A DNA stretch of 64,000 nucleotides, taken from sequence record NC_054924.1. One strand, written 5' to 3'. The position numbers and the translations under genes were made by a program. Numbering within the stretch: position 1 is the first letter of the stretch; the number at the start of each line of letters is the position of its first letter. This document shows, piece by piece, positions 1 through 64,000 of the stretch. This DNA is from Escherichia phage vB_EcoM_Lutter. A model generated the notes under the pieces. The model was not told the DNA's origin, ran no database searches, and saw only the letters and a list, made by a program, of their open reading frames with translations.

Positions 1-2
1 CT

Positions 3-1055
3 ACAGTTGTAGGTGACATCTATTCTCACTTCTTCCAGGAAACTGGTACTGTATATCTGCAAGCTTCTGCTATCGTAACACTTGATTCTGGCGCGACTGA
101 TGCAACTAAATTAGATGCCGAAGTTAAGAAACAAATGGAAGCTGGTGTACTGGTAGAAATCGCTGAAGGTATGGCTACTTCTATCGCTGAACTTCAGGAA
201 GGTTTCAACGGTTCTACCGATAACCCATGGAATGAAATGGGCTTCCGTATCGATAAACAAGTTATCGAAGCTAAATCTCGTCAGCTGAAAGCTGCTTACT
301 CCATCGAATTAGCACAAGACCTCCGCGCTGTTCACGGTATGGATGCTGATGCTGAACTGTCTGGTATTCTGGCTACCGAAATCATGCTGGAAATCAACCG
401 TGAAGTTGTTGATTGGATTAACTACTCAGCTCAGGTTGGTAAATCTGGTATGACCCTGACTCCGGGTTCTAAAGCTGGTGTGTTTGACTTCCAGGATCCG
501 ATTGATATTCGTGGTGCTCGCTGGGCGGGTGAATCCTTTAAAGCTCTGTTGTTCCAGATTGACAAAGAAGCAGTTGAAATTGCTCGTCAGACCGGTCGTG
601 GTGAAGGTAACTTCATTATCGCTTCCCGTAACGTAGTTAACGTTCTGGCTTCAGTTGATACTGGCATTTCTTATGCTGCACAGGGTCTGGCTACCGGCTT
701 TAACACTGATACTACCAAGTCAGTATTTGCTGGTGTTCTGGGTGGTAAATACCGTGTATATATCGACCAGTATGCTAAACAGGATTATTTCACTGTAGGT
801 TATAAAGGTCCGAACGAAATGGATGCTGGTATTTACTACGCTCCATATGTAGCTCTGACTCCGCTGCGTGGTTCCGATCCGAAGAACTTCCAACCAGTAA
901 TGGGATTCAAAACTCGTTACGGTATCGGTATCAACCCATTTGCAGAATCCGCTGCTCAGGCTCCGGCTTCTCGCATCCAGAGCGGTATGCCTTCTATTCT
1001 GAATAGCCTTGGTAAAAACGCTTACTTCCGCCGTGTATATGTTAAAGGTATCTAA
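3..1055 (+). CDS. 23: Major capsid protein gp23, C-terminal ~350 aa; 5' end lies upstream of the window
   Basis: Open frame from position 3 with no in-window start; clear similarity to the downstream gp24 paralog (SRQLKAAYSIELAQDL vs SRKLKTGITVELAQDL); synteny 23-24. Confidence 0.9.
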   Translation, partial: TVVGDIYSHFFQETGTVYLQASAIVTLDSGATDATKLDAEVKKQMEAGVLVEIAEGMATSIAELQEGFNGSTDNPWNEMGFRIDKQVIEAKSRQLKAAYSIELAQDLRAVHGMDADAELSGILATEIMLEINREVVDWINYSAQVGKSGMTLTPGSKAGVFDFQDPIDIRGARWAGESFKALLFQIDKEAVEIARQTGRGEGNFIIASRNVVNVLASVDTGISYAAQGLATGFNTDTTKSVFAGVLGGKYRVYIDQYAKQDYFTVGYKGPNEMDAGIYYAPYVALTPLRGSDPKNFQPVMGFKTRYGIGINPFAESAAQAPASRIQSGMPSILNSLGKNAYFRRVYVKGI

Positions 1056-1070
1056 TCTTTGACGATTTAA

Positions 1071-1099
1071 GGGACCTTCGGGTCCCTTTAGTTGTTTTT
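1071..1099 (+). terminator. Rho-independent terminator after gene 23
   Basis: GC hairpin gggaccttcgggtccc followed by a T-rich run. Confidence 0.7.
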
Positions 1100-1103
1100 A
1101 TGG

Positions 1104-1111
1104 TATAAATA
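1104..1111 (+). promoter_or_regulatory. T4-type late promoter (TATAAATA) upstream of gene 24
   Basis: Exact TATAAATA about 30 nt before the gene 24 ATG. Confidence 0.6.
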
Positions 1112-1138
1112 AATCATATAAACCAAAAGGAAAGCGCA

Positions 1139-2422
1139 ATGGCTAAAATCAACGAACTTCTGCGCGAATCAACCACAACGAATAGCAACTCAATCGGTCG
1201 CCCAAATCTCGTTGCTTTGACTCGCGCTACCACTAAATTAATATATTCTGACATTGTAGCAACGCAAAGAACTAATCAACCTGTTGCTGCTTTTTATGGT
1301 ATCAAATACCTTAACCCTGATAACGAATTTACATTTAAAACTGGTGCTACTTACGCCGGCGAAGCTGGGTATGTAGACCGAGAACAAATCACAGAATTAA
1401 CAGAAGAGTCTAAATTAACTCTCAATAAAGGCGATTTATTCAAATATAATAATATCGTTTATAAAGTATTAGAAGATACACCATTTGCTGATATTGAAGA
1501 AAGCGATTTAGAATTAGCTCTTCAGATTGCAATCGTTCTTTTAAAGGTTCGTCTATTTTCTGATGCTGCAGTAACAAGCAAATTTGAAAGCTCTGATAGT
1601 GAAATTGCGGATGCTAGATTCCAGATTAATAAATGGCAAACCGCAGTTAAATCTCGTAAACTTAAAACTGGCATTACGGTTGAATTAGCACAAGATTTAG
1701 AAGCAAATGGATTCGATGCTCCTAATTTCTTGGAAGATTTGCTTGCAACTGAAATGGCGGATGAAATCAATAAAGATATTCTGCAGTCTTTGATTACAGT
1801 ATCAAAACGCTATAAAGTCACAGGAATTACTGATACTGGATTCATTGATTTGAGTTATGCATCTGCACCTGAAGCTGGTCGTTCATTATACCGAATGGTG
1901 TGTGAAATGGTTTCGCATATCCAAAAAGAATCAACTTATACAGCAACGTTCTGTGTTGCTTCTGCTCGTGCCGCCGCGATTCTTGCTGCATCAGGTTGGT
2001 TAAAACATAAACCAGAAGATGATAAATATCTTTCACAAAATGCCTACGGGTTCTTAGCTAATGGTTTACCGCTTTATTGCGATACTAACAGCCCATTAGA
2101 TTATGTAATCGTTGGTGTAGTAGAAAATATCGGTGAAAAAGAAATTGTTGGATCAATTTTCTATGCTCCGTATACAGAAGGTCTCGACTTAGATGACCCT
2201 GAACATGTAGGTGCATTTAAAGTTGTTGTTGACCCAGAAAGTTTGCAGCCATCTATCGGTTTATTAGTTAGATATGCTTTATCAGCAAATCCTTACACCG
2301 TAGCAAAAGATGAAAAAGAAGCAAGAGTAATTGATGGTGGAGACATGGATAAAATGGCGGGTCGTTCAGATTTGTCTGTTTTATTAGGTGTTAAGCTACC
2401 AAAAATTATCATTGATGAATAA
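1139..2422 (+). CDS. 24: Head vertex protein gp24
   Basis: 427 aa ORF; paralogous to gp23 C-terminal region; position directly after 23. Confidence 0.9.
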   Translation: MAKINELLRESTTTNSNSIGRPNLVALTRATTKLIYSDIVATQRTNQPVAAFYGIKYLNPDNEFTFKTGATYAGEAGYVDREQITELTEESKLTLNKGDLFKYNNIVYKVLEDTPFADIEESDLELALQIAIVLLKVRLFSDAAVTSKFESSDSEIADARFQINKWQTAVKSRKLKTGITVELAQDLEANGFDAPNFLEDLLATEMADEINKDILQSLITVSKRYKVTGITDTGFIDLSYASAPEAGRSLYRMVCEMVSHIQKESTYTATFCVASARAAAILAASGWLKHKPEDDKYLSQNAYGFLANGLPLYCDTNSPLDYVIVGVVENIGEKEIVGSIFYAPYTEGLDLDDPEHVGAFKVVVDPESLQPSIGLLVRYALSANPYTVAKDEKEARVIDGGDMDKMAGRSDLSVLLGVKLPKIIIDE

Positions 2423-2428
2423 AACAAA

Positions 2429-2449
2429 GGGACCTTTCGGTCCCTTTTT
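2429..2449. terminator. Bidirectional hairpin terminator between convergent genes 24 and rnlB
   Basis: gggacctttcggtccc hairpin flanked by an A-run upstream and a T-run downstream. Confidence 0.65.
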
Positions 2450-2451
2450 AT

Positions 2452-3456
2452 TTAACTTACCAATTCAATCCAAGCCGGACGAAGTACATCTTGTACCATT
2501 TTAACTAATTCCTTTTTAATCAAAGAAGGATTATCCGCTTGAGTTAGAGTAATACCTTCACGAGAAGTTTCTTCCAAAATATCTTGAACAGTTAGTCCCA
2601 TCACCTTTCCAAAATCTTTTGGACCAATTTCGCCAATTTTAGAAATAACGTTATTTACTCGGTTTAGTGTAACGTAACAAGCTAAAATCCCCACCAATTT
2701 GTTATCAGCTTCTGACAGTTCAACTTTAGCTTTAATAGGCTTATCAGACTTTTTCTTTTCACTAAATTTAGAATTCTTGCATTTGATGGCTACACGATTG
2801 CGATTAGGCAGCCAAGAAGGATAACAAGGTTTCAATACATATCCTTCAGCGGTAAATACTTCGCCTTTGGCTTCAGCTTTCCAAACACATTTGTTAGCGT
2901 CAATTAAACCTGCATTATCTACGGTAAAATTATAAGACGGAACAACAGAATCCAAATCATTTGGAAGTTTAATAAGATCTTCAAATTTACCACGACCCAA
3001 AAGTGGAGCGATTTTAAACCCAAATGAATTACAAAACGATTCCATCATGTAATCATCAACATAAGTTACATCACCACTTTCGGTAGTGACAATAATGTCA
3101 AATACATAAAAATCTTTATCGCCATAATCAACATTCTTCTGAATGCCAGGTCCAGCGAATTCGCCAAAAACTTGATAAGTCACAACAGCTGAAGTTTCCA
3201 TAATTTCTTGGACAGCTTTAATAGAATCTTCGTAATTCTTTAAAATAATTTCATAACCGAAGAAATCTTCAGCAGGAAGAATTGGTCCAGTACGTTTAGC
3301 GCAAGTTACTTTATCACGCTCAATAATCAATGAGAAATTTGTGCCGTGAATCTTTTCACGAGCTACCCATTCGCCGCCAGTCAATCCCAAGCTATAAAGT
3401 TTTTCAATAAATTTAGAGTTGTAATGATTTTCAAGACTGCTATACTTTTTAAACAT
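2452..3456 (-). CDS. rnlB: RNA ligase 2
   Basis: 334 aa; N-terminal nucleotidyltransferase motif EKIHGTN with the lysine near residue 35; position after gene 24 as in T4. Confidence 0.85.
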
Positions 3457-3465
3457 AATTAATCC

Positions 3466-3744
3466 TCAAAATGTAATTTCTAACCAATCACCATCACGCT
3501 GATCACTATTGACTTTAAAGCTGAATCCCTCTTTTCTCAGCCAATCACCAATTTCTTCAGTAATCAATTTATCGCGAGCAGTACAATAATAACTAAAATA
3601 TGTTTTACCTTGTTCAGCTGCTTTATTAGCAAGTTCTGAAAAATCTTTAATAAAACACTCTAGCTTAAACTGTTTACTTTTTAATGCTTTTTCACGTAAT
3701 TGATTAGCAAAAGATTCATTTTCATAAAGATCATACTGTTCCAT
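3466..3744 (-). CDS. Hypothetical protein (T4 24.2-like position)
   Basis: 92 aa ORF, tightly packed in the rnlB operon. Confidence 0.55.
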   Translation of the reverse strand: MEQYDLYENESFANQLREKALKSKQFKLECFIKDFSELANKAAEQGKTYFSYYCTARDKLITEEIGDWLRKEGFSFKVNSDQRDGDWLEITF

Positions 3745-3946
3745 TTTTCACCTTTTTATTGATATGTCTTTTTCTATAGACAACTTTTTCTCGAGTTTCA
3801 AATTTATTCTTAGCAGTCATAGCTCGAGCCCATAATACAGCCACTTCTTTCGCCTGTAAGTTTAATTCACGAGCAATTTCAATGAATGACTTTCCAGACT
3901 CATGAAGAGTAAACACCACAACCTCAGTTCTCATAATCAATCTCAT
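3731..3946 (-). CDS. Hypothetical small protein with possible helix-turn-helix (T4 24.3-like position)
   Basis: 71 aa ORF; the segment SGKSFIEIARELNLQAKEVAVLWARA resembles an HTH; overlaps the downstream ORF start. Confidence 0.45.
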   Translation of the reverse strand: MRLIMRTEVVVFTLHESGKSFIEIARELNLQAKEVAVLWARAMTAKNKFETREKVVYRKRHINKKVKNGTV

Positions 3947-3997
3947 GTTATCGAGTTGGTGCCATTATATACATCATTTTCTGATTGTGTTTTGTGT

Positions 3998-4029
3998 GCT
4001 TTCAAAATGAAGAAAGGGGCCGAAGCCCC
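3998..4029 (-). terminator. Rho-independent terminator after hoc
   Basis: ggggccgaagcccc hairpin followed on the minus strand by a T-rich run. Confidence 0.6.
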
Positions 4030-4035
4030 TTATGA

Positions 4036-5166
4036 TTATGGATAGGTATAGATGATACCAGTTTCTAAAGCAGTTTTATGAATGATGTATCCATTACGTG
4101 ATTCTTGAACATCAACTTCTGGATAGTCTTTCATCATCTTCTGAAGGGTGTAACGATGCAGGTAGTATTTACTATCTGGATCTTCAGTTTTCCAATCTTT
4201 ACCTTCTTCGGTCATTTTTTGGATTTCATCCATAACCCACCAACCGCACCAGATGTAAGCTGAAGTACGATGTGGAAGAGGATGAACATAAGGTAATTCA
4301 CCTTCTGGTTCCGGAGCAACTTTATCAGTTACCTGAACTTGACCTTCTGCTGTAATAGTTTTGCTATCGTAATCAGTTGCAGTAATAGTTGCAGTAACTT
4401 CAATAGTTTGACTTCCAATAGATGATGTATCAACAGTGTATACATTAGTTGACCCTTCTACTGGAGAAGAATCTTTCTTCCATGAATATTCGATTTGTGC
4501 TTCTTCTGGAGCATCCGTAACATTAGCAGTAAATGTAGCCGAAGCATCTTGCTGAACGTTAATAGAAGGAGGAGTCAATGTAACCCGTGGATTCATTGTT
4601 TTCTTATTAACAGTCAATGATACTTCATTAGAAGTAACTTCCTTTTCATTGTAATTTTCTGCAGTTACTTGCGCTACACACTTAACTGTTTTAGCTCCAA
4701 CTGTGGTAGGAGTATAGTTAAATGTAGTAGTAGTTTCTCCATCGACCAGAGAACCGTCAACATACCACTGATACGTAGCAGATGCTCCTAGCGGCTGCGA
4801 AGCTAAGGCAGCAGTAAATTGAACTGGGGTTCCAATTACTCCTGCTGGAGGACTATCAGGAGTTACTGCCAACGTAGTTGACTGAGTTTTATTTTTAACC
4901 GTGATAGTCGTAGTAATTTCTGCTGTTTCGGGACTACTATCGGCAACTTGATTTGTTGCAACAACTTTAATTGTTTTTGTTCCAGCAGGTCCTTTTAATA
5001 CATAATTAAAAGTTGCTTCAGCTCCATCTTGTGGAACATCATCTACGCTCCAAGCATATGTAATAGGTCCATCTCCAGTTTGACCACTGGGTGTAGCAGT
5101 AAACTGCTGAGTCTGATCTATAACTCCAGTAGGTGTTTTAGGAGTTATATCAACTGTAAAAGTCAT
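4036..5166 (-). CDS. hoc: Highly immunogenic outer capsid protein Hoc (tandem Ig-like domains)
   Basis: 376 aa; three repeated ~90-aa beta-rich modules with recurring Y-x-W-x-V-D motifs (ITYAWSVDD, ATYQWYVDG, IEYSWKKDS) plus a C-terminal Trp-rich domain. Confidence 0.85.
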   Translation of the reverse strand: MTFTVDITPKTPTGVIDQTQQFTATPSGQTGDGPITYAWSVDDVPQDGAEATFNYVLKGPAGTKTIKVVATNQVADSSPETAEITTTITVKNKTQSTTLAVTPDSPPAGVIGTPVQFTAALASQPLGASATYQWYVDGSLVDGETTTTFNYTPTTVGAKTVKCVAQVTAENYNEKEVTSNEVSLTVNKKTMNPRVTLTPPSINVQQDASATFTANVTDAPEEAQIEYSWKKDSSPVEGSTNVYTVDTSSIGSQTIEVTATITATDYDSKTITAEGQVQVTDKVAPEPEGELPYVHPLPHRTSAYIWCGWWVMDEIQKMTEEGKDWKTEDPDSKYYLHRYTLQKMMKDYPEVDVQESRNGYIIHKTALETGIIYTYP

Positions 5167-5175
5167 AAGTTATCC

Positions 5176-5856
5176 TTATTTTAATGTTACGAAAGAAGAA
5201 TTGCGTGTTTCACGAATTAAAACTGATCCGTCACGGTTAATGTAATAAATTAAGCTAAATAAAGTTTGGTGTGCTGACGCATGCTCAAAACTTGTTGGGT
5301 GAGATTTCCAATCCGGAGTTTCAGCTATCCATTGATAAATCCACCAAGGAACAGTGCAGAATCCTGGATTTTTTCCAATCAGCTGAAGATTCGGACTAAA
5401 GTTTTCCGGAAGAGTAAATACAGACGGCTTTTCAGATTCAATAATCTCAGCTACAGCCTGCTCGAATTTTTCTTCAACAAAAGGAGTATCTTCAATCAAA
5501 ACATCGGTATTTTCAGGAATTTTATCCGTTTCTACTACTTCAATTTTAATGTCAGATTTAACCGGAGAATCAATCAGAAGTGCTGCTTCTGGATTGACTT
5601 CTTCATCGTCATATTTTAACCCCTCTGCAGCATCAGCAGCATCAATTAAGTCTTTAATAGATAACCCATCAGTCTCTGGCATAGGTTCACTAGCGAGCTT
5701 CTGGAGGGCTTCTTCAATATCAACAACGATATTATCAAAAGATTTATTCTTTTTGACTTTTATACCAAACTGTTCAGCATATTCAGCTAATTTAGCTTTA
5801 GCTTCTTTATTATCATCAAGAGCCTTCAGCTCTGCAATATAATCTTTATCTATCAT
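5176..5856 (-). CDS. inh: Inh, inhibitor of prohead protease (acidic head protein)
   Basis: 226 aa acidic ORF immediately upstream of hoc, matching T4 order. Confidence 0.7.
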   Translation of the reverse strand: MIDKDYIAELKALDDNKEAKAKLAEYAEQFGIKVKKNKSFDNIVVDIEEALQKLASEPMPETDGLSIKDLIDAADAAEGLKYDDEEVNPEAALLIDSPVKSDIKIEVVETDKIPENTDVLIEDTPFVEEKFEQAVAEIIESEKPSVFTLPENFSPNLQLIGKNPGFCTVPWWIYQWIAETPDWKSHPTSFEHASAHQTLFSLIYYINRDGSVLIRETRNSSFVTLK

Positions 5857-5869
5857 AATATTTCCTCAG

Positions 5870-5877
5870 TATAAATA
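5870..5877 (+). promoter_or_regulatory. Late promoter TATAAATA upstream of uvsW
   Basis: Exact TATAAATA about 30 nt before the uvsW ATG. Confidence 0.55.
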
Positions 5878-5906
5878 TAGATATATTTATTACATGGTAT
5901 TTAGAC

Positions 5907-7418
5907 ATGACTGACATTAAAGTACATTTTTATGATTTTAGTCACGTGAGAATTGATTGTGAAGAAAGCACATTTCATGAACTCCGTGATTTCTTTAGCT
6001 TTGAAGCTGATGGGTATCGTTTTAATCCGAAGTACAAATATGGTCACTGGGATGGACGAATCCGTCTTTTAGATTATAATCGTCTTCTTCCATTCGGTTT
6101 AGTCGGGCAAATTAAAAAGTTCTGTGATAACTTTGGCTATAAAGCCTGGATTGACCCACAGATTAACGAAAAAGAAGAATTATCAAGAAAAGATTTTGAT
6201 GAATGGCTTTCTAAATTAGAAATCTATTCAGGAAATAAAAGAATTGAACCACACTGGTATCAAAAAGATGCAGTGTTCGAAGGATTAGTTAATCGTCGTA
6301 GAATTCTTAATCTTCCAACATCCGCTGGTAAATCGTTAATTCAAGCTCTGCTTGCTCGGTATTATTTGGAAAATTATGAAGGTAAAATTCTTATCATTGT
6401 TCCAACAACTGCTCTAACAACTCAGATGGCTGATGACTTCGTTGACTATCGTTTATTCAGTCATGCAATGATAAAGAAAATTGGTGGCGGAGCATCAAAA
6501 GATGATAAATATAAAAATGATGCACCAGTCGTTGTTGGTACATGGCAAACTGTAGTAAAACAACCGAAAGAATGGTTCTCACAGTTTGGAATGATGATGA
6601 ATGATGAATGCCATCTTGCTACAGGAAAAAGTATTTCATCTATCATATCAGGTTTAAATAACTGTATGTTTAAATTTGGTTTGTCTGGTTCATTACGTGA
6701 CGGCAAAGCCAATATCATGCAGTATGTTGGAATGTTTGGTGAAATATTTAAGCCAGTAACGACCTCTAAATTAATGGAAGATGGACAAGTAACTGAGTTA
6801 AAAATTAATAGTATTTTTCTTCGCTATCCCGATGAGTTCACTACTAAATTAAAGGGAAAAACTTACCAAGAAGAAATAAAAATTATTACTGGGCTCAGTA
6901 AAAGAAATAAATGGATCGCTAAATTAGCTATTAAGCTTGCACAAAAAGATGAAAACGCTTTTGTCATGTTTAAACATGTATCGCATGGTAAAGCTATTTT
7001 CGATTTAATTAAAAATGAATACGATAAAGTTTATTACGTATCAGGGGAAGTTGATACCGAAACCCGCAATATAATGAAAACCTTAGCTGAAAATGGTAAA
7101 GGAATAATTATAGTAGCTAGTTATGGTGTATTTTCTACTGGTATTTCAGTTAAAAATCTACATCACGTTGTTTTAGCGCACGGTGTTAAATCAAAAATCA
7201 TTGTATTACAAACAATCGGTCGTGTATTACGTAAGCATGGTTCTAAGACAATAGCAACAGTCTGGGATCTTATAGATGACGCGGGCGTTAAGCCAAAATC
7301 TGCTAATACGAAAAAGAAATATGTTCATTTGAACTATCTTTTAAAACACGGCATTGATCGTATTCAGCGCTACGCAGATGAAAAATTTAATTACGTAATG
7401 AAAACAGTTAATTTATAA
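5907..7418 (+). CDS. uvsW: UvsW DNA/RNA helicase (SF2, branch migration)
   Basis: 503 aa; Walker A (LPTSAGKS) and DEAH-like (DECH) helicase motifs; N-terminus MTDIKVHFYDFSHVRI. Confidence 0.9.
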   Translation: MTDIKVHFYDFSHVRIDCEESTFHELRDFFSFEADGYRFNPKYKYGHWDGRIRLLDYNRLLPFGLVGQIKKFCDNFGYKAWIDPQINEKEELSRKDFDEWLSKLEIYSGNKRIEPHWYQKDAVFEGLVNRRRILNLPTSAGKSLIQALLARYYLENYEGKILIIVPTTALTTQMADDFVDYRLFSHAMIKKIGGGASKDDKYKNDAPVVVGTWQTVVKQPKEWFSQFGMMMNDECHLATGKSISSIISGLNNCMFKFGLSGSLRDGKANIMQYVGMFGEIFKPVTTSKLMEDGQVTELKINSIFLRYPDEFTTKLKGKTYQEEIKIITGLSKRNKWIAKLAIKLAQKDENAFVMFKHVSHGKAIFDLIKNEYDKVYYVSGEVDTETRNIMKTLAENGKGIIIVASYGVFSTGISVKNLHHVVLAHGVKSKIIVLQTIGRVLRKHGSKTIATVWDLIDDAGVKPKSANTKKKYVHLNYLLKHGIDRIQRYADEKFNYVMKTVNL

Positions 7419-7443
7419 GGGCTTCGGCCCTTTGGAGAAAAAG

Positions 7444-7674
7444 ATGTTACTAGGATTTAAACAATTTCTTTATGAAGCTTCTATTGATGAATTTATGGGT
7501 AAAATTGCCTCTTGTCAAACATTAGAAGGTTTAGAAGAACTTGAAGCTTATTATAAGAAAAGAGTCAAAGAAACTGAATTAAAAGATACTGATGACATCT
7601 CTGTAAGAGATGCTTTGGCAGGAAAAAGAGCTGAATTAGAAGATTCAGACGATGAAGTAGAAGAAAGCTTTTAA
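7444..7674 (+). CDS. uvsW.1: UvsW.1 small acidic protein
   Basis: 76 aa from the internal Met of the 80-aa track ORF; immediately follows uvsW. Confidence 0.6.
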   Translation: MLLGFKQFLYEASIDEFMGKIASCQTLEGLEELEAYYKKRVKETELKDTDDISVRDALAGKRAELEDSDDEVEESF

Positions 7675-7729
7675 ATTAAAAAAGGCCCAACCAAAAAGGA
7701 AGGGCCAAAACTATAGACTAAAGGTCACA

Positions 7730-7897
7730 CTATAGCAAAAGTTGTGTTTCATTTAATTGTTCTTCCGAACTTTCTGAAACTGGTAGTTCTTTAATGTAAT
7801 TATAGCAAGGCCCAGGATGTACAGGACCTTTGTCTGTTTCAACAACCAATGCAGAATCGATTGGAGTTTTACAGACAACACAAATCTTATCTGACAT
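7730..7897 (-). CDS. Small Cys-containing protein (uvsY.-2-like position), 55 aa
   Basis: Hand-translated minus-strand ORF MSDKICVVCKTPIDSALVVETDKGPVHPGPCYNY...; below the 60-aa threshold of the ORF track; overlaps the antisense track ORF 7830..8087, which is dismissed. Confidence 0.45.
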   Translation of the reverse strand: MSDKICVVCKTPIDSALVVETDKGPVHPGPCYNYIKELPVSESSEEQLNETQLLL

Positions 7898-7925
7898 GAT
7901 TGTCTCCTCTGAATTATATATCTAT

Positions 7926-8150
7926 TTATACAACTCTCATATGCATATCAATGCCCATATCTTTAGAATAAAAATATTCATCAAGATATCCGGCAAATTT
8001 TCCTTTAATATAAAGGACATCTTCACCACACGGGTGGTCGGCCAGGATACGAATATCCTGACGCTTAAGATTATGCTTTTTCATTAAGAATTGAATTTCC
8101 GTTTCAAATTCTTCTTCATAATTAAAAGCATCATCAATGCTATATCTCAT
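7926..8150 (-). CDS. Hypothetical protein (uvsY.-1-like)
   Basis: 74 aa ORF whose start overlaps the uvsY stop. Confidence 0.6.
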   Translation of the reverse strand: MRYSIDDAFNYEEEFETEIQFLMKKHNLKRQDIRILADHPCGEDVLYIKGKFAGYLDEYFYSKDMGIDMHMRVV

Positions 8151-8563
8151 TATTTTCCAGCCTCAAATGCTCGCATGTCTTGAATATGCTTAATAGCAAA
8201 TCCGCGTGATTTAATAGCATCAAGAGCTCCGCTACAGAAATCCAATAAAATTCCCCAATATTGCAATGAAGTATCAACCTTTAAAACATCCTTATCAGCT
8301 GATAGAACTGTCTTCATTTCTGATTTCTCGTAACGATCCATACTAAATTCATCACCATCTCCTCGTCCCGAGTAGTAGTCTAATCTAGCTTTAAGAGCAA
8401 CTTTTTTCTGTGCGTCAATTCTAAGCATTTCCTTTTTAATACTTGAATGCTTATTAAGCCATTTACTATATAACATCACATTATTAGCTGCTTCATACTG
8501 TAATTTAGTCGAATCTATAAACACATCTTTCTTCAATTCTTCTTGAAGATCTTCTAATCTCAT
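8150..8563 (-). CDS. uvsY: UvsY recombination mediator
   Basis: 137 aa; N-terminus MRLEDLQEELKKDVFIDSTKLQYEAANN. Confidence 0.9.
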   Translation of the reverse strand: MRLEDLQEELKKDVFIDSTKLQYEAANNVMLYSKWLNKHSSIKKEMLRIDAQKKVALKARLDYYSGRGDGDEFSMDRYEKSEMKTVLSADKDVLKVDTSLQYWGILLDFCSGALDAIKSRGFAIKHIQDMRAFEAGK

Positions 8564-8629
8564 ATTGTTCTCTATTCAATTGTTATTGGATGGACTTAGA
8601 TTCATTATACCACGTTTTAACGTGAAGCA

Positions 8630-9028
8630 TTATACCCTATTACTCGAAGCCAGTTGCAGTTTTATCTGCTCAATATCATCAGGGTTATCGATGACCGAAA
8701 AGCGTATTTCTACTATCAGAGTATAATCATCATAAACTGGTATCACATTAACTGATAATTTATCAATACGTGGCTCATAGTTTCTTACTGCGCTTTCAAT
8801 ATTGCGCTCAACTGTGTCAGCAGTAAGAGGAGTCATATTTTCAAAAAGCTGGTCTGATAAATCACATCCAAATTCAGGGTCAAACGGTCTTGAACCTTTT
8901 CTTGTTGTAATAATTCCCAAAAGACTGTTTTTAATTGACCTTAATCCAAGTGATCTGGAAACATCTTTGTTCCAATCCATTTTCATTTCCGGGTCAATAT
9001 CAGAATAAAGCTTATTAATATTTGCCAT
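8630..9028 (-). CDS. 25: Baseplate wedge protein gp25
   Basis: 132 aa; synteny with 26/51. Confidence 0.85.
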   Translation of the reverse strand: MANINKLYSDIDPEMKMDWNKDVSRSLGLRSIKNSLLGIITTRKGSRPFDPEFGCDLSDQLFENMTPLTADTVERNIESAVRNYEPRIDKLSVNVIPVYDDYTLIVEIRFSVIDNPDDIEQIKLQLASSNRV

Positions 9029-9654
9029 TATAGTAACTCAAAGAACTCTTTGAGGCCTCTTATTACGTGAGCATGGGTTTTTCCACACTCTGGACACTTA
9101 ATTGGAACAGCCAAATAAACGGTAGGTTTTAAAAGCATATCTTTTATAGCTACAATATCTGACTCTGTGATGATAGAATATAAATCTTCTAGTTCCTTTT
9201 CATTTAAGTCTTCAACTGGAATGCTTTCCCCGTTAGCATGAATCGTTTCTATGCATGATACTATCATGTGGGCTATATTTTTATCATCAAAAATTTTAGG
9301 GTATCGGAATTTAATTTTAATGTCACCCAGTGTATACCAGAGGTCTTCTGATGCATCTATTTGTGTATGTAATAGATTTATATGGGTTGGTATTTCAGTT
9401 CCACAGGTGCACTTCCAGGAGTTTTCGTGATTAACTTCGCCGAGAGAATGTGCCCATAAATGAATCAGCAGTAGTTCTGATTCTTGGCGGTTTAAATCTT
9501 TTGCATTTGTGCAGTCTTTGATTAGCTTTTTAACAATTACTTCTACGGAACCATTATTTTTGGCAGTAATAAGTTCTAGATATTCTTTAAGCGTGAATGC
9601 GCGACAATTGATTATTTTAGAACCAACTCTCACATCAAATTTGTATTCATACAT
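9028..9654 (-). CDS. 26: Baseplate hub protein gp26
   Basis: 208 aa; start overlaps the gp25 region; divergent from gene 51. Confidence 0.8.
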
Positions 9655-9675
9655 ATTTAGCTCCTTTATTTATCA

Positions 9676-9687
9676 TATTTATAAATA
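9676..9687. promoter_or_regulatory. Overlapping divergent late promoters in the palindrome TATTTATAAATA
   Basis: TATAAATA reads on both strands between divergent genes 26 (-) and 51 (+). Confidence 0.55.
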
Positions 9688-9704
9688 GAATAAAAGGAGC
9701 ATCT

Positions 9705-10454
9705 ATGGCAAACATTATTCGTTGTAAATTACCAGATGGTGTTCATCGTTTTAAACCATTTACGGTAGAAGATTATCGAGATTTTTTGTTAGTTCGAAAC
9801 GATATAGAACATCGGTCACCACAAGAACAAAAAGAAATAATTACTGATTTAATTGATGATTATTTTGGAGACTATCCGAAGACTTGGCAACCATTTATAT
9901 TTTTGCAGGTATTTGTAGGGTCAATAGGTAAAACAAAAGTACCAGTCACATTTGTATGTCCAAAATGTAAAAAAGAAAAGACAGTTCCATTTGAAATATA
10001 TCAAAAAGAATTAAAGGAACCTGTTTTTGATGTAGCTAATGTTAAAATTAAATTAAAGTTTCCTTCTGAGTTTTATGAAAATAAAGCAAAGATGATTACT
10101 GAAAATATTCATTCTGTTCAAGTAGATGAAATATGGTATGATTGGAAGGAAATTAGTGAATCAAGCCAAATAGAACTTGTTGACGCCATCGAGATAGAAA
10201 CATTAGAAAAAATTCTCGATGCAATGAATCCTATTAATTTAACTCTACATATGTCATGCTGTAATAAGTACATTAAAAAATACACTGATATAGTAGATGT
10301 GTTTAAGCTATTAGTTAACCCAGATGAAATATTTACTTTTTATCAAATTAATCACACACTCGTAAAAAGTAATTATAGCTTAAATTCAATAATGAAAATG
10401 ATTCCTGCCGAGCGCGGATTCGTATTAAAACTGATTGAGAAGGATAAACAATAA
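9705..10454 (+). CDS. 51: Baseplate hub assembly protein gp51
   Basis: 249 aa; synteny. Confidence 0.8.
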
Positions 10455-11629
10455 TGAGTATGTTGCAACGCCCCGGATATCCAAATCTCAGCGTTAAATT
10501 ATTTGATAGCTACGACGCTTGGAGTAATAATAGATTTGTTGAATTAGCTGCTACTATTACCACATTAACTATGCGGGATTCTCTTTATGGCCGAAATGAA
10601 GGGATGCTGCAGTTTTATGATTCTAAAAATATCCATACAAAAATGGATGGAAATGAAATAATTCAGATTTCTGTAGCTAATGCAAACGATATTAATAATG
10701 TTAAAACACGAATTTATGGATGTAAGCATTTTTCCGTGTCAGTAGATTCAAAAGGTGATAACATCATTGCTATTGAATTGGGAACTATTCATTCTATAGA
10801 AAATCTTAAATTTGGTAGACCATTTTTCCCTGATGCAGGTGAATCTATAAAAGAAATGCTTGGCGTCATTTATCAGGATCGCACATTATTAACTCCAGCA
10901 ATAAATGCTATAAATGCTTATGTTCCTGATATTCCATGGACTAGCACATTTGAAAACTATTTGTCATATGTAAGAGAAGTTGCTCTAGCTGTAGGAAGCG
11001 ACAAATTTGTATTTGTGTGGCAAGACATCATGGGAGTTAACATGATGGACTATGATATGATGATAAATCAAGAACCATATCCAATGATTGTCGGTGAGCC
11101 ATCTTTAATAGGTCAATTCATCCAAGAATTAAAATATCCATTAGCATATGATTTCGTTTGGTTGACTAAATCGAATCCTCACAAACGTGACCCAATGAAA
11201 AATGCTACTATCTATGCTCATTCATTTTTAGATTCTTCATTGCCAATGATTACTACAGGAAAGGGTGAAAACTCTATTGTAGTGTCAAGGTCAGGTGCTT
11301 ATTCTGAAATGACTTATAGGAATGGATATGAAGAAGCTATTCGTCTTCAAACTATGGCACAATATGACGGTTATGCTAAATGTTCTACTGTCGGTAATTT
11401 TAACTTGACTCCTGGTGTTAAAATTATTTTTAATGATAGTAAAAATCAATTTAAAACCGAATTTTACGTTGATGAAGTTATCCACGAATTATCAAATAAT
11501 AATTCCGTAACTCATCTATATATGTTCACTAATGCAACGAAACTGGAAACAATAGACCCAGTTAAGGTTAAAAATGAATTTAAATCTGATACTACCACTG
11601 AAGAAAGTAGTTCTTCCAATAAGCAATAA
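10454..11629 (+). CDS. 27: Baseplate hub protein gp27
   Basis: 391 aa. Confidence 0.85.
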
Positions 11630-12107
11630 AGAAGTTTCTATTCCTAAAATGGGTCTTAAACATTATAACATTTTAAAGGATGTTAAAGGTCCTGATGAAA
11701 ATTTAAAACTTCTTATTGATTCTATTTGTCCGAATTTATCACCGGCAGAAGTTGATTTCGTTTCTATTCATTTATTGGAATTTAATGGAAAGATTAAATC
11801 TCGTAAAGAAATAGATGGCTATACTTATGACATTAATGATGTCTATGTATGCCAAAGATTAGAATTTCAATACCAAGGAAATACATTTTATTTTAGACCT
11901 CCTGGAAAATTTGAACAATTTTTAACGGTGAGCGATATGTTATCTAAATGCTTGCTTAAGGTCAATGATGAAGTTAAAGAAATTAATTTTCTTGAGATGC
12001 CAGCATTCGTTTTAAAATGGGCAAATGATATTTTTACAACTTTAGCAATTCCTGGCCCTAATGGTCCAATAACTGGAATTGGCAATATTATTGGATTATT
12101 TGAATGA
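11574..12107 (+). CDS. 28: Baseplate hub distal protein gp28
   Basis: 177 aa; start overlaps the 3' end of gene 27 by 56 nt. Confidence 0.8.
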
Positions 12108-13876
12108 AAAAGCCACAAGAAATGCAAACGATGCGTAGAAAAGTTATTTCAGATAATAAACCAACACAGGAAGCGGCTAAATCCGCTTCTAATACTTTAT
12201 CTGGACTTAATGATATATCTACGAAATTGGATGATGCTCAAGCTGCCTCTGAATTAATAGCTCAAACTGTCGAAGAAAAATCGAATGAAATAATTGGAGC
12301 AATTGATAACGTAGAAAGCGCAGTGAGTGATACTACTGCTGGTTCTGAGTTAATTGCTGAAACTGTCGAAATTGGCAACAATATTAATAAAGAAATCGGT
12401 GAATCACTCGGAAGCAAATTAGATAAATTAACAAGTTTACTAGAGCAAAAAATTCAGACAGCTGGAATTCAACAGACGGGAACTAGTTTAGCCACGGTTG
12501 AAAGCGCTATTCCTGTTAAAGTCGTTGAGGATGATACTGCCGAATCTGTGGGTCCTTTATTACCAGCTCCCGAAGCAGTTAATAATGATCCTGACGCTGA
12601 TTTTTTCCCTACCCCTCAACCAGTTGAACCCAAACAAGAATCACCAGAAGAAAAACAGAAAAAAGAAGCATTTAACTTAAAATTATCTCAAGCTTTAGAT
12701 AAATTAACAAAGACAGTTGATTTTGGATTTAAGAAATCCATTTCAATTACTGATAAAATATCAAGCATGCTATTTAAGTACACCGTCAGTGCTGCTATTG
12801 AAGCTGCTAAAATGACTGCAATGATATTGGCTGTTGTTGTTGGAATAGACCTTTTGATGGTTCACTTTAAATATTGGTCAGATAAATTTTCGCAGGCTTG
12901 GGATTTGTTTAGTACAGACTTTACTAAATTCTCTAGCGAAACCGGAACATGGGGTCCTTTATTACAGAGCATCTTTAGTTCTATTGATGAAATTAAAAAG
13001 TTCTGGGAAGCGGGAGATTGGGGTGGATTAACAGTAGCTATTGTTGAAGGGCTTGGAAAGGTTCTTTTTAATTTAGGTGAACTTATTCAGCTTGGAATGG
13101 CTAAATTATCTGCTGCAATTCTTCGAGTCATTCCTGGCATGAAGGATACTGCTGATGAAGTAGAAGGAAGAGCACTAGAAAATTTCCAAAATTCTACTGG
13201 AGCATCTCTCAATAAAGAAGACCAGGAAAAAGTTGCAAATTATCAAGATAAACGAATGAATGGAGACCTTGGTCCGATAGCAAAAGGATTAGATAAAATT
13301 GCTAATTGGAAAACTCGTGCATCTAATTGGATTCGTGGGGTTGATAATAAAGAAGCACTGACTACCGACGAAGAACGTGCAGCAGAAGAAGAAAAATTAA
13401 AGCAACTTTCGCCTGAAGAAAGAAAAAATGCTTTAATGAAGGCTAATGAAGCCCGTGCCGCAATGATTCGCTTTGAAAAATATGCTGATTCAGCTGATAT
13501 GAGTAAAGACTCAACGGTTAAATCAGTTGAATCTGCCTATGAAGACCTTAAAAAACGGATGGATGACCCGGATTTAAACAATTCACCGGCAGTTAAAAAA
13601 GAACTTGCTGCTAGATTTTCTAAAATTGATGCTACTTATCAAGAGCTCAAGAAAAATCAGCCTAATGCCAAACCTGAAACTTCTGCTAAATCGCCAGAAG
13701 CGAAACAGGTCCAGGTTATTGAAAAGAACAAAGCACAGCAAGCTCCTGTTCAGCAAGCATCTCCTTCAATCAATAATACTAATAATGTTATTAAGAAAAA
13801 TACTGTCGTTCATAATATGACACCCGTAACGAGCACGACTGCTCCTGGTGTATTTGATGCGACTGGAGTTAATTAA
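12104..13876 (+). CDS. 29: Tail tube length determinant / baseplate hub gp29
   Basis: 590 aa; ATGA overlap with gene 28; coiled-coil-rich with a central hydrophobic segment. Confidence 0.85.
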   Translation: MKKPQEMQTMRRKVISDNKPTQEAAKSASNTLSGLNDISTKLDDAQAASELIAQTVEEKSNEIIGAIDNVESAVSDTTAGSELIAETVEIGNNINKEIGESLGSKLDKLTSLLEQKIQTAGIQQTGTSLATVESAIPVKVVEDDTAESVGPLLPAPEAVNNDPDADFFPTPQPVEPKQESPEEKQKKEAFNLKLSQALDKLTKTVDFGFKKSISITDKISSMLFKYTVSAAIEAAKMTAMILAVVVGIDLLMVHFKYWSDKFSQAWDLFSTDFTKFSSETGTWGPLLQSIFSSIDEIKKFWEAGDWGGLTVAIVEGLGKVLFNLGELIQLGMAKLSAAILRVIPGMKDTADEVEGRALENFQNSTGASLNKEDQEKVANYQDKRMNGDLGPIAKGLDKIANWKTRASNWIRGVDNKEALTTDEERAAEEEKLKQLSPEERKNALMKANEARAAMIRFEKYADSADMSKDSTVKSVESAYEDLKKRMDDPDLNNSPAVKKELAARFSKIDATYQELKKNQPNAKPETSAKSPEAKQVQVIEKNKAQQAPVQQASPSINNTNNVIKKNTVVHNMTPVTSTTAPGVFDATGVN

Positions 13877-13884
13877 GGAATAAT

Positions 13885-14979
13885 ATGGCAATTGTTAAAG
13901 AAATAACTACTGATTTAATTAAAAAGTCCGGTGAGAAAATTTCAGCCGGACAGAGCACTAAATCAGAAGTAGTAACTAAAACATACACTGCCCAGTTTCC
14001 AACTGGGCGTGCTAGTGGTAATGACACTACAGGGGACTTCCAGGTAACAGATCTATATAAGAATGGATTATTATTTACTGCATACAATATGTCATCTAGG
14101 GATTCTGGAAGTCTTAGATCGATGAGATCTAACTACTCTTCTTCATCTTCGAGTATTTTAAGTACAGCTAGAAACACTATTAGTAGTACAGTATCAAAAC
14201 TATCAAATGGATTAATATCAAATAATAATTCAGGAACAATAAGTAAAGCTCCTGTCGCAAACATTCTTTTACCGAGATCTAAATCTGATGTTGACACATC
14301 ATCACATAGATTTAATGATGTTCAAGAAAGCCTTATCAGTAGAGGCGGAGGTACTGCTACTGGTGTGCTAAGTAATGTTGCTTCAACTGCAGTATTTGGG
14401 GCACTGGAAAGTATAACACAAGGTATAATGGCTGATAATAATGAACAGATTTATACGACAGCCAGAAGTATGTATGGTGGTGCTGAAAATAGAACTAAAG
14501 TGTTTACATGGGATTTGACTCCACGTTCAACAGAAGATTTAATGGCTATTATTAATATCTATCAATATTTTAACTATTTTTCTTATGGTGAAACAGGTAA
14601 ATCTCAATACGCTGCTGAAATAAAGGGGTATTTAGATGATTGGTATCGTTCTACGTTAATTGAACCTTTATCTCCGGAAGACGCAGCTAAAAATAAAACA
14701 CTATTTGAGAAAATGACAGCAAGTTTAACGAACGTTCTTGTAGTTTCAAACCCGACAGTTTGGATGGTGAAAAACTTTGGTGCAACATCTAAGTTTGATG
14801 GAAAAACGGAAATATTTGGTCCATGCCAAATACAGAGCATTAGATTTGATAAAACACCTAATGGTAACTTTAACGGATTAGCTATTGCTCCAAACCTCCC
14901 TAGTACATTTACTCTCGAGATTACTATGAGAGAAATTATCACGTTAAACCGTGCTTCTTTATATGCGGGGGCTTTTTAA
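13885..14979 (+). CDS. 48: Baseplate-tail tube junction protein gp48
   Basis: 364 aa. Confidence 0.85.
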   Translation: MAIVKEITTDLIKKSGEKISAGQSTKSEVVTKTYTAQFPTGRASGNDTTGDFQVTDLYKNGLLFTAYNMSSRDSGSLRSMRSNYSSSSSSILSTARNTISSTVSKLSNGLISNNNSGTISKAPVANILLPRSKSDVDTSSHRFNDVQESLISRGGGTATGVLSNVASTAVFGALESITQGIMADNNEQIYTTARSMYGGAENRTKVFTWDLTPRSTEDLMAIINIYQYFNYFSYGETGKSQYAAEIKGYLDDWYRSTLIEPLSPEDAAKNKTLFEKMTASLTNVLVVSNPTVWMVKNFGATSKFDGKTEIFGPCQIQSIRFDKTPNGNFNGLAIAPNLPSTFTLEITMREIITLNRASLYAGAF

Positions 14980-15944
14980 TGTATTCTTTAGAGGAATTTA
15001 ATAATCAAGCAATAAACGCAGATTTCCAACGTAATAATATGTTTAGCTGCGTTTTTGCAACAACTCCATCAACTAAAAGCTCTTCGTTGATAAGTTCAAT
15101 TAGCAACTTTTCTTATAATAACTTGGGCCTAAATTCAAATTGGTTAGGATTAACTCAAGGTGATATTAATCAGGGAATTACCACGCTAATTACAGCTGGC
15201 ACACAAAAACTAATAAGAAAATCAGGAGTCAGTAAATATCTTATTGGTGCCATGAGTCAACGTACTGTCCAGAGTTTATTAGGCTCATTTACAGTCGGTA
15301 CATATTTAATCGATTTCTTTAATATGGCGTATAATTCATCTGGATTGATGATATATTCTGTAAAAATGCCAGAGAATAGATTATCTTATGAAACTGACTG
15401 GAACTATAATTCTCCTAATATTCGTATAACTGGGAGAGAATTAGACCCTTTGGTTATTTCATTTAGAATGGATTCAGAAGCTTGTAACTATCGTGCAATG
15501 CAAGACTGGGTTAACTCTGTTCAAGACCCAGTAACTGGACTACGTGCTTTGCCGCAAGATGTCGAGGCAGATATTCAGGTTAATCTTCATTCTCGTAATG
15601 GATTGCCTCATACTGCGGTGATGTTCACCGGATGCATTCCAATATCAGTGAGCGCTCCTGAGTTATCATATGATGGAGATAACCAAATAACTACATTTGA
15701 CGTTACTTTTGCGTATAGAGTGATGCAGGCTGGAGCAGTTGATAGGCAAGCTGCGCTTGAATGGCTTGAATCTGCTGCTATAAATGGTATTCAAAGCGTT
15801 CTCGGAAATAGTGGAGGTGTTACTGGACTATCTAATTCGCTTTCACGACTCAGTAGATTAGGGGGAACTGCAGGAAGCATTTCAAACATTAATACTATGA
15901 CAGGAATTGTCAATTCGCAAAGTAAAATATTAGGAGCAATATAA
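14979..15944 (+). CDS. 54: Baseplate-tail tube junction protein gp54
   Basis: 321 aa; paralogous flavour to gp48. Confidence 0.85.
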   Translation: MYSLEEFNNQAINADFQRNNMFSCVFATTPSTKSSSLISSISNFSYNNLGLNSNWLGLTQGDINQGITTLITAGTQKLIRKSGVSKYLIGAMSQRTVQSLLGSFTVGTYLIDFFNMAYNSSGLMIYSVKMPENRLSYETDWNYNSPNIRITGRELDPLVISFRMDSEACNYRAMQDWVNSVQDPVTGLRALPQDVEADIQVNLHSRNGLPHTAVMFTGCIPISVSAPELSYDGDNQITTFDVTFAYRVMQAGAVDRQAALEWLESAAINGIQSVLGNSGGVTGLSNSLSRLSRLGGTAGSISNINTMTGIVNSQSKILGAI

Positions 15945-15948
15945 CAAC

Positions 15949-15978
15949 GGGGACCTTTCGGTCCCCATATTTTTATTT
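15949..15978 (+). terminator. Rho-independent terminator after gene 54
   Basis: ggggacctttcggtcccc hairpin followed by a T-run. Confidence 0.7.
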
Positions 15979-16263
15979 GCGGAATGAAATGAAAGCAGAA
16001 ACTGAAGCAACTAAACTGTCTTCAATATAAACTTCAATTTTTACCGGAGCTTCTGACTCAAATTTACCTGTTACTACACCCTGAAAAATACTTTCAGTCT
16101 GTTCTGGCTTTGAAAAATTTTCAGAAGGAAAAATTCCGAACTTTTTATCTGTTCCGAAAATTTTGATAAATTCATCATAAACTGCTTCGTTAAAAGCATT
16201 ATCAGCAGGAATAACGCCTTCAACTACAAGTTCTTGACCTAAAAAGCGTAAAGAAGATTTCAT
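15973..16263 (-). CDS. Hypothetical protein downstream of alt (alt.-3-like position)
   Basis: 96 aa ORF with an RBS (GAGGAA) and the repeated early-promoter module immediately upstream. Confidence 0.55.
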   Translation of the reverse strand: MKSSLRFLGQELVVEGVIPADNAFNEAVYDEFIKIFGTDKKFGIFPSENFSKPEQTESIFQGVVTGKFESEAPVKIEVYIEDSLVASVSAFISFRK

Positions 16264-16270
16264 TTTGTGT

Positions 16271-16324
16271 TCCTCATGTTATGTCAGTAAGACTACTATA
16301 ACACAACACGAGGGACTTGTAAAC
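16271..16324. repeat. 54-bp promoter/leader module, copy 1 (identical to 30548..30601)
   Basis: Exact 54-nt identity with the second locus; contains GTTTAC and TATAGT hexamers on the minus strand. Confidence 0.9.
16295..16324 (-). promoter_or_regulatory. Early sigma70-type promoter (GTTTAC ... TATAGT)
   Basis: -35 GTTTAC and -10 TATAGT on the minus strand, upstream of ORF 15973..16263. Confidence 0.6.
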
Positions 16325-16680
16325 TACATTTTGAACTTTTTAGTACGCGTAATAGGCATGCGTCAATTTTATACTGTTTCATTGTTTGAAGAGCAGTATC
16401 AAAAACAGCATTAATGACGCCAATTGGATTTCCACCCAAGTTTTTAAGTTTAACTAATGATAGTTTCTCATTAACACCTATCATTACGATATGCATCATT
16501 TTGTCGCCTGGTTTAACGTTTTATCTGTATCACCGCCAGAGGTGTATGTACAAAATCTAAATCCAGGAAGCACGCTTTCTTCGCCGGCTTGAATAGCAAA
16601 AATTTGTGGTATTTTATGCTTAGGATTTAAGTTAACAACCGGCGCCGAAGCGCCGTCAAATAATTATGTAATAAGTTCCA
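16296..16680 (-). pseudogene. Decayed partial duplicate of the alt 5' region (alt paralog remnant; T4 alt.-1/alt.-2-like)
   Basis: DNA and protein similarity to alt codons ~1-120 (MMHIVMIGVNEKLSLVKLKNLGGNPIGVINAVF vs MMHIVPFTLTAKGSIAKLKGLGPSPINYINSVF); the copy of the first codons reads MELIT then stop; frame broken. Confidence 0.7.
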
Positions 16681-16684
16681 TGAT

Positions 16685-18781
16685 TTATCCTTGAACGAAC
16701 TTGTAAGGCATGTTTGCAATATCTATGCAAGACGCAATAATTCCAAGAGATGATTCTACTTTCTGTTTAACATTTGATGAAACAAATGATGCAAAGTCAA
16801 CTCTGTCTTCTATTTCAATATCACCTGTCATTGCAACCAATTCACCAGTTTCCATTAAATGGTCTCCATCATAGATTACCGATTCGGTGAGCTCTTCCGT
16901 GGTCATAACTTCAGCTTGAATGAGTTTTGTATTATTAGATGTTGTTCCGTCATTATTAGAAGCATCAGTTATTTTATTAACTTTGACCATCAATCCACGC
17001 GGTAGAATAACTTCAGCTTCTGTTGCTATTCCGAGACTTCCTGGATATACAACATTAACTTTATGAGCTCCATCAATTGCCCATCCTATTTGAACTTTAA
17101 CGTATTCAGGATTTTCTTTATACGCTCTTATTTCGTTTGGATTAATAGTTATTCCTTCTTCATTTTTATCAACTGTTAATTCATTGCGAGCTTCTGGTTC
17201 TAAAAGACCAATACCAGCATGTGTAATTCCAAAACGTCCAAAAATGATAGGAGTTAAAGAAGTAGATACAAAATTTCTGAAATAGAATACTTTATTTTTA
17301 ACTAGTGCTTCGTATATAGGAGCAGTCATACTTTGAGCACGATAAACTGTAATGCCTTCTGGTATACGATCACCATTTTCAAAAGCAGAATCTAAATTAG
17401 TTATAGCAGCTTCAATTTCTTTTTCACTCATTACTTCATAACGTTCTGGATCATAACGACCCAAAAGAAGATTATTGATGTCAGTATATCCTGAACCGCA
17501 ATACTCTCTAATGCCACGCTTTTGTGATGGAGTATATTTAGAACCATCACGGGCAATAGTAATATCAATCATTGGACCTGCACCAATTCCAGAGAAACTA
17601 TAAATCATTCTTTTGAGGAATTTAGTTTTTGTCGCGTTCCAGGAATTTTTAGTTATTTCTTCCCAGACTTCATCTGGCTGTCCTTTACGGGTTTTATTAT
17701 GTTTATCAAGCCAAGTATCTTTATATTCTTCAAATAATTGATTAACAGCTGCTGCGTATTTCTCTAAACATTTTATTGAAGTAGTCGGTTCATTTTTAAT
17801 CGCATTAAGAATTACATCTTTAATTTTTTCAGAAACTTCATTAACCTCACTTTTTGAAAAGAATTTATAGTCATAATGAAGTTCATCTGCAGTTCCTTCG
17901 GCAATGATTTTTGCTGCCTTAGTTTTAGAAGCTAATGAATTAATTCCAATTTTCATTTCTTCTGCTTCGGGAATTAAAGGTGCAGTAGCTGGTTTATTAA
18001 AATTAGCTGCTGTAGATTCATACTTCTGGAATAATTCACTTTCAAATCTAGAAGACTCTAATGATTGACTTTGTGCAATTGCTCTACGGGAAATTTTAAC
18101 TTTAACGATTACAGCTTGGTCAGAACGTTTATCATTTTCTTGTGCAATAGATGCTGCAATTGCCTCATTTTTAGTTACTTGAGCTCCAGTATCTTTATTG
18201 ATATAAACATCACCGACCTTCGATTCAACTTTAGTAAAGAGCTCAGTACTAATTTCCGGAACCCCTGGAATGTCTTCTAGTGATACATTTTTGCGATGTA
18301 TAAGAATATATGCATACTTTTTATCATAATCCCAGAGTTCCTTAAGAAGGACGTATCTGCCACCTGAACGACTACGGATAAGTCTATCAGCAATAACTTG
18401 AATTTGTCGAGCTTGACCAGCAGTTTTAGACTTAAGAATACGGAGCATACAGGCATCAATTTTATACTGACGCATTGTTTGCATTGCAACAGTAAAAACC
18501 GAATTGATATAATTAATTGGGCTTGGACCAAGACCTTTCAATTTAGCAATTGAACCTTTAGCGGTTAATGTAAAAGGAACAATATGCATCATTTTATCGC
18601 CCATCTTTAAATCGCGATTAGTATCACCTCCAGATGTATAGGTACATAAACGAAAACCTGGTTGTTCAATTGCGTCATCAACATGAACTGAAAAAATTTG
18701 TGGTATTTTCTTCTTTGGATTTAAGTTTGTAATTGGAAGAGTAGTATCTTCGTCAAATAATTCTGTAATTAGTTCCATCAT
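16685..18781 (-). CDS. alt: Alt, virion-packaged ADP-ribosyltransferase
   Basis: 698 aa; sequence and position between gene 54 and gene 30. Confidence 0.85.
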   Translation of the reverse strand: MMELITELFDEDTTLPITNLNPKKKIPQIFSVHVDDAIEQPGFRLCTYTSGGDTNRDLKMGDKMMHIVPFTLTAKGSIAKLKGLGPSPINYINSVFTVAMQTMRQYKIDACMLRILKSKTAGQARQIQVIADRLIRSRSGGRYVLLKELWDYDKKYAYILIHRKNVSLEDIPGVPEISTELFTKVESKVGDVYINKDTGAQVTKNEAIAASIAQENDKRSDQAVIVKVKISRRAIAQSQSLESSRFESELFQKYESTAANFNKPATAPLIPEAEEMKIGINSLASKTKAAKIIAEGTADELHYDYKFFSKSEVNEVSEKIKDVILNAIKNEPTTSIKCLEKYAAAVNQLFEEYKDTWLDKHNKTRKGQPDEVWEEITKNSWNATKTKFLKRMIYSFSGIGAGPMIDITIARDGSKYTPSQKRGIREYCGSGYTDINNLLLGRYDPERYEVMSEKEIEAAITNLDSAFENGDRIPEGITVYRAQSMTAPIYEALVKNKVFYFRNFVSTSLTPIIFGRFGITHAGIGLLEPEARNELTVDKNEEGITINPNEIRAYKENPEYVKVQIGWAIDGAHKVNVVYPGSLGIATEAEVILPRGLMVKVNKITDASNNDGTTSNNTKLIQAEVMTTEELTESVIYDGDHLMETGELVAMTGDIEIEDRVDFASFVSSNVKQKVESSLGIIASCIDIANMPYKFVQG

Positions 18782-18801
18782 ATCCTCTCTAGTGTTTATT
18801 C

Positions 18802-18809
18802 TATTTATA
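18802..18809 (-). promoter_or_regulatory. Late promoter (TATAAATA on the minus strand) upstream of alt
   Basis: Plus-strand TATTTATA about 20 nt upstream of the alt start. Confidence 0.5.
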
Positions 18810-18830
18810 AAATTAAAGGCCCGAAGGCCT

Positions 18831-19019
18831 TTAGTAATCTAGTGGTAAGAGAGTACGATATATTTCAAACTTTGGTCCTTTTTCATAGGCATCAAATGTT
18901 TCTGTAAATTTATTATAAGCGTATGCATCTACAAATTCGAGAATGACTTGTGATACAGAAGTAGAAACATCTCCACCTTCTTTTTGAGCAATGACAATTG
19001 TTTCTAAGTAAGCTTTCAT
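18831..19019 (-). CDS. Hypothetical small protein
   Basis: 62 aa ORF between gene 30 and alt; a hairpin overlaps its 3' end. Confidence 0.45.
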   Translation of the reverse strand: MKAYLETIVIAQKEGGDVSTSVSQVILEFVDAYAYNKFTETFDAYEKGPKFEIYRTLLPLDY

Positions 19020-20479
19020 AGACCAGTTACCTCATGAAAATCACCAAATACATCCTCGAATGTATTAGCTTTAGTTTTATCTTCACGTAAACGAATCGCA
19101 ATCGGAAGAAATAATTTAACGTAATCAGTGCGGCCATCAGATTTTAACCAACCGTTGCATTCGCACTCTAGAATTTTTCCAATATAATAATTTTGGTTTT
19201 CCATAATGCGAGTACGGTCAAGTTCATGTGATTTTACACCGGCTTTATCTTTTAAGCCTGAACCAGCATTTACCTTAATTTTTCCACACTCTGACTCAAG
19301 AATAAATCCACCCGCTTTAGTAGGGTCTTTACGGTGAGGATAAATTCCTACAATTTTTAAATCAACATCAATTACTTCTTTAAATTTATAGAGATTTTTT
19401 GAACGAGCATTTTCCCATAATCCATCGATATTTTTGAGAATAATACCTTCAAGACCTTGGTCAATATACTTTTTATAAATTACCTTAGCTTCATCTAGGT
19501 TATTTACTACCTGGTTTTCAATTAAAATTACTTTATCATAGCCTGATGTCATTTGTTCTAGTTTAGAAAAACGTACATCATATTTTAAACGAAACGCCGG
19601 AAGACCGTATATTTCTACCAACGGGACATAATCCCAGACCTGAAACTTCATGCATTGAGCTTCTTTTTCGGAAATGGTTCCCTTTAAAGATTTATTAGCG
19701 ATTCCATTAGAAGTAGTACGTGATTCAGCTACTTCGGCGAATTCTTTGGCTTTACTAATTTCAGGATAAGCATCAAAAAGAAAATCTAGGCCTTCTGGCT
19801 CCTTTTTAACTTGCTCATGGTATACCAATTCGCCATCAATTAACACGCCTTCTGGATGAATCTGGCGGGCTTCAGCGGTCATTTTGATTAATTCTTCCTT
19901 AAGAAGATCTAATCCTAGATATTCATTACCGGCTCGTGATAAAAGACGAACATCATCTAATTCATCACCTCTGACTTCGGCAAAGCACCGAGCCCCATCA
20001 GCTTTTAACTGGGCAAAGGCTGGAAATTTGATATTCTTATTAATGCCTTTTTCATCATAAGAACTTGCCAGCATTTGAGGTTGTTCAGGAATTAAACCTG
20101 GCCAAACTTTGTTTGCAATAGATACTGAAGCACCACATTCAAGGTCTCGCATCATCACTCGACGCAAAACTTCAGCATCATCTTTTTTACCATCGGTGAT
20201 ATATCCAGTTAATTCCTCAATTGCTGCATTTCCAGTCAATTTCCGAGTAGCTAATGTGAATTCAATGAAGTCAAGCATATCGGTAAGAGTCAACATTCCA
20301 AAACCCTGGGTAGCAATACCAGGTTTAGGCCATTTCTTGATATAATACTGCAGCCCACGAGAATAAGTCAGACGATATACTCGTTTAAGCAATTCATTAT
20401 CTTTATTCTTTTCAAGAATTGCTTGCTTCTGCTTAGTTGAACCAATAGATGCTATTTCGTTCAGAATTTTAAGAATCAT
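19016..20479 (-). CDS. 30: ATP-dependent DNA ligase
   Basis: 487 aa; adenylation motif KADGAR; N-terminus MILKILNEIASIGSTKQKQAILEKNKDNELL. Confidence 0.95.
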   Translation of the reverse strand: MILKILNEIASIGSTKQKQAILEKNKDNELLKRVYRLTYSRGLQYYIKKWPKPGIATQGFGMLTLTDMLDFIEFTLATRKLTGNAAIEELTGYITDGKKDDAEVLRRVMMRDLECGASVSIANKVWPGLIPEQPQMLASSYDEKGINKNIKFPAFAQLKADGARCFAEVRGDELDDVRLLSRAGNEYLGLDLLKEELIKMTAEARQIHPEGVLIDGELVYHEQVKKEPEGLDFLFDAYPEISKAKEFAEVAESRTTSNGIANKSLKGTISEKEAQCMKFQVWDYVPLVEIYGLPAFRLKYDVRFSKLEQMTSGYDKVILIENQVVNNLDEAKVIYKKYIDQGLEGIILKNIDGLWENARSKNLYKFKEVIDVDLKIVGIYPHRKDPTKAGGFILESECGKIKVNAGSGLKDKAGVKSHELDRTRIMENQNYYIGKILECECNGWLKSDGRTDYVKLFLPIAIRLREDKTKANTFEDVFGDFHEVTGL

Positions 20480-20745
20480 TGTTCATCCTTCAGAGTTTGA
20501 TTTACAGCTCTATTATAAATCAATTCATCATTAAGCTCAGTTAAAGACCTATGATATGTAGTTCTAACTTTATTTCCTTGCATCCAGTGCTTGATATAAA
20601 TGAAACCTTGCTCTACACATTTTTTAAAAATTCGTTCGTCTTTTTGAGCTCGGAATTCTGGATTGCATCTAAAAAATTGATTTACGTGACCGTAATCACG
20701 TGTAGTATTACCTTCATTTTCATAAATAGTGTGAACAACAAACAT
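20476..20745 (-). CDS. Hypothetical protein (30.1-like)
   Basis: 89 aa ORF, overlapping stop/start with neighbours. Confidence 0.55.
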   Translation of the reverse strand: MFVVHTIYENEGNTTRDYGHVNQFFRCNPEFRAQKDERIFKKCVEQGFIYIKHWMQGNKVRTTYHRSLTELNDELIYNRAVNQTLKDEQ

Positions 20746-21584
20746 TAGAATGCTCCTTGGAAAATATTATCACCACAAGTAGGTCTATTATACAAATACT
20801 CTATACCGCCGGGTTTAATATAGTTCCATGTCTGAAACGGATGTGTCTGATATGGATGATATAGATGATTATAAGGATTAAATCCAGGAGTTCTCCAGGT
20901 AGTGTTCCAACGAAAAGAATCGTTTTTAATCATCTTTTCAATTACATCTTTTATAGCTTTTTCACTATCAAAACTTTCTTTATTTTCCTTTGGTGAAAAA
21001 AGCTTATTCTCTACATCGTTCCATGTATAAACTCGCTGAGCAGTTTTTGGAATACTGTCACGTTCCCCTCGAGCCATCCAATAAACAGGAACACTTAATA
21101 TTTCACTCGCGTGATCGCAGTGGTGAGCGAGATCGTCAATATAACAAATTACGTTATATTTCTCTTTTGCCTTTTTGAACAACTCTTCTTTTGAAGAATC
21201 ATGACCACACATCAGTACTTCTGAGAAGGCACCAGGAAAAAGAGCATTCAAATTAAATTGACGATTCAGCAGAGCGTCAATAGAATCACCCAGCGCTGTA
21301 ACAGCTACAAAATTATAATCTTCTTTTAATTTGTTAATTACACACAGAGCATCTTTATATGGAGACAAGTAACGAATAAAATCTGAACGATTGTATTTTT
21401 CAATTAACTTGACACCAAGTTCTTCATCACAATTAAAAAGTTTACCAGGAGAAATAAATTTTTCATCTTGGATCATTTTTAAAATATGTTCCAACGGAAG
21501 ATTATATTTCTGAGCAAAATAAGGAAGGCCTGATTGCCAGCTTAAACACACTCCATCAATATCAGTTAAAATAGTAGGCTTCAT
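20745..21584 (-). CDS. Putative HAD-superfamily hydrolase-like protein (30.2-like)
   Basis: 279 aa; N-terminal ILTDIDGV resembles HAD motif I (DxDG). Confidence 0.5.
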   Translation of the reverse strand: MKPTILTDIDGVCLSWQSGLPYFAQKYNLPLEHILKMIQDEKFISPGKLFNCDEELGVKLIEKYNRSDFIRYLSPYKDALCVINKLKEDYNFVAVTALGDSIDALLNRQFNLNALFPGAFSEVLMCGHDSSKEELFKKAKEKYNVICYIDDLAHHCDHASEILSVPVYWMARGERDSIPKTAQRVYTWNDVENKLFSPKENKESFDSEKAIKDVIEKMIKNDSFRWNTTWRTPGFNPYNHLYHPYQTHPFQTWNYIKPGGIEYLYNRPTCGDNIFQGAF

Positions 21585-22045
21585 AGAGAGTCTCTTAATA
21601 GGTTTAACACATCAATAAATTCAGCTTCGGTTAGTATTGTATCATCTTTTGTTAGACCACTAGCCATGCTGTGCTTCAAAACTTTTCCTTTCGAGGCTTG
21701 TAATGCATCACGAAAGCCCTTGTTTTGGATCGCTGCTTCAAAATATGCATTTGTGTATAATTCTTTCCACGCCGGGGAGTATCTTGAAAATGGAACTCCA
21801 AGCCAGAAGAGGGTTCCACGGTCCTGAGCTCTTGCATAAGACCTTCCAGCTTGTTGGGCGGCAAGCCCGGATAACCCAAATATACGACGTTGTTGTTCAA
21901 CGTTTTTCACCTTGCATCCTTGGAGGAATCCTTCAAGACCTCCAAATTGAATACCATCCATAACGAAAGGCCATTGGGCGAAATTACTTAATGCACATGA
22001 TGGCCACCTAAAATTGCTTCTAATCTCTAACTCAGACATTTTCAA
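21581..22045 (-). CDS. YbiA/NADAR-like (DUF1768-like) protein (30.3-like)
   Basis: 154 aa; segment LSNFAQWPFVMDGIQF...EGFLQGCKV resembles the YbiA/NADAR core as I recall it. Confidence 0.5.
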   Translation of the reverse strand: MKMSELEIRSNFRWPSCALSNFAQWPFVMDGIQFGGLEGFLQGCKVKNVEQQRRIFGLSGLAAQQAGRSYARAQDRGTLFWLGVPFSRYSPAWKELYTNAYFEAAIQNKGFRDALQASKGKVLKHSMASGLTKDDTILTEAEFIDVLNLLRDSL

Positions 22046-22238
22046 TGCTTATAATTTCAACATCAGCCCAATGACCATAGCAAGGAAGACGAAATTCAAC
22101 TGGCCAGTTAGGGTCCTTTTCTAATATAATAGACTCAACTCGTGGTTCTTCACGTTCATCAGTATATGGATTTTTATCTGTTACTTTATATGTGACCTTA
22201 ATGTACTGAATTCCAAAAATCTTATTAATTATATTCAT
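22032..22238 (-). CDS. Hypothetical protein
   Basis: 68 aa ORF in the packed early cluster. Confidence 0.45.
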   Translation of the reverse strand: MNIINKIFGIQYIKVTYKVTDKNPYTDEREEPRVESIILEKDPNWPVEFRLPCYGHWADVEIISIENV

Positions 22239-22432
22239 ACTAATTCCTTTAATCCGTAGATAGGAGATAATTCATCACCCATACGAAGGTCTTCATTTCC
22301 ATCTACCCAGGAAACAATATAAGCCTCTTTTATTTGAATACCACTCCATTTAAATGGAGGTAGAACCTTAGAAATTAATCCAGGTATACCAACTCCCTTT
22401 AATTCAACAGTTTGACCTAAAAAGAACTTCAT
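22235..22432 (-). CDS. Hypothetical protein
   Basis: 65 aa ORF, overlapping stop/start. Confidence 0.45.
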   Translation of the reverse strand: MKFFLGQTVELKGVGIPGLISKVLPPFKWSGIQIKEAYIVSWVDGNEDLRMGDELSPIYGLKELV

Positions 22433-22480
22433 TAGAACCTCATCTGAAAACCGTGCGATTTAACATTACCGCCGCCAATA

Positions 22481-22720
22481 TCAAGAGATATTAATTTCGC
22501 GCGCAATTGAAGGGTCAATGTCAATTTCGCGATTGAGTTTAGTGATAGCTAAAGTATCACGCCCATTTACAGTACGGAACTCTAAAGGACAAACCACATC
22601 AACGTAGTTTTTAATCGATTCGCTAGTAGGCTGCAAATGAGCAGGAAGGTCTTTAGGCGCCTTTGAGAAAACCACTTCACAGAAATTTTTGCGGGTATCA
22701 AAATAAGTAGTCATAAACAT
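22481..22720 (-). CDS. Hypothetical protein
   Basis: 79 aa ORF with GAGGAAAA RBS; a GC hairpin sits just upstream in the leader. Confidence 0.5.
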   Translation of the reverse strand: MFMTTYFDTRKNFCEVVFSKAPKDLPAHLQPTSESIKNYVDVVCPLEFRTVNGRDTLAITKLNREIDIDPSIAREINIS

Positions 22721-22761
22721 AGTATTTTCCTCAGTAAGGGGCCGAAGCCCCTCATTTTATT

Positions 22762-23139
22762 TTAAATATCAAATTCGTTAAGAACTACATCAAAGATTGC
22801 TTCCAAGTGCTCAGGTTTAGCTTTGTTACTCAGAATATGACGAATCCAAGTTTTAACTAAGAGTTTACGATTAGCACCATTCCAGCAAGGATGAGTCCCT
22901 AAATCACGTTGACGGAAATCATCATCCAGAGCGATTTTAAAGTTGGAACCTTCCATCGTGATTGAAACCGTGATACCGTTTTCAAATCGCATATAAACGT
23001 AGTTAGGAGTCATATACTGTTCGATTTCGCATACTGATCCATTTTGATGTTTCCAAAGGCAGATGGTATCAATAGAACCTGCAATACCATTAGAAACATA
23101 TTTACGTTCAAAGTTAATGTAGTTCATTTTATTCTCCAA
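22762..23139 (-). CDS. Hypothetical protein
   Basis: 125 aa ORF preceded by an early promoter. Confidence 0.55.
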   Translation of the reverse strand: MENKMNYINFERKYVSNGIAGSIDTICLWKHQNGSVCEIEQYMTPNYVYMRFENGITVSITMEGSNFKIALDDDFRQRDLGTHPCWNGANRKLLVKTWIRHILSNKAKPEHLEAIFDVVLNEFDI

Positions 23140-23163
23140 GATGTTTAATTGCGGTACAGGTAT

Positions 23164-23192
23164 ATAATATCATGTCCTGTACCAAAGTAAAC
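23164..23192 (-). promoter_or_regulatory. Early promoter (GTTTAC ... TATTAT)
   Basis: -35 and -10 hexamers on the minus strand. Confidence 0.55.
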
Positions 23193-23194
23193 AA

Positions 23195-23527
23195 TTATTT
23201 TACTACTTTCCAATGCTGCATGTCAAGTTTACCAACTTTTTTCATCTTCTCAATTAAGCGTTCGGCACGTTGGCGAGCTGTAACATAATACCATTCACCT
23301 AATTCATTTTGTTCAATTTTTCCAACGATTACTGTATTCAATTCATAAATCCAACCAGTAAAGAAATTATGAACTTGAATTGTAAAGGTGAAATCTGTTC
23401 CCATACCTTCTGTTGTTTCTACTTCAATGATATCACCTTCAACTGCCATTAAGAACCACATAGTTTCATCATATTTACCATTGAAGCATTTAGTTTTAAC
23501 TGTAGCGTTCAGATTAATCGTTTTCAT
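23195..23527 (-). CDS. Hypothetical protein
   Basis: 110 aa ORF preceded by an early promoter. Confidence 0.55.
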   Translation of the reverse strand: MKTINLNATVKTKCFNGKYDETMWFLMAVEGDIIEVETTEGMGTDFTFTIQVHNFFTGWIYELNTVIVGKIEQNELGEWYYVTARQRAERLIEKMKKVGKLDMQHWKVVK

Positions 23528-23554
23528 TTTATTCTCCTTTGTTTGTGTAAGATA

Positions 23555-23584
23555 ATACTATCACAAAGGAACCATACTGTAAAC
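23555..23584 (-). promoter_or_regulatory. Early promoter (GTTTAC ... TAGTAT)
   Basis: -35 and -10 hexamers on the minus strand. Confidence 0.5.
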
Positions 23585-23601
23585 AACTTTATGCAATCTT
23601 T

Positions 23602-23633
23602 GGAAAATAAAAAAGGACTCCCGAAGGAGTCCT
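23602..23633 (-). terminator. Rho-independent terminator
   Basis: aggactcccgaaggagtcct hairpin followed on the minus strand by TTTTTATTTT. Confidence 0.7.
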
Positions 23634-23637
23634 CAAC

Positions 23638-23814
23638 TTATGCTTTCTGCTTACCAAAACGAGAAGCATCATCTCGAAGAACCGCACGTGCTCGGCGCAT
23701 GATCTTCTCAACAGTTTGATTGATACGAGAGTTCGACCCACGCTTGTAGCCAGCGCGTTTAGAATCACCAACTTTCTTTTCAACTGCTTTCTTTGCTTTA
23801 GCTTGTTTTGCCAT
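23638..23814 (-). CDS. Small highly basic protein (58 aa)
   Basis: Start at the internal Met (MAKQAKAKKAVEKK...) preceded by AAGAGAG RBS; the longer 72-aa track ORF is rejected as an extension. Confidence 0.5.
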   Translation of the reverse strand: MAKQAKAKKAVEKKVGDSKRAGYKRGSNSRINQTVEKIMRRARAVLRDDASRFGKQKA

Positions 23815-24212
23815 TATAAATTCTCTTTTAAATGAAAATGCAGGACTTATTGGCATTGCCTGCGCAAGCCCTCAAGGGGAACATAGGTTTTTGGATATTT
23901 AACGACCAGGATAACCATAAACCCGTCATCATACCTTATAGCTCTTATCTGTTGCACACCGTTAGCTTAAAGGTTCCGGGTTCGATTTCTCGAGGATAAG
24001 ATATATACTGATGGATATATAGGCCTTGAGGCGTACTCCCGATTGGCCATCACCTCGGGGTAGCATGCACTTGCCGCTATAAGAATAACATTCAAGAGGT
24101 ACACCGTAAAACTGCCGGGGTCTTAAAACTATAATGATTCGCAAATCATTAATCAGACAGTTCGACGGCTCCTCGATTTTAGCTCACACTAAGGCAGTGA
24201 ATCTCCAGTAAA

Positions 24213-24461
24213 TTACTTCAGTGTTACCACAAAGTGACGAACTGCTTTTCGTGCAGCAGAAGCCAAAGGCTTAGCATATTTAAGTTCATCTTTTTCCTGA
24301 AGCTCAGCAGCTAATGCAGTTTGAGCAGGATTCAGATGTTTGAAATAACGCAGGATTTCAAGAGCTTCGGCTTCAACATCAATAGATGCGCCATAGTTTT
24401 CGTGACCATTATTCCATGCGTTTCGTTGCAGTTCAAGAGCGTGTTGTAATTGTTTAATCAT
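24213..24461 (-). CDS. rIII: Probable RIII lysis-inhibition accessory protein
   Basis: 82 aa, matching the T4 RIII length; immediately downstream of gene 31 as in T4. Confidence 0.6.
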   Translation of the reverse strand: MIKQLQHALELQRNAWNNGHENYGASIDVEAEALEILRYFKHLNPAQTALAAELQEKDELKYAKPLASAARKAVRHFVVTLK

Positions 24462-24608
24462 TTAAAAATTCTCGTTAGAGATTAAAACTCGGTAGTCACG
24501 TTCTTCTGAATTTCATCTTCTTTCGACAGATCTCTCAGTTGTAGACTACCACATAGAATTGTTCGGTTAACTTATTATTCCGACACCCAATTCATATTAT
24601 TATTTATA

Positions 24609-24944
24609 TCACTTATAAAGACACGGAATAGCTTTATAGTGACAGGTAACAAATTTTTGTTTAATTTCTTTTGGCTGCTTAAGACCCAGAGCTACAAAAG
24701 GATGCGGAACATTTCGAATTTGACCAACTGGGAGAGAAGTCAAATCACCAACTTCGCAGAAACCTTCAGGAACATCAGGACCGACAGAGTGAATTACACA
24801 CAGTTCAGGAACTTCACCTTGAACACGTTTACCGATAATAAGTCCTGATTCTGTAACTTCTTCATCACCGGCTTGTGCAGGTTCAGAAACTAAAATAACA
24901 TATTCACCGACAGCACGAATTGGTAGCTGTTGTACTTCAGACAT
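24609..24944 (-). CDS. 31: Co-chaperonin gp31 (GroES analogue)
   Basis: 111 aa; sequence and position. Confidence 0.85.
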
Positions 24945-25000
24945 CGTTTTTCCTTTTTGTTAACAGATGAGTTAATAATAACAAATAATTCTTAAAGCAT

Positions 25001-25309
25001 TTATTTACCAATAAATTGAAGCAAATGCTCAACTTTCATACCATTAACAGAAATCAATTTGTCAATAGAAAAACCTCGCCATGCACCGAGCTCAACATCA
25101 AATACTGGAATCATATCCGTAGATTCTTTCCGAGTAGATTCAGTCAATTTACCGGTTTGCATGGTTGGCATAAAGTCTGCATCACGAGTACCTTTCATAG
25201 TACGAATAGTACCATCAGACTTTTCAAAAACTACGTTTGAAACACCCATGGACAATTTAGTTTTCAAAATTTCACGAATTGCTACTTTCTGCTCAGTTGT
25301 TAGTTTCAT
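25001..25309 (-). CDS. Hypothetical protein
   Basis: 102 aa ORF between cd and 31. Confidence 0.5.
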   Translation of the reverse strand: MKLTTEQKVAIREILKTKLSMGVSNVVFEKSDGTIRTMKGTRDADFMPTMQTGKLTESTRKESTDMIPVFDVELGAWRGFSIDKLISVNGMKVEHLLQFIGK

Positions 25310-25546
25310 TTATTTACCTATCACAGTTTTAATATGAGTTGTTCCACGTTCTTTAAGGGTGGAAAGTAATTTTTGGCATTTTTCTAAATCAGATTTCCAA
25401 CTATATGGTCTATCAATACTAGTCCAATCAGTTTTATAATACTGTTTCCATTTAGAGAAAAAATATTTCTTATACTCTACAGCAAATGAGATGTTCTCGT
25501 TAGAATAAGAACTAATTGCTGTGAGCTTTACCAAACGAAATTTCAT
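25310..25546 (-). CDS. Hypothetical protein
   Basis: 78 aa ORF. Confidence 0.45.
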   Translation of the reverse strand: MKFRLVKLTAISSYSNENISFAVEYKKYFFSKWKQYYKTDWTSIDRPYSWKSDLEKCQKLLSTLKERGTTHIKTVIGK

Positions 25547-26127
25547 TATTCACCGCAGAATTCGTTGATATTTTCCCAGTTTAACTTATTCAAGTTTTTC
25601 TTAGGAACATTAAACACTTCAATACCTGCATTTCGCAGAATATCATCCCAACCAGGTTTATTTTTGTCGTATGTTTCACAATAAACCAGCTTTTTAATAC
25701 CAGATTGAGCTATCGCTTTTGCGCAATCTGGGCAAGGAGAAAGTGTTACATACATAGTAGCACCTTCAATAGAAGAACCATTTCGTGCAGCAAACAAAAT
25801 TGCATTTAGTTCAGCATGAATTTCATTTTTAGATGACCATTCCGAGTGAGCACTACGATGTTCTTTCGCCAAAACAAAACGATCAGTTGAACCAAATGAT
25901 ACGCATTCAGGCTTATGACCTTGAATGATAGTATGTTTAGGCTTATTCAGCAACCAACCTTGCTCAGCAGCATAATCGCAGCAATTCACACCCCCGGCAG
26001 GTGAACCATTATATCCGGTAGAAATAATACGTCCATTCTTTTCAATTACCGCTCCTACCTTCCAGGAGCAACATTTTGATTCTTGTGATACTAAATATGC
26101 AATTTGAAGTACTGTACTCGCTTTCAT
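25546..26127 (-). CDS. cd: dCMP deaminase
   Basis: 193 aa; cytidine/deoxycytidylate deaminase zinc motifs (HAE...PCxxC). Confidence 0.9.
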   Translation of the reverse strand: MKASTVLQIAYLVSQESKCCSWKVGAVIEKNGRIISTGYNGSPAGGVNCCDYAAEQGWLLNKPKHTIIQGHKPECVSFGSTDRFVLAKEHRSAHSEWSSKNEIHAELNAILFAARNGSSIEGATMYVTLSPCPDCAKAIAQSGIKKLVYCETYDKNKPGWDDILRNAGIEVFNVPKKNLNKLNWENINEFCGE

Positions 26128-26462
26128 TTCATAATCACCAGATAAGCAGATTTAGCAGTTTCAACACGATAAATTTCGTGACGAAGTTTAGTTATACTTT
26201 TAATAACAGAACTAATTATATTCTGCCCATCTTTAAAGCGGTTTTTCTTATCAATAAAAATTGCACCAACCATCTTTTTGTGAAGCTCAACTGGATACTT
26301 CGTCACAATAATAGCATCATATACAGAAGGATGAATACTATTTACTAGAGTGTCATTCATTAAAGTTATTCTAATGAACTGTGCTGTTTCAGAGTCAAGC
26401 GCTCTATGATCGCCAGTATCATTTTCAAGACAATTATCAATTATATCAGTTAAATTCATCAT
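26124..26462 (-). CDS. Hypothetical protein (cd.x series)
   Basis: 112 aa ORF. Confidence 0.5.
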   Translation of the reverse strand: MMNLTDIIDNCLENDTGDHRALDSETAQFIRITLMNDTLVNSIHPSVYDAIIVTKYPVELHKKMVGAIFIDKKNRFKDGQNIISSVIKSITKLRHEIYRVETAKSAYLVIMK

Positions 26463-26695
26463 AGTACGCCATACACCCTTTGTGCTTCAACTAATCCATC
26501 AAAATCCAGTTTAAGATGCGATATTTGATCGCCATCGCCTGGATTCACAATTACTAATACTGAACGAGGAGTTTCGGTAATAACACGAACCGATGTTTCA
26601 GGAAATCGTTCAGAAACCTTATTTACCAATTCCTGAGCAAATAGTTTAACTTTTTCTTGGAATTCTTTAACAGTAATTGGTTTTTCACTTAGCAT
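26459..26695 (-). CDS. Hypothetical protein
   Basis: 78 aa ORF. Confidence 0.45.
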   Translation of the reverse strand: MLSEKPITVKEFQEKVKLFAQELVNKVSERFPETSVRVITETPRSVLVIVNPGDGDQISHLKLDFDGLVEAQRVYGVL

Positions 26696-27216
26696 GTTGA
26701 TCCCAGCTCCTTACTTTCAACGTTTTTAACTAATTTGACAGAAACTAATTCAGCATCTTGAGTAATCATTACCGGGCCTTCTTCATACTCTTCAAGATAT
26801 TCTAGAGCTTTCTTTTTAGCTTCTTCCTTCGTATCAGTTTGAGCATAGATATAAAACATACAACCAGTAATACCTACTACTTTCCACTTAATTTCTTTAT
26901 CAGTTTTAATTTCAAATTTACTGACAGAATCATCTTTTTGAACTTCTTCGAAAAAAGAATATTCTAACATATAAGCAATTGAAAATAACGGGCTAACTTT
27001 ATAAGATTCGCCCATTACATCAACAGCTTTATACCAACAATCATCAATTTCGCGTTTAATGCTAATAACATTTTTCGCAGGATCTATTTTTACTTTAAAT
27101 GAATTTTCCCCAATAAACTGGGCAATTCGTTTATTAGCCCCGCAAGTTTCATTAAAAATATCTTTATATCCAGCTTTAAAGCGATAAACCTTATCTTCTT
27201 CAAACCATTCGCTCAT
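26689..27216 (-). CDS. Hypothetical protein
   Basis: 175 aa ORF preceded by an early promoter-like GTTTAC/TATTAT pair. Confidence 0.55.
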   Translation of the reverse strand: MSEWFEEDKVYRFKAGYKDIFNETCGANKRIAQFIGENSFKVKIDPAKNVISIKREIDDCWYKAVDVMGESYKVSPLFSIAYMLEYSFFEEVQKDDSVSKFEIKTDKEIKWKVVGITGCMFYIYAQTDTKEEAKKKALEYLEEYEEGPVMITQDAELVSVKLVKNVESKELGSTC

Positions 27217-27278
27217 TTCAATTTCCTCATTTGTTTTGGTAGAGCTATAATATCACAACTCTACCGTAAAGTAAACTA

Positions 27279-27584
27279 TTAAATTGCTTTGAATTCTGAT
27301 GTCTGTGATTCAAAGCGAATATCGCCTTTGATGACTAGCTCAGCATCAAGACCGAATACAACAATGATATGCGCTGAACCTGGATACAACGTGATGGCAA
27401 CAGAATCCACCTGGTCTGGAAGCAAAGTATTCAATACATGAGTCACTTGAGCGTGGATTCGAAGTTCAGCTGCATTATCAAGCTTTTCAAACATGTTATT
27501 AGCGATAATTTGGCTAAACACTACTTCTACGATTTTAGAGTAAGTCGGAAACATATTTACCTCACATAATTTTCTTCGAGCCAA
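27279..27584 (-). CDS. Hypothetical protein
   Basis: 101 aa ORF. Confidence 0.45.
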   Translation of the reverse strand: MARRKLCEVNMFPTYSKIVEVVFSQIIANNMFEKLDNAAELRIHAQVTHVLNTLLPDQVDSVAITLYPGSAHIIVVFGLDAELVIKGDIRFESQTSEFKAI

Positions 27585-27757
27585 TCAATAACATCCAAAG
27601 CGTTATCAAAAGTTGAACCATCTACTTTGTCTTCTGTTTCATAATCAAGAACATCTAGGCCTACTCTTCCGTCAACAATAGGCCATAAACAAAATAGATA
27701 TTTCTTTTCTTTTTCAATTTTATCACAAAGACGATAAATCTTTTCTATATTATTCAT
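27557..27757 (-). CDS. Hypothetical protein
   Basis: 66 aa ORF. Confidence 0.4.
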   Translation of the reverse strand: MNNIEKIYRLCDKIEKEKKYLFCLWPIVDGRVGLDVLDYETEDKVDGSTFDNALDVIDWLEENYVR

Positions 27758-27946
27758 AAGTTTTCCATGGTAAAGGCAGTTTAGTTTTCTTTACTGTTAG
27801 TTCAATATCAGGATTCTTTTCTCTTAATTTAAGGCATTCCTCCCAAGCTCTGATTTCACTAGTGAATACACAAAATTGCCCATTACTAGTACCAACTAAA
27901 CCACTATTTACAATAACAATAGACCAAGTTTCATGATGCCACGCCA

Positions 27947-27947
<1 letters not shown>
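27750..27947 (-). CDS. Hypothetical protein
   Basis: 65 aa ORF. Confidence 0.4.
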
Positions 27948-29172
<1,225 letters not shown>

Positions 29173-29175
29173 TTA

Positions 29176-29406
29176 TTATTTCTCAACCAATGATTGAATA
29201 TAATCATGCAGGTCTTTAGATGCTTTACCCCACTTATTTTGGTATTCATTTTTAAGATTAGCCCGAGATTGAGCTAATAAAACATCATTAGTTGGAGGTA
29301 AAGATTCTAACCGTTGAATCTGGCGTCCATAAATCATTGCAGCCATCTCGGATTCATAAATCAATCCTTTGAGATGTTCAAATTGATGCCATGAAATCAT
29401 TTGCAT
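29176..29406 (-). CDS. Hypothetical protein
   Basis: 76 aa ORF. Confidence 0.45.
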   Translation of the reverse strand: MQMISWHQFEHLKGLIYESEMAAMIYGRQIQRLESLPPTNDVLLAQSRANLKNEYQNKWGKASKDLHDYIQSLVEK

Positions 29407-29696
29407 TTATCCTCTTTTAGCTCTTGACGATAATAACATATCATAGTTTTTTGGTCATGTACATATCGTTTTACATCATTAAGCCAAATACGAAATTCCT
29501 GGGAATCTTCAAATGGCATACCGACCCAAGCTTTACCATCAATAACTTTAACTTGCCAAGATAGTTTAGCTTCATCATATGACTTTATTTGTACAGGCCA
29601 ATTAGGATGAACTGTTTCTTTCTTTACTTCTAGAGGCTTTGTCGAACAACCAACTAGAAGACCAATAGATAATATTACTGCTGATAGTTTAATCAT
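29397..29696 (-). CDS. Outer-membrane spanin lipoprotein (o-spanin; T4 pseT.2-like)
   Basis: 99 aa; lipoprotein signal with lipobox LLVGC; adjacent to the i-spanin candidate. Confidence 0.7.
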   Translation of the reverse strand: MIKLSAVILSIGLLVGCSTKPLEVKKETVHPNWPVQIKSYDEAKLSWQVKVIDGKAWVGMPFEDSQEFRIWLNDVKRYVHDQKTMICYYRQELKEDKCK

Positions 29697-30046
29697 TTAG
29701 AAAGGTCCTGGATGTCTTCTGCGAACTTGTTGAAGGAGTTGTTGATTTGTTTTTCAACCAATCCTGGCTTATGAGCCACCACATCCGCCTTCTTTGCGTC
29801 TTTGCGCAGTTTTTCATTTTCACGCTCAATAGCAGCAATTGCCTCACGATTTTTATTATTCATCGCATCAATATAATTATACTGAATTCGCAAATTGTTT
29901 AATGCTAAAGCGTTTTCATTGGCCGTTTTTGTAATTTCTACAACAGACGTTTCTAATCTTTCAATTTTATTTTTTAAAATTAAAGAAGTTCCGCCCAATG
30001 CAATTACAATTAATAGCAAACCTGTTGTCGTATTACTTAATTGCAT
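29693..30046 (-). CDS. Inner-membrane spanin (i-spanin; T4 pseT.3-like)
   Basis: 117 aa; N-terminal transmembrane helix followed by a predicted coiled coil; overlaps the o-spanin start. Confidence 0.65.
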   Translation of the reverse strand: MQLSNTTTGLLLIVIALGGTSLILKNKIERLETSVVEITKTANENALALNNLRIQYNYIDAMNNKNREAIAAIERENEKLRKDAKKADVVAHKPGLVEKQINNSFNKFAEDIQDLSK

Positions 30047-30540
30047 AAAGTTTTAATAACCTCTATAATATCGTCTTGAGAAAGACCGTTAATTAAAATA
30101 TGATGTTCCGCCGGAGATTTAGAAATTTTAAAGCATGCCGCAACATCTTCTGCCATATCTGATGCACTACGATTTGGATTACTAATCCCAAGGCGGTGTT
30201 TTCCCGTTAAAGGATTAACGATGATATAGCATTTACAGTTGTTAATATGAACATTAGGTTGAGTCTGATTAATGAACACATCACAATCATATTTCGCAAG
30301 CTGATTTTCTAAAAAGACTTTCATCTCCTCAACCGCATCAGGAAGCATATCACGGGCTTGCTCAAGACGACGATTTCGATATTCTTTAATGGTCGTTTTC
30401 CGCTTGACTTGCTTAGCTAAATCTTTCTTAAGATCGGTGATATATCCAACTCGACGATTTCCTTTGAATACAAAAATCCCATCTGTAGTATCACCGTATG
30501 CTTCAACGACCATTTCAGTAGTAATAAGTTGTAAATCCAT
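30037..30540 (-). CDS. alc: Alc, inhibitor of host transcription on cytosine-containing DNA
   Basis: 167 aa from the second Met; position between the pseT cluster and rnlA. Confidence 0.7.
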   Translation of the reverse strand: MDLQLITTEMVVEAYGDTTDGIFVFKGNRRVGYITDLKKDLAKQVKRKTTIKEYRNRRLEQARDMLPDAVEEMKVFLENQLAKYDCDVFINQTQPNVHINNCKCYIIVNPLTGKHRLGISNPNRSASDMAEDVAACFKISKSPAEHHILINGLSQDDIIEVIKTLCN

Positions 30541-30547
30541 CATAAAG

Positions 30548-30601
30548 TCCTCATGTTATGTCAGTAAGACTACTATAACACAACACGAGGGACTTGTAAA
30601 C
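30548..30601. repeat. 54-bp promoter/leader module, copy 2 (identical to 16271..16324)
   Basis: Exact identity to copy 1. Confidence 0.9.
30572..30601 (-). promoter_or_regulatory. Early promoter (GTTTAC ... TATAGT) upstream of alc
   Basis: Same hexamers as copy 1. Confidence 0.6.
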
Positions 30602-30604
30602 AGC

Positions 30605-32192
<1,588 letters not shown>

Positions 32193-32197
32193 AATAA

Positions 32198-32219
32198 AAT
32201 GGGCCTTGCGGCCCACTCC
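32198..32219 (-). terminator. Hairpin between nrdB and denA
   Basis: gggccttgcggccc hairpin followed on the minus strand by ATTTTATT. Confidence 0.45.
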
Positions 32220-33389
32220 TTAAAAATATTTTTTAAAACTCATCATAACTTTATCATCAACATCATTATCAATCTGTGCTACAAGGTAAGATGACAGTTC
32301 TACTTCTTGCGGCGCGGATTGAACATTATCAGAATTAAGGTATTCACGAATCCAAGGATATGGATGTTTAACCGGAGCATCGGTAATTGGGCATGGAAGA
32401 CCGCACTGTTTCATACGAGATACAGTTAAGTAATCAATAAAGCTCCACATGCTATTTGTATTTAATCCAGGAACATCACCATCTTTAAATAAATGAACTG
32501 CCCAATCTTTTTCTTGGCGGTTAACTTCCATGAAAATATCAACTGCTTCTTGTTCACACTCTTGAGCAATTTTAACCCATTCATCGCCATCAGTGCCAAG
32601 TTGAAGTTGACGAATAATATATTGAGTGCCTTTAAGGTGAAGCTGCTCATCACGTGCAATGAACTTCATAATCTTGGCATTACCTTCCATGATTTCCATA
32701 TTCTTGTGGAAGTTAAAGGTACATGCGAAAGATACATAAAAACGAATAGCTTCTAAGGCATTAATAACGTGCAAACAGAGGTAAAGAGATTTCATTAGCT
32801 CTCGTTTGGCGTATTCAACGACTTTACCAAGTTCATCTTTGCGCCAACCTTCAGACAAAATTCCTTCGTATTCTTCTTTAGCGTTTTCCCATTCACGGGT
32901 TTTAACCAAGACATCATCGTAATATCGCCCAATGGACTCAGCACGTTTCATAATAGCTTCATCTAATACAATCTCATCAAACACCTTCGATGGATCAGTA
33001 TAAAGATTTCGCATGATATGTGTATATGAACGGCTGTGAATAGTTTCACTAAAAGTCCACGTAGCAACCCATGTATCAAGGCTTGGGTCTGAAATTAATG
33101 ACATAAGTACAGCAGATGGCGCGCGACCCTGAATGCTATCCAAAAGTGATTGATACTTCAGGTTATTAGTAAAAATATTCTGTTGATACTGAGGAAGTTT
33201 ATTAAATTGTGCAGCATCCATCATCAAGTTTACTTCTTCAGGACGCCAGAAAAATGATAAAGATTTCTCAATAAGTTCTTCAAATACTCTATGCCGTTGA
33301 ATATCATATCGAGCTAAACCCAATCCAGAACCAAAAAACATCGGCTCAGTCAAAATATTAACAGGGGATGTATTAAAAACTGTACTCAT
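32220..33389 (-). CDS. nrdB: Ribonucleotide reductase small subunit (aerobic), uninterrupted
   Basis: 389 aa continuous ORF with no intron. Confidence 0.9.
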   Translation of the reverse strand: MSTVFNTSPVNILTEPMFFGSGLGLARYDIQRHRVFEELIEKSLSFFWRPEEVNLMMDAAQFNKLPQYQQNIFTNNLKYQSLLDSIQGRAPSAVLMSLISDPSLDTWVATWTFSETIHSRSYTHIMRNLYTDPSKVFDEIVLDEAIMKRAESIGRYYDDVLVKTREWENAKEEYEGILSEGWRKDELGKVVEYAKRELMKSLYLCLHVINALEAIRFYVSFACTFNFHKNMEIMEGNAKIMKFIARDEQLHLKGTQYIIRQLQLGTDGDEWVKIAQECEQEAVDIFMEVNRQEKDWAVHLFKDGDVPGLNTNSMWSFIDYLTVSRMKQCGLPCPITDAPVKHPYPWIREYLNSDNVQSAPQEVELSSYLVAQIDNDVDDKVMMSFKKYF

Positions 33390-34027
33390 TTAGAATCCTT
33401 AAATTTACATTTATCATAATGCCATCTTAGAGCATTGCCTTTATTAACCTTCTTGCCACAATGCGGACAAGGCGGATACTCTATACTTTGCTTAGTTCTC
33501 AAAGAAATCAAATCACGAGTTTCTTTAGTATGAGGAACATCTCTTGTTGGAGAGATTGTACCATACATCGGATTAAGCACGCCGACTTTAGCAGCAGCTA
33601 TATTCTTTTTAGCTTCTTCGGTTTTAGGTTTTCTCATGCGAGCTAAATGCTCTTTGGTAAATTTCCTTCCTTTAAGAGCTCTACTTATCTTTTCCCTGGT
33701 TTCTATAGAAACTTCACGTCCTATAGCAGCTTCAGATAAACGTCGTCTACCTAATTCGTATAGTTGAGAAGAAATTTTATATGAGCGATTTTTACCAGTC
33801 AAGCACATTAAACCAAAAGCTTTCTTTAATCCTGGGGTGTCATATATTTTGCATAAAAGCCAATGAGCTATAAAATGCTCTCTACCTGTTAATTCAACTA
33901 AATTTTCTTTATCATCAGAACCTCCCATACATCTAGGGATTATATGATGAGTCTCTTTATATTCAGATAAAGGTTCCCGAGCCTGAGCTCGGGAAATTAG
34001 GTCATTATAGATTTTTTGATAATTCAT
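33386..34027 (-). CDS. mobE: HNH homing endonuclease MobE
   Basis: 213 aa; HNH-type His and Cys pairs (HHIIPRCMGG...H) and a C-terminal zinc-ribbon-like CPHCGK; sits between nrdA and nrdB. Confidence 0.85.
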   Translation of the reverse strand: MNYQKIYNDLISRAQAREPLSEYKETHHIIPRCMGGSDDKENLVELTGREHFIAHWLLCKIYDTPGLKKAFGLMCLTGKNRSYKISSQLYELGRRRLSEAAIGREVSIETREKISRALKGRKFTKEHLARMRKPKTEEAKKNIAAAKVGVLNPMYGTISPTRDVPHTKETRDLISLRTKQSIEYPPCPHCGKKVNKGNALRWHYDKCKFKDSK

Positions 34028-36291
34028 TACAATTTACACGCTGCGCAATCATCGGCTTTTGGAGTTTCTATTTCATAATCATCAGTACCAGAACCATCGC
34101 GGGTATTATGATAATAGAAATTTTTTCCGCCAAAATACCAAAAATACAAAAGGTCATCAATCATTATTGACATTGGAACCTTTCCTTTTGGAAAAATCTG
34201 TGGGTCATAATATGTATTCGCCGAAGCTGATTGACAAACCCATTTCAGCATAATAGCTACCTGCGTAAGATAAGGTTTATTACCTTTCTTAGCTAATTTC
34301 CATGTATAATCATAGAGGTCTATGTTATGCTCAATATTGGGCACGACTTGATTAAAGGAGCCCTCTTTTGATTCTTTAACAGAGACTGGTCCACGTGGAG
34401 GCTCGATACCGTTTGTACTGTTAGAAACTTGGGAAGATGACTCACATGGCATAAGTGCTGATAATGTGCTATTACGGATGCCAAAGAGCTTAAGGTCTTC
34501 CCGCAGCGACGACCAGTCACAAACGTATTTTGGAGCTGCGATTTGGTCAATCTTTTTATTGTACCAGTCGATAGGTAATTCGCCTCGAGACCAACGAGTG
34601 TCTGAATAATATTCGCAAGGTCCTTTTTCTTTGGCGAGCTTAATGGATGCTTTAATGAGTCCATACTGTAATCTCTCAAATAGTTCATGTGTTAAATCGT
34701 TAGCATCTTCATAAGAAGCAAAGTTACTTGCCAGCCAAGCTGCATAGTTAGTAACACCTACACCAAGGTTTCGACGCTTTTTAGCTTTTTCTGCTTCAGG
34801 AACTGGATATCCTTGGTAATCCAAAAGATTATCAAGAGCACGAACTTGAACTTCTGCCAATTCATTAATTTTATCTTGGTCTTGCCAGTCAAAATTATCC
34901 AGTACGAATGCAGAGAGAGTACACAATCCAATTTCAGCATCAGGACTATTCACATCATTTGTTGGAATAGCAATTTCACAGCACAAGTTACTCTGACGAA
35001 TAGGTGCCTTTTCACGAATAAACGGAGTATAGTTATTCGTATTATCAATGAACTGCACATAAATCCTTGCTGTTCCTGAACGTTCAGTCATGAGCAATTC
35101 AAATAGTTCACGGGCTTTAATACGCTTTTTACGAATATTAGGGTCTTTTTCTGCTGCTTCGTATAATTCACGGAAACGGTCTTGGTCTTTAAAATAAGAA
35201 TAATAAAGCTCGCCACCCATTTCATGCGGACTGAACAAAGTAATGTAATCGTTCTTTCCGAATCGTTCCATCATCAAATCATTCAGCTGAACACCATAAT
35301 CCATATGACGAATGCGGTTTTCTTCTACGCCTTTGTTATTTTTCAAAACGAGAAGATTTTCAACTTCCAAATGCCAAATAGGATAATAAGCAGTAGCAGC
35401 GCCGCCACGAATTCCACCCTGTGAACATGATTTAACTGCAGTCTGAAAATGTTTCCAAAAAGGAATAACACCAGTATGGCGTACTTCACCCATGCCAATC
35501 TTAGAACCTTCAGCACGAATCATACCTACGTTAATTCCAATTCCAGCGCGTTTAGAAATATATTCAACAATTGAAGCAGAAGCTTTATTAATTGACTTCA
35601 ATGAATCACCAGCTTCAATAACAACGCATGAACTAAACTGTCGAGTCGGAGTACGGCAACCAGCCATAATAGGAGTTGGCAATGAAATCTGTCGAGTAGA
35701 TACTGCTTCATAAAAACGAATAACATGTTTTAATCTATCAACAGGTTCATCTTGATGCAATGCCATTCCAATAGTCATAAATGCAAACTGTGGAGTTTCA
35801 TAAATTTGACCAGTGGTTTTATCTTTAACTAGATATTTTTCTTTTAATTGCATCGCCCCGGAATAAGTAAATTCCATATCCCGCTCGTGCTTAATTTTTG
35901 ATTCTAAAAATGTAATTTCTTCTGCTGAATATTTTGACAATAATTCAGGGTCGTATTTACCTTCATTTACACAGTAAGAAATATGGTCAATAAATGAACG
36001 TGGTTCATACTGTCCATAAACATGCTTACGAAGAGCAAACATTAAACAACGTGCAGCTACATATTGATAATCAGGCTCTTCAACCGAAATAGAATTCGCA
36101 GCAGCCTTAATGACAATAGTCTGAATATCATTAGTTGTCATTCCATCACGGAGATAAGATTTAATATTTTCATATAATTCATAAGGATCTACTGATGTTC
36201 CTTCAGCTGCCCAAGATAAAACTTTAATAATTTTTTGTGGGTCAAAGCTCTGAGAAACACCACTACTTTTGATAACATTAATTAATTGCAT
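34027..36291 (-). CDS. nrdA: Ribonucleotide reductase large subunit (aerobic)
   Basis: 754 aa; class I RNR alpha. Confidence 0.95.
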   Translation of the reverse strand: MQLINVIKSSGVSQSFDPQKIIKVLSWAAEGTSVDPYELYENIKSYLRDGMTTNDIQTIVIKAAANSISVEEPDYQYVAARCLMFALRKHVYGQYEPRSFIDHISYCVNEGKYDPELLSKYSAEEITFLESKIKHERDMEFTYSGAMQLKEKYLVKDKTTGQIYETPQFAFMTIGMALHQDEPVDRLKHVIRFYEAVSTRQISLPTPIMAGCRTPTRQFSSCVVIEAGDSLKSINKASASIVEYISKRAGIGINVGMIRAEGSKIGMGEVRHTGVIPFWKHFQTAVKSCSQGGIRGGAATAYYPIWHLEVENLLVLKNNKGVEENRIRHMDYGVQLNDLMMERFGKNDYITLFSPHEMGGELYYSYFKDQDRFRELYEAAEKDPNIRKKRIKARELFELLMTERSGTARIYVQFIDNTNNYTPFIREKAPIRQSNLCCEIAIPTNDVNSPDAEIGLCTLSAFVLDNFDWQDQDKINELAEVQVRALDNLLDYQGYPVPEAEKAKKRRNLGVGVTNYAAWLASNFASYEDANDLTHELFERLQYGLIKASIKLAKEKGPCEYYSDTRWSRGELPIDWYNKKIDQIAAPKYVCDWSSLREDLKLFGIRNSTLSALMPCESSSQVSNSTNGIEPPRGPVSVKESKEGSFNQVVPNIEHNIDLYDYTWKLAKKGNKPYLTQVAIMLKWVCQSASANTYYDPQIFPKGKVPMSIMIDDLLYFWYFGGKNFYYHNTRDGSGTDDYEIETPKADDCAACKL

Positions 36292-36548
36292 AAGTCCTCA
36301 ACTTGAAAATCGTCTTTAAACAATCGGTTAACTATATGAGCTATTATATCACCATGACACGGCTTTGGTTTACATGTGCATCCTAGCCTCATTCCACGTA
36401 AAGGCTCTAAATGTGCTTTAGTTATTTCTCCGGATTTAATTCGACGTATAAAATCTTTTTTTGAATAATTCAATGGCAGCCTCCCGGCTGCCAGCATCTT
36501 TACCGACGTAATTTCCCCAAAATGTACCGCGGTGAATATTAACATCAA
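36282..36548 (-). CDS. Hypothetical protein (nrdA.1-like)
   Basis: 88 aa ORF. Confidence 0.5.
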   Translation of the reverse strand: MMLIFTAVHFGEITSVKMLAAGRLPLNYSKKDFIRRIKSGEITKAHLEPLRGMRLGCTCKPKPCHGDIIAHIVNRLFKDDFQVEDLCN

Positions 36549-36562
36549 AGTCGGATTTGTAT

Positions 36563-36826
36563 TTATTCACTACCCGACATAGACGGCCCGCGCGGTGATA
36601 ATTCGGCATATTGTTTTTCCGTTAATACAGTAATATCGTAGTAACAGTCAGAAGAAGTTTTAACTGTGGAAATTTTATTGTCAAAATATTCACGAGTCAT
36701 TGTATGAGTATAGTATTTTTTACCATAAATGATAATAGGCTGTTCTGGTCCTGGAACTTCTAACTCGCTTGGGTTAGGAAGTGTAAAAAGAACAACGCCA
36801 GAAGTATCTTTAAATCGTAAAATCAT
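36563..36826 (-). CDS. Hypothetical protein (nrdA.2-like)
   Basis: 87 aa ORF. Confidence 0.5.
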
Positions 36827-37134
36827 ATTGCCATTTTCCCTTTAATTGCTGGATGCGATTCATAATTTTCAAGGATAAAATCTTTCGGTTTCATGTATTC
36901 AGTTAACCAGTAAAGCTGTGTTTCGGTGTCACAATTTCCAAACTCTATAGGCCAATCAATTTTAAGTTCACACAGTTCTTTAGGCTCACGACGTAAAATT
37001 TCTTTACATTGCTCAGTATGATTCATATAGATGTGAGTATTACCACCAGAAAATATCAAATCTCCTGGGATAAGATTACACATCTTAGCCACAATATGTG
37101 TCAAGGCAGCGTACGAGGCAATGTTGAACGGTAG
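36823..37134 (-). CDS. td: Thymidylate synthase, exon 2
   Basis: 3' splice site after ...ACATAATG; exon 2 begins CTACCGTTCAAC ([11 protein letters not shown]...). Confidence 0.9.
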
Positions 37135-38150
37135 CATTATGTTCAGATAAGGTCGTTAATCTTACCCCGGAATTATATCCAGCTACATGTCACCATGCAG
37201 AGCAGACTATATCTCCAACTTGTTAAAGCAAGTTGTCTATCGTTTCGAGTCACTTGACCCTACTCCCCAAAGGGATAGTCGTTAGGCATTTATGTAGAAC
37301 CAATTCCATTTATCAGATTTTACACGATAAGTAACTAATCCAGACGAAATTTTAAAATGTCTAGCTGCATCTGCTGCACATTCAAAAATAACCCCATCAC
37401 ATGAAATCTTTTTAATATTACTAGGCTTTTTACCTTTCATCTTTTCTGATATTTTAGATTTAGTTATGTCTGAATGCTTATGATTAAAGAATGAATTATT
37501 TTCACCTGAACGATTTCTGCATTTACTACAAGTATAAGCAGAAGTTTGTATGCGAACACCGCACTTACAAAACTTATGGATTTCTGGATTCCAACGCCCA
37601 TTTTTACTTCCGGGTTTACTGTAAAGAGCTTTCCGACCATCAGGTCCAAGTTTAAGCATCTTAGCTTTAACAGTTTCAGAACGTTTCTTAATAATTTCTT
37701 CTTTTAATGGATGCGTAGAACATGTATCACCAAACGTTGCATCAGCAATATTGTATCCATTAATTTTAGAATTAAGCTCTTTAATCCAAAAATTTTCTCG
37801 TTCAATAATCAAATCTTTCTCATATGGAATTTCTTCCAAAATAGAACATTCAAACACATTACCATGTTTGTTAAAAGACCTCTGAAGTTTTATAGAAGAA
37901 TGGCATCCTTTTTCTAAATCTTTAAAATGCCTCTTCCATCTCTTTTCAAAATCTTTAGCACTTCCTACATATACTTTATTGTTTAAAGTATTTTTAATCT
38001 GATAAATTCCGCTTTTCATAAATACCTCTTTGAATATAGAAGTATTTATTAAAGGGCAGTCCTACAATTTAGCACGGGATTGTCTACTAGAGAGTTTCCC
38101 CGTTTAGATAGATTACAAGTATAAGTCACCTTATACTCAGGCCTCAATTA
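37135..38150 (-). mobile_element. Group I self-splicing intron in td (1016 nt) carrying the I-TevI gene
   Basis: Intron 5' end TAATTGAGGCCTGAGTATAAGGTGACTTATACTTG and 3' end ...CATAATG match the td intron as I recall it; splicing the exons restores a 286-aa thymidylate synthase. Confidence 0.9.
37282..38019 (-). CDS. I-TevI: GIY-YIG homing endonuclease I-TevI (intron-encoded)
   Basis: 245 aa; N-terminal GIY-YIG (GIYQIKNTLNNKVYVGSA); lies wholly within the td intron. Confidence 0.95.
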   Translation of the reverse strand: MKSGIYQIKNTLNNKVYVGSAKDFEKRWKRHFKDLEKGCHSSIKLQRSFNKHGNVFECSILEEIPYEKDLIIERENFWIKELNSKINGYNIADATFGDTCSTHPLKEEIIKKRSETVKAKMLKLGPDGRKALYSKPGSKNGRWNPEIHKFCKCGVRIQTSAYTCSKCRNRSGENNSFFNHKHSDITKSKISEKMKGKKPSNIKKISCDGVIFECAADAARHFKISSGLVTYRVKSDKWNWFYINA

Positions 38151-38699
38151 ACCCAAGAAAACATCTACCGAACGTTGATACCACTGCAAATCCAAATAAC
38201 CATTACGCACATTAAACTGATAGAACATATGACAGGGCGGTAATGCCATTTGATTGATTTCAGCTGGATTCCATGCTGAAACGATTTGACGTCGATCAGT
38301 TGGTAATTTTTTAATACGATCAATAGTTTCAACTAATTGATCCACACCACCGAAATCACGCCATTGTTTACCGTATATAGGACCAAGTTCACCACTATGA
38401 TATCCTAGGTCTTTAGCTTGGTTTTCATAATTGTCATCCCAGATAGTTTTACCTTGAATAAGACTACCGTGAGTAAGAAGACGTAAATCATTAACATTGG
38501 TAGAACCGGAAATAAACCATAGAAGCTCAGCAATGCATGCATTCCAGGCGAGCTTCTTAGTTGTTACTGCAGGAAAACCTTTAGTTAAATCCCATCGTAA
38601 TTTAGTACCGAACAAAGCAATTGTTCCTGTGCCCGTTCGGTCATCGGTTTCATAGCCATTTTCAAAAATGTCTTTAATTAAATCTTGGTATTGTTTCAT
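38151..38699 (-). CDS. td: Thymidylate synthase, exon 1
   Basis: 183 codons ending ...VDVFLG; the in-frame stop TAA is provided by the first intron nucleotides. Confidence 0.9.
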
Positions 38700-38744
38700 T
38701 TAGTACCTTATATAAATTATAATACATTTTATGAAGCTGAATAA

Positions 38745-39092
38745 TCAATACGGTTTAGCATCAAATTTTCTCTCAATTTCAGGTGTGAAATATAATTCTT
38801 TACCGCGTTTGGAAAAGCGACCAATAATATGATAATTATTCTCATCAAACGTGATATTACCAATATCCATAGCTTTCAACCAAATATCGATATTTCTATC
38901 CAGCTTTATGTCAAAATTCCAATACGGAGAACTATTACCGAAAATACTACAAGCGGATTCAGTGAAACAGCTACTATAAATCTTGTCTTTAGGAACTACT
39001 AATTGATAGACACCTTTAATAAACTGAGGACCTTGCCATTTTGGCTGTTTCTCGTCTTTTTCTAATAGAATAGGGTAATAATTAAAATTCAT
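38745..39092 (-). CDS. Hypothetical 115-aa protein inserted between frd and td
   Basis: ORF with an ATG start in the frd-td spacer; no motif recognised. Confidence 0.5.
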   Translation of the reverse strand: MNFNYYPILLEKDEKQPKWQGPQFIKGVYQLVVPKDKIYSSCFTESACSIFGNSSPYWNFDIKLDRNIDIWLKAMDIGNITFDENNYHIIGRFSKRGKELYFTPEIERKFDAKPY

Positions 39093-39111
39093 ATTTCCGC
39101 CACGCGTTATT

Positions 39112-39932
<821 letters not shown>

Positions 39933-39941
39933 TATATTTCC

Positions 39942-40184
39942 TCAAACAGACTTTTTCACAATTTTCCAATCAGCTTTAAACTGTTCAACGTCAGAATGGT
40001 AAATCCAGAATCCTGCGCTTTCTCCGTCTTCATAAAGCGGACACCCATCACATTCATCTTCCCATCCCATATTACGCAAAAGATGTTCAGCTTTTTCAAC
40101 AAGTTCAGAATCTTTACCGATGATATTAAAATACCATTTACCTTTAACTTCCGAATCTTTGATGCTCTGACGTTGTAATCTCAT
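39942..40184 (-). CDS. Hypothetical protein (frd.2-like)
   Basis: 80 aa ORF. Confidence 0.5.
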   Translation of the reverse strand: MRLQRQSIKDSEVKGKWYFNIIGKDSELVEKAEHLLRNMGWEDECDGCPLYEDGESAGFWIYHSDVEQFKADWKIVKKSV

Positions 40185-40322
40185 TTTATTCTCCTTAGCA
40201 AGCTTTAATCAAAAGATATAAACAGACCAACATAACTGCTGCCATAATATAAGGTGCGAACATTTTCTTTTCTCCATTAGTTTTGATAGGGTAATAGTAT
40301 CACACTACTACCCTTCTGTAAA

Positions 40323-40685
40323 CTACTTTTTGAAAGTTTTTCGCAAAAGTTCAATGATTTCATCTACATTGTTTTCGTCTACAATGCAGTGAATTTTTGT
40401 TACGCCAGAAACCTTGTCTTCTATTTCATCTTCAGAAGTCGGTTCTTTATACTCACGAAAACAATGAAATTCATCTTCGCAGACGTTGAAGTAAAAATGC
40501 TTTCCATTGGCGCATTCTACGTGTTTTACTACTTTAAATCCATCAGCAAAGAAAACTTCTTTAACTTCAAACCATCCGCCATTTTCTTGAATAGCTTTAA
40601 CTATTAATGAATTAGAACGCGGGCGATAATTAATAAATGTATCAATAAGTCTTGGAACAAGTTCGTACTTTTTATCAATATACAT
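40323..40685 (-). CDS. Hypothetical protein
   Basis: 120 aa ORF. Confidence 0.5.
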   Translation of the reverse strand: MYIDKKYELVPRLIDTFINYRPRSNSLIVKAIQENGGWFEVKEVFFADGFKVVKHVECANGKHFYFNVCEDEFHCFREYKEPTSEDEIEDKVSGVTKIHCIVDENNVDEIIELLRKTFKK

Positions 40686-40729
40686 TATGTTTTCCTCATT
40701 TTAATAGGGGCTTGATAGCCCCTCGATAA

Positions 40730-40981
40730 TTACTGTTCAATCAATCCCATGTAAAATTCTGCATCTTCAGCATCCATACCATCACAGTATTCATTAGCCA
40801 TAAATCGTTCAAGAACTTCTAAAGGACCTTCAATAACAATAGAAAAATTGCAATAATTGGGATCATCATGAATACTTGTGATACTAAGTTCAGGATAACG
40901 ATTACGAATAATTTCTTCAATATATTCAAAATCAACGATGTCAATATCAACTTTAGCCATATTGTTTTCCTCTTTAATCAT
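40730..40981 (-). CDS. Hypothetical acidic protein
   Basis: 83 aa ORF with GAGG RBS and an early promoter upstream. Confidence 0.5.
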
Positions 40982-41003
40982 CAGCAGTATTGCCGATAGT
41001 TGT

Positions 41004-41033
41004 ATAGTACCATAAAGCTTTATGCTTGTAAAC
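41004..41033 (-). promoter_or_regulatory. Early promoter of the conserved family (GTTTAC ... TACTATACAACTATC)
   Basis: Shares extended identity with the promoters at 58287, 61427 and 61933. Confidence 0.6.
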
Positions 41034-41050
41034 CGTTTTGTGAAAAAATT

Positions 41051-41083
41051 TTTGAAATAAAAAAGGGGACCTCTAGGGTCCCC
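41051..41083 (-). terminator. Rho-independent terminator after gene 32
   Basis: ggggacctctagggtcccc hairpin followed on the minus strand by TTTTTTATTTCA. Confidence 0.7.
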
Positions 41084-41105
41084 AATTAATTAGTAATATA
41101 ATCTA

Positions 41106-42014
41106 TTAAAGGTCATTCAAAAGGTCATCCAGGTCCGTGTCATCAGCACTAGATGAACTGCCAGAGCTTGAGCTCATAAAATCATCTTCAGTTTTTGTAT
41201 TGAAGTCATCAACATTGAATGCATCCAAATCATCAGCAACTTTATCAGCTTTCTTAGCAGCAGTTGCTGCGGCACCACCCATAGCAGCAGTTCCCATAAC
41301 TTGACTGAACTTAGTGCTCAGTTCTTCAAACGATTTGAATTTATCTTTAGAAGTCATTTCAGAAAGGTCAACCATTTGTTCGAACAGTTCTTTCTGGAAA
41401 GATTCATCATCAATGTTTGGAATCGCAGATTGATTCAGGAATTTAGATTCGTCGTAGTTACTAAAACCAGAAACTTGTTTAACTTTCAGTACAAAGTTAG
41501 CACCTTCCCACGGACAAGTTACATCAACCGGAGTTTCACCCATTTCAACATCAACTGCAATCATTGCATTGATTTTATCCCAGATTTTCTTACCGAAGCG
41601 GTATTTAAATACTTTACCTTCATTTTCTGGAGCAGCTGGGTCTTTTACAACAAGAATGTTAGCCCAGTAAGAAGTTTTGCGTTTAACAAGACTGTACTCT
41701 TTATTGTCAGTGTTGTACAAATCATTTTTACTGATGTACTGACATACTGGACAAGAATCGTAATCACCGTGGGTAGATGAACACGTTTCAATATACCATT
41801 TGCCATTTTTCTTGAAACCGTGATTTACAAGAATTGCAAATGGTGCTTGTTCATCATTTTTAGACGGAAGAAAACGAATTACTGCTTGACCGTTACCCGC
41901 ATTGTCGAGTTTCAGTTTCCACTCGCCTTTATCTTCAGAAGAAAAACCACCTTTATTTCCAGCCAGTTTAGCCATTTGTGCAGCGAGTTCAGCAGTAGAT
42001 TTACGTTTAAACAT
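41106..42014 (-). CDS. 32: Single-stranded DNA-binding protein gp32
   Basis: 302 aa; acidic Ser/Asp-rich C-terminal tail; N-terminus [17 protein letters not shown]. Confidence 0.95.
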
Positions 42015-42113
42015 TTTTATTTCCTTTTTAATTTAATTAACAGTTGGTGCTATGACGATGTATGACCTCATAGCTGGTCAGTGAGATAATTATAATCTAT
42101 TTATAATAAGCAA

Positions 42114-42767
42114 TTAATACTTGCAAGATTTCACAGTTTCAATAAAAACATTTTTAGCTTTCTGTGAATCAATATTTAAAATTTTTCTATAAGCCTTTAA
42201 CTTTATAGAATAATTATTCCAGACTAAATTATCAGTCTGTTCATCATGTTTATCAATTATATTTAAAAACGAATCAAGCAAGATAAACGTTTCAAACGAA
42301 ATTATATTCGACTGAAGCAGTTTAAAAATATAACTTGATTGAACCTTTGGATTATATTCAAAGATTTCTTTAAAAGCAGAAACTTCAACTTTTTTACTAA
42401 AATAATAAATGTTGCGAATATCTTCTTCAAACTTAAATTTAATTTGCTTTAAGCGTCCGATATATTCACGATAAAACACAAGTGCATCAGCGTCAGAGAT
42501 GTCACCAATCCAAGCATCTTGGTTAGCAACAAGATTGCTTATAAAGATTAAAGCAAGTTCCTTTAATTTATATTTTTCTGATAACTTCTGGAAAAAATAC
42601 TTATCCCTTCGCTTTTGATAAGCGGCATCAGACACCCGCATGCACCAATTATACTTAATTACATCATACTTTCCATTCATATGTTGTTTTATCATTAAGT
42701 ATAATTTATAAACTGATTTACCATCAATATATCTTTCACCACCAGCAGGCATGCGGAGTTTAATCAT
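42114..42767 (-). CDS. 59: Helicase loader gp59
   Basis: 217 aa; position between 33 and 32. Confidence 0.85.
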   Translation of the reverse strand: MIKLRMPAGGERYIDGKSVYKLYLMIKQHMNGKYDVIKYNWCMRVSDAAYQKRRDKYFFQKLSEKYKLKELALIFISNLVANQDAWIGDISDADALVFYREYIGRLKQIKFKFEEDIRNIYYFSKKVEVSAFKEIFEYNPKVQSSYIFKLLQSNIISFETFILLDSFLNIIDKHDEQTDNLVWNNYSIKLKAYRKILNIDSQKAKNVFIETVKSCKY

Positions 42768-43102
42768 AATAGAAAATCTAATGTATTAGTTTTTTCACAA
42801 CGAACAACAGAAGGACGTAAAAGATTTTCGTCAATAGCTTCTGACTGAATTTTTTCAATTATACCCGAAGGAATAAATTTAGCAAATTGAGTTTCAGGAA
42901 TAGAATTTTCTTCCAAGAATGCTGTTGTAGCTTCAAGATAACTCATTCCAAACTCTTCTACCATTTTTTCAATAATAAATCCATTTTCTTGGCGGTCAAG
43001 AAGCTTTGCAATTTCATCCTTTTCTTTCTTAATTGAGAGTTCTTTTTCTGAAAGACCGGTCTCATCGACCGGGCGAATATCATTTAGAGAAAACTGTGTC
43101 AT
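42764..43102 (-). CDS. 33: Late transcription co-activator gp33
   Basis: 112 aa from the internal Met; synteny. Confidence 0.75.
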   Translation of the reverse strand: MTQFSLNDIRPVDETGLSEKELSIKKEKDEIAKLLDRQENGFIIEKMVEEFGMSYLEATTAFLEENSIPETQFAKFIPSGIIEKIQSEAIDENLLRPSVVRCEKTNTLDFLL

Positions 43103-43349
43103 AAAGTTCAACTACCTCTTCAGTTTCAGCTTCAAACACATCACGATTATCTTTATGATACAAAGCTAATAGACGATTAAACATCTTACCATCAACGCCA
43201 AGTTCATCTTTGGCACGAATTCGAATATCTTTAATCAATTCATTATAACCAGAAATTTTCAGTTTATGATCAGATGCTTCTTTAATAAATTTAGCCAAGT
43301 CTTCGCCGTGGATAGCTTCATCAAATTCAACCATTTCTTTTTTAGCCAT
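43080..43349 (-). CDS. dsbA: Double-stranded DNA-binding protein DsbA
   Basis: 89 aa; synteny. Confidence 0.75.
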   Translation of the reverse strand: MAKKEMVEFDEAIHGEDLAKFIKEASDHKLKISGYNELIKDIRIRAKDELGVDGKMFNRLLALYHKDNRDVFEAETEEVVELYDTVFSK

Positions 43350-43357
43350 TATTCACC

Positions 43358-44275
43358 TCAAAATTCATTAATGCTATTAGTTAATTTAGAAAGACCCGCT
43401 TTTACAAAATATGAATAAATTTTGCCACGCGGTGGTAATTTATATGAATTATAGTAATTCACAATGTTTGAAGCAATATTATCAGGAATATAATCAAAAT
43501 CAATTAGAACTAAATTTTCTTTATAACGATTATATTCAGATTCTGTGAGAAGCACCTTAGCTTGCTCACGGTCATTAGCAATAGCTTCAACGATTGAAGT
43601 TTTCATTGAAGGAGTTCGTTCGCCTTCAACTCTAGTAAACCAAAAATCAGACCGCACTTTAACTGAAGCAACGTTATCCTTTTTGTCGCCTTTAAGGATT
43701 TTAGTCATACAGTCAATTTCAGCAGAACCGCTTTTAATTTTAACCCATTTCTTGTGCATCGGTGACCATTGCTTAACATTTGGATATTTGTGAAGTTGAG
43801 TAAAGTCACCATCCGATGAAATGATTAAAATCTTATGTCCTTCTAAAGAGAACTTTTTAACCAAAACAGCAATATGGTCATCTGCTTCATACTTATCAAT
43901 ATCCATAACGATGTATGGCATATAAGCTTTCAATTCATCTATAACTTTATGACTGGATTCAAAATAACCTTCCCAGTCCCAAGTAGATTCTTCTCGTGCT
44001 TTTCCACGGTTTTTCTTATAATAATAAGCAAAATCACGACGCCAATATCCAGATTTCGCGTTATCAATACACAATACAATTTTAGTGTATCCAAGAGCTT
44101 TTGCTTTTTTGACATTAAACTTAATTGAGTTCAATATCAAATGACGAACCATTGATAAATTAATTTTTTCTTTATCTGGGAAGTTTACCAAAGCAGTTGA
44201 AAGCGCAATTTGACTAAAGTCAATTAAGCAGATTCCTTCTTTGTAATCTTCATCCAGCATCATTTCTAAATCCAT
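43358..44275 (-). CDS. rnh: RNase H (5'-3' exonuclease, FEN-like)
   Basis: 305 aa from the internal Met (MDLEMMLDEDYKEGICLIDFSQ). Confidence 0.9.
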   Translation of the reverse strand: MDLEMMLDEDYKEGICLIDFSQIALSTALVNFPDKEKINLSMVRHLILNSIKFNVKKAKALGYTKIVLCIDNAKSGYWRRDFAYYYKKNRGKAREESTWDWEGYFESSHKVIDELKAYMPYIVMDIDKYEADDHIAVLVKKFSLEGHKILIISSDGDFTQLHKYPNVKQWSPMHKKWVKIKSGSAEIDCMTKILKGDKKDNVASVKVRSDFWFTRVEGERTPSMKTSIVEAIANDREQAKVLLTESEYNRYKENLVLIDFDYIPDNIASNIVNYYNSYKLPPRGKIYSYFVKAGLSKLTNSINEF

Positions 44276-44337
44276 ATGAACCTCGTTCAATTAGTGAGAT
44301 TTCTATTATATACCATCCGAATCTTAAAGTAAACAAG

Positions 44338-44345
44338 TATAAATA
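44338..44345 (+). promoter_or_regulatory. Late promoter TATAAATA upstream of gene 34
   Basis: Exact TATAAATA about 35 nt before the ATG. Confidence 0.6.
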
Positions 44346-44379
44346 CTTATTATTGAAAACACAATAGGAGCCCGGGAGA

Positions 44380-47300
44380 ATGGCCGAGATTAAAAGAAAG
44401 TTCAGAGCAGAAGATGGTCTGGACGCAGGTGGTGATAAAATAATCAACGTAGCTTTAGCTGATCGTACCGTAGGAACTGACGGCGTTAACGTTGATTACC
44501 TAATTCAAGAAAACACAGTTCAACAATACGATCCAACTCGTGGATATTTAAAAGATTTTGTAATCATTTATGATAACCGCTTTTGGGCTGCTATAAATGA
44601 TATTCCAAAACCGGCAGGAGCTTTTAATAGCGGGCGCTGGAGAGCATTACGTACCGATGCTAACTGGATTACAGTCTCATCTGGTTCATATCAATTAAAA
44701 TCAGGTGAAGCTATTTCGGTTAACACTGCAGCTGGTAATGATATTACATTTACTTTACCATCTACTCCAATTGACGGTGATACTATCGTTCTCCAAGATA
44801 TTGGAGGAAAACCTGGAGTTAACCAAGTTTTAATTGTAGCTCCAGTGCAAAGTATTGTAAACTTCAGAGGCGAGCAAGTACGTTCAGTACTAATGACTCA
44901 TCCAAAGTCACAGCTAGTTTTAATTTTTAGTAATCGTCTGTGGCAAATGTATGTTGCTGATTATAGTAGAGAAGCTATAGTTGTAACACCAGCGAATACT
45001 TATCAAGCGCAATCCAACGATTTTATCGTACGTAGATTTACTTCTGCTGCACCGATAAATATTAAACTTCCGAGATTTGCTAATCATGGCGATATTATTA
45101 ATTTCGTTGATTTAGATAAACTGAATCCACTTTATCATACAATTGTTACTACATACGATGAAACGACTTCAGTACAAGAAGTTGGAACTCATTCCATTGA
45201 AGGCCGTACATCTATTGACGGTTTCTTGATGTATGACGATAATGAGAAATTATGGAGATTATTTGACGGGGACAGTAAAGCACGTTTACGTATCATAACA
45301 ACTAATTCAAACATTCGTCCAAATGAAGAAGTTATGGTATTTGGTGCGAATAATGGAACAACTCAGACAATTGAGCTTAAGCTTCCAACTAATATTTCTG
45401 TTGGTGATACTGTTAAAATTTCCATGAATTACATGAGAAAAGGACAAACAGTTAAAATCAAAGCTGCTGATGAAGATAAAATTGCTTCTTCAGTTCAATT
45501 GCTGCAATTCCCAAAACGCTCAGAGTATCCACCTGAAGCTGAATGGGTGACTGTTCAAGAATTAGTTTTTAACGGTGAAACTAATTATGTTCCAGTTTTG
45601 GAGCTTGCTTACATAGAAGATTCTGATGGAAAATACTGGGTTGTACAGCAAAATGCTCCAACTGTAGAAAGAGTTGATTCTTTAAACGATTCTACTAGAG
45701 CAAGATTAGGCGTGATTGCTTTAGCTACACAAGCTCAAGCTAATGCCGATTTAGAAAATTCTCCACAAAAAGAATTAGCAATTACTCCAGAAACATTAGC
45801 TAACCGTACTGCTACAGAAACTCGTAGAGGTATCGCAAGAATAGCAACTACTGCTCAAGTAAACCAGGATACTACATTCTCTTTTGCTGACGATATTATC
45901 ATCACTCCTAAAAAGCTGAATGAAAGAACTGCTACAGAAACTCGCAGAGGTGTCGCAGAAATTGCTACGCAGCAAGAAACTAATGCAGGTACTGATGATA
46001 CAACCATCATTACTCCTAAAAAGCTTCAAGCTCGCCAAGGTTCTGAATCATTATCTGGTATTGTAACTTTTGTATCTACTGCAGGTGCTACTCCAGCTTC
46101 TAGCCGTGAATTAAATGGTACAAACGTTTATAATAAAAACACTAATAATTTAGTTGTTTCACCTAAAGCTTTAGACCAGTATAAAGCTACTCCAACACAG
46201 CAAGGTGCAGTAATTTTAGCAGTTGAAAGTGAAGTAATTGCTGGACAAAGTCAGGAAGGATGGGCAAATGCTGTTGTAACGCCAGAAACGTTACATAAAA
46301 AGACATCAACTGATGGAAGAATTGGTTTAATTGAAATTGCTACACAAAGTGAAGTTAATACGGGAACTGATTATACTCGTGCAGTCACTCCTAAAACTTT
46401 AAATGACCGTAGAGCAACTGAAAGTTTAAGTGGTATAGCTGAAATTGCTACACAAGTTGAATTCGACGCAGGCGTCGACGATACTCGTATCTCTACACCA
46501 TTAAAAATTAAAACCAGATTTAATAGTACTGATCGTACTTCTGTTGTTGCTCTATCTGGATTAGTTGAATCAGGAACTCTCTGGGACCATTATACCCTTA
46601 ATATTCTTGAAGCAAATGAGACACAGCGTGGTACACTTCGTGTAGCTACACAGGTTGAAGCTGCTGCAGGAACATTAGATAATGTTTTAATAACTCCTAA
46701 AAAGCTTTTAGGTACTAAATCTACTGAAGCACAGGAAGGTGTTATTAAAGTTGCAACCCAGTCTGAAACTGTGGCTGGAACGTCAGCAAATACTGCTGTA
46801 TCTCCAAAAAATTTAAAATGGATTGTGCAGAGTGAACCTACCTGGGCAGCTACTACTGCGATAAGAGGTTTTGTTAAAACTTCATCTGGTTCAATTACAT
46901 TCGTTGGTAATGATACAGTCGGTTCTACCCAAGATTTAGAACTATATGAGAAAAATAGCTATGCAGTATCACCATATGAATTAAACCGTGTATTAGCAAA
47001 TTATTTGCCGTTAAAAGCAAAAGCTGCTGATACAAATTTATTGGATGGTCTAGATTCATCTCAGTTCATTCGTAGGGATATTGCACAGACGGTTAATGGT
47101 TCACTAACCTTAACCCAGCAAACGAATCTGAGTGCCCCTCTTGTATCATCTAGTACTGCTACGTTTGGTGGATCAGTTTCGGCAAATAGTACATTAACTA
47201 TTTCTAATACTGGAACGGCAACTCGTCTGATTTTTGAGAAAGGACCTCAAACTGGAACTAACCCAGCACAGACGATGACTATCAGAGTTTGGGGAAATCA

Positions 47301-48249
47301 GTTTGGCGGCGGTTCAGATACAACACGTTCTACTGTATTTGAAGTTGGTGATGAAACATCTAATCACTTTTATTCTCAACGTAATAAAGCTGGGAATATA
47401 ACGTTTAGTATTAATGGTACTGTGATGCCAATAAATGTTAACGCTTCCGGTTCATTGAATGCGAATGGCGTAGCAACATTTGGTAGTTCAGTTACTGCTA
47501 ATGGTGAATTCATTAGCAAGTCTGCAAATGCTTTCAGAGCAATAAACGGTGATTATGGATTCTTTATTCGCAATGATGCTGCTAATACCTATTTTATGCT
47601 CACTGCATCCGGTGATCAGACCGGTGGATTTAATGGATTACGTCCATTATCAATTAATAATCAATCCGGTCAAGTCACAATTGGTGAAAGCTTAATCATT
47701 GCCAAAGGTGCTACTATAAATTCAGGTGGTTTGACTGTTAACTCGAGAATTCGTTCTCAGGGTACTAAAACATCTGATTTATATACCCGTGCGCCAACAT
47801 CTGATACTGTAGGATTCTGGTCAATTGATATTAATGATTCAGCTACTTATAACCAGTTCCCGGGTTATTTTAAAATGGTTGAAAAAACTAATGAAGTGAC
47901 TGGGCTTCCATACTTAGAACGTGGCGAAGAAGTTAAATCTCCTGGTACACTGACTCAGTTTGGTAACACACTTGATTCGCTTTACCAAGATTGGATTACT
48001 TATCCAACGACGCCAGACGCGCGTACCACTCGCTGGACACGTACATGGCAGAAAACCAAAAACTCTTGGTCAAGTTTTGTTCAGGTATTTGATGGAGGTA
48101 ACCCTCCTCAGCCGTCTGATATTGGTGCTTTACCATCTGATAATGCTACAATGGGGAATCTTACTATTCGTGATTTCTTGCGAATTGGTAATGTTCGCAT
48201 TGTTCCTGACCCAGTGAATAAATCTGTTAAATTTGAATGGGTTGAATAA
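44380..48249 (+). CDS. 34: Long tail fibre proximal subunit gp34
   Basis: 1289 aa; internal ~40-aa repeats (T-x-T-E-T-R-R-G-x-A-x-I-A-T-Q...I-T-P-K-K-L). Confidence 0.9.
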   Translation: MAEIKRKFRAEDGLDAGGDKIINVALADRTVGTDGVNVDYLIQENTVQQYDPTRGYLKDFVIIYDNRFWAAINDIPKPAGAFNSGRWRALRTDANWITVSSGSYQLKSGEAISVNTAAGNDITFTLPSTPIDGDTIVLQDIGGKPGVNQVLIVAPVQSIVNFRGEQVRSVLMTHPKSQLVLIFSNRLWQMYVADYSREAIVVTPANTYQAQSNDFIVRRFTSAAPINIKLPRFANHGDIINFVDLDKLNPLYHTIVTTYDETTSVQEVGTHSIEGRTSIDGFLMYDDNEKLWRLFDGDSKARLRIITTNSNIRPNEEVMVFGANNGTTQTIELKLPTNISVGDTVKISMNYMRKGQTVKIKAADEDKIASSVQLLQFPKRSEYPPEAEWVTVQELVFNGETNYVPVLELAYIEDSDGKYWVVQQNAPTVERVDSLNDSTRARLGVIALATQAQANADLENSPQKELAITPETLANRTATETRRGIARIATTAQVNQDTTFSFADDIIITPKKLNERTATETRRGVAEIATQQETNAGTDDTTIITPKKLQARQGSESLSGIVTFVSTAGATPASSRELNGTNVYNKNTNNLVVSPKALDQYKATPTQQGAVILAVESEVIAGQSQEGWANAVVTPETLHKKTSTDGRIGLIEIATQSEVNTGTDYTRAVTPKTLNDRRATESLSGIAEIATQVEFDAGVDDTRISTPLKIKTRFNSTDRTSVVALSGLVESGTLWDHYTLNILEANETQRGTLRVATQVEAAAGTLDNVLITPKKLLGTKSTEAQEGVIKVATQSETVAGTSANTAVSPKNLKWIVQSEPTWAATTAIRGFVKTSSGSITFVGNDTVGSTQDLELYEKNSYAVSPYELNRVLANYLPLKAKAADTNLLDGLDSSQFIRRDIAQTVNGSLTLTQQTNLSAPLVSSSTATFGGSVSANSTLTISNTGTATRLIFEKGPQTGTNPAQTMTIRVWGNQFGGGSDTTRSTVFEVGDETSNHFYSQRNKAGNITFSINGTVMPINVNASGSLNANGVATFGSSVTANGEFISKSANAFRAINGDYGFFIRNDAANTYFMLTASGDQTGGFNGLRPLSINNQSGQVTIGESLIIAKGATINSGGLTVNSRIRSQGTKTSDLYTRAPTSDTVGFWSIDINDSATYNQFPGYFKMVEKTNEVTGLPYLERGEEVKSPGTLTQFGNTLDSLYQDWITYPTTPDARTTRWTRTWQKTKNSWSSFVQVFDGGNPPQPSDIGALPSDNATMGNLTIRDFLRIGNVRIVPDPVNKSVKFEWVE

Positions 48250-48257
48250 GAGGTATT

Positions 48258-49373
48258 ATGGAAAAATTTATGGCAGAGTTTGGACAAGGATATGTCCAAA
48301 CGCCATTTTTATCGGAAAGTAATTCAGTAAGATATAAAATAAGTATAGCGGGTTCTTGCCCGCTTTCTACAGCAGGACCATACGTTAAATTTCAGGATAA
48401 TCCTGTAGGAAGTCAAACATTTAGCGCAGGACTTCATTTAAGAGTTTTTGACCCTTCCACCGGAGCATTAGTTGATAGTAAGTCATATTCTTTTTCGACT
48501 TCAAATGATACTACATCAGCTGCTTTTGTTAGTTTCATGAATTCTTTGGCGAATAACAGACTTGCTGCTATATTAACTAGCGGAAAGGTTAATTTTCCTC
48601 CTGAAGTAGTATCTTGGTTAAGAACCGCAGGAACGTCTGCTTTTCCATCTGATTCTATATTGTCAAGATTCGACGTGTCATATGCTGCTTTTTATACTTC
48701 TTCTAAAAGAGCTATTGCATTAGAGCATGTTAAACTGAGTAATAGAAAAAGCACAGATGATTATCAAACTATTTTAGATGTTGTATTTGACAGTTTAGAA
48801 GATGTAGGAGCTACCGGGTTTCCAAGAAGAACGTATGAAAGCGTTGAGCAATTCATGTCGGCAGTTGGCGGAACTAATAACGAAATTGCGCGTCTACCAA
48901 CTTCAGCTGCGATAAGTAAATTATCTGACTATAATTTAATCCCTGGTGATGTTCTTTATCTTAAAGCACAGTTATATGCCGACGCCGATTTACTTGCGCT
49001 TGGAACTACGAATATATCCATTCGATTTTATAATGCATCTAACGGATATATTTCTTCAACACAGGCTGAATTTACCGGGCAAGCTGGTTCTTGGGAATTA
49101 AAAGAAGATTATGTGGTTGTTCCAGAAAACGCTGTCGGATTTACGATATATGCACAGAGAACTGCGCAAGCTGGTCAAGGTGGCATGAGAAATTTAAGCT
49201 TTTCTGAAGTGTCAAGAAATGGAGGTATTTCGAAACCTGCTGAATTTGGCGTCAATGGTATTCGAGTTAATTATGTCTGTGAATCCGCTTCACCTCCGGA
49301 TATAATGGTACTTCCTACACAAGCATCGTCTAAAACTGGTAAAGTGTTTGGACAAGAATTTAGAGAAGTATAA
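48258..49373 (+). CDS. 35: Long tail fibre hinge (kneecap) protein gp35
   Basis: 371 aa; synteny. Confidence 0.85.
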   Translation: MEKFMAEFGQGYVQTPFLSESNSVRYKISIAGSCPLSTAGPYVKFQDNPVGSQTFSAGLHLRVFDPSTGALVDSKSYSFSTSNDTTSAAFVSFMNSLANNRLAAILTSGKVNFPPEVVSWLRTAGTSAFPSDSILSRFDVSYAAFYTSSKRAIALEHVKLSNRKSTDDYQTILDVVFDSLEDVGATGFPRRTYESVEQFMSAVGGTNNEIARLPTSAAISKLSDYNLIPGDVLYLKAQLYADADLLALGTTNISIRFYNASNGYISSTQAEFTGQAGSWELKEDYVVVPENAVGFTIYAQRTAQAGQGGMRNLSFSEVSRNGGISKPAEFGVNGIRVNYVCESASPPDIMVLPTQASSKTGKVFGQEFREV

Positions 49374-49378
49374 ATTGA

Positions 49379-49405
49379 GGGAGCCTTCGGGCTCCCTTTT
49401 TCTTT
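49379..49405 (+). terminator. Rho-independent terminator after gene 35
   Basis: gggagccttcgggctccc hairpin followed by TTTTTCTTT. Confidence 0.65.
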
Positions 49406-49412
49406 ATAAATA
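49405..49412 (+). promoter_or_regulatory. Late promoter TATAAATA upstream of gene 36
   Basis: Exact TATAAATA about 25 nt before the ATG. Confidence 0.6.
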
Positions 49413-49435
49413 CTATTAAAATAAAGGGGCATACA

Positions 49436-50101
49436 ATGGCTGATTTAAAAGTAGGTTCAACAACTGGAGGCTCTGTCATTTGGCATCAAGGAAATTTTCC
49501 ATTGAATCCAGCCGGTGACGATGTACTCTATAAATCATTTAAAATATATTCAGAATATAATAAACCACAGGCAACTGATAACGATTTCGTTTCTAAAGCT
49601 AATGGTGGTACTTATGCATCAAAGGTAACATTTAACGGTGGCGTACAAGTTCCGTATGCTATAAACAACACAAACCAATGTGGTATTTATCCAGGTAACG
49701 GTGATAATGCTACTTTTGCTGTAGCAAATATTGATATTGTTTCGTGGAATGGTATTGGTTTTAAATCATCACAAGGTTCAGCAGACCGAACTGTTGTAAT
49801 TAATGCACGTAATGGTGATATTAGTACAAAAGGCGTTGTGACAGCAGTAGGTCAAATAAGAAGTAATGCAGTTTCTCCTGTATCAGCAAATGACCTTACT
49901 AGAAAGGACTATGTTGATGGAGCAATAAATACTGTTACGGCAAATGCGAACTCTAGGGTGCTACGGTCTGGTGACACCATGACAGGTAATTTAACCGCAC
50001 CAAACTTTTTCTCGCAGAATCCTGCGTCTCAACCTTCACACGTTCCACGATTTGACCAAATCGTAATTAAGGATTCTGTTCAAGATTTCGGCTATTATTA
50101 A
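49436..50101 (+). CDS. 36: Long tail fibre distal connector gp36
   Basis: 221 aa. Confidence 0.85.
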   Translation: MADLKVGSTTGGSVIWHQGNFPLNPAGDDVLYKSFKIYSEYNKPQATDNDFVSKANGGTYASKVTFNGGVQVPYAINNTNQCGIYPGNGDNATFAVANIDIVSWNGIGFKSSQGSADRTVVINARNGDISTKGVVTAVGQIRSNAVSPVSANDLTRKDYVDGAINTVTANANSRVLRSGDTMTGNLTAPNFFSQNPASQPSHVPRFDQIVIKDSVQDFGYY

Positions 50102-50109
50102 GAGGACTT

Positions 50110-53100
50110 ATGGCTACTTTAAAACAAATACAATTTAAAAGAAGCAAAACCGCAGGTGCACGTCCTGCTGCTTCAGTATTAGCCGAAGGCGAATTGGCTA
50201 TAAACTTAAAAGATAGAACAATTTTTACTAAAGATGATTCAGGAAATATCATTGACTTAAGCATTTCCGCTGGCGGTAATATCAGTGGAAATATCACTCA
50301 AACTGGTGATTATACACAGACTGGAAAATTTAATTTAATTGGTCCACAAATTGTAGCAAGTGGTGGATATATTGAGTTTAATTATCGTACTACTGGAAGT
50401 GGGGCTTGGTCCGGTCAACACACTGCAAAAGCTCCAATTTTTGTAGATTTAAGCTCAGCTACTTCCACATCTGAATATAATCCTATAATTAAACAGCGCT
50501 TTAAAGATGGAACTTTTTCATTAGGTACTTTAGTTTCTGAAGGTTCGTTAAAGATTCATTATATTGATGAAACTGGTCAATCTAAATATTGGACATTTGC
50601 GCGCTCAGGTAATTTTCAAGTTGATTCTGGTAATTTATTAGTATCTGGTGGGTATTTAGTCGCTCAGAGTAATATTGAAACAAGAACAGGTTCTTTGATT
50701 GGTCCATCTGTTGTAACTAAAAATATTTCATTTGATACGAAAGCGTTTGGACAATATGATTCGCAGTCATTAGTTCAATATGTTTATCCTGGAACTGGTG
50801 AAACAAACGGAATTAATTACCTTCGTAAATTCCGTGCAAAATCCGGTGGTACGATTTATCATGAATTAGCTTCTGCACAAACCGGAAAAAGTGATGAACT
50901 GTCTTGGTGGACCGGTAATACAGCCGTTAATAAACAAATGGGCCTTCGCAATGATGGGTCTTTAGTATTGCGACGCTCACTCGCAATTGGTACAATTACA
51001 ACAGATGAAAACATTAATAATTACGGCTCCACTGGAGCAATGGGTGAATGCTATATAGTCATTGGAGATGCCGCAACTGGTATATCATATAAAAGATCTG
51101 GTGTATATGATTTAGTTGCTAATGGTCTTTCTATCGCGTCTATTACTCCTGACAGTTTCCGTAGTACTCGTAAAGCATTATTTGGACGCTCAGAAGATCA
51201 AGGTACAACATGGATTATGCCTGGAACGAATGCTGCATTTTTATCAGTTCAAACACAGGCTGATGAAAACGGTGCTGGAGACGGTCAGACACATATTGGC
51301 TATAATTCAGGCGGAAAAATGAACCACTATTTCCGCGGCAAAGGCAAAACTAATATTAATACTCAAGAAGGCATGGAAGTTAACCCGGGTATTCTTAAAA
51401 TAGTAACCGGTGCAAATAATGTAATGTTTTATGCTGATGGCGGTATTACATCCACTAAGCAGCTTTCAATATATAATGGTGTATATTTAGCAGCTAATAA
51501 TTCTACTGCTGGGCTAACATTCGCTCCAACTACTACAGTTGATGGCACTAAGCAAATTTTGTGGGAAGGTGGTAAGCGCGCTGGACAGAATAAAAGCTAT
51601 GTAACTGTTAAAGCGTGGGGTAATTCATTTAACGCATCTGGCGATCGTAATCGTGAAACAGTTTTTGAAGTAGCTGACGGACAAGGTTATTATTTTTATG
51701 CGCAGCGTGTAGCTCCTGCATCAGGTTCAACAACTGGAGTAATTCAATTTAGAATTGCTGGAGCATTATTAACCGGTGGGGGTATTACATCATCAGGTTC
51801 TATTGTTACTGAGTCAAGTTTAGTTGCAAATAATGGATTGTCTGTAAATGGACAAGCTAAATTTGGTGGAACAGCAGATGCATTAAGAATTTGGAATGCT
51901 GAATACGGTGCTATTTTCCGCCGTTCGGAAACTAACTTTTATATTATTCCAACTTTACAAAATGCTGGAGAATCGGGCGGTATAAGTAATTTACGCCCAT
52001 TTACCATCAATCTCGCAAATGGTAGTGTTATGATGGGCAATCATACACAAGCCGGAAAAAATTTGCTTACTATTGATAACGTATCAAAATTCGTTCAAAC
52101 CGATGTTAGACTTCGAGTTAATATGGATTCTGACGCTATTGTGGTAAATGCTTCATCTCAAGCTGCATCTAACTTTATTCAAGGACGTAAGGCTGATGTT
52201 ACAAAATGGTATTTAGGTATTGGCGATGGCGGAAACGTCGTTCGTATGCATAATTACACCTACTCTCACGGTATTGCATTAAACTCTGATACTGTCGATA
52301 TTACTAAGCCTCTTAAAATTAATGATATTCGAATTGGTACAGATGGTAACATCACAGGTGGTACTGGTAATTTTGCTAACTTAAATACAACGTTAAATCG
52401 TAAAACCAGCGTGGGCGGTTGGGCTGGTAGTTCTGTTGACGGATGGTATAAATTTGCTACGGTAACAATTCCTCAGGGTACTGGTACAGTGACTTTTAAG
52501 ATTTCCGGCGGCGCTGGTTTTAATTTTAAAAGCTATAGCCAAGCTTCTGTTGCAGAAATAGTTCTTCGCACGGGTAATAATCCTAAAGGCATAAACGCTG
52601 TACTGTGGAATAGGTCAGACCTGAGTTTTAATCAGATAGCTACTATGAATACATCTGGCGATACTTATGATGTATACGTGTTCTGTGCCGGTTATACAAA
52701 TGCATTAGTGGTTGAATATTCCTGTAGTGAAAACTCTTCGGTAACCGTAGTCGGTCTTAACGGAGGCATTCAGCCAGTTGTTGATGCATTGCCTGAGGGA
52801 CATGTTGTAGGTAAAACAGTTCGTCTGTTAAATAATATTGGCGGAACTTTCGCAGCTGGAGAATCTAACATTGTTACTCGCGGTGAATACGTTACTGATA
52901 ATCAAAAAGGCATGCGTATTAAATCTAACGGTAATAATATCGGTTCTAACGCAGCTTTAATTAGAAATGATGGCGGAAGTTTTTATATTTTAGCTACAGA
53001 TAAAAATACGGAAGAAAAACCCGATGCAGCTAATGGTGATTGGAATGGCTTAAGACCTTTCTCTATTAATATGACTGATGGCCGCGTTAGTATGAACCAC

Positions 53101-53985
53101 GGGTTGAATATTACTGGCGGTGGATTAAACGTTACTGGTGGTAATACTAGCTTAGGTAATATCTCGTCTCGTTTGGTTTCATACGCCCGCGCGCCATCTG
53201 GATGGGGAGATACCTCAGATGCCATGAAATCTAAAATCACCTTTATGGCAGACCACGGGGATTTATCTAATTCAGACAGTTATTATCCTATTGTCGGTGC
53301 ATACAGCAACTATGGTTCAGCGGGTTATCGTCAAACATTTGAATTTGGATGGGTCGGCTCTGGTACCACCGCTGGATGGCGAGAAGGTATTATTCGTATT
53401 CGCGGTGATAATGCTAATGGCCAGCAAGCAAGATGGCGATTTACAATGGATGGTATTTTAGATTGCCCGGGTAAAGTACAGATGCCACAAACAAGCGCAT
53501 TTGGCGTCAATACAACAAATGGATGGGGTGGTAACTCCATTGCAATTGGTGATAGCAATACTGGTTTTAGACAAGTAGGCGATGGGCTTTTAGAAGCGTG
53601 GGCGAACAATGTTAAAGTTGTTAGATTCACCTCAGGTGAAGTTTATTCCGAGAAAAACGTTAACGCTCCTAATGTTTACATTCGTTCTGATGTTCGCTTG
53701 AAATCTAATTTCAAACCTATTGAAAACGCGCTCGAAAGGGTTGAGCAACTTGATGGTTTAATCTATGATAAAGCTGAATATATAGGCGGTGAGCCTGTTC
53801 AAACTGAAGCGGGTATTATAGCTCAAACGTTGCAAGACGTTTTACCAGAAGCTGTCCATGAAACAGAAGACAGTAAGGGTAATAAAATACTCACTGTTTC
53901 TTCTCAAGCCCAGATTGCTCTTCTGGTTGAAGCTGTGAAAACACTTTCTGCTCGTGTAAAAGAACTTGAATCTAAACTTATGTAA
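50110..53985 (+). CDS. 37: Long tail fibre distal subunit gp37 (long, T2-like type with a C-terminal chaperone-like domain)
   Basis: 1291 aa; N-terminus MATLKQIQFKRSKTAGARPAASVLAEGELAINL; segments homologous to gp34; C-terminal ~99 aa resemble an intramolecular chaperone domain. Confidence 0.85.
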   Translation: MATLKQIQFKRSKTAGARPAASVLAEGELAINLKDRTIFTKDDSGNIIDLSISAGGNISGNITQTGDYTQTGKFNLIGPQIVASGGYIEFNYRTTGSGAWSGQHTAKAPIFVDLSSATSTSEYNPIIKQRFKDGTFSLGTLVSEGSLKIHYIDETGQSKYWTFARSGNFQVDSGNLLVSGGYLVAQSNIETRTGSLIGPSVVTKNISFDTKAFGQYDSQSLVQYVYPGTGETNGINYLRKFRAKSGGTIYHELASAQTGKSDELSWWTGNTAVNKQMGLRNDGSLVLRRSLAIGTITTDENINNYGSTGAMGECYIVIGDAATGISYKRSGVYDLVANGLSIASITPDSFRSTRKALFGRSEDQGTTWIMPGTNAAFLSVQTQADENGAGDGQTHIGYNSGGKMNHYFRGKGKTNINTQEGMEVNPGILKIVTGANNVMFYADGGITSTKQLSIYNGVYLAANNSTAGLTFAPTTTVDGTKQILWEGGKRAGQNKSYVTVKAWGNSFNASGDRNRETVFEVADGQGYYFYAQRVAPASGSTTGVIQFRIAGALLTGGGITSSGSIVTESSLVANNGLSVNGQAKFGGTADALRIWNAEYGAIFRRSETNFYIIPTLQNAGESGGISNLRPFTINLANGSVMMGNHTQAGKNLLTIDNVSKFVQTDVRLRVNMDSDAIVVNASSQAASNFIQGRKADVTKWYLGIGDGGNVVRMHNYTYSHGIALNSDTVDITKPLKINDIRIGTDGNITGGTGNFANLNTTLNRKTSVGGWAGSSVDGWYKFATVTIPQGTGTVTFKISGGAGFNFKSYSQASVAEIVLRTGNNPKGINAVLWNRSDLSFNQIATMNTSGDTYDVYVFCAGYTNALVVEYSCSENSSVTVVGLNGGIQPVVDALPEGHVVGKTVRLLNNIGGTFAAGESNIVTRGEYVTDNQKGMRIKSNGNNIGSNAALIRNDGGSFYILATDKNTEEKPDAANGDWNGLRPFSINMTDGRVSMNHGLNITGGGLNVTGGNTSLGNISSRLVSYARAPSGWGDTSDAMKSKITFMADHGDLSNSDSYYPIVGAYSNYGSAGYRQTFEFGWVGSGTTAGWREGIIRIRGDNANGQQARWRFTMDGILDCPGKVQMPQTSAFGVNTTNGWGGNSIAIGDSNTGFRQVGDGLLEAWANNVKVVRFTSGEVYSEKNVNAPNVYIRSDVRLKSNFKPIENALERVEQLDGLIYDKAEYIGGEPVQTEAGIIAQTLQDVLPEAVHETEDSKGNKILTVSSQAQIALLVEAVKTLSARVKELESKLM

Positions 53986-54015
53986 AAGAGGGCTTCGGCC
54001 CTCTAAGGATTTTTA

Positions 54016-54822
54016 ATGGCAATTGTAGGTGTTCCTGGCTGGATTGGCGAATCTGCCGTGAATGAAACTGGACAACGTTGGATGGATGCTGCGATGAGAG
54101 CAGTTCGTGTTTCAGTTCCCGGTTGGATGAGTTCAATGGCAGGAAAGTCAGTTGAAAAAGCTTATTCAATTGGCTCAAATCATTCATATAATAAAGATAC
54201 TTTAATTAATTGGCTTAAATCAATTGGAACAGCTCCTGCTGTTGTAACAATAACAGGAGATATTGTTTCTAGTTCTTCGACTATTCCATGTTTAGATTTT
54301 CCTAGTTCATTAACTAATGAATATGTGACATTGATTATTAACTCTGGCGTTACTGTTTATGGCCGAGGAGGTAATGGATCTGGATCTAGTGGAGGTTCTG
54401 GAGATGCTTTAGTTCGAGCAACTGCTGGCGGTACGGCTATTAATAATGGTATTGGTACACGCTTACGTATTACGAATAATGGCGCAATCGCTGGCGGTGG
54501 CGGTGGTGGAGGTGGTTGGTCCATAGACTATAACTTCACATTAGGTAATGTTGCTGGTGGTGGAGGCGGACGTCCTTTCGGTACTGGTGGTCGAGGTGGT
54601 CGAGGTAATGGTGGTAATGCATCGTTAACCGCCGCAGGTGGTAAAGTAACTGTTGATGGTAATAACATGAGTGGTGCGGGTGGTAATGTTGGCTCAGCTG
54701 GTGGCGCTGCTGTTCGTACATCAAACTTTCAAACTAGTGGCGCTGGCGCTGCGGGTAAAGCTGTTACCGGAAATGCCCCAACATGGACTAAGGTTGGTAC
54801 AATATACGGTTCAAGAGTATAA
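54016..54822 (+). CDS. 38: Receptor-recognising adhesin gp38 (T2-type, glycine-rich motifs)
   Basis: 268 aa; conserved N-terminal half then several poly-Gly motifs separating short variable segments. Confidence 0.8.
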   Translation: MAIVGVPGWIGESAVNETGQRWMDAAMRAVRVSVPGWMSSMAGKSVEKAYSIGSNHSYNKDTLINWLKSIGTAPAVVTITGDIVSSSSTIPCLDFPSSLTNEYVTLIINSGVTVYGRGGNGSGSSGGSGDALVRATAGGTAINNGIGTRLRITNNGAIAGGGGGGGGWSIDYNFTLGNVAGGGGGRPFGTGGRGGRGNGGNASLTAAGGKVTVDGNNMSGAGGNVGSAGGAAVRTSNFQTSGAGAAGKAVTGNAPTWTKVGTIYGSRV

Positions 54823-54854
54823 ATTTTGAATAAATATCCTTAAAAGGAGGGTCT

Positions 54855-55511
54855 ATGGCAGCACCTAGAATATCATTTTCGCCCTCTGATATTCTATTTG
54901 GTGTTCTAGATCGCTTGTTCAAAGATAACGCTACCGGGAAAGTTCTTGCTTCCCGGGTAGCTGTCGTAATTCTTTTATTTATGATGGCGATTGTTTGGTA
55001 TAGGGGAGATAGTTTCTTTGAGTACTATAAGCAATCAAAGTATGAAACATACAGTGAAATTATTGAAAAGGAAAGAAATGCACGCTTTGAATCTGTCGCC
55101 CTGGAACAACTCCAGATAGTTCATATATCATCTGAGGCAGACTTTAGTGCGGTGTATTCTTTCCGCCCTAAAAACTTAAACTATTTTGTTGATATTATAG
55201 CATACGAAGGAAGATTACCTTCAACAATAACTGAAAAATCACTTGGAGGATATCCTGTTGATAAAACTATGGATGAATATGCAGTTCATTTAAATGGACG
55301 TCATTATTATTCCAACTCAAAATTTGCTTTTTTACCAACTAAAAAGCCTACTCCCGAAATAAACTACATGTACAGTTGTCCATATTTTAATTTGGATAAT
55401 ATCTATGCTGGAACGATAACCATGTACTGGTATAGAAATGATCATATAAGTAATGACCGCCTTGAATCAATATGTGCTCAGGCGGCCAGAACATTAGGAA
55501 GGGCTAAATAA
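54855..55511 (+). CDS. t: Holin T
   Basis: 218 aa; N-terminal transmembrane segment and large periplasmic domain; N-terminus MAAPRISFSPSDILFGVLDRLF. Confidence 0.9.
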   Translation: MAAPRISFSPSDILFGVLDRLFKDNATGKVLASRVAVVILLFMMAIVWYRGDSFFEYYKQSKYETYSEIIEKERNARFESVALEQLQIVHISSEADFSAVYSFRPKNLNYFVDIIAYEGRLPSTITEKSLGGYPVDKTMDEYAVHLNGRHYYSNSKFAFLPTKKPTPEINYMYSCPYFNLDNIYAGTITMYWYRNDHISNDRLESICAQAARTLGRAK

Positions 55512-55784
55512 TTATTTGTTCGTATACATCTCTAGATATCGATATACACCCTCAAAACCCTCGTTGAATTCGTCGATGAGGGTTTTCTTATCTTCTTGAG
55601 TTAATTCAGAAACAATTTTACGGAATGAATTCTGATTTAATTTTCTACCTTCATGCGTTACTCCAATCTCATTCAGAAATGCAATAAAATTAGCACGATT
55701 CTCAACAATATCTTCTCTGGAAAATTTAATCAAAATAGACGCAACAGTAATAATTTCACGAACTGTATCAATGTTTTTATTCAT
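55512..55784 (-). CDS. asiA: Anti-sigma70 factor AsiA
   Basis: 90 aa; N-terminus MNKNIDTVREIITVASILIKFSRED. Confidence 0.9.
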   Translation of the reverse strand: MNKNIDTVREIITVASILIKFSREDIVENRANFIAFLNEIGVTHEGRKLNQNSFRKIVSELTQEDKKTLIDEFNEGFEGVYRYLEMYTNK

Positions 55785-55796
55785 TAACTATACCAC

Positions 55797-55955
55797 TCAA
55801 TTAGTTGACTTTGTTATAATATCATCAGACGCTTGATTTGTAAACTGGTCTGTGTTATTTTCTTCAAAAAAAAAAAATTTTTCTACGAATTCCTTGAACG
55901 ACTTACGTTCCTGAGCTACATTATGCTCGATTACCTTTTCAAGATTATGACTCAT
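55797..55955 (-). CDS. Hypothetical 52-aa protein containing a T12 homopolymer tract in the coding strand
   Basis: Hand-translated ORF (MSHNLEKVIEHNVAQERKSFKEFVEKFFFFEENNTDQ...); ATGA overlap with the arn stop. Confidence 0.4.
   Translation of the reverse strand: MSHNLEKVIEHNVAQERKSFKEFVEKFFFFEENNTDQFTNQASDDIITKSTN
55816..55846 (-). promoter_or_regulatory. Early promoter (GTTTAC ... TATTAT) upstream of asiA
   Basis: -35 and -10 hexamers on the minus strand inside the 3' part of the upstream small ORF. Confidence 0.5.
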
Positions 55956-56230
55956 TCGAAATAATCTTCAATTTCATAATCATGGACATAAATCATTATA
56001 GTTTTTAATACATCATCAATACTTTTTCCTGGAGCTGGAATTACGTAGAAATATCCTGCTTTTGAGAGGTCTTTATAAGTTCCAATCAAGAAATCATTAT
56101 TCTCAAGATGTAGTTCTTCAACTAATTCATTAACAATTGAATGGTATAGGTTTGGTAGAAACTTATATAGCTTTTCTAGAATATCAATTTTGATTGTGTA
56201 TTGAACCACGGATTGAGAATCAATAATCAT
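55952..56230 (-). CDS. arn: Arn, anti-restriction nuclease (McrBC inhibitor)
   Basis: 92 aa, acidic; position between asiA and motA. Confidence 0.7.
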   Translation of the reverse strand: MIIDSQSVVQYTIKIDILEKLYKFLPNLYHSIVNELVEELHLENNDFLIGTYKDLSKAGYFYVIPAPGKSIDDVLKTIMIYVHDYEIEDYFE

Positions 56231-56313
56231 AGACCTTCCCCTTATGTTTCTGTTTGCGATTAGATTCTTTAAACGCTTTCTTCTTATCCTTATGAACAGA
56301 AGCTTTATTAAAA

Positions 56314-56532
56314 TTATGTTTTGCGACTAAATTGTTCATAGTGCTGAATTACCTCTCTCAAACATTTGCATGTGAATGAAAACTTTTTAGCTACACCACA
56401 TTCAAATATATGTTCTCTTAAATCACGTGTGTCAGTATATCCCATCTCAACAATAAAATGCCGTATTAGATTTTTATCTTTATCATTGAGAGAGTTAAAA
56501 TAATCGGATTTTGAATTAATTTCCCTGGCCAA
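56314..56532 (-). CDS. Hypothetical protein
   Basis: 72 aa ORF. Confidence 0.45.
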   Translation of the reverse strand: MAREINSKSDYFNSLNDKDKNLIRHFIVEMGYTDTRDLREHIFECGVAKKFSFTCKCLREVIQHYEQFSRKT

Positions 56533-56812
56533 ATTGAATCACCTTCAGTTGACGTTTTAACTCTTTTATCATTTCTTCGTTCATCGCAATATAAAGATCG
56601 CGTAAAGCAGGTTTTAGCATTCCATTTACTGGAGAACTAAATGGACATACATAATCTTTTCCTACAAGCTTTTTGGCGAATTCCATATCGCAGAACTTAA
56701 ATCCCGGCTCATTGGTATAAATTCCCCAATTAGTTGACATCATTTTATTAGCATATTCCAGTGCCTGGATTTGATTCATAATTCCATCAATTTGAAACTT
56801 TTTAATATTCAT
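56516..56812 (-). CDS. Hypothetical protein
   Basis: 98 aa ORF. Confidence 0.5.
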   Translation of the reverse strand: MNIKKFQIDGIMNQIQALEYANKMMSTNWGIYTNEPGFKFCDMEFAKKLVGKDYVCPFSSPVNGMLKPALRDLYIAMNEEMIKELKRQLKVIQFGQGN

Positions 56813-57273
56813 TAGTAAAGGTCCTCAGAGTAAAGTTCTTTTTCATTACCACCACGTTCAATACGTACTTGTCCAGCGTAAGTTGCAATAATCATTGCTT
56901 CTTCACGTGTCCAATAATTACTATATTGGTCAATAAACCCTTGGTCATCATTACAAACTTGTTGAGTAACTAATTGAGGTTTAACTACATCTAAAACTTC
57001 TGCCATATCTTTAGAATAATGACGAGCACCTGGAATAATAAGAGTTCGTCCATCTTTTAATTTAAAACGGTTGGCTGCACAGACAATTCGTCGTTGATAC
57101 TTTTGGTTTTCATCCCAATACACAGTCTGCCAACAGATTTCAGGAACTTCATCTAAAACATTTTGTTCTGTATATTCACCACCGTAAGAAGCTAATTTAG
57201 CAGCCAGACTTTCCGGAGTCTCACGCGACAAAGCTTTATCTAACAGAGCTAAACGTTCTTTAAAAGTTTTCAT
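56812..57273 (-). CDS. Hypothetical protein
   Basis: 153 aa ORF. Confidence 0.5.
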
Positions 57274-57599
57274 TTAAACCATCCTTTAATACGTTGCCAC
57301 AAAGTTTTCTGTTGAGCTTTGTTAACACCAATTGAACGAATAACCGGTTGAGATTCCTGGAATTCTTTATAATCAGCAAGGTAAATTTCGTAAGCTGCAT
57401 CAGTAAATGAACTTATCGCTGCCATAAAATTATTGCGAATACCTACTGGAGCATCTTTACTTTCACGAATAATCATGTATTTACCAGTCTTAATCTTTAC
57501 GATAGTTCCAAGATAAGCTCCATGATACCAGATGTCCCACCCCTCTTGAGTGGGTTCTGCACAACGACGAAGTTCATTGACAATTTCTAACTTGTTCAT
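57270..57599 (-). CDS. Hypothetical protein
   Basis: 109 aa ORF. Confidence 0.5.
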
Positions 57600-57609
57600 T
57601 ATTTATTCC

Positions 57610-58245
57610 TCACAGTTCAGATGCTACAGTGATTACAGCTTCAATGTTTTCTGCCGAGCGTTTAATGTCAAGATACACATTACCGTTTTTAGCGATTTTA
57701 CATGACATTCCGATATCAGTAAATTTCTGAATATGATGTTCCATCATTTTGTATCCAAAAATTCGCATATTTCCATTGTTGTTAATTTCAAAATTACGAA
57801 TTCCGTGAGTGCGTTTTTCTAAAATAGCGAGATAGTTACTGCGATAAGTTTCAACCTTTTTAAGAACAAATCCATTTTCATCTAAAAGTTTTAACATGAG
57901 GTCTTTATCTTCTTCCATATCGGAAGTAATCTCACGAGCTTTACGAGTTGCTCGTTTTTTCAGCAGTTCCGGAGCATTTTCTTGTGCGTATAAAGTTGCT
58001 GCATTTGAAATAATATCCTGAGCTTCACCAGTAATGATTAATCCATCACCAGATTTCTCCACCAGGCCTTTTTTAATCAATACCCCAATATTACTATTAA
58101 CTACTGCGTTACCTAAATCTGGATGCACCTCACGAACTTCTGCAGCTGTAATGAAATCTTTCTTAGCAATAGTAATTAAAATCGCAGCAGTTTTTTCATT
58201 CAGAACATCGTTAGAAGCTTTGATGATGTAAGTTACTTTAGACAT
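57610..58245 (-). CDS. motA: MotA, activator of middle transcription
   Basis: 211 aa; N-terminus MSKVTYIIKASNDVLNEKTAAILITIAKKDF. Confidence 0.9.
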   Translation of the reverse strand: MSKVTYIIKASNDVLNEKTAAILITIAKKDFITAAEVREVHPDLGNAVVNSNIGVLIKKGLVEKSGDGLIITGEAQDIISNAATLYAQENAPELLKKRATRKAREITSDMEEDKDLMLKLLDENGFVLKKVETYRSNYLAILEKRTHGIRNFEINNNGNMRIFGYKMMEHHIQKFTDIGMSCKIAKNGNVYLDIKRSAENIEAVITVASEL

Positions 58246-58286
58246 TTTCTAATCTCCGTAATTCTGTATCAGTAGTTGATAGTTGT

Positions 58287-58316
58287 ATAGTACCACAGTA
58301 TGCTTTGGTTGTAAAC
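58287..58316 (-). promoter_or_regulatory. Early promoter of the conserved family upstream of motA
   Basis: GTTTAC ... TACTATACAACTATCAACTAC on the minus strand. Confidence 0.6.
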
Positions 58317-58335
58317 CGTTTTGTGAAAAAATTTT

Positions 58336-58366
58336 AAAATAAAAAAGGGAGAGCCTCGGCTCTCCC
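58336..58366 (-). terminator. Rho-independent terminator
   Basis: gggagagcctcggctctccc hairpin followed on the minus strand by TTTTTTATTTT. Confidence 0.7.
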
Positions 58367-58371
58367 TAAAA

Positions 58372-58521
58372 TTACTGCATGAATGTGATAACTATCATGA
58401 TAACACGTTGAATTCCGAACGCAAGAAGACCTCCTGCTACGGCTGGAACAACGCCTAAACCCGCCAGTAAAATGCTACCAGATACTAATGCAGCGCTTGT
58501 AATACCAATGAATGGACTCAT
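58372..58521 (-). CDS. Small hydrophobic membrane peptide (49 aa)
   Basis: Hand-translated ORF MSPFIGITSAALVSGSILLAGLGVVPAVAGG...; ATGA overlap with the gene 52 stop. Confidence 0.45.
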   Translation of the reverse strand: MSPFIGITSAALVSGSILLAGLGVVPAVAGGLLAFGIQRVIMIVITFMQ

Positions 58522-59846
58522 TTGATTTCCTCTAAATCTTTGGTGTATTCTGTAACTACATCAGTAGTTTTCCAATATTCGTTTTCTTCTTTCTTAGCTT
58601 TAGCTTCTTCAGCAAGTTTCTTTGCTTCGTCGGAAGTCATATGAAAAATATTCATACCAACTAGTTTATCAACATAAGAAGAATACATCTCAATTTTAGA
58701 AAGTTCTTCGGTCAGTTCTTTACGAGTTTTACCCTGTACAACAATTTCACCTGAAATTACTTTCTTAATGAAATGCGCCTTGGCAAAGGCTAAACGAAAT
58801 GCTGATTCAGTTTCTTTGATTTTGTTATCAATTCGTTTTTGGACATAAGTTTTACGAACTTCAACGAAGTCTTTGATTAAATCAACTACGTTATCGTAAA
58901 CTTGCAGCTTTCCTTTCTCATTAATAACAGTAATATTCTGTGAACGACGCTCAATCAACCCGAAGTCTTTCATAATTTTAGCGTGACGTTCTTCTTCATT
59001 ATCGCTCAAAGAGTATTCTTTGCGGAATTTAACTTTGAAGCCAAAACCATGCTCACCACAAGCATCATCCCACGTAATGAAGCCTTTATCTTCAAGCGGG
59101 TCTAAGATTTTACTCACATAAGTTTCACGATCATACTTATACGGAATCTCAGTGATATGCATTTGAGTTCGTGAAGTAAACTTATATGTTCCACGAATTT
59201 CATATTGCCCATCAATTTCAACGACTTCACCACGAAATTCTGGGAATTCTACCTTCGGTTTAGTTACTTTCTTTCCTTGAAGAGCTTGCAGTACAGCTTT
59301 CTTAACAGAAGAAACACTATGAGGAAGAATGTAAGTTGCATAACCAGTTGCAATACCGGAAACGCCATTAAGAAGAACAGTAGGAATAACAGGCAAATAG
59401 AAAGCAGGCGGAATGTGTTCTTTATCTTGATGTACCGGAGCATATTCAGTATCTTTATATACGTTATAGAAATTTTTACTTACACGAGCAAAAATATAAC
59501 GACTTGCTGCTGCTTTTTGAACGGTACGAGAACCAAAGTTTCCTTGACCATCTAACAGAGGAAAGTTATTATTCCAAGTATTAGCCATCAAAGCACCTGC
59601 GTCTTGCGCAGAGTTTTCACCATGATGATATCCAAGGTCCGCTACACCACCTGCAATAGAAGCGAGTTTGTGAAACTTATCTTTATTTCCTCGCGCCAAA
59701 TCAAGAGCTCGAGCAATAACAAATCGTTGAACTGGCTTAAATCCATCAATCATATTTGGAATGGCACGATTTTCAACCGTGTACATAGCATAAGCCAATG
59801 CTTCATTATCAATGATACTTTTTAAATCGCGATTATTCAGTTGCAT
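58518..59846 (-). CDS. 52: DNA topoisomerase II medium subunit gp52
   Basis: 442 aa; topoisomerase II A-subunit-like N-terminal region. Confidence 0.9.
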   Translation of the reverse strand: MQLNNRDLKSIIDNEALAYAMYTVENRAIPNMIDGFKPVQRFVIARALDLARGNKDKFHKLASIAGGVADLGYHHGENSAQDAGALMANTWNNNFPLLDGQGNFGSRTVQKAAASRYIFARVSKNFYNVYKDTEYAPVHQDKEHIPPAFYLPVIPTVLLNGVSGIATGYATYILPHSVSSVKKAVLQALQGKKVTKPKVEFPEFRGEVVEIDGQYEIRGTYKFTSRTQMHITEIPYKYDRETYVSKILDPLEDKGFITWDDACGEHGFGFKVKFRKEYSLSDNEEERHAKIMKDFGLIERRSQNITVINEKGKLQVYDNVVDLIKDFVEVRKTYVQKRIDNKIKETESAFRLAFAKAHFIKKVISGEIVVQGKTRKELTEELSKIEMYSSYVDKLVGMNIFHMTSDEAKKLAEEAKAKKEENEYWKTTDVVTEYTKDLEEIK

Positions 59847-59850
59847 AAAT

Positions 59851-59991
59851 TTACCATACTAGTGAATGTAGTGCCATAATAACATCAGAAATGAAAAGCA
59901 CGACTTGAATTAATCCGAACATTACTCCATAATATAGTGCTATCAATAAAATAGCAAGGGCTAATGAATAGCCCAAGATTTTCTTAATCAT
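59851..59991 (-). CDS. Small hydrophobic membrane peptide (46 aa; T4 52.1-like position)
   Basis: Hand-translated ORF MIKKILGYSLALAILLIALYYGVMFGL... Confidence 0.45.
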   Translation of the reverse strand: MIKKILGYSLALAILLIALYYGVMFGLIQVVLFISDVIMALHSLVW

Positions 59992-60142
59992 TAGTAGATA
60001 ACAACACAAATGTTAAATATGCACACATACCCTGAGCTAAAGCTTGCGAAAACACACTGCTGGCATCAATACAGATAGTTAAAACACATGCTACTATCCA
60101 ACAAATAAATGAAATAACTCCTAATAATTTTGCAATATTCAT
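59984..60142 (-). CDS. ac: Small hydrophobic membrane peptide (52 aa), possible Ac
   Basis: Hand-translated ORF MNIAKLLGVISFICWIVACVLTICIDASSVF...; length and position next to stp fit T4 ac. Confidence 0.45.
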   Translation of the reverse strand: MNIAKLLGVISFICWIVACVLTICIDASSVFSQALAQGMCAYLTFVLLSTND

Positions 60143-60149
60143 ATTTTCC

Positions 60150-60230
60150 TCACTGGCGTCCGAAGACGCCTTTGGTTTTAAGATTGTTACGATAGAACTG
60201 CATCACGTGTTCGTTATGGAAATTACTCAT
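60150..60230 (-). CDS. stp: Stp peptide (26 aa)
   Basis: Hand-translated [26 protein letters not shown]; TAATG overlap with the ndd stop. Confidence 0.85.
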
Positions 60231-60688
60231 TAATATGCCTGCAAAACAAATTTAAAGTTATCAGCCAACATACGGTTCATTTCTTCAAGTGTTTGATACT
60301 CAGAATGATGATTACGAGTAAACGCCAAAGCTAACTGACCTTTACCAAATCCCGTCGTCAGAGGTTTCATCTTAGAAGCAGGCAGATAAAATACTGTGTA
60401 TGGAACATTGTTATTTGCAATAGTACGCGCAAGCTGAGACCGACGCTGACGAATATGACTTAGAACCGCACTGAATCCTTGCTTAGAACGCTGATTACCT
60501 ACATAAAATCGTGCAGACACGCACGGATTACTAAATGGACGACCATCTAATTTACACACTAAAAAGTAAAATCCAGGTTTAGATAAAATATCTTTATGTG
60601 GAACTCCCAAAAACCATTCACCGTTCTTGATTGTACCAATAACGGTAGCGCCTGCGTTGTTCAGATCAGTAACAGTCATATATTTCAT
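60230..60688 (-). CDS. ndd: Ndd, nucleoid disruption protein
   Basis: About 151 aa from the internal Met ([16 protein letters not shown]...) preceded by a GAGGAA RBS; the 168-aa track ORF is an N-terminal extension. Confidence 0.85.
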
Positions 60689-60748
60689 ATTAATTTCCTC
60701 TAAATTATTTTCTACTCCAAGGCCGCATGAATACACACGGCCATTAAA

Positions 60749-60964
60749 TTAATCGTCGCAGTCGACGCTCAATTCCCAGAATTCTTCTACGGTATAAGTT
60801 TCAGTATCATTTTCAATACAGAAACGTTCATTACTATTATTTGCTAAAGTAGCATTAACTGTCGGTTTCTCGCTAGTGCTCTTAAGAGGTGAAATACGAA
60901 TTAACTGATCACCGTTATCTAAACAAAAAATTTCACCAACTTTTACATCTTTAAAACTTTTCAT
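60749..60964 (-). CDS. Hypothetical acidic protein
   Basis: 71 aa ORF. Confidence 0.45.
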   Translation of the reverse strand: MKSFKDVKVGEIFCLDNGDQLIRISPLKSTSEKPTVNATLANNSNERFCIENDTETYTVEEFWELSVDCDD

Positions 60965-61079
60965 AATTCACCTCAAGGAGTATAAAATCCAAATGCAGTT
61001 GTTGACCATCCCATCCAATATGGGAAATTTGCACCAATGTAAAACATAAGAATATAAAACCAAATGTTTAGTAAATTCA

Positions 61080-61298
61080 TCATTTTACACCATTCCAAAT
61101 TGTTTCAACTACGGATTTTAAACCATTTTGATGAATATCAATTCCGACTACTGTCATCAAATAGATTCCAACTACAACTGAACCTAAGGCAAAAATCAGC
61201 ATGAAAATGAATAAAGCCGGAAAAATATTATCGAAAAACCATTCAATAGATGTAAAAGCACTGCGTTTACGCTTCATATTTTCCTCACATAAATCCAA
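61080..61298 (-). CDS. Hypothetical membrane protein
   Basis: 72 aa ORF with a central hydrophobic helix. Confidence 0.45.
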   Translation of the reverse strand: MDLCEENMKRKRSAFTSIEWFFDNIFPALFIFMLIFALGSVVVGIYLMTVVGIDIHQNGLKSVVETIWNGVK

Positions 61299-61397
61299 AG
61301 TAAACGTTTAATACATCAATCATTAAAACGATTGGGAATATACTCAAAACTATTAGTATTATAACTACATTCCATATAGCTTTAACAATCTTTTTCA
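61285..61397 (-). CDS. Small membrane peptide (37 aa)
   Basis: Start at MKKIVKAIWNVVIILIVLSIF... with GGAGG RBS directly downstream of an early promoter; the 82-aa track ORF overlaps that promoter and is rejected. Confidence 0.45.
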
Positions 61398-61426
61398 TTT
61401 TCTGTTCCTCCGTAGTTGATAGTTGT

Positions 61427-61456
61427 ATAGTACCACAGAGGAACAGTCTTGTAAAC
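61427..61456 (-). promoter_or_regulatory. Early promoter of the conserved family
   Basis: GTTTAC ... TACTATACAACTATCAACTACGGAGG on the minus strand. Confidence 0.6.
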
Positions 61457-61641
61457 AACTTTTTTAAAAATATTCGTAATAAATGTGAATACCAACTACT
61501 ACCGCTGAAACCTGTGCAACCCACCACGCACAAGCAATAAGTACAGAATTCAAAATTTTCATAATAACCTCATCACAAAAGTAAATGTTAAACAAATTAA
61601 TGGAATACTAATTAACCAAACAAAACACCACCATAATGAAC

Positions 61642-61905
61642 TCATAGTTCAATCTCAATGATTTCCAGGTGTTTTTGTTTTATTGCCTTTTTAACACAAT
61701 CATGGACTAAATATGACCATGAATCATTATATTCTCCATTAACTAATCGTTGGAGATCTTCACGTGATGATAAGTAAGGTTGATCTGATTCCCATTTTGA
61801 TAAAAATACTGCAGTAAAAATATCTCCTTCACCTGTAGTTGAAGTCGTAAATGCAATAAATTCACCGGTAATTTTATGTTTAGCGTAATAAAATTTAAAT
61901 TTCAT
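61642..61905 (-). CDS. Hypothetical protein
   Basis: 87 aa ORF with GGAGG RBS after an early promoter. Confidence 0.5.
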   Translation of the reverse strand: MKFKFYYAKHKITGEFIAFTTSTTGEGDIFTAVFLSKWESDQPYLSSREDLQRLVNGEYNDSWSYLVHDCVKKAIKQKHLEIIEIEL

Positions 61906-61932
61906 TTTTACTCCTCCGTAGCTGATAGTTGT

Positions 61933-61962
61933 ATAGTACCACGGTCCTTGTGGTATGTAAAC
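61933..61962 (-). promoter_or_regulatory. Early promoter of the conserved family
   Basis: GTTTAC ... TACTATACAACTATCAGCTACGGAGG on the minus strand. Confidence 0.6.
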
Positions 61963-61981
61963 TGTTTTGTGAAAAAATTTT

Positions 61982-62539
61982 TTAAATGGAAAGATACCAT
62001 CCGTTGTAGTTGCTTTTTCTTACAACCTTACGAAGGTCTTCTCTGTCACCGATGAACTTCGGAGTGTACTGGATGACACCTGAATGAATTTCTTTAGTGT
62101 TGAATATAATTATACAGTCAGCGACTTGATGATTTAGAATGGGCCCTAGATTTATTCCAGAACCGTATGGATACTCTCCGCTGCATCCTGTTGTTACAGA
62201 AATCCAACGTGAGTCAGTTTGGTGTGTCTTAACTTCTACACGAAGCCCGCAGTATCTTGGATGCGCCAATACATCCCATGCGTATGTATACGGGTCATTA
62301 ACATCCTCTTGGCCTTTATTGACATATCCGCTTAGCCAATCTGCTACAAAAAACTCTGCGTACACAGCGATACGGCATCTTTCGATAACTTCTGCCTTAT
62401 CCTGATTCGGATTTTGTTTTAAAGAGTATCTTGCTGTATCAGCAATTTTGACCTTCATTTCACTAGTCAAGTCACTGTTCGATAGGGTAAATGTCGGAAT
62501 CTGAAATAGTCTCTGTAAACCCGGATTCGTTTTCTGCAT
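61982..62539 (-). CDS. denB: DenB, endonuclease IV (cytosine-DNA-specific)
   Basis: 185 aa; position between ndd and rIIB. Confidence 0.8.
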   Translation of the reverse strand: MQKTNPGLQRLFQIPTFTLSNSDLTSEMKVKIADTARYSLKQNPNQDKAEVIERCRIAVYAEFFVADWLSGYVNKGQEDVNDPYTYAWDVLAHPRYCGLRVEVKTHQTDSRWISVTTGCSGEYPYGSGINLGPILNHQVADCIIIFNTKEIHSGVIQYTPKFIGDREDLRKVVRKSNYNGWYLSI

Positions 62540-62801
62540 TTAGACTTTCCTTTTTACCACTGAGATAGGCGTTATATACTTTAAGAGTGCCATAATAAAT
62601 TCGGTCATTTTCATCTAAAGACTCGCGGTCAAGTTCATCGAGCTCCTTTTTATCCATGACTATAACATCATTACAGTAAAGAAACCCAAGTTTTTCGTGA
62701 CCAAACTCAAATTTATTACAGTACACAATATTAGCGTGATGATTTCCGTGCAGTTTAATCTCTTTTATGTCGGAATCACCGATATTCATACAATAAATCA
62801 T
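62472..62801 (-). CDS. Hypothetical protein (denB.1-like)
   Basis: 109 aa ORF; its 3' end overlaps the denB 5' end by 68 nt. Confidence 0.4.
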   Translation of the reverse strand: MIYCMNIGDSDIKEIKLHGNHHANIVYCNKFEFGHEKLGFLYCNDVIVMDKKELDELDRESLDENDRIYYGTLKVYNAYLSGKKESLNAENESGFTETISDSDIYPIEQ

Positions 62802-62838
62802 AATTTTTCCTTAAAACAAAAGGGCCGAAGCCCTTATT

Positions 62839-63033
62839 TTATTTGAATTGTGCAATTCTTTTCTCTAGACATTCAGCATAAGATTTCATTGAGATGAACT
62901 GTGAAAGTAGCAGTTCTTGCTCAACTGCACTAACTGTTAGAAACTTTGCGCTTTCTAAAAATTTGCTCAGTGCATTAATTTTGAGCATTAATTGATCGTA
63001 TTCTTCTTTTACTCGTGCTTGATAACCTAACAT
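62839..63033 (-). CDS. Hypothetical coiled-coil protein
   Basis: 64 aa ORF flanked by GC hairpins. Confidence 0.45.
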   Translation of the reverse strand: MLGYQARVKEEYDQLMLKINALSKFLESAKFLTVSAVEQELLLSQFISMKSYAECLEKRIAQFK

Positions 63034-63061
63034 AATTTTCCTTAGTTAAGGGCCGAAGCCC

Positions 63062-64000
63062 TTATTTAAATTGTTCAGTAACGTCTTCAACTACTTCGTA
63101 TTGGCAGGTACGCATTTTAGCGTCGTTGTAATCAATCGGAATTGATACTACATCGCGAGGATGTACTTTAACTTTTACGACTCGGCTGGTTGAACTGCCA
63201 AAGTGACGAATATAAGATTTAGAACACACATGCAGACCACGAGAACAAGTTTGTGTATCATCGTCATTCACACGAGTACGTGGCATTTTAACTACTTTAC
63301 CAGGACTGTTATCAAAGGTATTTGAGTGACAGTCAAAGTAATTACTACGAACTACTTTCCAAGCATAGAAGTAACCATCTTCTGTAATTTCAATATCATT
63401 TGCTACCAAGAAATCAAAGAGTCGAGATACCGCTTTTTGGCTTGGGTTTTCCAACAGATTTTCCAAGAACGGAAAATAAAATTCAAAGTTTTCACCTTTT
63501 TCCATCGAGTCAAGAATACGATCAACCAAACCAGACCGTAATTCGATATTTTGATAGAACAAGCTTCCGCCTTCAATTCGAACATCGCCGGAAATATATT
63601 TTTCAACAGCGCGACGAACATTAATTTTTTGTGCCGCTTCTTCCAACTTATCTGCTACAAGCAGATTAAGAATTTCCTGGAAGTTTGAATGAGTATTAGG
63701 AGTTGCGTTATAAGTTACACCGTCAACGGTAATTGAAATGAATTTTTTAGATGCATTCCAAATAATGTCAGATTTAGCAACTGGAGCAATAGCTGCATCG
63801 CTATTAACTTTAACTGTAATATCACCGCTAATAGTAACTTTAGAGCGTTTAGCTTCTTCAGCATTTTTCAAAACACGACGGATTGTGTCAACCGATACAC
63901 CTTGCCAATCAGCCAATTCCTGCTGAGTGTAATTACCACTTGAATACAGCTTAACAATTTCAGCTTGTTCGTTTTTGGTCAGGCATTTAATATTGTACAT
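63062..64000 (-). CDS. rIIB: RIIB lysis-inhibition / rapid-lysis protein
   Basis: 312 aa; start codon at the last three bases of the window; N-terminus MYNIKCLTKNEQAEIVKLYSSGNYTQQELADW. Confidence 0.9.
   Translation of the reverse strand: MYNIKCLTKNEQAEIVKLYSSGNYTQQELADWQGVSVDTIRRVLKNAEEAKRSKVTISGDITVKVNSDAAIAPVAKSDIIWNASKKFISITVDGVTYNATPNTHSNFQEILNLLVADKLEEAAQKINVRRAVEKYISGDVRIEGGSLFYQNIELRSGLVDRILDSMEKGENFEFYFPFLENLLENPSQKAVSRLFDFLVANDIEITEDGYFYAWKVVRSNYFDCHSNTFDNSPGKVVKMPRTRVNDDDTQTCSRGLHVCSKSYIRHFGSSTSRVVKVKVHPRDVVSIPIDYNDAKMRTCQYEVVEDVTEQFK

Follow-up and report, generated by a model that had tools for sequence, protein, structure and literature searches.

The window analyzed here, a single stretch of 64,000 nucleotides, comes from a T4-like phage of the genus Tequatrovirus. 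Its segment 15900..18900 is 99.5% identical to that of Escherichia phage vB_EcoM_FJ1 and ~97% identical to T4-type records (96.8-99.5% DNA identity among the Tequatrovirus records listed), and alt is so annotated in these records. The gene order ligase, alt.1, alt, remnant, alt.-3 and gp54 matches that of T4. On the strand that carries alt and alt.-3, the remnant, which is the subject of this analysis, lies in the interval from the alt stop codon to the alt.-3 promoter, and its ATG begins 3 nt past the alt stop codon. The features of the locus are as follows, with coordinates of the window and strand.

13885..14979, + strand: gp48
14979..15944, + strand: gp54
15973..16263, − strand: alt.-3, 96 aa, DUF5498 (Pfam PF17602, E 5.4e-64), the intact neighbor that bounds the locus downstream
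16271..16324, − strand: sigma-70-type early promoter (GTTTAC-17-TATAGT), leader and Shine-Dalgarno of alt.-3
16296..16681, − strand: alt-paralog remnant, a probable pseudogene equivalent to T4 alt.-1 plus alt.-2 (from alignments to alt, the Shfl2 paralog and T4)
16296..16499, − strand: 67-aa ORF MMHIVMIGVN...SSKCSLQVPRVVL, counterpart of T4 alt.-2 (from the ORF list and the T4 annotation)
16335..16343, − strand: probable deletion junction, with a single surviving 9-bp direct repeat CTAAAAAGT
16519..16522, − strand: A-run, A5 in intact copies and A4 here, with a frameshift at ancestral codon 54
16641..16654, − strand: GC hairpin GGCGC-TTCG-GCGCC at codons 10-14 of the remnant (RNA fold −12.8 kcal/mol)
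16664..16681, − strand: mini-ORF MELIT followed by TAA (ATG GAA CTT ATT ACA TAA)
16685..18781, − strand: alt, intact, 698 aa, packaged ADP-ribosyltransferase (from the ORF), the reference copy for the repeat
18831..19019, − strand: alt.1
19016..20479, − strand: DNA ligase gp30

The product of alt carries the Pfam domain PF03496 (ADPrib_exo_Tox, E 1.9e-36, residues 379-628). A preliminary description of this DNA had placed a repeat of the first codons of alt, recognizable at both the DNA and the protein level, at 16296-16680. In the MAFFT alignment, 16296..16681 (−) aligns with the 5’ end of alt at 18390..18781 over the first ~117 codons. The blastn search of the remnant against the window gave 70.5% identity over 210 nt (E 5.6e-20) and 74.6% over 59 nt, and tblastn of the Alt N-terminus against the remnant matched 35/63 aa (56%) and 38/62 aa (61%) in different frames, with a joint E of 9e-36. 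These statistics rule out chance similarity, and the repeat holds at both levels, with significant similarity between 16296..16680 and 18390..18781 (~70% in DNA). The interval itself needs correction at both ends: the ATG begins at 16681, and the last ~36 nt (16296..~16334, encoding the terminal ...SKCSLQVPRVVL and its stop codon) have no homology to the alt 5’ region. This part combines out-of-frame sequence from the very 3’ terminus of the lost paralog described below with the alt.-3 promoter region. Neither the 67-aa ORF of the remnant nor the unshifted 128-aa form found in phage AV121 has a Pfam match.

In many close relatives, the match at this locus is 1.7 kb longer. In Shfl2, T2, RB32 and RB14, alt is followed immediately by an intact gene of 2,058 nt, annotated as ‘Alt-like ... 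ADP-ribosyltransferase’ or ‘alt.-2’ (‘alt.-2’ in RB32 and RB14, Shfl2p198, and EcT2_00208 in T2). The 685-aa product of this gene aligns end to end with the Alt of the window (42% identity, E 1e-159). It contains PF03496 (E 3e-20, residues 416-620) inside the segment that is deleted from the window, as well as motifs resembling the R, S-T-S and E-x-E catalytic motifs, which we read by eye in the alignment. The locus is orthologous, and the window differs in having no such intact gene: the catalytic ADPrib_exo_Tox domain is absent from its remnant. A probe for the deleted segment matched 407 phage records, with coverage of 80% or more in 402, and a probe spanning the junction aligned contiguously in 92 records, T4 included, indicating that the intact gene is the majority state; about four-fifths of the related genome records keep an intact second Alt-like gene. 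The carriers of the remnant junction comprise T4 and its laboratory derivatives together with wild isolates such as FJ1, slur03/08/14, SG1, F1, AV121, fPS-2 and others.

The remnant diverges by ~30% from the 5’ end of the neighboring alt and by only 2-5% from the 5’ end of the intact paralog, being 95-98% identical to the first 351 nt of the paralog, to its last ~20 nt and to the promoter downstream. Since the remnant is far closer to the full-length paralog than to alt, the whole gene must have been duplicated, and the 42% identity of Alt and the paralog makes this duplication an old one. We therefore regard 16296..16681 as a pseudogene left over from a second Alt-like ADP-ribosyltransferase gene, once full-length and in tandem immediately downstream of alt, and give this reading a probability of about 0.9. 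The preliminary description had proposed a different origin, in which only the first ~120 codons of alt were copied in tandem and then decayed. The remnant does span only the N-terminal ~117 codons and directly follows alt, and the T4 RefSeq note likewise speaks of ‘a duplication of the first part of gene alt’. Nevertheless, such a partial duplication is already contradicted, and highly improbable, for three reasons: the remnant matches the 5’ end of a 2,058-nt paralog present in ~400 records at 95-98% and alt at only ~70%, its 3’ end matches the 3’ end of the paralog, and it breaks off at a 9-bp repeat that lies within the paralog. What stands of the earlier proposal is a decaying, alt-derived tandem duplicate that adjoins alt and carries a stop codon and a frameshift; the restriction of the duplication to the N-terminal region does not.

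The remnant follows the paralog almost base for base for the first ~350 nt and then jumps to the last ~20 nt, leaving the window without the 1,699 bp between the 5’ and 3’ ends of the paralog. The intact gene of Shfl2 contains CTAAAAAGT twice, at nt 340 and nt 2039; these copies are separated by 1,699 nt and differ in codon phase, and a single copy survives in the window. Intact genomes have 2,121 nt between the alt stop codon and the alt.-3 start, compared with 421-422 nt in nine of the ten remnants examined (421 nt in the window, T4 and four other remnant carriers) and 412 nt in F1. The junction is identical in all ten remnants, and in the other records listed for the junction-spanning probe the alignment ends exactly at the junction (query position 396). 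A loss of 1,699 bp shifts the reading frame, this number not being divisible by 3, and the fusion thus creates the novel out-of-frame tail SKCSLQVPRVVL, the stop codon of which falls within the −10 element of the alt.-3 promoter. The promoter region itself survived the deletion, and the promoter scan scored it with 10/12 matches (− strand, 16323..16295). T-even phages are known for deletions between short direct repeats, as in the rII deletion literature, and a junction with a single repeat copy is the scar that would be expected of such an event, by slipped mispairing or another microhomology mechanism.

The direction of change, deletion as opposed to insertion, would follow from parsimony and reading-frame logic. 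The GenBank note of RB32 mentions an ‘apparent insertion in alt.-2’, which would make the short form ancestral and the long ‘alt.-2’ of RB32 and others the product of an insertion into it. That history is extremely improbable, as the inserted DNA would have to consist of precisely the 566 codons that the short form lacks, PF03496 included, all in frame and in the same order as in Alt from end to end. In addition, the short form has an out-of-frame junction with one copy of the 9-bp repeat while the long form has two, which is the signature of a deletion, and the long form is under strong purifying selection while the short form is not (see below).

Compared with the intact orthologs, the reading frame of the stump is broken by the 1,699-bp deletion, by a 1-nt frameshift and by a nonsense codon. 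We compared these lesions in an alignment of ten remnants and four intact copies. First, the stump was said to read MELIT and then stop, which we find at 16681..16664: the TAA at 16664..16666 replaces the GAA (Glu-6) of the intact copies. Codon 6 is GAA in all four full-length copies and in four of the ten remnants, and TAA in the other six. A sequencing or assembly artefact is rejected for this codon, given that the exact 44-mer with the TAA occurs in 43 independent phage records. The further TAA carriers that we checked (HY03, fPS-2 and pSe_SNUABM_01) are remnants in 3/3 cases, so that a TAA predating the deletion has no support. Second, the frameshift that had been placed ahead of the MMHIV block is real and consists of a 1-nt loss in the A-run at 16519..16522. 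This loss is present in seven of the ten remnants (absent from SG1, PTE-Eco15 and AV121), and it is also not an artefact of sequencing or assembly, as it is common to T4 and several wild isolates. Downstream of it, the 67-aa ORF follows the ancestral frame from codon 62 to the junction and then continues into the out-of-frame tail.

The two small lesions are distributed among the remnants in all four combinations. AV121 has neither lesion and retains a 128-codon ORF; SG1 and PTE-Eco15 have only the TAA at codon 6; T4, T4_ev151 and Pu-Krd-SF1 have only the A5 to A4 frameshift; and the window, FJ1, F1 and ESh36 have both, F1 with an extra 9-nt deletion. The occurrence of all four TAA/frameshift combinations means that the order of these two steps is not a simple series, and suggests either that remnant alleles have recombined or that slippage has recurred.

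The intact paralog is constrained by purifying selection and the stump is relaxed. The four intact copies have 21 polymorphic codons, of which 20 are synonymous and one is a conservative K/R change, while the changes private to the remnants comprise seven missense and three disruptive changes against five synonymous ones. The difference between intact and remnant substitutions has a Fisher p of 0.0012, or 0.0001 with the disruptive changes counted, in a sample of only four intact and ten remnant sequences that are mutually related and shuffled by recombination; the sample is small and non-independent, and the direction is clear.

Based on these comparisons, we propose the following history of the locus. 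A full-length paralog would have stood directly downstream of alt in a T4-like (Tequatrovirus) ancestor, produced by an ancient whole-gene duplication of alt whose two copies now encode proteins of 42% identity. In one lineage, a 1,699-bp deletion between the CTAAAAAGT repeats would have removed codons ~118-680 including the catalytic domain, fusing the first 351 nt to the final few codons in a different frame and giving the 128-codon ORF, the state seen in AV121. Slippage in the A5 run could then have lost one base and split this ORF in two, the state of T4 with alt.-1 and alt.-2. In the allele of the window, a GAA to TAA change at codon 6 would have killed the first ORF. The resulting remnant encodes no enzyme and, most likely, yields no stable product.

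The T4 genes allow a direct comparison. T4 alt.-1 (T4p199) and alt.-2 (T4p198) of NC_000866 occupy the same position between alt and alt.-3, and the 501 nt of the window at 16230..16730 are 97.6% identical to NC_000866 and 98.0% identical to other T4 records. The window and T4 share the junction ...GTACTAAAAAGTTCAAAATGTAG..., the A4 run and the 67-aa alt.-2 ORF. They differ in the first ORF, which in T4 is an open 61-aa alt.-1 overlapping alt.-2 by ATGA and in the window ends after five codons at the TAA of codon 6, and in a few other point differences. The comparison with the alt.-1 and alt.-2 ORFs that the preliminary description had suggested thus identifies the same pseudogene as the T4 pair, with the same junction and frameshift, and the codon-6 TAA of the window is an additional lesion on a remnant of the same origin.

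Expression data from T4 bear on whether the stump has been kept for a function, either as a 67-aa small protein or as an RNA whose UUCG hairpin serves as a stabilizing or attenuating 3’ element of the alt mRNA. Time-resolved transcriptomics of T4 detected alt.-1/alt.-2 RNA in the class ‘middle’, like alt (PMC9697503, Table S2). The 67-aa ORF is open in all ten remnants, which together with transcription in T4 makes a small product possible. The GGCGC-TTCG-GCGCC hairpin is invariant in all 14 aligned sequences, intact and remnant, with its folding energy of −12.8 kcal/mol, and 92 records retain the remnant rather than losing it altogether. Several observations weigh against a function. The 67-aa ORF has accumulated the missense changes G83S and F111L and a 3-codon deletion, and an ORF of ~200 nt is expected to stay open by chance for a short time. 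The hairpin is equally conserved as coding sequence in the intact paralogs, so that its conservation is not specific to the remnant. In the window, the partner for translational coupling of the 67-aa ORF is destroyed: with the first ORF ending after five codons, ribosomes would no longer reach the ATGA overlap of the T4 type. In the time-resolved proteomics of T4, Alt.-1 and Alt.-2 were undetected while Alt and Alt.-3 were detected (PMC9697503, Table S2), although small proteins are easily missed by shotgun proteomics. We found no terminator between alt and the remnant in the window, and it is therefore likely that the alt transcript runs on into the remnant and takes it along as a passive 3’ tail without function. 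Terminators are annotated on either side of the alt to alt.-3 unit, and terminator-like hairpins occur ahead of alt (18814..18833) and behind alt.-3 (15947..15968). Overall, retention of the stump in ~90 records as a structured 3’ extension of the alt mRNA, or as a 67-aa fragment of the Alt N-terminal domain that modulates the packaging or processing of Alt in the head, is very unlikely. If it were nevertheless functional, the loss of a second packaged ADP-ribosyltransferase in the T4 lineage would be an adaptive remodeling rather than simple decay. The earlier suggestion that the fragment could still yield a short Alt N-terminal peptide fares poorly on the same grounds, namely the 5-codon ORF, the lost coupling and the undetected T4 proteins; a stable Alt-like peptide from the copy in the window is unlikely.

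The stump is a feature that was already known, and as such it is ordinary. According to the T4 RefSeq note, alt.-1 and alt.-2 together go back to an old duplication of the initial portion of alt that acquired a stop codon, and Nolan et al. 2006 listed the T4 pair among paralogous duplications of adjacent genes (PMC1524935), the only relevant mention of ‘alt.-2’ in the literature that we searched. The same paper describes 44RR ORF187c and ORF188c and RB49 ORF183c as paralogous alt duplications adjacent to alt, both full-length and partial (PMC1524935); these belong to different genera and are comparable with the locus of the window by their published description. In Yersinia phage fPS-2, g192c is the same remnant with the same codon-6 TAA allele and is annotated as ‘similar to N-terminal of RNA polymerase-ADP-ribosyltransferase Alt; putative pseudogene’. 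Its annotation as a 279-nt ORF, as in the frameshift-free SG1, suggests that the fPS-2 copy is unshifted.

What our analysis adds is the clarification that the long form is probably ancestral and is constrained, while the short form would be the product of a microhomology deletion and is still decaying. The T4-centered wording (‘duplication of first part’, ‘insertion in alt.-2’) hides the fact that it is T4 that is unusual, and work on T4 cannot address the function of the intact second Alt paralog. In the literature searchable here we found no study of this paralog and no description of a second packaged ADP-ribosyltransferase in T2 or T6. The locus provides a clean natural series of gene death, a deletion followed by a frameshift and a nonsense mutation in either order. 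As a discovery it carries little weight, being a real but ordinary pseudogene.

The preliminary description also regarded the homologous tracts as a substrate for recombination, which is plausible and has a natural precedent in Yersinia phage PST. PST has one chimeric alt gene in which the first ~300 nt are 98-100% identical to alt and the remainder is 90-100% (mostly at least 95%) identical to the second paralog. The crossover, an unequal one, lies within the shared tract CAAACAATG, in frame, and one gene length is deleted. Like the remnant of the window, the PST chimera is a rearranged alt/paralog tandem pair with a short shared tract in the region of N-terminal homology. Unlike it, the fusion of the 300 nt of alt 5’ sequence to the paralog body is in frame and leaves one apparently functional gene, not a stump. 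An exchange of the PST kind in the arrangement of the window would delete alt and leave a dead fusion. A probe across the PST junction matched PST alone among the phage records searched, and we therefore rejected the idea that such chimeras are common. Together, the remnant locus and the PST recombinant illustrate microhomology-driven rearrangement in T-even genomes.

The alt gene itself varies in length among these phages. The alt ORF is 2,097 nt (698 aa) in the window, is annotated with 2,094 nt in FJ1, SG1 and SP1, and measures 2,088 nt in T4_ev151 and AV121 and 2,049 nt in T4, F1 and fPS-2. One and the same remnant junction thus accompanies different alt alleles, which is consistent with frequent recombination in the region. 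The HY03 record shows, in place of the expected alt of ~2.1 kb, no more than a 645-nt ‘Alt-like’ CDS, with hypothetical ORFs on the opposite strand over the remainder; this could reflect a genuine disruption of alt in HY03 or a fault in the sequence or annotation of the record.

Several putative regulatory elements surround the locus. An exact 54-nt direct repeat is present on the − strand at 16271..16324 and, 14.3 kb away, at 30548..30601. The copy upstream of alt.-3 contains the early promoter, the leader and the Shine-Dalgarno GAGGA, and the second copy lies between the stop codon of rnlA (gene 63) and the start of alc; T4 likewise gave a second match in the search with this repeat. An identity of 54 nt is well beyond a promoter consensus and suggests gene conversion or a duplicated expression cassette. 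We considered the alc-promoter repeat as a participant in the deletion and rejected it, since the identity starts at GTTTAC, downstream of the junction, and since RB32, with its intact gene, shares that promoter sequence; the deletion and the repeat have no connection. The GGCGC-TTCG-GCGCC hairpin stands in an otherwise ~35% GC genome and might act as an RNA stability or attenuation element between alt and the paralog. Finally, the T4 late-promoter-like sequence TATAAATA, which we take to be the T4 late-promoter consensus, is located at 18802..18809 (−), ~20 nt upstream of the alt start. Within 18802..18833 (−), the terminator-like hairpin AAAGGCC-TTCG-GGCCTTT, also with a UUCG loop, is directly followed by TATAAATA, and the two form a compact terminator-promoter junction between alt.1 and alt.

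Follow-up and report, generated by a model that had tools for sequence, protein, structure and literature searches.

Why does a T4-like phage carry the same 54 nucleotides, base for base, in front of two genes that lie 14 kb apart, and what does the shared sequence do for these genes? Taken by itself, a promoter repeated within a T4-like genome and belonging to a known class of cassettes is an ordinary finding. T4 is the reference phage, alc is a key host-takeover gene, and the switch-off of early expression is only partly understood. We asked what each part of the repeat contains, how far it is conserved, and how it came to stand at two loci.

The window in this report is the whole 64,000-nt stretch of Escherichia phage vB_EcoM_Lutter (NC_054924.1) that was analyzed. 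Compared with phage genomes, the region is 97-99% identical to many Tequatrovirus (top match vB_EcoM_FJ1, 99.4%), and judging from this identity, the window is Tequatrovirus DNA.

A direct repeat that fills two intergenic regions

The 54-mer TCCTCATGTTATGTCAGTAAGACTACTATAACACAACACGAGGGACTTGTAAAC was confirmed to have two exact occurrences in the window, and only two (16271-16324 and 30548-30601); these are the positions given in a preliminary description of this DNA. The copies show 0 mismatches, and both lie on the + strand as written, i.e., they are direct repeats. No such match arose in dinucleotide-preserving shuffles (0/100), and a repeat search of the window recovered the pair as family D5 with a spacing of 14277 nt. 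Read on the minus strand, the 54-nt unit is GTTTACAAGTCCCTCGTGTTGTGTTATAGTAGTCTTACTGACATAACATGAGGA, and the identity runs from the G of GTTTAC to the A of GAGGA with abrupt ends on both sides. The flanks are unrelated between the copies (upstream ...AAAATGTA vs ...ACTAAGCT; downstream ACACAAAATG vs CTTTATGATG). The copies and the genes around them are as follows.

16271..16324, minus strand: 54-nt cassette copy 1, upstream of alt.-3 (exact match; T4 annotation of the homologous region)
15973..16263, minus strand: alt.-3, 96 aa, the gene fed by copy 1 (ORF list; T4 annotation; homologues)
16296..16684, minus strand: degenerate 5' duplicate of alt, T4 alt.-1/alt.-2 (repeats D3 and D13 against alt; ORFs; T4 RefSeq note)
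30548..30601, minus strand: 54-nt cassette copy 2, upstream of alc (exact match; ORFs)
30037..30543, minus strand: alc, inhibitor of host transcription, ORF of 168 aa, fed by copy 2 (ORF list; T4 annotation; tblastn)
30605..31729, minus strand: rnlA (gene 63), upstream of copy 2 (ORF list; T4 annotation); the end coordinate 31729 assumes a gene of T4 length, 1125 nt

The two ORFs that the copies had been said to feed are as described, the one at 15973-16263 being T4 alt.-3 and the one at 30037-30543 being alc. The start of alc in the T4 annotation is the second ATG, at 30540. The gene alt.-3 is uncharacterized and was recently linked to escape from the CmdTAC defence.

At the alc locus, the TAA of rnlA is followed by 3 nt and then by the 54-mer, and at the alt.-3 locus of T6, PP01, and KIT03, the TAG of a full-length alt paralogue overlaps the G of GTTTAC. 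At both genes, the GAGGA that ends the 54-mer stands 7 nt before the ATG. [quoted passage not shown] In the window, copy 1 fills the gap between the remnant of the alt paralogue (an alt.-2-like ORF) and the SD of alt.-3. According to the T4 RefSeq record (NC_000866), alt.-2/alt.-1 is an old duplication of the first part of alt; this paralogue is full-length in T6, PP01, KIT03, SA20RB, and Shfl2, and truncated in T4, ACG-C40, and the window. We rejected the idea that the end of the truncated duplicate is the edge of the 54-mer, since the ~20 nt upstream of the 54-mer (CTAAAAAGTTCAAAATGTA) also stand in phages with a full-length paralogue.

An exact-match search in related phages, which the preliminary description had proposed, found the 54-mer in 498 phage records at 995 places, i.e., about two per genome, with T4, T6, RB32, RB33, and PP01 among them. 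In T4 (NC_000866), the alc copy is identical to that of the window and the alt.-3 copy differs by 1 base, G40A (53/54 between the T4 copies). The 54-mer is therefore a genus-wide feature, not a peculiarity of the Lutter isolate. The duplication had been taken to be recent, and this did not hold: it is common to essentially the whole genus, with later re-homogenisation in some genomes.

The predicted early promoter in each copy

Each copy carries a predicted sigma-70 early promoter on the minus strand, where the preliminary description had read a promoter and leader; a promoter scan scored the site 10/12 with TG at both copies, and together with the position of GAGGA given above, this supports that reading.

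16295..16323, minus strand: sigma-70 early promoter, copy 1 (promoter scan, 10/12 with TG); -35 TTTACA 16323-16318, 17-nt spacer, TG of the extended -10 at 16303-16302, -10 TATAGT 16300-16295; predicted start near 16288 (T4 123057), from the -10 spacing
30572..30600, minus strand: sigma-70 early promoter, copy 2 (promoter scan, 10/12 with TG); -35 TTTACA 30600-30595, -10 TATAGT 30577-30572; predicted start near 30565 (T4 136300)

In each 1-kb region scanned, no promoter-like site scored higher than the string TTTACA-17-TGnTATAGT. It departs once from TTTACW-N17-TAYWAT, by the G at position 5 of the -10 box. The box itself varies: the window has TATAGT, several alc copies read TACAGT, and PP01 and UFV10 have TATAAT. 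Upstream of the alt.-3 copy, the adjoining 20 nt have an A+T content of 80%, and an A/T-rich run lies further upstream at alc; both are in coding sequence, outside the repeat.

Published T4 omics place alc and alt.-3 among the early genes in both RNA and protein, alt.-1/-2 RNA in the middle period, and alt RNA and RnlA protein in the late period. The early timing of alt.-3, compared with the later alt.-1/-2 and alt, is indirect evidence that the alt.-3 copy acts as a promoter of its own. Upstream there are middle promoters (PnrdB, PI-TevIII, and P30), but directly before alc or alt.-3 there is none, so that read-through RNA should exist at these genes. Two other readings of the leader and promoter were dropped, one as a RegB (GGAG) site, because the SD is GAGGA without GGAG, and one as a MotA box, because there is no TGCTT box at -30.

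A predicted hairpin that joins the promoter spacer to the SD

The promoter-leader reading was largely right and yet incomplete, as it missed both a hairpin that joins the promoter spacer to the SD and the published class of promoter-early stem-loop (PeSL) cassettes of T4-type phages (Arbiol et al., 2010, PMC2839356; Comeau et al., 2014, PMC4122927). In the sense RNA, the promoter spacer contributes module positions 12-25, and these pair with leader positions 40-53, which include GAGG. The stem of 14 bp is lengthened by a 4-bp apical extension and 2-6 closing pairs, the 5' arm covering positions 9-25, and the loop region holds the -10 box (positions 25-30) and the predicted +1 (near position 37). 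The arms lie as follows.

16300..16313, minus strand: hairpin 5' arm, copy 1 (CCUCGUGUUGUGUU), in the promoter spacer, upstream of the predicted start (RNA fold, z = -3.7; pairing scan)
16272..16285, minus strand: hairpin 3' arm, copy 1 (GACAUAACAUGAGG), contains the SD (GAGGA 16275-16271) (RNA fold; SD accessibility)
30577..30590, minus strand: hairpin 5' arm, copy 2 (RNA fold, z = -3.6)
30549..30562, minus strand: hairpin 3' arm, copy 2, contains the SD (GAGGA 30552-30548) (RNA fold; SD accessibility)

The predicted fold depends on where the RNA begins. Read-through RNA folds with -25.6 kcal/mol at alt.-3 and -31.3 kcal/mol at alc (z = -3.7 and -3.6), while RNA from the predicted start reaches only -2.2 (alt.-3) and -1.8 (alc) kcal/mol, no better than shuffles. 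Within 284 nt of read-through RNA, the SD has a predicted probability of ~0 of being unpaired. Opening the stretch from SD to AUG is calculated to cost 14.9 and 15.3 kcal/mol in read-through RNA vs 2.3 and 3.2 kcal/mol in promoter-initiated RNA. The stems of Tequatrovirus contain three G.U pairs, which are A.C mismatches on the other strand. An Rfam search of the whole window at the gathering score gave 0 matches, and a literature search for a hairpin at alc or alt.-3 found nothing specific; an earlier mention in published tabulations of Pe and PeSL sequences is possible.

A stable hairpin at both copies might also be a terminator or attenuator of upstream transcription, in which case its overlap with the SD would be incidental and the cassette would insulate alc and alt.-3. 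Actually, one PeSL stem-loop of RB49 cuts lacZ read-through as strongly as rrnB T1, and the same role was proposed for all PeSL stem-loops (Arbiol et al., 2010). In addition, the GenBank record of SA20RB annotates the alt.-3 copy as a rho-independent terminator, a WebGeSTer prediction. However, no U-tract follows the stem at either copy (AACACAAAAUG and CUUUAUGAUGG), and a terminator scan of the minus strand gave no site at either copy, yet the gene 54/alt.-3 terminator nearby was detected. In the other genera described below, the sequence after the 3' arm is A-rich, with nothing like the U-tract of a terminator, and termination would leave unexplained why the SD forms the 3' arm in at least 15 lineages. 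We consider it unlikely that termination is what this stem-loop is for.

Other roles in the RNA can be considered, namely those of an RNase III-type processing site, a 3'-end stabiliser of the rnlA or alt messages, or a translational coupler opened by upstream ribosomes. The stem with its extensions comes to ~20 bp with a small internal loop, and the hairpin begins 3-10 nt past the upstream stop codon, both of which would suit processing or coupling. In favor of coupling, the alt.-2 remnant ORF of T4 and of the window ends inside the loop. In the window, the last ORF of the degenerate alt duplicate (16296-16499) runs on across the 5' arm and ends within the -10 box, so that ribosomes on the alt.-2 ORF would open this arm. 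The stem might likewise be melted in part by ribosomes that terminate at the upstream stop, which would give coupling rather than silencing. However, judging from the size of its footprint, a ribosome at the stop codon of rnlA or of the full-length alt paralogue would reach the bottom few pairs only. No data on cleavage of this hairpin were found, and arms that include the SD are needless for a pure processing or stability element. All of these roles seem to us rather improbable, and we prefer to read the hairpin as a structure that hides the SD on read-through RNA.

Conservation and covariation of the hairpin upstream of alc

The regions upstream of alc were compared in 7 other genera and at 43 IMG/VR loci found with an Alc alignment. 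Alignment-based scans of IMG/VR were needed to collect the alc and alt.-3 loci; an anchored-pattern scan returned 23 stretches, about half of them chance matches, and single-protein scans returned 5 loci each. The same layout, i.e., GTTTACA, a 5' arm, the -10 box, and a complementary 3' arm that contains the SD, was found upstream of alc in at least 15 distinct lineages, including Karamvirus, Gelderlandvirus, Dhakavirus, Marfavirus, and Klebsiella phages. Arm sequences change from lineage to lineage, yet each pair remains complementary (UCUCCAUUUGGUU/AACCAAAUGGAGA, UCCUCAUCAG/CUGAUGAGGA, CCUCGUUUGUU/AACAAACGAGG, and CCCUCUCGUUUUUG/CAAAAACGAGAGG).

When the halves of the hairpin were swapped between lineages, cognate halves paired with a mean of -19.4 kcal/mol vs -10.4 kcal/mol for non-cognate halves, and the cognate sum was reached in 0/100000 permutations. 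When 38 distinct sense rows were aligned with a covariance model, canonical pairs made up 92.4% of the pair cells vs 72% in shuffles (0/1000 reached the observed value), although these shuffle statistics overstate the significance because the alignment was fitted to the structure and the sequences are related. Both sides of the pair had changed in 12/17 pairs of the same alignment. With MAFFT and then RNAalifold, 24 upstream regions yielded no common structure, since the register of the arms shifts from genus to genus.

Within Tequatrovirus, the substitutions in the stem mostly keep the pairing. C15T gives a U.G pair, G16A and G40A turn G.U into A-U, and the alt.-3 copy of GBLB0003 carries the compensatory pair C15T+G50A (U-A). 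Substitutions that break a pair are few (G16T, G18A, and G40T). A strand-asymmetry test for an action in RNA was negative overall, as sense and antisense folds of 18 sequences were equally stable (mean difference -0.2 kcal/mol, Wilcoxon p = 0.98), and by this test a role in DNA or in the antisense strand may also be considered; the sense strand was favored only in Tequatrovirus, through the G.U pairs, and at the promoter at position 61456 of the window.

The layout also has its exceptions. In Tegunavirus (L045, L071, and L088) and at L084, the hairpin lies just 5' of the SD, not over it. In Mosigvirus (L044 and L077), alc is preceded by a short spacer hairpin only, without the long hairpin, and in Gaprivervirus, an extra ORF and no promoter is found upstream of alc. 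The case of Mosigvirus indicates that the alc hairpin is not universal.

Origin of the duplication and exchange between the loci

Outside Tequatrovirus, the module upstream of alt.-3 is of another kind, with GTTTACAA, a short spacer hairpin with a GGA-containing loop, and a free SD. Five lineage groups other than Tequatrovirus (JS98/WG01-type and VR5-type Dhaka-like phages; Marfavirus; the CIP9-like 175-kb group; the 170-kb Karamvirus-like group; and Gelderlandvirus) have a promoter module of its own at each of the two genes, the long SD-hiding hairpin at alc and the short spacer hairpin at alt.-3. The two regions are 62-74% identical in 11/12 genome pairs of these groups. The exception is a VR5-like phage, in which the 30-nt 3' half is identical at both loci and the whole module is 87% identical.

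Because the alt.-3 module differs in the other lineages, the alt.-3 locus of Tequatrovirus appears to have acquired the alc module by ectopic gene conversion. When T4 is compared with Dhakavirus WG01 at alt.-3, the flanks are conserved, with TTCAAAATGTAGTTTACAA upstream and ACATGAGGA downstream, and only ~37 nt between them differ. The simplest reading of these sequences is that the alc module replaced an ancestral alt.-3 module in the Tequatrovirus ancestor. The event would have been an ectopic gene-conversion patch of ~37 bp, in the direction from alc to alt.-3, and its borders would be two microhomologies that were there before it, GTTTACAA and ACATGAGGA.

Occasional conversion between the alc and alt.-3 copies would have gone on since the Tequatrovirus ancestor. 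Among 16 Tequatrovirus genomes, the pair is identical in 5/16, and the copies differ at 1-6 positions in the other 11/16, which indicates that homogenisation is only partial. In PP01 and in UFV10, both loci have the non-reference haplotype G29A+G32A. The haplotype G32A+C34T is found at alc in SA20RB and at alt.-3 in Shfl2, and G16A, T27C, and T33A are each found at either locus. The sharing of haplotypes between the loci indicates that exchange continues. Outside the genus, the alc region of Mosigvirus resembles the alt.-3 type; judging from this and from the shared 3' half of the VR5-like phage, the two intergenic regions have been exchanged more than once. Gene conversion or cassette-like spread of the unit, as suggested in the preliminary description, is thus supported both by the comparison of modules across genera and by the shared haplotypes.

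Identity of this kind would need no copying if two strong early promoters had converged on one consensus. A long consensus is common to T4 early promoters, and other promoter families of the window are 60-80% alike (family D1). However, the identity includes the non-consensus 17-nt spacer and 17-nt leader, and it amounts to 54/54 in the window and 53/54 in T4. The two-site non-reference haplotypes common to both loci, together with the clearly different modules at the two loci in other genera, effectively refute convergence without copying, which we find hardly credible.

Recombination between the copies had been predicted to invert or delete ~14 kb, and only the second of these outcomes stands. 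Since the copies are direct repeats, crossing-over between them would delete or duplicate 14.3 kb, without inversion. The interval contains alt, 30, rIII, 31, cd, and pseT (T4 annotation). Established T4 genetics shows genes 30 and 31 to be essential, and because the interval holds them, its deletion would be lethal. The repeat is about as long as the minimum for recombination, given that T4 needs only ~50 bp of homology according to Singer et al. (1982), as cited in Arbiol et al. (2010).

It may then be asked whether the inverted repeat acts at the level of DNA rather than of RNA. It could be a hotspot of recombination, form a cruciform, or bind a protein as a palindrome with the -10 box at its center, and the two copies would then serve mainly as substrates for PeSL-type recombination. 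The equal stability of sense and antisense folds outside Tequatrovirus would be expected of such an element. For RB49 and phi1, both recombination between PeSLs and mini-circles have been shown (Arbiol et al., 2010), and the repeated exchange of the module between alc and alt.-3 is of the same tendency. On the other hand, arms that differ between genera and yet remain complementary point to base pairing, not to a sequence-specific protein site. The three G.U pairs of the Tequatrovirus stems are mismatched on the other strand, and recombination between copies that flank a 14.3-kb interval with essential genes would give no viable deletions. A role at the level of DNA is in our opinion very unlikely, and the SD-hiding hairpin in the read-through RNA is the reading with which we proceed.

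A proposed timer for Alc and Alt.-3 synthesis

We think it probable that the two copies are PeSL-type cassettes, that the alc module was copied to alt.-3, and that the hairpin ties the synthesis of Alc and Alt.-3 to immediate-early initiation. Transcripts from the internal promoter would begin inside the hairpin, without its 5' arm, and would be freely translated in the first minutes of infection. Longer read-through transcripts, i.e., the middle-mode nrdB-denA-rnlA RNA in the case of alc and the late alt RNA in the case of alt.-3, would carry the whole hairpin, so that the ribosome site of alc or alt.-3 would be closed on them. Synthesis of the two proteins would be tied to immediate-early initiation for the reason that the short RNA is open and the long RNA is closed. 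In this folding model, translation would be restricted to promoter-proximal transcripts.

More tentatively, we suggest that this is a conserved and so far undescribed post-transcriptional timer of T4-like phages, by which Alc, and in Tequatrovirus also Alt.-3, would be made only from immediate-early promoter-proximal transcripts. The ribosome sites would be silenced on the middle and late read-through RNAs of rnlA and alt, and several other early promoters (e.g., the one at position 61456 of the window) would behave alike.

If this is true, the position of the transcript start would be a means of limiting a protein to the opening minutes of infection without any factor, and part of the so-called PeSL "terminators" would be translational switches. 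The replacement at alt.-3 would be a clean natural example of a whole regulatory module moved by a ~40-bp conversion patch, and the conversion would have put alt.-3 under Alc-like control.

Comparison with known systems

T4 early promoters (Pe) form a class that is transcribed by unmodified host RNA polymerase straight after infection (Hinton, 2010, PMC2988021). The promoter in the 54-mer resembles this class in its GTTTAC(A) -35 element, 17-nt spacer, TGn extended -10, and near-consensus -10 box. It differs in that the A/T-rich UP-like sequence lies outside the 54 nt and is unlike between the two loci.

Concerted evolution by ectopic conversion in T4 is resembled in that the dispersed 54-mer copies are alike within genomes and share derived haplotypes, while the homogenisation of the 54-mer is incomplete, with differing copies in 11/16 genomes.

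PeSL cassettes consist of an upstream stop codon, an AT-rich stretch, a sigma-70-like early promoter, a stem-loop, and the SD and ATG (Arbiol et al., 2010; Comeau et al., 2014). Their T4/PST consensus is TTTACW-N17-TAYWAT, and the stem-loop falls into five position subclasses, one of which overlaps the -10 box. G.T pairs were noted in the stems, and PeSL copies recombine and mark sites of gene gain and loss (Arbiol et al., 2010; Comeau et al., 2014). The 54-mer likewise spans the distance between the upstream stop codon and the SD and has a sigma-70-like early promoter and a stem-loop overlapping the -10 box. Its copies share haplotypes between the loci, and copy 1 adjoins the variable alt paralogue. 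Judging from its structure, the 54-mer belongs to the PeSL kind. There are, however, three differences. First, the SD itself serves as the 3' arm, without a U-tract behind it, so that the terminator role proposed for PeSLs is not evident here. Second, the copies do not enclose a dispensable ORF; they stand 14 kb from each other with essential genes between them. Third, the exchange at alc and alt.-3 is the replacement of one module by another, not the shuffling of an ORF. The conserved SD-hiding hairpin around an early promoter may thus be a functional variant of PeSL, possibly an undescribed one.

The long transcripts of T4 e, soc, 49, and I-TevI sequester the SD or AUG in a helix, and an internal late promoter gives the translated RNA, which is without the 5' arm (Uzan and Miller, 2010, PMC3014915). 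Translation is thereby controlled in time without a protein factor, the silent RNAs being early or middle (Uzan and Miller, 2010). The genes alc and alt.-3 are absent from the cases treated in that review of post-transcriptional control in T4. The 54-mer is predicted to resemble these genes in both respects, with a hairpin that hides the SD on the long RNA and an internal promoter whose RNA is without the 5' arm. In contrast, its internal promoter is a sigma-70 early promoter without TATAAATA, the gp55 late motif, and the silent RNAs for alc and alt.-3 would be middle or late. Because the internal promoter is early and not late, the 54-mer is not a member of the e/soc/49/I-TevI family as this is defined, while the mechanism that we propose for it is the same. 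By this analogy, the alc/alt.-3 device would mirror that of the lysozyme gene (e).

The surroundings of the alt.-3 copy

The cassette copy ahead of alt.-3 lies beside a degenerate 5' copy of alt (alt.-1/alt.-2 of T4) that matches the beginning of alt (18621-18781) at 74-90% identity. In its place, T6, PP01, KIT03, GBLB0003, SA20RB, UFV10, and Shfl2 carry a full-length second alt gene of 2058 bp. The depositors of SA20RB annotated this cassette copy as a rho-independent terminator (a WebGeSTer prediction), not as a promoter. Genes 54 and alt.-3 converge on a hairpin, GGGGACCTTTCGGTCCCC, that resembles a bidirectional terminator and has a related copy at 2429-2444.

Features near alt.-3 (L-numbers are upstream regions of alc or alt.-3 fetched from other phages)
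16296-16684, degenerate 5' copy of alt
15947-15968, bidirectional terminator-like hairpin
L116:102-151 (record 118001-118050), annotated terminator, SA20RB alt.-3 copy

The shared leader

An ATG within the leader of the shared 54-nt cassette (AACAUGAGGA) starts a mini-ORF of 4-5 codons, which lacks its own SD and encodes MRNTK* ahead of alt.-3 and MRTL* ahead of alc. At both loci the TGA of the mini-ORF overlaps the main start codon (AUGA).

16261-16278, minus, leader mini-ORF, alt.-3
30541-30555, minus, leader mini-ORF, alc

Variants and exchange in other phages

In IMG/VR 2706795356, a genome of VR5 size, the alc and alt.-3 modules (L076:344-403 and L101:343-403) are identical over 30 nt, their 3' half (ACCTTACACAAACATGAGGAGAACATTATG), while the 5' halves are different; this is an independent partial exchange between the two loci. 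The alc copy of ACG-C40 (L118) has acquired a GAGGGA SD region through a 1-base insertion, which extends its predicted stem (-32.8 vs -24.4 kcal/mol). In Gaprivervirus (L042:221-500, L059, and L063), an additional ORF of 267 nt, annotated as "inhibitor of host transcription" and preceded on its 5' side by a G/C-rich terminator-like hairpin, is located between rnlA and alc; a GTTTAC promoter is absent, and an SD is covered by a small separate hairpin, GGUUCCAUCA...UGAUGAGGACC.

Outside Tequatrovirus, the spacer of the alt.-3 promoter contains a short conserved hairpin with a GGA loop and co-varying stems (e.g., CCACA-AGGA-UGUGG, ACACA-UGGA-UGUGU, and GCAC-AAGGAA-GUGC).

GGA-loop spacer hairpins
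L047:343-400, L048:340-400, L049:340-400, L051:340-400, alt.-3 upstream
L100-L111, L114-L115, about 343-400, alt.-3 upstream
L044, L077, L090, L091, alc upstream

ACAAGGAUGU fits the CsrA SELEX consensus, RUACARGGAUGU, and a second GGA is located ~35 nt downstream, within the SD. The hairpin could be a CsrA-type site, one that would exist on read-through RNA only; our literature search found no connection between CsrA and T4.

Other early promoters in the window

Further early promoters share the build of the cassette.

61397-61456, minus, early promoter with hairpin
61905-61962, early promoter with hairpin
23130-23192, early promoter with hairpin
27215-27276, early promoter with hairpin
23538-23584, early promoter with hairpin

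At the promoter at 61456, a stem of 15 bp (CUGUUCCUCUGUGGU/ACUACGGAGGAACAG; -23.2 kcal/mol in the predicted fold) pairs the spacer with the SD of an ORF for a small membrane protein; this ORF lies in the ndd/denB variable region. The promoters at 23192 and 27276 have the hairpin around the -10 box and a free SD. A repeat search of the window also identified four direct repeats of 75 nt, which form one family (identity 61-80%) and are early promoters with the common upstream sequence AAAAATTTTTTCACAAAACGGTTTACAAG...

40995-41069, 75-nt repeat
58278-58352, 75-nt repeat
61418-61492, 75-nt repeat
61924-61998, 75-nt repeat

This family probably represents classic PeSLs (promoter-early stem-loops), the published intergenic cassette class of T4-type phages, or early-promoter consensus regions.

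Follow-up and report, generated by a model that had tools for sequence, protein, structure and literature searches.

Genomic context and gene boundaries

The DNA analysed here (the window) is a 64,000 nt stretch of Escherichia phage vB_EcoM_Lutter (NC_054924.1), which has a Tequatrovirus (T4-like) genome. The gene under study corresponds to T4 gene 30.3, since renamed adfN, and the 2.8 kb surrounding it are 98-99.5% identical to the corresponding DNA of many Tequatrovirus phages. The gene order, 30.4-30.3-30.2-30.1-30-alt.1-alt, is the same as in T4. The following features of the region all lie on the minus strand.

16685-18781, minus: Alt-type ADP-ribosyltransferase (PF03496)
18831-19019, minus: alt.1 (PF24647)
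19016-20479, minus: ATP-dependent DNA ligase (PF01068)
20476-20745, minus: 30.1 (DUF3045)
20745-21584, minus: gp30.2-like ORF, 279 aa, whose start overlaps the adfN stop
21581..22039, minus: adfN (gene 30.3) CDS, 152 aa plus stop; predicted NADAR-fold DNA ADP-ribosylglycohydrolase
21581..21584, minus: ATGA, shared by the adfN stop and the 30.2-like ORF start, read directly from the sequence
22032..22039, minus: ATGTCTGA, where the end of the 30.4-like ORF and the adfN start overlap, read directly from the sequence
22040..22045, minus: TTG AAA, two surplus codons at the head of the mechanically called ORF, probably not part of the translated protein, judging from the T4 annotation and the E36/K43 numbering
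22762-23139, minus: 30.7 (PF06919)
23195-23527, minus: 30.8 (PF06019)

The first-pass annotation of this DNA described a 154 aa ORF upstream of DNA ligase and close to an Alt ADP-ribosyltransferase, and the neighbourhood is as it stated. The ligase gene lies two genes downstream of adfN, and the Alt gene, which has the same orientation, is approximately 2.8 kb away on that side. The 154 aa frame itself, which begins with a TTG codon and occupies 21581..22045 on the minus strand, is also present and contains LSNFAQWPFVMDGIQFGGLEGFLQGCKV, as read directly from the sequence. Its start, however, is almost certainly the ATG at 22039, two codons inside the TTG ORF, which yields a protein of 152 aa. 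We favour this start because T4 30.3 is annotated with the same start and length, because the DNA is co-linear with T4 across the entire gene, and because the published catalytic residues then fall at E36 and K43.

In the T4 reference genome (NC_000866) the counterpart is gene 30.3, a 459 nt CDS whose ATG matches window position 22039. The encoded protein shares 151 of 152 residues with T4 gp30.3 (NP_049816), with the conservative substitution I125M as the single change, and is found unchanged in phages teqskov and JEP6. At the nucleotide level there are nine differences from T4. All nine fall at third codon positions of the 30.3 frame and eight are synonymous, indicating that it is on this frame that purifying selection acts. 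The protein matches PF08010 (Phage_30_3) over profile positions 1-138 of 138 with an E value of 2.3e-70 and a score of 235.2 bits, where the gathering cutoff is 36, and PHROGs assigns gp30.3 to phrog_652, a group of unknown function. As judged by sequence and synteny, the gene is the orthologue of adfN.

T4 also carries an annotated out-of-frame ORF, 30.3′, internal to gene 30.3, which corresponds here to 21676-21903 on the minus strand, inside adfN. One of the synonymous differences changes the ATG of 30.3′ to ACG in this phage. The nine differences amount to six amino acid changes in 76 codons in the 30.3′ frame versus one in 152 codons in the 30.3 frame, and 30.3′ thus shows little sign of being conserved as a protein.

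The overlaps at both adfN junctions (30.4/adfN and adfN/30.2), which are shared with T4, suggest that translation of adfN is likely to be coupled to that of its neighbours. The genes remain just as closely packed from there through 30.1 to ligase, and adfN is presumably expressed together with this operon-like 30.x-ligase block. A scan for promoters and terminators between 18.5 and 26 kb returned sites no more commonly than in shuffled sequence (23 versus 27.7 expected), and we therefore draw no conclusion on the extent of the transcription unit. Scans of the whole 64 kb window detected neither tRNA genes nor any Rfam family that reaches the gathering score. The Alt ORF is 698 aa long versus 682 aa in T4 (a 2,049 nt CDS), and a 698 aa Alt is also present in a divergent T4-like contig (L008).

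Elsewhere in the Straboviridae, 30.3 is usually located among genes of DNA metabolism. The gene directly abuts the DNA ligase gene in Phi1, lies upstream of 30.2 and ligase in Acj61, and in KVP40 immediately precedes the genes for the recombination nuclease gp47/gp46.

Assignment to the NADAR superfamily

The first-pass annotation had proposed that the ORF is YbiA/NADAR-like and had suggested a Pfam search and structure prediction as checks. With the gp30.3 protein as query, PF08719 (NADAR, DUF1768) gives no match even at E values up to 1, and the sister Pfam family PF08010 is recovered instead. The NCBIfam search and the PADLOC defence and DarG models likewise return no match to this protein. 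When PDB was searched by phmmer with the single sequence, no NADAR protein was found and the only match was a spurious one to an ATP pyrophosphatase (E 0.6). Because single-sequence searches miss the NADAR relationship, profiles or structures are needed to establish the link.

Profiles built from the family do reach NADAR. A collection of 5.8 billion proteins yielded 104 homologues, all belonging to PF08010, several of which carry JGI names of the YbiA/DUF1768 family. PF08719 is matched independently by eight of 68 family members (best E 1.5e-7). When PDB was searched by hmmsearch with this profile, E. coli YbiA (2b3w) was recovered at E 0.005, and alignment of the family profile with the YbiA sequence by hhalign gives a probability of 93.9% (E 1.6e-7). 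Thus, the direct Pfam match is absent, but the family profile and a subset of the homologues connect the protein to NADAR.

Structure prediction agrees with the profile results. An AlphaFold2 model built on the family alignment, from which the T4 row was left out, is of high confidence (pLDDT 93.1, pTM 0.88), and in this model the domain begins at residue 3 of 152. In a Foldseek comparison with predicted viral structures, gp30.3-like phage proteins rank first and are succeeded by dozens of entries that bear the name NADAR. By three tests (profiles, structure and the active site described below), the gp30.3 protein belongs to the NADAR superfamily, as the first-pass annotation had proposed.

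Active site and C-terminal helix

Conservation of individual residues was measured in the 68-sequence family alignment, and the positions of functional interest are as follows.

21932..21934, minus: Glu36 codon, catalytic (contacts the distal ribose of ADP-ribose in NADARs); invariant in 68 of 68, aligned with YbiA E48
21911..21913, minus: Lys43 codon, catalytic or ligand-binding; at least 90% conserved in the family, aligned with YbiA K55
21671..21673, minus: His123 codon, last strand, a mark of the phage (gp30.3) NADAR clade; invariant in 68 of 68
21665..21667, minus: Met125 codon, the sole amino acid difference from T4 (Ile125); M and I are both common here in the family alignment
21587..21628, minus: C-terminal alpha-helix, residues 138-151, from the AlphaFold2 secondary structure and full-length identity to T4

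The putative catalytic residues, whose loss would have counted against the assignment, are all present. The hhalign alignment stops at K122 (YbiA V124), which places H123 opposite YbiA E125. Two papers (PMC11543638, PMC11125620) credit De Souza and Aravind (2012) with placing the gp30.3 proteins in the NADAR superfamily as its phage branch. This branch is marked by a last-strand His, versus Glu in the YbiA family or Asp in the BC4488/DarG1 family (PMC11543638, PMC11125620).

The region beyond the last strand is also of functional importance. [quoted passage not shown] In the present phage the helix is predicted with high confidence and is intact, with no frameshift relative to T4. The protein thus has in common with T4 AdfN its length, E36, K43, H123 and the C-terminal helix.

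Published function of gp30.3 proteins

Schuller et al. (2023) demonstrated that guanine-ADP-ribose is hydrolysed by NADARs, which serve as the antitoxin of DarT1. Cihlova et al. (2024) found that a gp30.3 NADAR from an E. coli phage removes guanine-ADPr, and not thymidine-ADPr, in vitro, and that in the absence of infection this protein fails to protect cells from DarT1 toxicity (PMC11125620). Johannesman et al. (2025, Nat Commun) mapped the DarTG1 resistance of T2 and T4 to 30.3 and renamed the gene adfN, for anti-DarT factor NADAR (PMC11825919). AdfN is necessary and sufficient for resistance of both phages to DarTG1: adfN deletions of T4 and T2 cannot plaque on DarTG1 cells, and ectopic adfN rescues RB69, in whose own copy a frameshift truncates the protein before the last helix (PMC11825919). 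DNA modified by DarT1 is stripped of its ADP-ribose by purified AdfN but not by the E36A mutant; no interaction between AdfN and DarT1 is seen in two-hybrid analysis, and DarTG2 is not countered (PMC11825919). In a 2025 transposon screen of T4, 30.3/adfN was dispensable on K-12, and insertions were lost only with DarTG1 (bioRxiv 10.1101/2025.11.20.689424).

Work published in 2012, 2023, 2024 and 2025 has thus already described this gene, together with the fold, chemistry and biological role of its product. This literature on the T4 orthologue (PMC11825919, PMC11125620) agrees with the initial description of NADAR enzymes as removing ADP-ribose from guanine in DNA. The counter-defence role suggested for the ORF is likewise in keeping with the need for its 99% identical T4 orthologue against DarTG1 (PMC11825919).

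Proposed function of the present allele

We consider it highly probable that the gene encodes a stand-alone 152 aa NADAR-fold ADP-ribosylglycohydrolase of the gp30.3 clade that counters DarTG1. On infection of a cell carrying DarTG1, the DarT1 toxin would ADP-ribosylate guanine in the phage DNA and block replication. AdfN would then hydrolyse the bond between ADP-ribose and guanine, restoring unmodified DNA and allowing replication to go on. The enzyme would do so without binding the toxin, and would leave thymidine-ADP-ribose, the product of DarT2, untouched. For the present protein, both hydrolysis of guanine-ADPr on DNA and protection from DarTG1 are inferred from its 99% identity to the T4 protein.

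The only residue that distinguishes the two proteins lies two positions past catalytic His123. Since M and I are both common at this position, and since identical proteins occur in other isolated phages, the I125M allele very likely acts identically to T4 AdfN, as its 99% identity also suggests.

Several features set this protein apart from other characterized NADARs. The DarG1 antitoxin (BC4488 family; G. lovleyi structure 8bat) differs in that the phage protein lacks an N-terminal extension, carries His in place of the last-strand Asp of DarG1 and has no PADLOC match, and in that no DarT toxin gene adjoins adfN here. The immediate neighbours of adfN are the 30.4- and 30.2-like ORFs, and Alt is the only ADP-ribosyltransferase nearby. 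Moreover, unlike DarG1, AdfN-T4 cannot serve as an antitoxin in uninfected cells. Identity to E. coli YbiA (PF08719) is ~20-24%. The phage enzymes AdfN-Bas32 and AdfN-Bas60, from T5-like and Vequintavirinae phages, are similar in that they too are NADARs that overcome DarTG1 through de-ADP-ribosylation of guanine. However, they belong to other NADAR clades and were the result of independent acquisitions, and, unlike the T4-type enzyme, they do not depend on T-even infection.

Alternative functions

A broader activity can also be considered, in which AdfN is a toxin-agnostic eraser that targets other guanine-directed DNA (or RNA) ADP-ribosyltransferases as well, such as ScARP-, pierisin- or YarT-like enzymes. 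This proposal extends the best explanation and is compatible with it, and DarTG1 would then simply be the one target tried so far. The guanine-ADPr substrate cleaved by the phage NADAR was made by ScARP, not by DarT1 (PMC11125620), and it has been noted in the literature that a glycohydrolase works whichever toxin placed the mark. The family is also large and varied: the gp30.3-type NADAR domain forms ~1,673 clusters at 50% identity (matches at E up to 1e-3), some of them fused to unrelated domains, and homologues are present in 1,509 phage records over many host genera. Nevertheless, DarTG2 is not countered, the literature shows no further in vivo target, and no feature of the window speaks to the matter. 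We therefore treat a broader target range as a possible but somewhat unlikely extension of the role against DarTG1.

The position of adfN near alt raises the possibility that its product undoes or modulates the ADP-ribosylation carried out by Alt, ModA and ModB of the phage itself. The Alt-type gene is in the same orientation, and a T4-like contig with a 30.3 copy of only 57% identity has the same 30.3-30.2-30.1-lig-alt arrangement. Yet the substrates do not correspond, as Alt-type enzymes target protein arginines whereas the NADARs tested act on guanine-ADPr in DNA. Reversal of Alt or Mod activity also fits poorly with a gene that is dispensable on plain K-12 and essential only in the presence of DarTG1. 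Furthermore, Phi1, KVP40 and Acj61 have no annotated alt within 2.5 kb of 30.3, and distant homologues have no ADP-ribosyltransferase neighbour. On these grounds a role in reversing the phage's own modifications appears very improbable.

YbiA itself is a housekeeping N-glycosidase encoded in a LexA-controlled operon (PMC11125620), and the first-pass annotation had offered nucleotide salvage as an alternative to counter-defence. A YbiA-like activity that destroys reactive riboflavin-pathway intermediates, or another role in nucleotide salvage, would be difficult to reconcile with the replacement of the last-strand Glu of the YbiA family by an invariant His. It would also conflict with a published phylogeny that sets gp30.3 nearest to the DarG1-type NADARs and not YbiA, and with the fact that the sole phenotype found is DarTG1-specific. 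We therefore give this alternative scarcely any weight. Equally hard to credit is a decayed, non-functional allele such as the frameshifted one of RB69, for although truncated or fused gp30.3 fragments occur in several T4-like phages and metagenomes, the present copy is full length, differs from T4 by eight synonymous changes out of nine with no frameshift, and retains the catalytic residues and the C-terminal helix.

Overlapping neighbours and the T-even requirement

AdfN-T4 rescues non-T-even phages only weakly and acts fully only during T-even infection. Together with the failure to rescue uninfected cells, this indicates that the enzyme alone is not the whole mechanism, and a further T-even factor is implied. 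We considered whether this factor might be one of the coupled neighbours, either the 68 aa gp30.4 encoded upstream or the 279 aa gp30.2 encoded downstream, and judge this to be improbable. If it were the case, the locus would constitute a small multi-component de-ADP-ribosylation module and not a lone enzyme.

The gp30.2 protein starts with MKPTILTDIDGVCLSW, which includes a motif resembling motif I of the HAD phosphatases (TDIDGV; DxDGV). It has no Pfam match even at an E value of 10 and no NCBIfam-type or PDB sequence match, it belongs to a PHROG of unknown function, and its single-sequence AlphaFold model has a pLDDT of 34.5, too low to be of use. The gene at this locus is labelled 'phosphatase' in one GenBank record. 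Coupling and the adjacency of 30.3 and 30.2 are kept in the T4-like contig with the 57% identical 30.3, and nearly so in Acj61. The adjacency is absent from Phi1, KVP40 and the distant metagenomic phages examined, and in a distant jumbo phage the protein encoded after the 30.3 homologue bears no relationship to gp30.2. We therefore set gp30.2 aside as a conserved partner and retain it only as a low-probability lead.

Broken and fused relatives

Broken adfN genes are carried by several T4-like phages and metagenomic contigs. One protein (P0014) has the N-terminus of gp30.7 fused to the C-terminal half of gp30.3, and another (P0051, phage RPN226) joins the N-terminus of gp30.8 to the last 50 residues of gp30.3. 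A third (P0016, phage NR1) is a frameshift product that begins in the 30.3′ frame, and two more (P0007 and P0013) lack part of the N- or C-terminus. Deletions inside the 30.3-30.8 block seem to have removed the catalytic half repeatedly, much as in the case of the RB69 frameshift.

In some relatives, the gp30.3-type NADAR domain is fused to a GDSL lipase, to prolipoprotein diacylglyceryl transferase (Lgt), to BspA-type leucine-rich repeats and to an FtsW/RodA-like membrane domain, and one protein (P0105) contains three matched stretches. The fusion partners were examined as a clue to mechanism, and this line was abandoned since no coherent theme emerges among GDSL lipase, Lgt, BspA leucine-rich repeats and FtsW-like domains.

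Implications

An intact adfN gene predicts that this phage would resist DarTG1-type defence, a prediction that may be useful in the choice of therapeutic phages and in the interpretation of host range. The assignment also has value for annotation, as a homologue is present in 1,509 GenBank phage records, most of which still label it 'hypothetical protein'.

Follow-up and report, generated by a model that had tools for sequence, protein, structure and literature searches.

We have analysed the nrdA-nrdB region of Escherichia phage vB_EcoM_Lutter (NC_054924.1) within a stretch of 64,000 nucleotides of its genome, called here the window. All coordinates are those of the window, and the genes and sites in and around nrdB, including denA, nrdA and td, lie on the minus strand. 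The large subunit of ribonucleotide reductase is encoded by nrdA (34027..36291; 754 aa), which was taken from the list of open reading frames (ORFs) and is annotated at the colinear position in phages VEc20, T4 and T6. The small subunit of this class Ia enzyme is encoded by nrdB (32220..33389). The gap between the two genes is filled entirely by an ORF of 213 codons (33386..34027), whose ATG overlaps the stop codon of nrdA (TAATGA) and whose own stop codon overlaps the ATG of nrdB. By its domains, its PHROG family and its orthology to the T6 gene this ORF is clearly mobE, a free-standing HNH homing endonuclease gene of T6 type, placed between nrdA and nrdB as in the published arrangement (PMC2988022).

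In blastn comparison the window is colinear with T4 (NC_000866) from about 105.5 kb (position ~105,460) up to position 168,903, where the T4 sequence ends by convention, with 90-98% identity. The best database matches are all Tequatrovirus phages, but they differ by segment. They are vB_Eco_BGP over 0-25 kb (98.5% identical), VEc20 over 30-36 kb (99.0%) and either G8 or SH-2 over 39-64 kb (93-95%), and in this segment-wise nucleotide comparison no single database record matched the window end to end. Judged by these matches, the window is a mosaic segment of a Tequatrovirus (T-even) genome.

The original prediction described nrdB as one continuous, intronless ORF of 389 aa, and this is borne out. 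Its product matches the Pfam family PF00268 (Ribonuc_red_sm) with 128 bits and carries the FFWRPEE block, with the radical-transfer tryptophan, at residues 46-52. It is identical to spliced T4 NrdB at 362 of 385 aligned residues and to T6 NrdB at 364 of 385. Aligned with T4 nrdB, the window sequence matches on both sides of a clean gap of 598 nt. The T4 intron is inserted in a Cys codon (after T4 nt 664), and the homologous site in the window, GCA T/GT ACC (the slash marking the insertion point, after nrdB nt 667; 32722..32723), contains 0 nt. In phages HY03 and SHFML-26 the same site is occupied by 1090-1096 nt with a full-length I-TevIII. A tblastn search with T4 I-TevIII found no I-TevIII-like sequence in the window, and a search of nrdB with the Rfam group I intron model (RF00028) at E values up to 1, which does detect the td intron, gave no signal. 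The negative result for nrdB is taken at this E-value threshold; at the Rfam gathering threshold the whole window gave no match, the td intron included.

We compared the sequence around this empty site with the cleavage positions published for I-TevIII (PMC1865063), the homologue of which lies at 32737..32739. The sequence GAAGCTATTCGTTTTTATGTATC (positions -31 to -9) is identical in the window, in T4 and in 20 of the 21 alleles compared, that of SHFML-26 having one substitution at -27. Relative to the T4 intronless substrate that has been tested, the window differs at -6, -3, +17 and +23, all of these being synonymous third-base changes. The cleavage core is the same as in that substrate, and it is therefore plausible that the empty site in the window would be sensitive to I-TevIII. 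The 15 nt immediately upstream of the core (AATGCCTTAGAAGCT) agree exactly with intron-bearing T4 and at 14 of 15 positions with SHFML-26 (GCA for GCT); they are absent from most intronless alleles, yet occur exactly in the intronless allele of Sf24. Position -3 is A in the window and in the intronless alleles, but G in each of the three alleles that bear the intron.

The nrdB gene is itself a mosaic. Nucleotides 1-300 are T6-like (96-99% identical), 301-500 are T4-like (97-100%), and 501-600 are common to VEc20 only, being 44-58% identical to T4, T2 and T6. The remainder of the gene is generic, with nt 901-1000 100% identical to T4.

The mobE gene is intact, and the original prediction that an HNH endonuclease gene lies between nrdA and nrdB is confirmed. 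The product contains both an HNH domain (PF01844; residues 21-44; 24.4 bits against a cut-off of 21.4) and a NUMOD3 motif (34.5 bits against 20.4), and it matches the homing endonuclease family phrog_655 (1e-66). It is identical to T6 MobE at 209 of 213 residues (98%), and at the nucleotide level the gene is 100% identical to that of KAW1E185. The relationship to T4 is more distant. In the T4 annotation the gene is divided between mobE (141 aa) and nrdB.1, as a result of two 1-nt insertions relative to phage ECO4; 81 of the 83 C-terminal residues of the window protein are identical to the nrdB.1 part, and in the aligned N-terminal part 85 of 138 residues are identical to T4 MobE. A central segment of about 70 residues is unlike T4 MobE, and on this account the target specificity of the two proteins could differ.

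Regulatory signals described for T4 mobE are also found in the window. The T4 gene lacks a separate promoter and is transcribed together with nrdA (Wilson and Edgell, 2009; PMC2790892), and a hairpin within it ends some 30-50% of the transcripts (PMC2790892). A consensus scan of the window finds a terminator-like hairpin with a 9-bp stem, a 4-nt loop and a short T tract near the 5′ end of mobE (33974..33995), identical in sequence to that of T4. The middle promoter of nrdB has been placed within the 3′ part of mobE (PMC2790892). The corresponding part of the window contains GTGCTTAA, which resembles a MotA box, followed after 12 nt by TACAAT, in a sequence identical to that of T4. We infer that this element (33555..33580) is the position of a candidate MotA-type middle promoter for nrdB.

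A promoter for nrdB inside mobE would select against deletion of the latter, as has been argued (PMC2790892). This raises the alternative that mobE is a decaying, inactive passenger, kept for the regulatory signals of nrdB and no longer homing. The splitting of the T4 reference gene by two insertions shows that mobE tolerates damage, as such a reading would have it. Yet in the window the ORF is unbroken from the stop codon of nrdA to the start of nrdB, both of its domains exceed the Pfam cut-offs, and it is nearly identical to T6 MobE and, in nucleotides, fully identical to the KAW1E185 gene. It is moreover linked to a sequence in nrdB of the kind that an active enzyme would select for (see below). 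We therefore consider an inactive passenger unlikely.

The T4 MobE protein has been studied genetically, and nuclease activity in vitro was never obtained; a strand-specific nick in T2 nrdB (nt 122-126) depends on it, and the repair of this nick brings about the inheritance of mobE and also, in trans, that of the defunct intron in nrdB (PMC2790892). Polymorphisms at nt 114-131 of nrdB, the region containing the nicks mapped in T2, have been proposed to protect genomes that carry mobE (PMC2790892). The homologous region of the window lies at 33259..33276, and we compared it in 21 phages. At codons 41-44 the window reads GAG AAA TCT TTA, a sequence shared with T6, VEc20, KAW1E185, Ge15, SHFML-26 and Aplg8, all of which carry mobE. 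Phages HMD-9 and HY03 have the synonymous AAG TCT TTG, while T4 and ECO4, with a T4-type mobE, have CGG CAG ATC. Seven of the nine phages that lack mobE have instead GAA AAG CAR TTR, preceded by GAT TTR ACC; in T2 this takes the form GAA AAG CAG TTG, which is sensitive to MobE. The association is not perfect. Yersinia phage PST lacks mobE but has the T6-type variant, SCS4 likewise lacks mobE and has AAT CAT at the nick site, and LHE83 (a Dhakavirus) carries mobE with a different variant. The FFWRPEE block just downstream is invariant among the phages compared.

This association agrees with the protection model (PMC2790892). The nick site of the window nrdB is presumably the resistant variant linked to mobE, rather than a target of MobE, and this would explain self-immunity. 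By analogy with T4, we infer that the MobE of this phage is active and that its own nrdB is immune. MobE would be expressed from nrdA transcripts, the start codon of mobE overlapping the nrdA stop and the weak internal terminator being conserved. It would then nick the nrdB of co-infecting phages that lack mobE at around nt 122-126, and repair would copy mobE and its flanks into the recipient genome. The nrdB of the phage itself would escape through the variant GAG AAA TCT TTA. There is no intron within range of co-conversion, and so MobE would mobilise here only itself and its flanking sequence, while the td intron would spread by means of I-TevI.

The hypervariable patch at nt 501-600 of nrdB, in the window and in VEc20, has the MobE nick site on one side of it and the site of I-TevIII cleavage on the other. 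This patch could be the outcome of repeated gene conversion driven by endonucleases, or it could be a barrier limiting co-conversion of an incoming intron. One might go further and suppose that T6-type mobE and the variant at codons 41-44 are co-inherited as a cassette of endonuclease plus immunity allele, with the patch as a product of gene conversion or a barrier to it. We regard this extended proposal as quite improbable, although if it were true the nrdB allele of the window would be a natural test of the length of conversion tracts initiated by MobE.

Is an intronless nrdB next to mobE unusual? Among the 35 records listed with a full-length T6-type mobE in a search with mobE and the nrdB insertion site as query, 30 span 1525-1537 bp and are thus intronless; these include T6, LZ7, VEc20, KAW1E185, Ge15, JEP6 and the slur phages. 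The remaining five (HY03 and SHFML-26, with two records each, and vB_ECOLIGBLB0003) span about 2630 bp, with an intron of about 1090 nt containing a full-length I-TevIII. These last phages resemble the window in their T6-type mobE (96% nucleotide identity for HY03) and in having the same or a closely similar nick-site haplotype, but differ in having 1090-1096 nt of intron where the window has none. T6-type mobE is thus usually accompanied by an nrdB without an intron.

In the wider phage collection, where the counts include duplicate records of the same phage, 510 records match nrdB over at least 80% of its length, 118 match the nrdB intron at the same coverage, and 48 have a full-length T6-type mobE. 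Records with segD, segE and segG number 55, 159 and 142, against about 500 close relatives. Eight phages were taken at regular intervals from the nrdB ranking; none of them has mobE or the intron, and each has the 51-bp spacer between nrdA and nrdB that is found in T2. The empty state is therefore the majority at the three seg sites and at the nrdB intron site, and mobE is, if anything, a minority feature. We rejected the opposite view, that mobE represents the majority state. It might be drawn from the 493 records that cover at least 80% of a 6-kb query, but mobE makes up only 11% of that query.

We turn now to the three junctions at which T4 carries seg genes. In T4, segD, segE and segG lie exactly between genes 23 and 24, inh and uvsW, and genes 32 and 59, respectively. 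The original prediction was that no ORF is found at these places in the window, and the ORF list shows none in any of the three spacers. The 23/24 spacer is 83 bp (1056..1138, between the end of gene 23 at 1055 and the start of gene 24 at 1139), compared with 790 bp in T4. The inh/uvsW spacer is 50 bp (5857..5906, between genes at 5176-5856 and 5907-7418), and that between genes 32 and 59 is 99 bp (42015..42113, between genes at 41106-42014 and 42114-42767). Searching the window by tblastn with the T4 Seg proteins gave no remnant of segD, segE or segG; the sole match to SegD is a distant GIY-YIG similarity to I-TevI. The junctions are equal in length to those of T2 (AP018813) and nearly identical in sequence, with 180/183, 149/150 and 198/199 positions identical at 23/24, inh/uvsW and 32/59.

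Could the ancestor of the window have resembled T4, with the nrdB intron and the three seg genes in place, and could these have been lost precisely while mobE was kept? The T4-like stretches of its nrdB would fit such a history, as would the presence of AATGCCTTAGAAGCT upstream of the I-TevIII core, although this is found also in intronless Sf24. Furthermore VEc20, the closest relative at the nrd locus, carries segG at 32/59 as T4 does. Against this, the window holds no remnant of a seg gene or of I-TevIII, its three junctions are T2 alleles almost to the base, position -3 is that of the intronless alleles, and the endonuclease-free state is the majority in the collection. The same sequence would result from exact loss, through recombination with an allele that is empty, and from a history in which the sites were never invaded, and it is on the basis of the population frequencies that we give secondary loss from a T4-like ancestor a low weight and think it improbable. 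That the absences are artefacts of sequencing or assembly, the intron or seg genes having been collapsed, has a negligible probability. The junctions are clean, in frame or intergenic as appropriate, and match those of independently sequenced phages, T2 at the seg sites and VEc20, T6 and KAW1E185 at nrdB.

The td gene of the window (36823..38699), in which the original prediction placed I-TevI, carries a group I intron at the splice sites of T4 td. To define its boundaries we compared the intronless T2 td with the window by blastn and read the splice sites, which gave exon 1 at 38151-38699, an intron of 1016 nt at 37135-38150 and exon 2 at 36823-37134. The exons splice in frame to give a product of 286 aa. 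RF00028 matches at 37183-37413 with E = 6e-7, its 37.5 bits falling short of the gathering score, which is 50. The intron encodes I-TevI (37282..38019; 245 aa), a GIY-YIG homing endonuclease with Pfam GIY-YIG, I-TevI_ZnF and I-TevI_DNA-bd domains, which is identical to T4 I-TevI at 243 of 245 residues.

Taken over six sites, the homing-endonuclease complement can be compared directly between phages. T4 has all six elements, i.e., segD, segE, the nrdB intron, mobE, the td intron with I-TevI, and segG. It resembles the window in the position of mobE, the overlap at its start, the hairpin within it, the sequence of its C-terminal 83 residues and the FFWRPEE block, and is unlike it in the 598-nt nrdB intron with its defunct I-TevIII, the central segment of mobE, the nick-site haplotype and the three seg genes. 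T2 has none of the six; its nrdB is intronless like that of the window, but mobE is missing and the td intron is absent from AP018813. T6 (MH550421, AY262134) has mobE and the td intron with I-TevI, and like the window has the order nrdA-mobE-nrdB, a mobE of 642 nt, an intronless nrdB, the same nick-site haplotype and no segG. Unlike the window it carries segD and segE, and its nrdB (1167 nt) is without the variant patch, the identity between the two genes being 53% over nt 501-600. The window itself has mobE and the td intron with I-TevI, and has neither the nrdB intron nor any of the three seg genes.

The complement of the window thus differs from that of T4 as had been proposed, and the comparison with T4 showed no shared arrangement at these sites. 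What does not hold is the description of mobE as retained and of the seg sites as empty slots, which takes T4 as the norm. The nrd locus has the T6 arrangement, the junctions are T2 alleles, and T4 is a documented outlier in its load of homing endonucleases, seg genes being scarce in other phages as a matter of textbook knowledge ('T4 is an oddity'; PMC2988022). That T-even phages differ in which of the T4 introns they carry was the first hint of intron mobility, and for the nrdB intron such variation was known as early as 1987 (Pedersen-Lane and Belfort, as cited in PMC2988022). We are thus confident in the view that the window combines a T6-type nrd locus with T2-type, endonuclease-free junctions, as one combination in a well-known patchwork of homing endonucleases across the T-even phages, T4 being exceptional in its over-colonisation. 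Both states are already known, that of T6 at the nrd locus and that of T2 at the three seg sites. The finding matters little beyond correct annotation; for mobE beside an nrdB without an intron, T6 is the published precedent.

The original prediction also envisaged that intronless target sites would be open to cleavage in mixed infection. Gene 32 is the target gene of SegG, and in crosses of T2 with T4 it is classically T2 that is excluded. Compared with T2, the window shows 100% identity over the initial 100 nt of gene 32 and 98% over the initial 150 nt of uvsW, whereas this part of uvsW is only 75% identical to T4. Since these 5′ ends are T2-like, it is plausible from this whole-region similarity that the window would be sensitive to both SegE and SegG, uvsW being the listed target of SegE in a 2010 review (PMC2988022). 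The same review gives the mobility of SegD as not determined and its target as unknown (PMC2988022), and there is consequently no basis for expecting marker exclusion at the 23/24 junction.

From these homologies we predict that in a mixed infection with T4 the phage would be a recipient for gene conversion driven by SegE and SegG, and that phages with a full-length I-TevIII would likewise pass their nrdB intron to it. By the same reasoning we expect immunity to I-TevI and, probably, to MobE.

Four ORFs are specific to the window in comparison with T4 (26689-27216, 28852-29172, 38745-39092 and 39690-39932). These were considered as unrecognised homing endonucleases, and rejected because they have no Pfam domain and fall into PHROG families of unknown function. 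Directly downstream of nrdB lies denA (31782..32216), encoding endonuclease II. This too is a GIY-YIG nuclease (Pfam GIY-YIG, 27.1 bits), but not a homing endonuclease, and its product is 99.3% identical to T4 DenA by tblastn.

Three types of mobE are found at the site between nrdA and nrdB. The first ~165 nt, corresponding to the HNH module, are common to all three, and the sequences diverge beyond this point. The window (33386-34027) carries the T6-type gene, and its ORF is intact at 213 aa in both the window and T6. The T4/ECO4-type gene, taken from phage ECO4 (record L019, 301-999), encodes 232 aa, in which the central ~70 residues are different and the C-terminus is the same. The RB3/Aplg8-type gene, from phage Aplg8 (record L020, 301-1047), encodes 248 aa with an unrelated C-terminal half. 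Alignment of T4 (record L002, 39717-40417) with the ECO4 gene reveals that T4 mobE (141 aa) and nrdB.1 (83 aa) are a single broken gene. The ECO4 ORF is intact at 232 aa, and in comparison with it the T4 gene is disrupted by two insertions of one base each.

The variant at nrdB codons 41-44, the homologue of the MobE nick region mapped in T2, is linked to mobE, and Yersinia phage PST is an exception to this association. It lacks mobE, yet its codons 41-44 read GAG AAA TCT TTA, i.e., the T6-type, mobE-linked variant. This is compatible with either loss of mobE or recombination in the 5′ end of nrdB. Alleles can also be compared at the intron site. The last full codon of exon 1 (position -3; window 32725) is GCG in all three intron-bearing alleles, those of T4, HY03 and SHFML-26, whereas 17 of the 18 alleles without an intron read GCA, GCT or GCC, the sole exception being RB68 with GCG. 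The GCG at position -3 may be a signature of co-conversion or of P1 pairing.

The empty intron site lies 70-165 nt downstream of a hypervariable patch in NrdB (window 32790-32889, minus strand), which spans nt 501-600 of the gene and residues about 171-195 of the protein. By sequence comparison the window is 100% identical to phage VEc20 in this patch, while its identity falls to 58% with T4, 44% with T2 and 53% with T6; the T4, T2 and T6 versions differ from one another in both sequence and length. A database search returned only 18 records that are at least 95% identical to the window nrdB overall.

VEc20 is the closest relative of the window at the nrd locus, with 99% identity. Nevertheless, VEc20 has segG between genes 32 and 59 (record L001, 32100-32732), where the window has an empty spacer of the T2 type. 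Endonuclease content therefore varies even among near-identical neighborhoods. A local divergence is seen in uvsW, where the first 150 nt (window 5907-6056) are 98% identical to T2 and 75% identical to T4, the remainder of the gene being 95-100% identical to T2 and T4 alike. This divergent 5′ patch adjoins the insertion point of segE. The uvsW gene is uninterrupted in the window (5907-7418), in contrast to T6, where it is split around T6ORF179 (record L005, 7704-8396). T6ORF179 is itself a MobE-like HNH protein; in a 183-residue tblastn alignment it is 39% identical to the window MobE.

The thymidylate synthase of the window departs strongly from its T4 and T2 counterparts in the C-terminal ~45 residues, encoded at the 3′ end of td exon 2 (window about 36823-36960, minus strand); elsewhere the proteins are about 95% identical. 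The blastn alignment with T2 td ends at nt 719 of 861. At the gathering threshold Rfam reported no family in the entire 64 kb of the window. The group I intron of td (37135-38150) scored 37.5 bits, below the gathering score of 50, presumably owing to interruption of the model by the I-TevI ORF.

Four minus-strand ORFs of the window are present in T6 and absent from T4, at 26689-27216, 28852-29172, 38745-39092 and 39690-39932, annotated in T6 as RB32ORF214c, 217c, 229c and 231c. T2 apparently also has at least 229c and 231c. All four were rejected as homing endonucleases, since no Pfam domain was found in them and they fall into PHROG families of unknown function. The distal tail-fiber region (genes 37 and 38; window 50255-54830) is 71% identical to T4 over part of its length and otherwise unaligned, a sequence divergence that points to a different receptor-binding module.

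Follow-up and report, generated by a model that had tools for sequence, protein, structure and literature searches.

A T4-type td group I intron carrying I-TevI, with boundaries defined to the nucleotide, in the thymidylate synthase gene of Escherichia phage vB_EcoM_Lutter

The window, i.e. the whole stretch of DNA that was analysed, comprises 64,000 nucleotides of Escherichia phage vB_EcoM_Lutter (NC_054924.1). The thymidylate synthase gene td and the features described below lie on its minus strand. Reading of the sequence and its open reading frames showed td to be split into exon 1 (38699..38151), an insert of 1016 nt (38150..37135) and exon 2 (37134..36823). Exon 1 (549 nt, 183 codons) has the 3′ end ...TTCTTGGGT, its final bases being GGGT, and the reading frame that opens at 38699 reaches ...GTTTTCTTGGGT at 38151. 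The insert begins with TAATTGAGGCCTGAG and ends with ...CTGAACATAATG at 37135. The td frame resumes with CTACCGTTCAAC at 37134, i.e. at the CTACCG end of exon 2, which is 312 nt long including the stop codon and terminates with that codon at 36823. The first three bases of the insert (38150..38148) are TAA and are in frame with exon 1; read-through of the unspliced gene gives ...DVFLG*, exon 1 alone ending at residue 183.

Joining of the two exons yields a protein of 286 aa which reads ...RSVDVFLG|LPFNIASYA... over the junction. This product matches the Pfam family Thymidylat_synt (PF00303) over residues 2-286 with 320.8 bits, as a full-length thymidylate synthase does, and it aligned with the crystal structure of the T4 enzyme (PDB 1TIS) over residues 1-286, free of gaps at DVFLG|LPFNIASY. 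The complete domain with its active-site region would be restored only by splicing. Roughly 1200 td alleles were found, and many relatives carry td without interruption. The intron-less td of phage CHD94UKE2 is 96.2% (exon 1) and 98.1% (exon 2) identical to the window exons when aligned with MAFFT, and the two alleles are separated by one clean, intron-sized gap. The placement of this gap was 1 nt off, because the CHD94UKE2 allele, which reads GGGC|TTGCCA here, differs at the exon positions −1 and +1. A one-base displacement of the excised segment in either direction alters the spliced sequence (T versus G at one end, T versus C at the other), and the boundaries are therefore unique. The insertion point is fixed to the nucleotide by the intron-less allele. 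The boundary bases are the same as in T4, and the annotated two-piece td coding sequence of T4 has an exon total of 861 nt, as expected. The spliced junction is predicted to read ...TTCTTGGGT|CTACCGTTC..., i.e. GGGU|CUACCG in the RNA. An earlier, sequence-only reading of this DNA had proposed a td gene split into 38151..38699 and 36823..37134 by an intron of 1016 nt that starts with TAATTGAGGCCTGAG after ...GGGT, ends with ...CTGAACATAATG and supplies the in-frame TAA with its first bases. Its coordinates proved exact throughout, both intron ends agree with the sequence and with the CHD94UKE2 allele, and the end of unspliced exon-1 translation at the TAA is as had been stated.

The insert was found at full length in 196 phage records, in 149 of them at an identity of at least 99%; these matches, like that of the spliced thymidylate synthase, are far beyond chance. 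Compared with the td intron of T4 (M12742, the original T4 td record, and NC_000866), the identity is 99.3-99.4% over all 1016 nt. There are six substitutions and no insertions or deletions relative to M12742; the T4 reference genome has one extra T. The td introns of T4, T6, the RB phages and phage G2133 are 99.3-99.9% identical to the insert, and the features in T4, T6 and the RB phages are annotated as td and I-TevI. The closest intron is that of G2133 (99.9%), with a single base different at intron nt 571. The G2133 record carries the remark ‘unable to determine exon/intron boundaries’. The window itself is not T4, since over 16 kb the closest record is ~96% identical, the top matches all being Tequatrovirus. 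We conclude that the thymidylate synthase gene of this Tequatrovirus almost certainly contains the td group I intron of the T4 type, with I-TevI, an element already known and catalogued.

The intron occupies 37135..38150 (1016 nt), from the UAA in frame with exon 1 to a terminal G at 37135; a window position equals 38151 minus the intron nucleotide (nt) used in the following. In a direct pairing test with the window sequence, all twelve core helices (12/12) formed with 65 out of 65 base pairs. P1 (38137..38156) pairs exon positions −6 to −1 (UUGGGU) with nt 9-14 (GCCUGA, the internal guide sequence) at 6/6 pairs, including the U(−1)-G9 wobble at the 5′ splice site; a T at −1 is present in four of four intron-bearing alleles. 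It is followed by the P2 hairpin (nt 15-32; 38119..38136), in which nt 15-21 and 26-32 are fully paired (7/7) around a GUGA loop; relatives carry compensatory double changes at six of these seven pairs. The segment 38074..38112 contains the 5′ strand of P3 (39-44/910-915), J3/4, P4 (48-53/72-77), J4/5 and P5 (58-60/66-68), as indicated by pairing and covariation. The 5′ strands of P6 (78-79/864-865) and P6a (86-92/851-857) lie at 38059..38073 and pair in 9/9 positions with window 37286..37300. This brings in the 3′ half of the catalytic core (37183..37300), where P6a′, P6′, P7 (871-876/941-946), P7.1 (877-879/884-886), P7.2 (891-895/900-904), P3′, P8 (916-922/929-935) and P9 (951-957/962-968) were identified by their pairing and a local match to Rfam RF00028, with P7.1 and P7.2 co-varying. 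The 3′ periphery (37135..37182) is the same as in T4 and consists of the P9.1/P9.2 hairpins, which appear in minimum free energy folds, and the terminal G, the intron 3′ end being ...AUAAUG.

An ORF-deleted version of the intron (263 nt) folded at −75.8 kcal/mol (z = −3.3), a stability reached by none of 200 shuffles, and the fold recovered all helices outside the P3/P7 pseudoknot. When P10 pairing of exon 2 with the P1 loop was looked for, only two plausible base pairs were seen, G8-C+1 and A7-U+2, and no P10 is proposed. The heptamer GUUCUAC occurs twice in the intron, at nt 430 and nt 851. We take the T4 td intron to belong to subgroup IA2, and this label for the window intron would follow from its identity with T4 td, while class IA as such is supported by P7.1 and P7.2. 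These extra helices are the mark of class IA introns (PMC3984707), and both were found in the window between P7 and P3′.

The self-splicing of the T4 td intron is established (PMC2988022, PMC3984707), and at 99.4% identity with it, the window intron may be expected to undergo guanosine-dependent self-splicing as well. The transcript would fold into the group I core P1-P9 together with the class-IA extras P7.1 and P7.2. A guanosine bound in P7 would attack after U(−1), held in P1 by its pairing with G9, and the freed exon 1 would in turn attack after the terminal G (37135), joining ...GGU to CUA... and restoring the 286-aa thymidylate synthase. Ribosomes on unspliced RNA would halt at the UAA formed by the first three intron bases.

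Support for the fold was also obtained from covariation. The alignment was small, comprising seven sequences, three of them near-identical, which had been found through the P7 motif, and the structure tested was that derived from the window's own sequence. Paired cells amounted to 93.2% in this seven-sequence alignment, as compared with 33-44% when the partners were slid by 1-3 columns. Double changes affecting both sides were present at 35 of the 65 pairs, and none of 500 shuffles matched the observed score. The double changes were located in P2, P3, P4, P7.1, P7.2, P8 and P9. Covariation is mute on P7, which is invariant because the relatives were retrieved via the P7 motif, and it is uninformative on P1 (66.7% paired), because the exon strand of this helix, misaligned by MAFFT, differs among host genes. 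A scan of IMG/VR with the 14-mer GGAGATATAGTCTG had returned 120 loci, only ~10 of which are group I introns; the other ~110 were rejected as chance matches within coding DNA. Five loci (L009a, L009b, L007, L083 and L013) were omitted from the alignment, since their larger P5 and P7.x insertions would misalign in MAFFT.

The Rfam model RF00028 gave no match in the window at its gathering score (50 bits). A permissive scan produced two pieces, one of 37.5 bits (E = 1.3e-7) in the 3′ core and one of 13.9 bits covering P3-P6; within the former, the 5′ portion is spuriously aligned inside the ORF. We attribute the shortfall to the ORF of 738 nt, which interrupts the core. The ORF-deleted intron of phage e11/2 was matched from end to end at 40 bits (E = 4e-8), still below 50, and ORF-less relatives sharing the core motif scored 69-89 bits, above the cut-off. 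The sequence-only reading had named the insert the td group I intron and had suggested folding it against the group I model. This assignment is borne out by the identity with T4, the 65 core pairs and the covariation, and the fold contains P1-P9 with the class-IA helices in place.

The I-TevI gene (37282..38019; 245 aa plus stop codon) is looped out of P6a. P6a and P6 have their 3′ strands within the final ~19 nt of the gene, whose stop codon lies at nt 867-869, between P6 and P7. Three Pfam domains were detected in the protein, namely GIY-YIG (PF01541; 66.8 bits, residues 3-90), I-TevI_ZnF (PF22635; 73.4 bits, residues 149-179), in which the four zinc-finger cysteines are present, and I-TevI_DNA-bd (PF20987; 111 bits, residues 192-242). 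Residues 1-97 match the structures of the I-TevI catalytic domain (PDB 1MK0 and 1LN0) save for engineered mutations (E75A in 1MK0), and the structure of the DNA-binding domain (PDB 1I3J; also 1T2T) aligns over residues 130-245 with two differences. The 245-aa GIY-YIG endonuclease that the sequence alone had suggested at this position is thus confirmed by its domains and by near-identity to the structures 1MK0, 1LN0 and 1I3J. Relative to T4, the window ORF carries two residue changes, T147I in that part of the linker which directly precedes the zinc finger and D213E in the DNA-binding domain, and one silent change. The linker comprises residues 96-169 (PMC5009752), and residue 147 is two residues N-terminal of the zinc-finger match. 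The codon for T147I was not found in any record of the phage DNA collection searched. The exact 245-aa protein is public as YP_010071982.1, the ‘homing endonuclease’ of vB_EcoM_Lutter.

For I-TevI, a CNNNG cleavage motif is expected 23/25 nt upstream of the insertion site (PMC2988022, PMC5009752). In the window, CAACG is present at 38173..38177 (exon positions −27 to −23), and it is also found in the intron-less CHD94UKE2. By analogy with T4, site-specific cleavage and homing by the window I-TevI appear likely.

In T4, an operator, a late promoter, an RBS hairpin, the cut site and the location of the ORF 3′ end in the core have been described (PMC2988022; PMC5009752), and all of these features are present in the window. 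A motif search upstream of the ORF identified a late-promoter-like AATAAATA at 38043..38050 (nt 101-108). It forms part of a segment (38043..38066) which includes a stretch identical to the T4 I-TevI operator and shows no substitution relative to T4. When the operator was compared with the window's own homing site, 12/20 positions agreed, which is not significant (reached by 151 out of 500 shuffles). The RBS hairpin (38018..38049) has a 12-bp stem in which the Shine-Dalgarno sequence of I-TevI is buried along with the AU of its start codon; with ΔG of −13 kcal/mol (z = −5.33) it was more stable than all of 200 shuffles. Expression of I-TevI would be late and low owing to an operator of its own that overlaps the late promoter and to a hairpin that hides the ribosome-binding site. 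In view of the identity with T4, autorepression and translational control of this kind can be presumed for the Lutter phage, and a regulatory function of these elements in the window is plausible on the same grounds.

The six substitutions relative to T4 are distributed over RNA and coding sequence. Three of them are outside the ORF, namely C (T4) to A at nt 56 (window 38095) in J4/5, T to C at nt 119 in the loop of the RBS hairpin, and C to T at nt 966 in P9, where a G-C pair becomes G-U. The other three are within the ORF, i.e. C to T at nt 551, which is silent (N140), C to T at nt 571 (T147I) and T to A at nt 770 (D213E). Related introns have A, C or T at nt 56, A being the commonest, and A56, C119 and U966 are common to the window and G2133. 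None of the helices or protein domains is broken by any of the six.

The exons surrounding the intron are mosaic. Informative sites were defined as positions at which the intron-less CHD94UKE2 and the intron-bearing G2133 differ. Up to td nt 513 (−37) the window agrees with CHD94UKE2; at −22, −19, −1, +1 and +3 it agrees with G2133, and from +66 it is CHD94UKE2-like again. The tract travelling with the intron therefore extends at minimum over 37132..38172 (exon −22 to +3 plus intron) and at maximum over 37070..38186 (exon −36 to +65 plus intron). The cut site of I-TevI (−23/−25) falls within the 5′ edge of the tract (−36 to −22). The flank of the junction is GGT|CTA in four of four intron-bearing alleles and GGN|TTG in four of four intron-less alleles, with the same amino acids encoded. 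Selection on splicing may help to keep the T at −1, since P1 also requires this base for its U-G pair. The intron is 99-100% conserved among phages whose exons differ by 15-30%. It is documented that td homing co-converts flanking exon sequence (PMC2988022); when the break is repaired, the intron would be copied in along with a few adjoining exon bases. The combination of a short tract spanning the cut site with mosaic exons fits homing by double-strand-break repair with limited co-conversion. Probably, then, the intron and ~25-100 bp of flanking exon were acquired by homing into a td gene 70-86% identical to that of T4.

Several other explanations were considered for the intron and its surroundings. 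That the true splice sites lie a few bases away, for instance at a cryptic 5′ or 3′ site, can practically be dismissed, since a shift of the excised segment by a single base already changes the spliced sequence, the FLGLPFN motif, uninterrupted as in 1TIS and the intron-less alleles, results only from the proposed junction, the proposed boundaries coincide with the U-G pair of P1 and the terminal G, and both the boundary bases and the 861-nt exon total are those of T4. One might also suppose that the intron is the td intron by descent but is decaying, with at least one of the six T4 differences (A56, the P9 G-U pair or T147I among them) impairing splicing or I-TevI, and with a compromised td being kept since the host supplies dTMP. 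As td is dispensable if the host supplies dTMP, selection on splicing may indeed be weak; degenerate copies do occur naturally, as in e11/2, which lacks 571 nt of I-TevI, and T147I is absent from all records of the phage DNA collection. We nevertheless regard decay as extremely unlikely. The core retains every one of its 65 pairs, the altered one in P9 included, nt 56 varies in relatives with A prevailing, nt 119 is in a hairpin loop, and A56, C119 and U966 recur in G2133, whose intron is one base (nt 571) away from that of the window. Moreover, the ORF is of full length with its three domains, residue 147 falls outside the zinc-finger match (149-179), and the D213E exchange is a conservative one.

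With respect to the history of the locus, the intron could have been inherited vertically, the exon mosaic being due to ordinary recombination of co-infecting T4-like phages, with breakpoints near the intron by chance and without homing by I-TevI. T4-like genomes are heavily mosaic, no record matching the window at more than ~96% over 16 kb, and small G2133-like patches occur in exon 1 far from the intron (td nt 149-153, 224-231, 264-282 and 351-354). However, ordinary recombination does not readily account for a 5′ switch that brackets the cut site or for the marked shortness of the tract on either side of the intron, which gap repair predicts. The near-invariance of the intron amid diverging exons, the correlation of intron presence with the silent GGT|CTA flank in all eight alleles examined, and the co-conversion documented for td (PMC2988022) argue in the same direction. 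We therefore rank this explanation as weaker than homing and consider it unlikely. A more far-reaching version of homing would see in this allele a snapshot of a recent event, with an unusually short tract (~25-100 bp) in a td gene 14-30% diverged from T4, and in addition an I-TevI whose T147I and D213E changes may be tuned to the target of its lineage. The lineage target does differ from that of T4 at +9 and +12, and related intron-less alleles, with a site of the RB18 type, have CAAAG as the cleavage motif. Nothing points to an altered cleavage distance or target preference of the variant with T147I, in the distance-setting linker, and D213E, and this version as a whole seems very unlikely to us.

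The main use of these results is the nucleotide-exact td join for annotation; otherwise they matter little. Automated annotation often yields two ‘thymidylate synthase’ ORFs or gives up, as in the G2133 record. Few mobile introns have been studied as thoroughly as the td intron with I-TevI; the window copy is six bases from that of T4, and its exact protein is public. The allele illustrates a near-invariant homing intron in a diverging host gene, with only a few flanking bases travelling along.

Comparison with known systems places the window intron closest to the td introns of other phages. The T4 td intron (M12742; NC_000866) has the same host gene, insertion point, helices and, in M12742, the same length of 1016 nt, and the operator, the late promoter and the stem of the RBS hairpin are sequence-identical; in contrast, the T4 exons are only 86.0% (exon 1) and 70.5% (exon 2) identical to those of the window. 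The td introns of phages vB_EcoM_G2133 and G2540 differ from the window intron in 1 out of 1016 nt (nt 571). The final 36 nt of exon 1 are also the same in these phages, the unusual T at −22 and the G at −19 among them, whereas the remaining exon 1 is only ~85% identical, i.e. the same intron haplotype resides in another td background. Phage e11/2 (KJ668714) carries a degenerate td intron with the same insertion site and core, in exons 95-99.7% identical to those of the window. It is only 445 nt long, since a deletion of 571 nt has removed I-TevI, and it shows a compensatory swap from A-U to U-A in P8. More distant are ORF-less introns of the td type in uncultured viral contigs (L057, L065 and L080), of which L057 and L065 score 72-86 bits with Rfam RF00028, above its cut-off. 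They have the same helix order, P7.1 and P7.2 included, and the same J8/7-P7 motif, and P7.2 of L057 and L080 is near-identical to that of the window. Unlike the window intron, they are located in other host genes, most of their helices differ in sequence with compensating changes, and P6a is without an ORF, L080 having instead a GIY-YIG ORF 5′ of the core.

The td intron of phage e11/2 (KJ668714; L005, 952..1396) is only 445 nt long. Relative to the td intron of the window, its I-TevI has been gutted by a 571-nt deletion, with the ribozyme core still intact, and P8 carries a compensatory swap of an A-U pair to U-A. In terms of the homing cycle, this intron appears to be at the stage of 'endonuclease decay'. 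In the intron-less td alleles of phages AndreasVesalius, phiD1 and RB18 (L126, L127 and L128, respectively), the I-TevI cleavage motif is CAAAG instead of the CAACG of the window, and four further changes follow immediately 3' of it (td −24 to −18, exon 1 bases upstream of the intron insertion point). CAAAG and the neighbouring changes could be a drift of the I-TevI target site that reduces cleavage.

A td-type core, approximately 91% identical to that of the window over P3-P6, was found on the viral contig IMGVR_UViG_3300043411_000482 (about 8560..8830). Its host gene differs from that of the window intron, and a GIY-YIG ORF lies immediately 5' of the core, whereas the endonuclease ORF of the window is placed inside P6a. 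On another viral contig (L009), two separate group I introns passing Rfam (5073..5389, 88.9 bits; 5486..5822, 72.6 bits) are spaced by only 97 nt. A third (L095) combines a tmRNA gene (11670..12005; 74.7 bits) with a td-type intron whose P6 holds a large ORF.

The 90%-identity cluster of the window I-TevI protein (37285..38019) includes several PDB chains of I-CreI (2VBL, 3MXB, 1T9J). I-CreI is a LAGLIDADG enzyme unrelated to I-TevI, and the presence of these chains looks like a clustering artefact of the protein collection.

Beyond the td intron, a motif search returned no further group I core motif in the 64-kb window. T4 nrdB contains a group I intron (I-TevIII); in contrast, nrdB of the window phage (32220..33389, minus strand) is one unbroken ORF of 389 aa and therefore lacks this intron. 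Between nrdA and nrdB lies a 213-aa HNH + NUMOD3 ORF (33386..34027, minus strand; phrog_655, 'homing endonuclease'), in the slot where T4 has its free-standing mobE and phage U5 has hef (PMC2988022). A 144-aa GIY-YIG protein (31782..32216, minus strand; phrog_1111, 'endonuclease') is encoded next to nrdB, where T4 has denA. The interval between frd and td holds a 115-aa ORF of unknown function (38745..39092, minus strand; phrog_1928) for which no Pfam match was obtained. While frd and td overlap in T4 with no gene between them, the same additional ORF is present in CHD94UKE2, a phage with an intron-less td close to that of the window.
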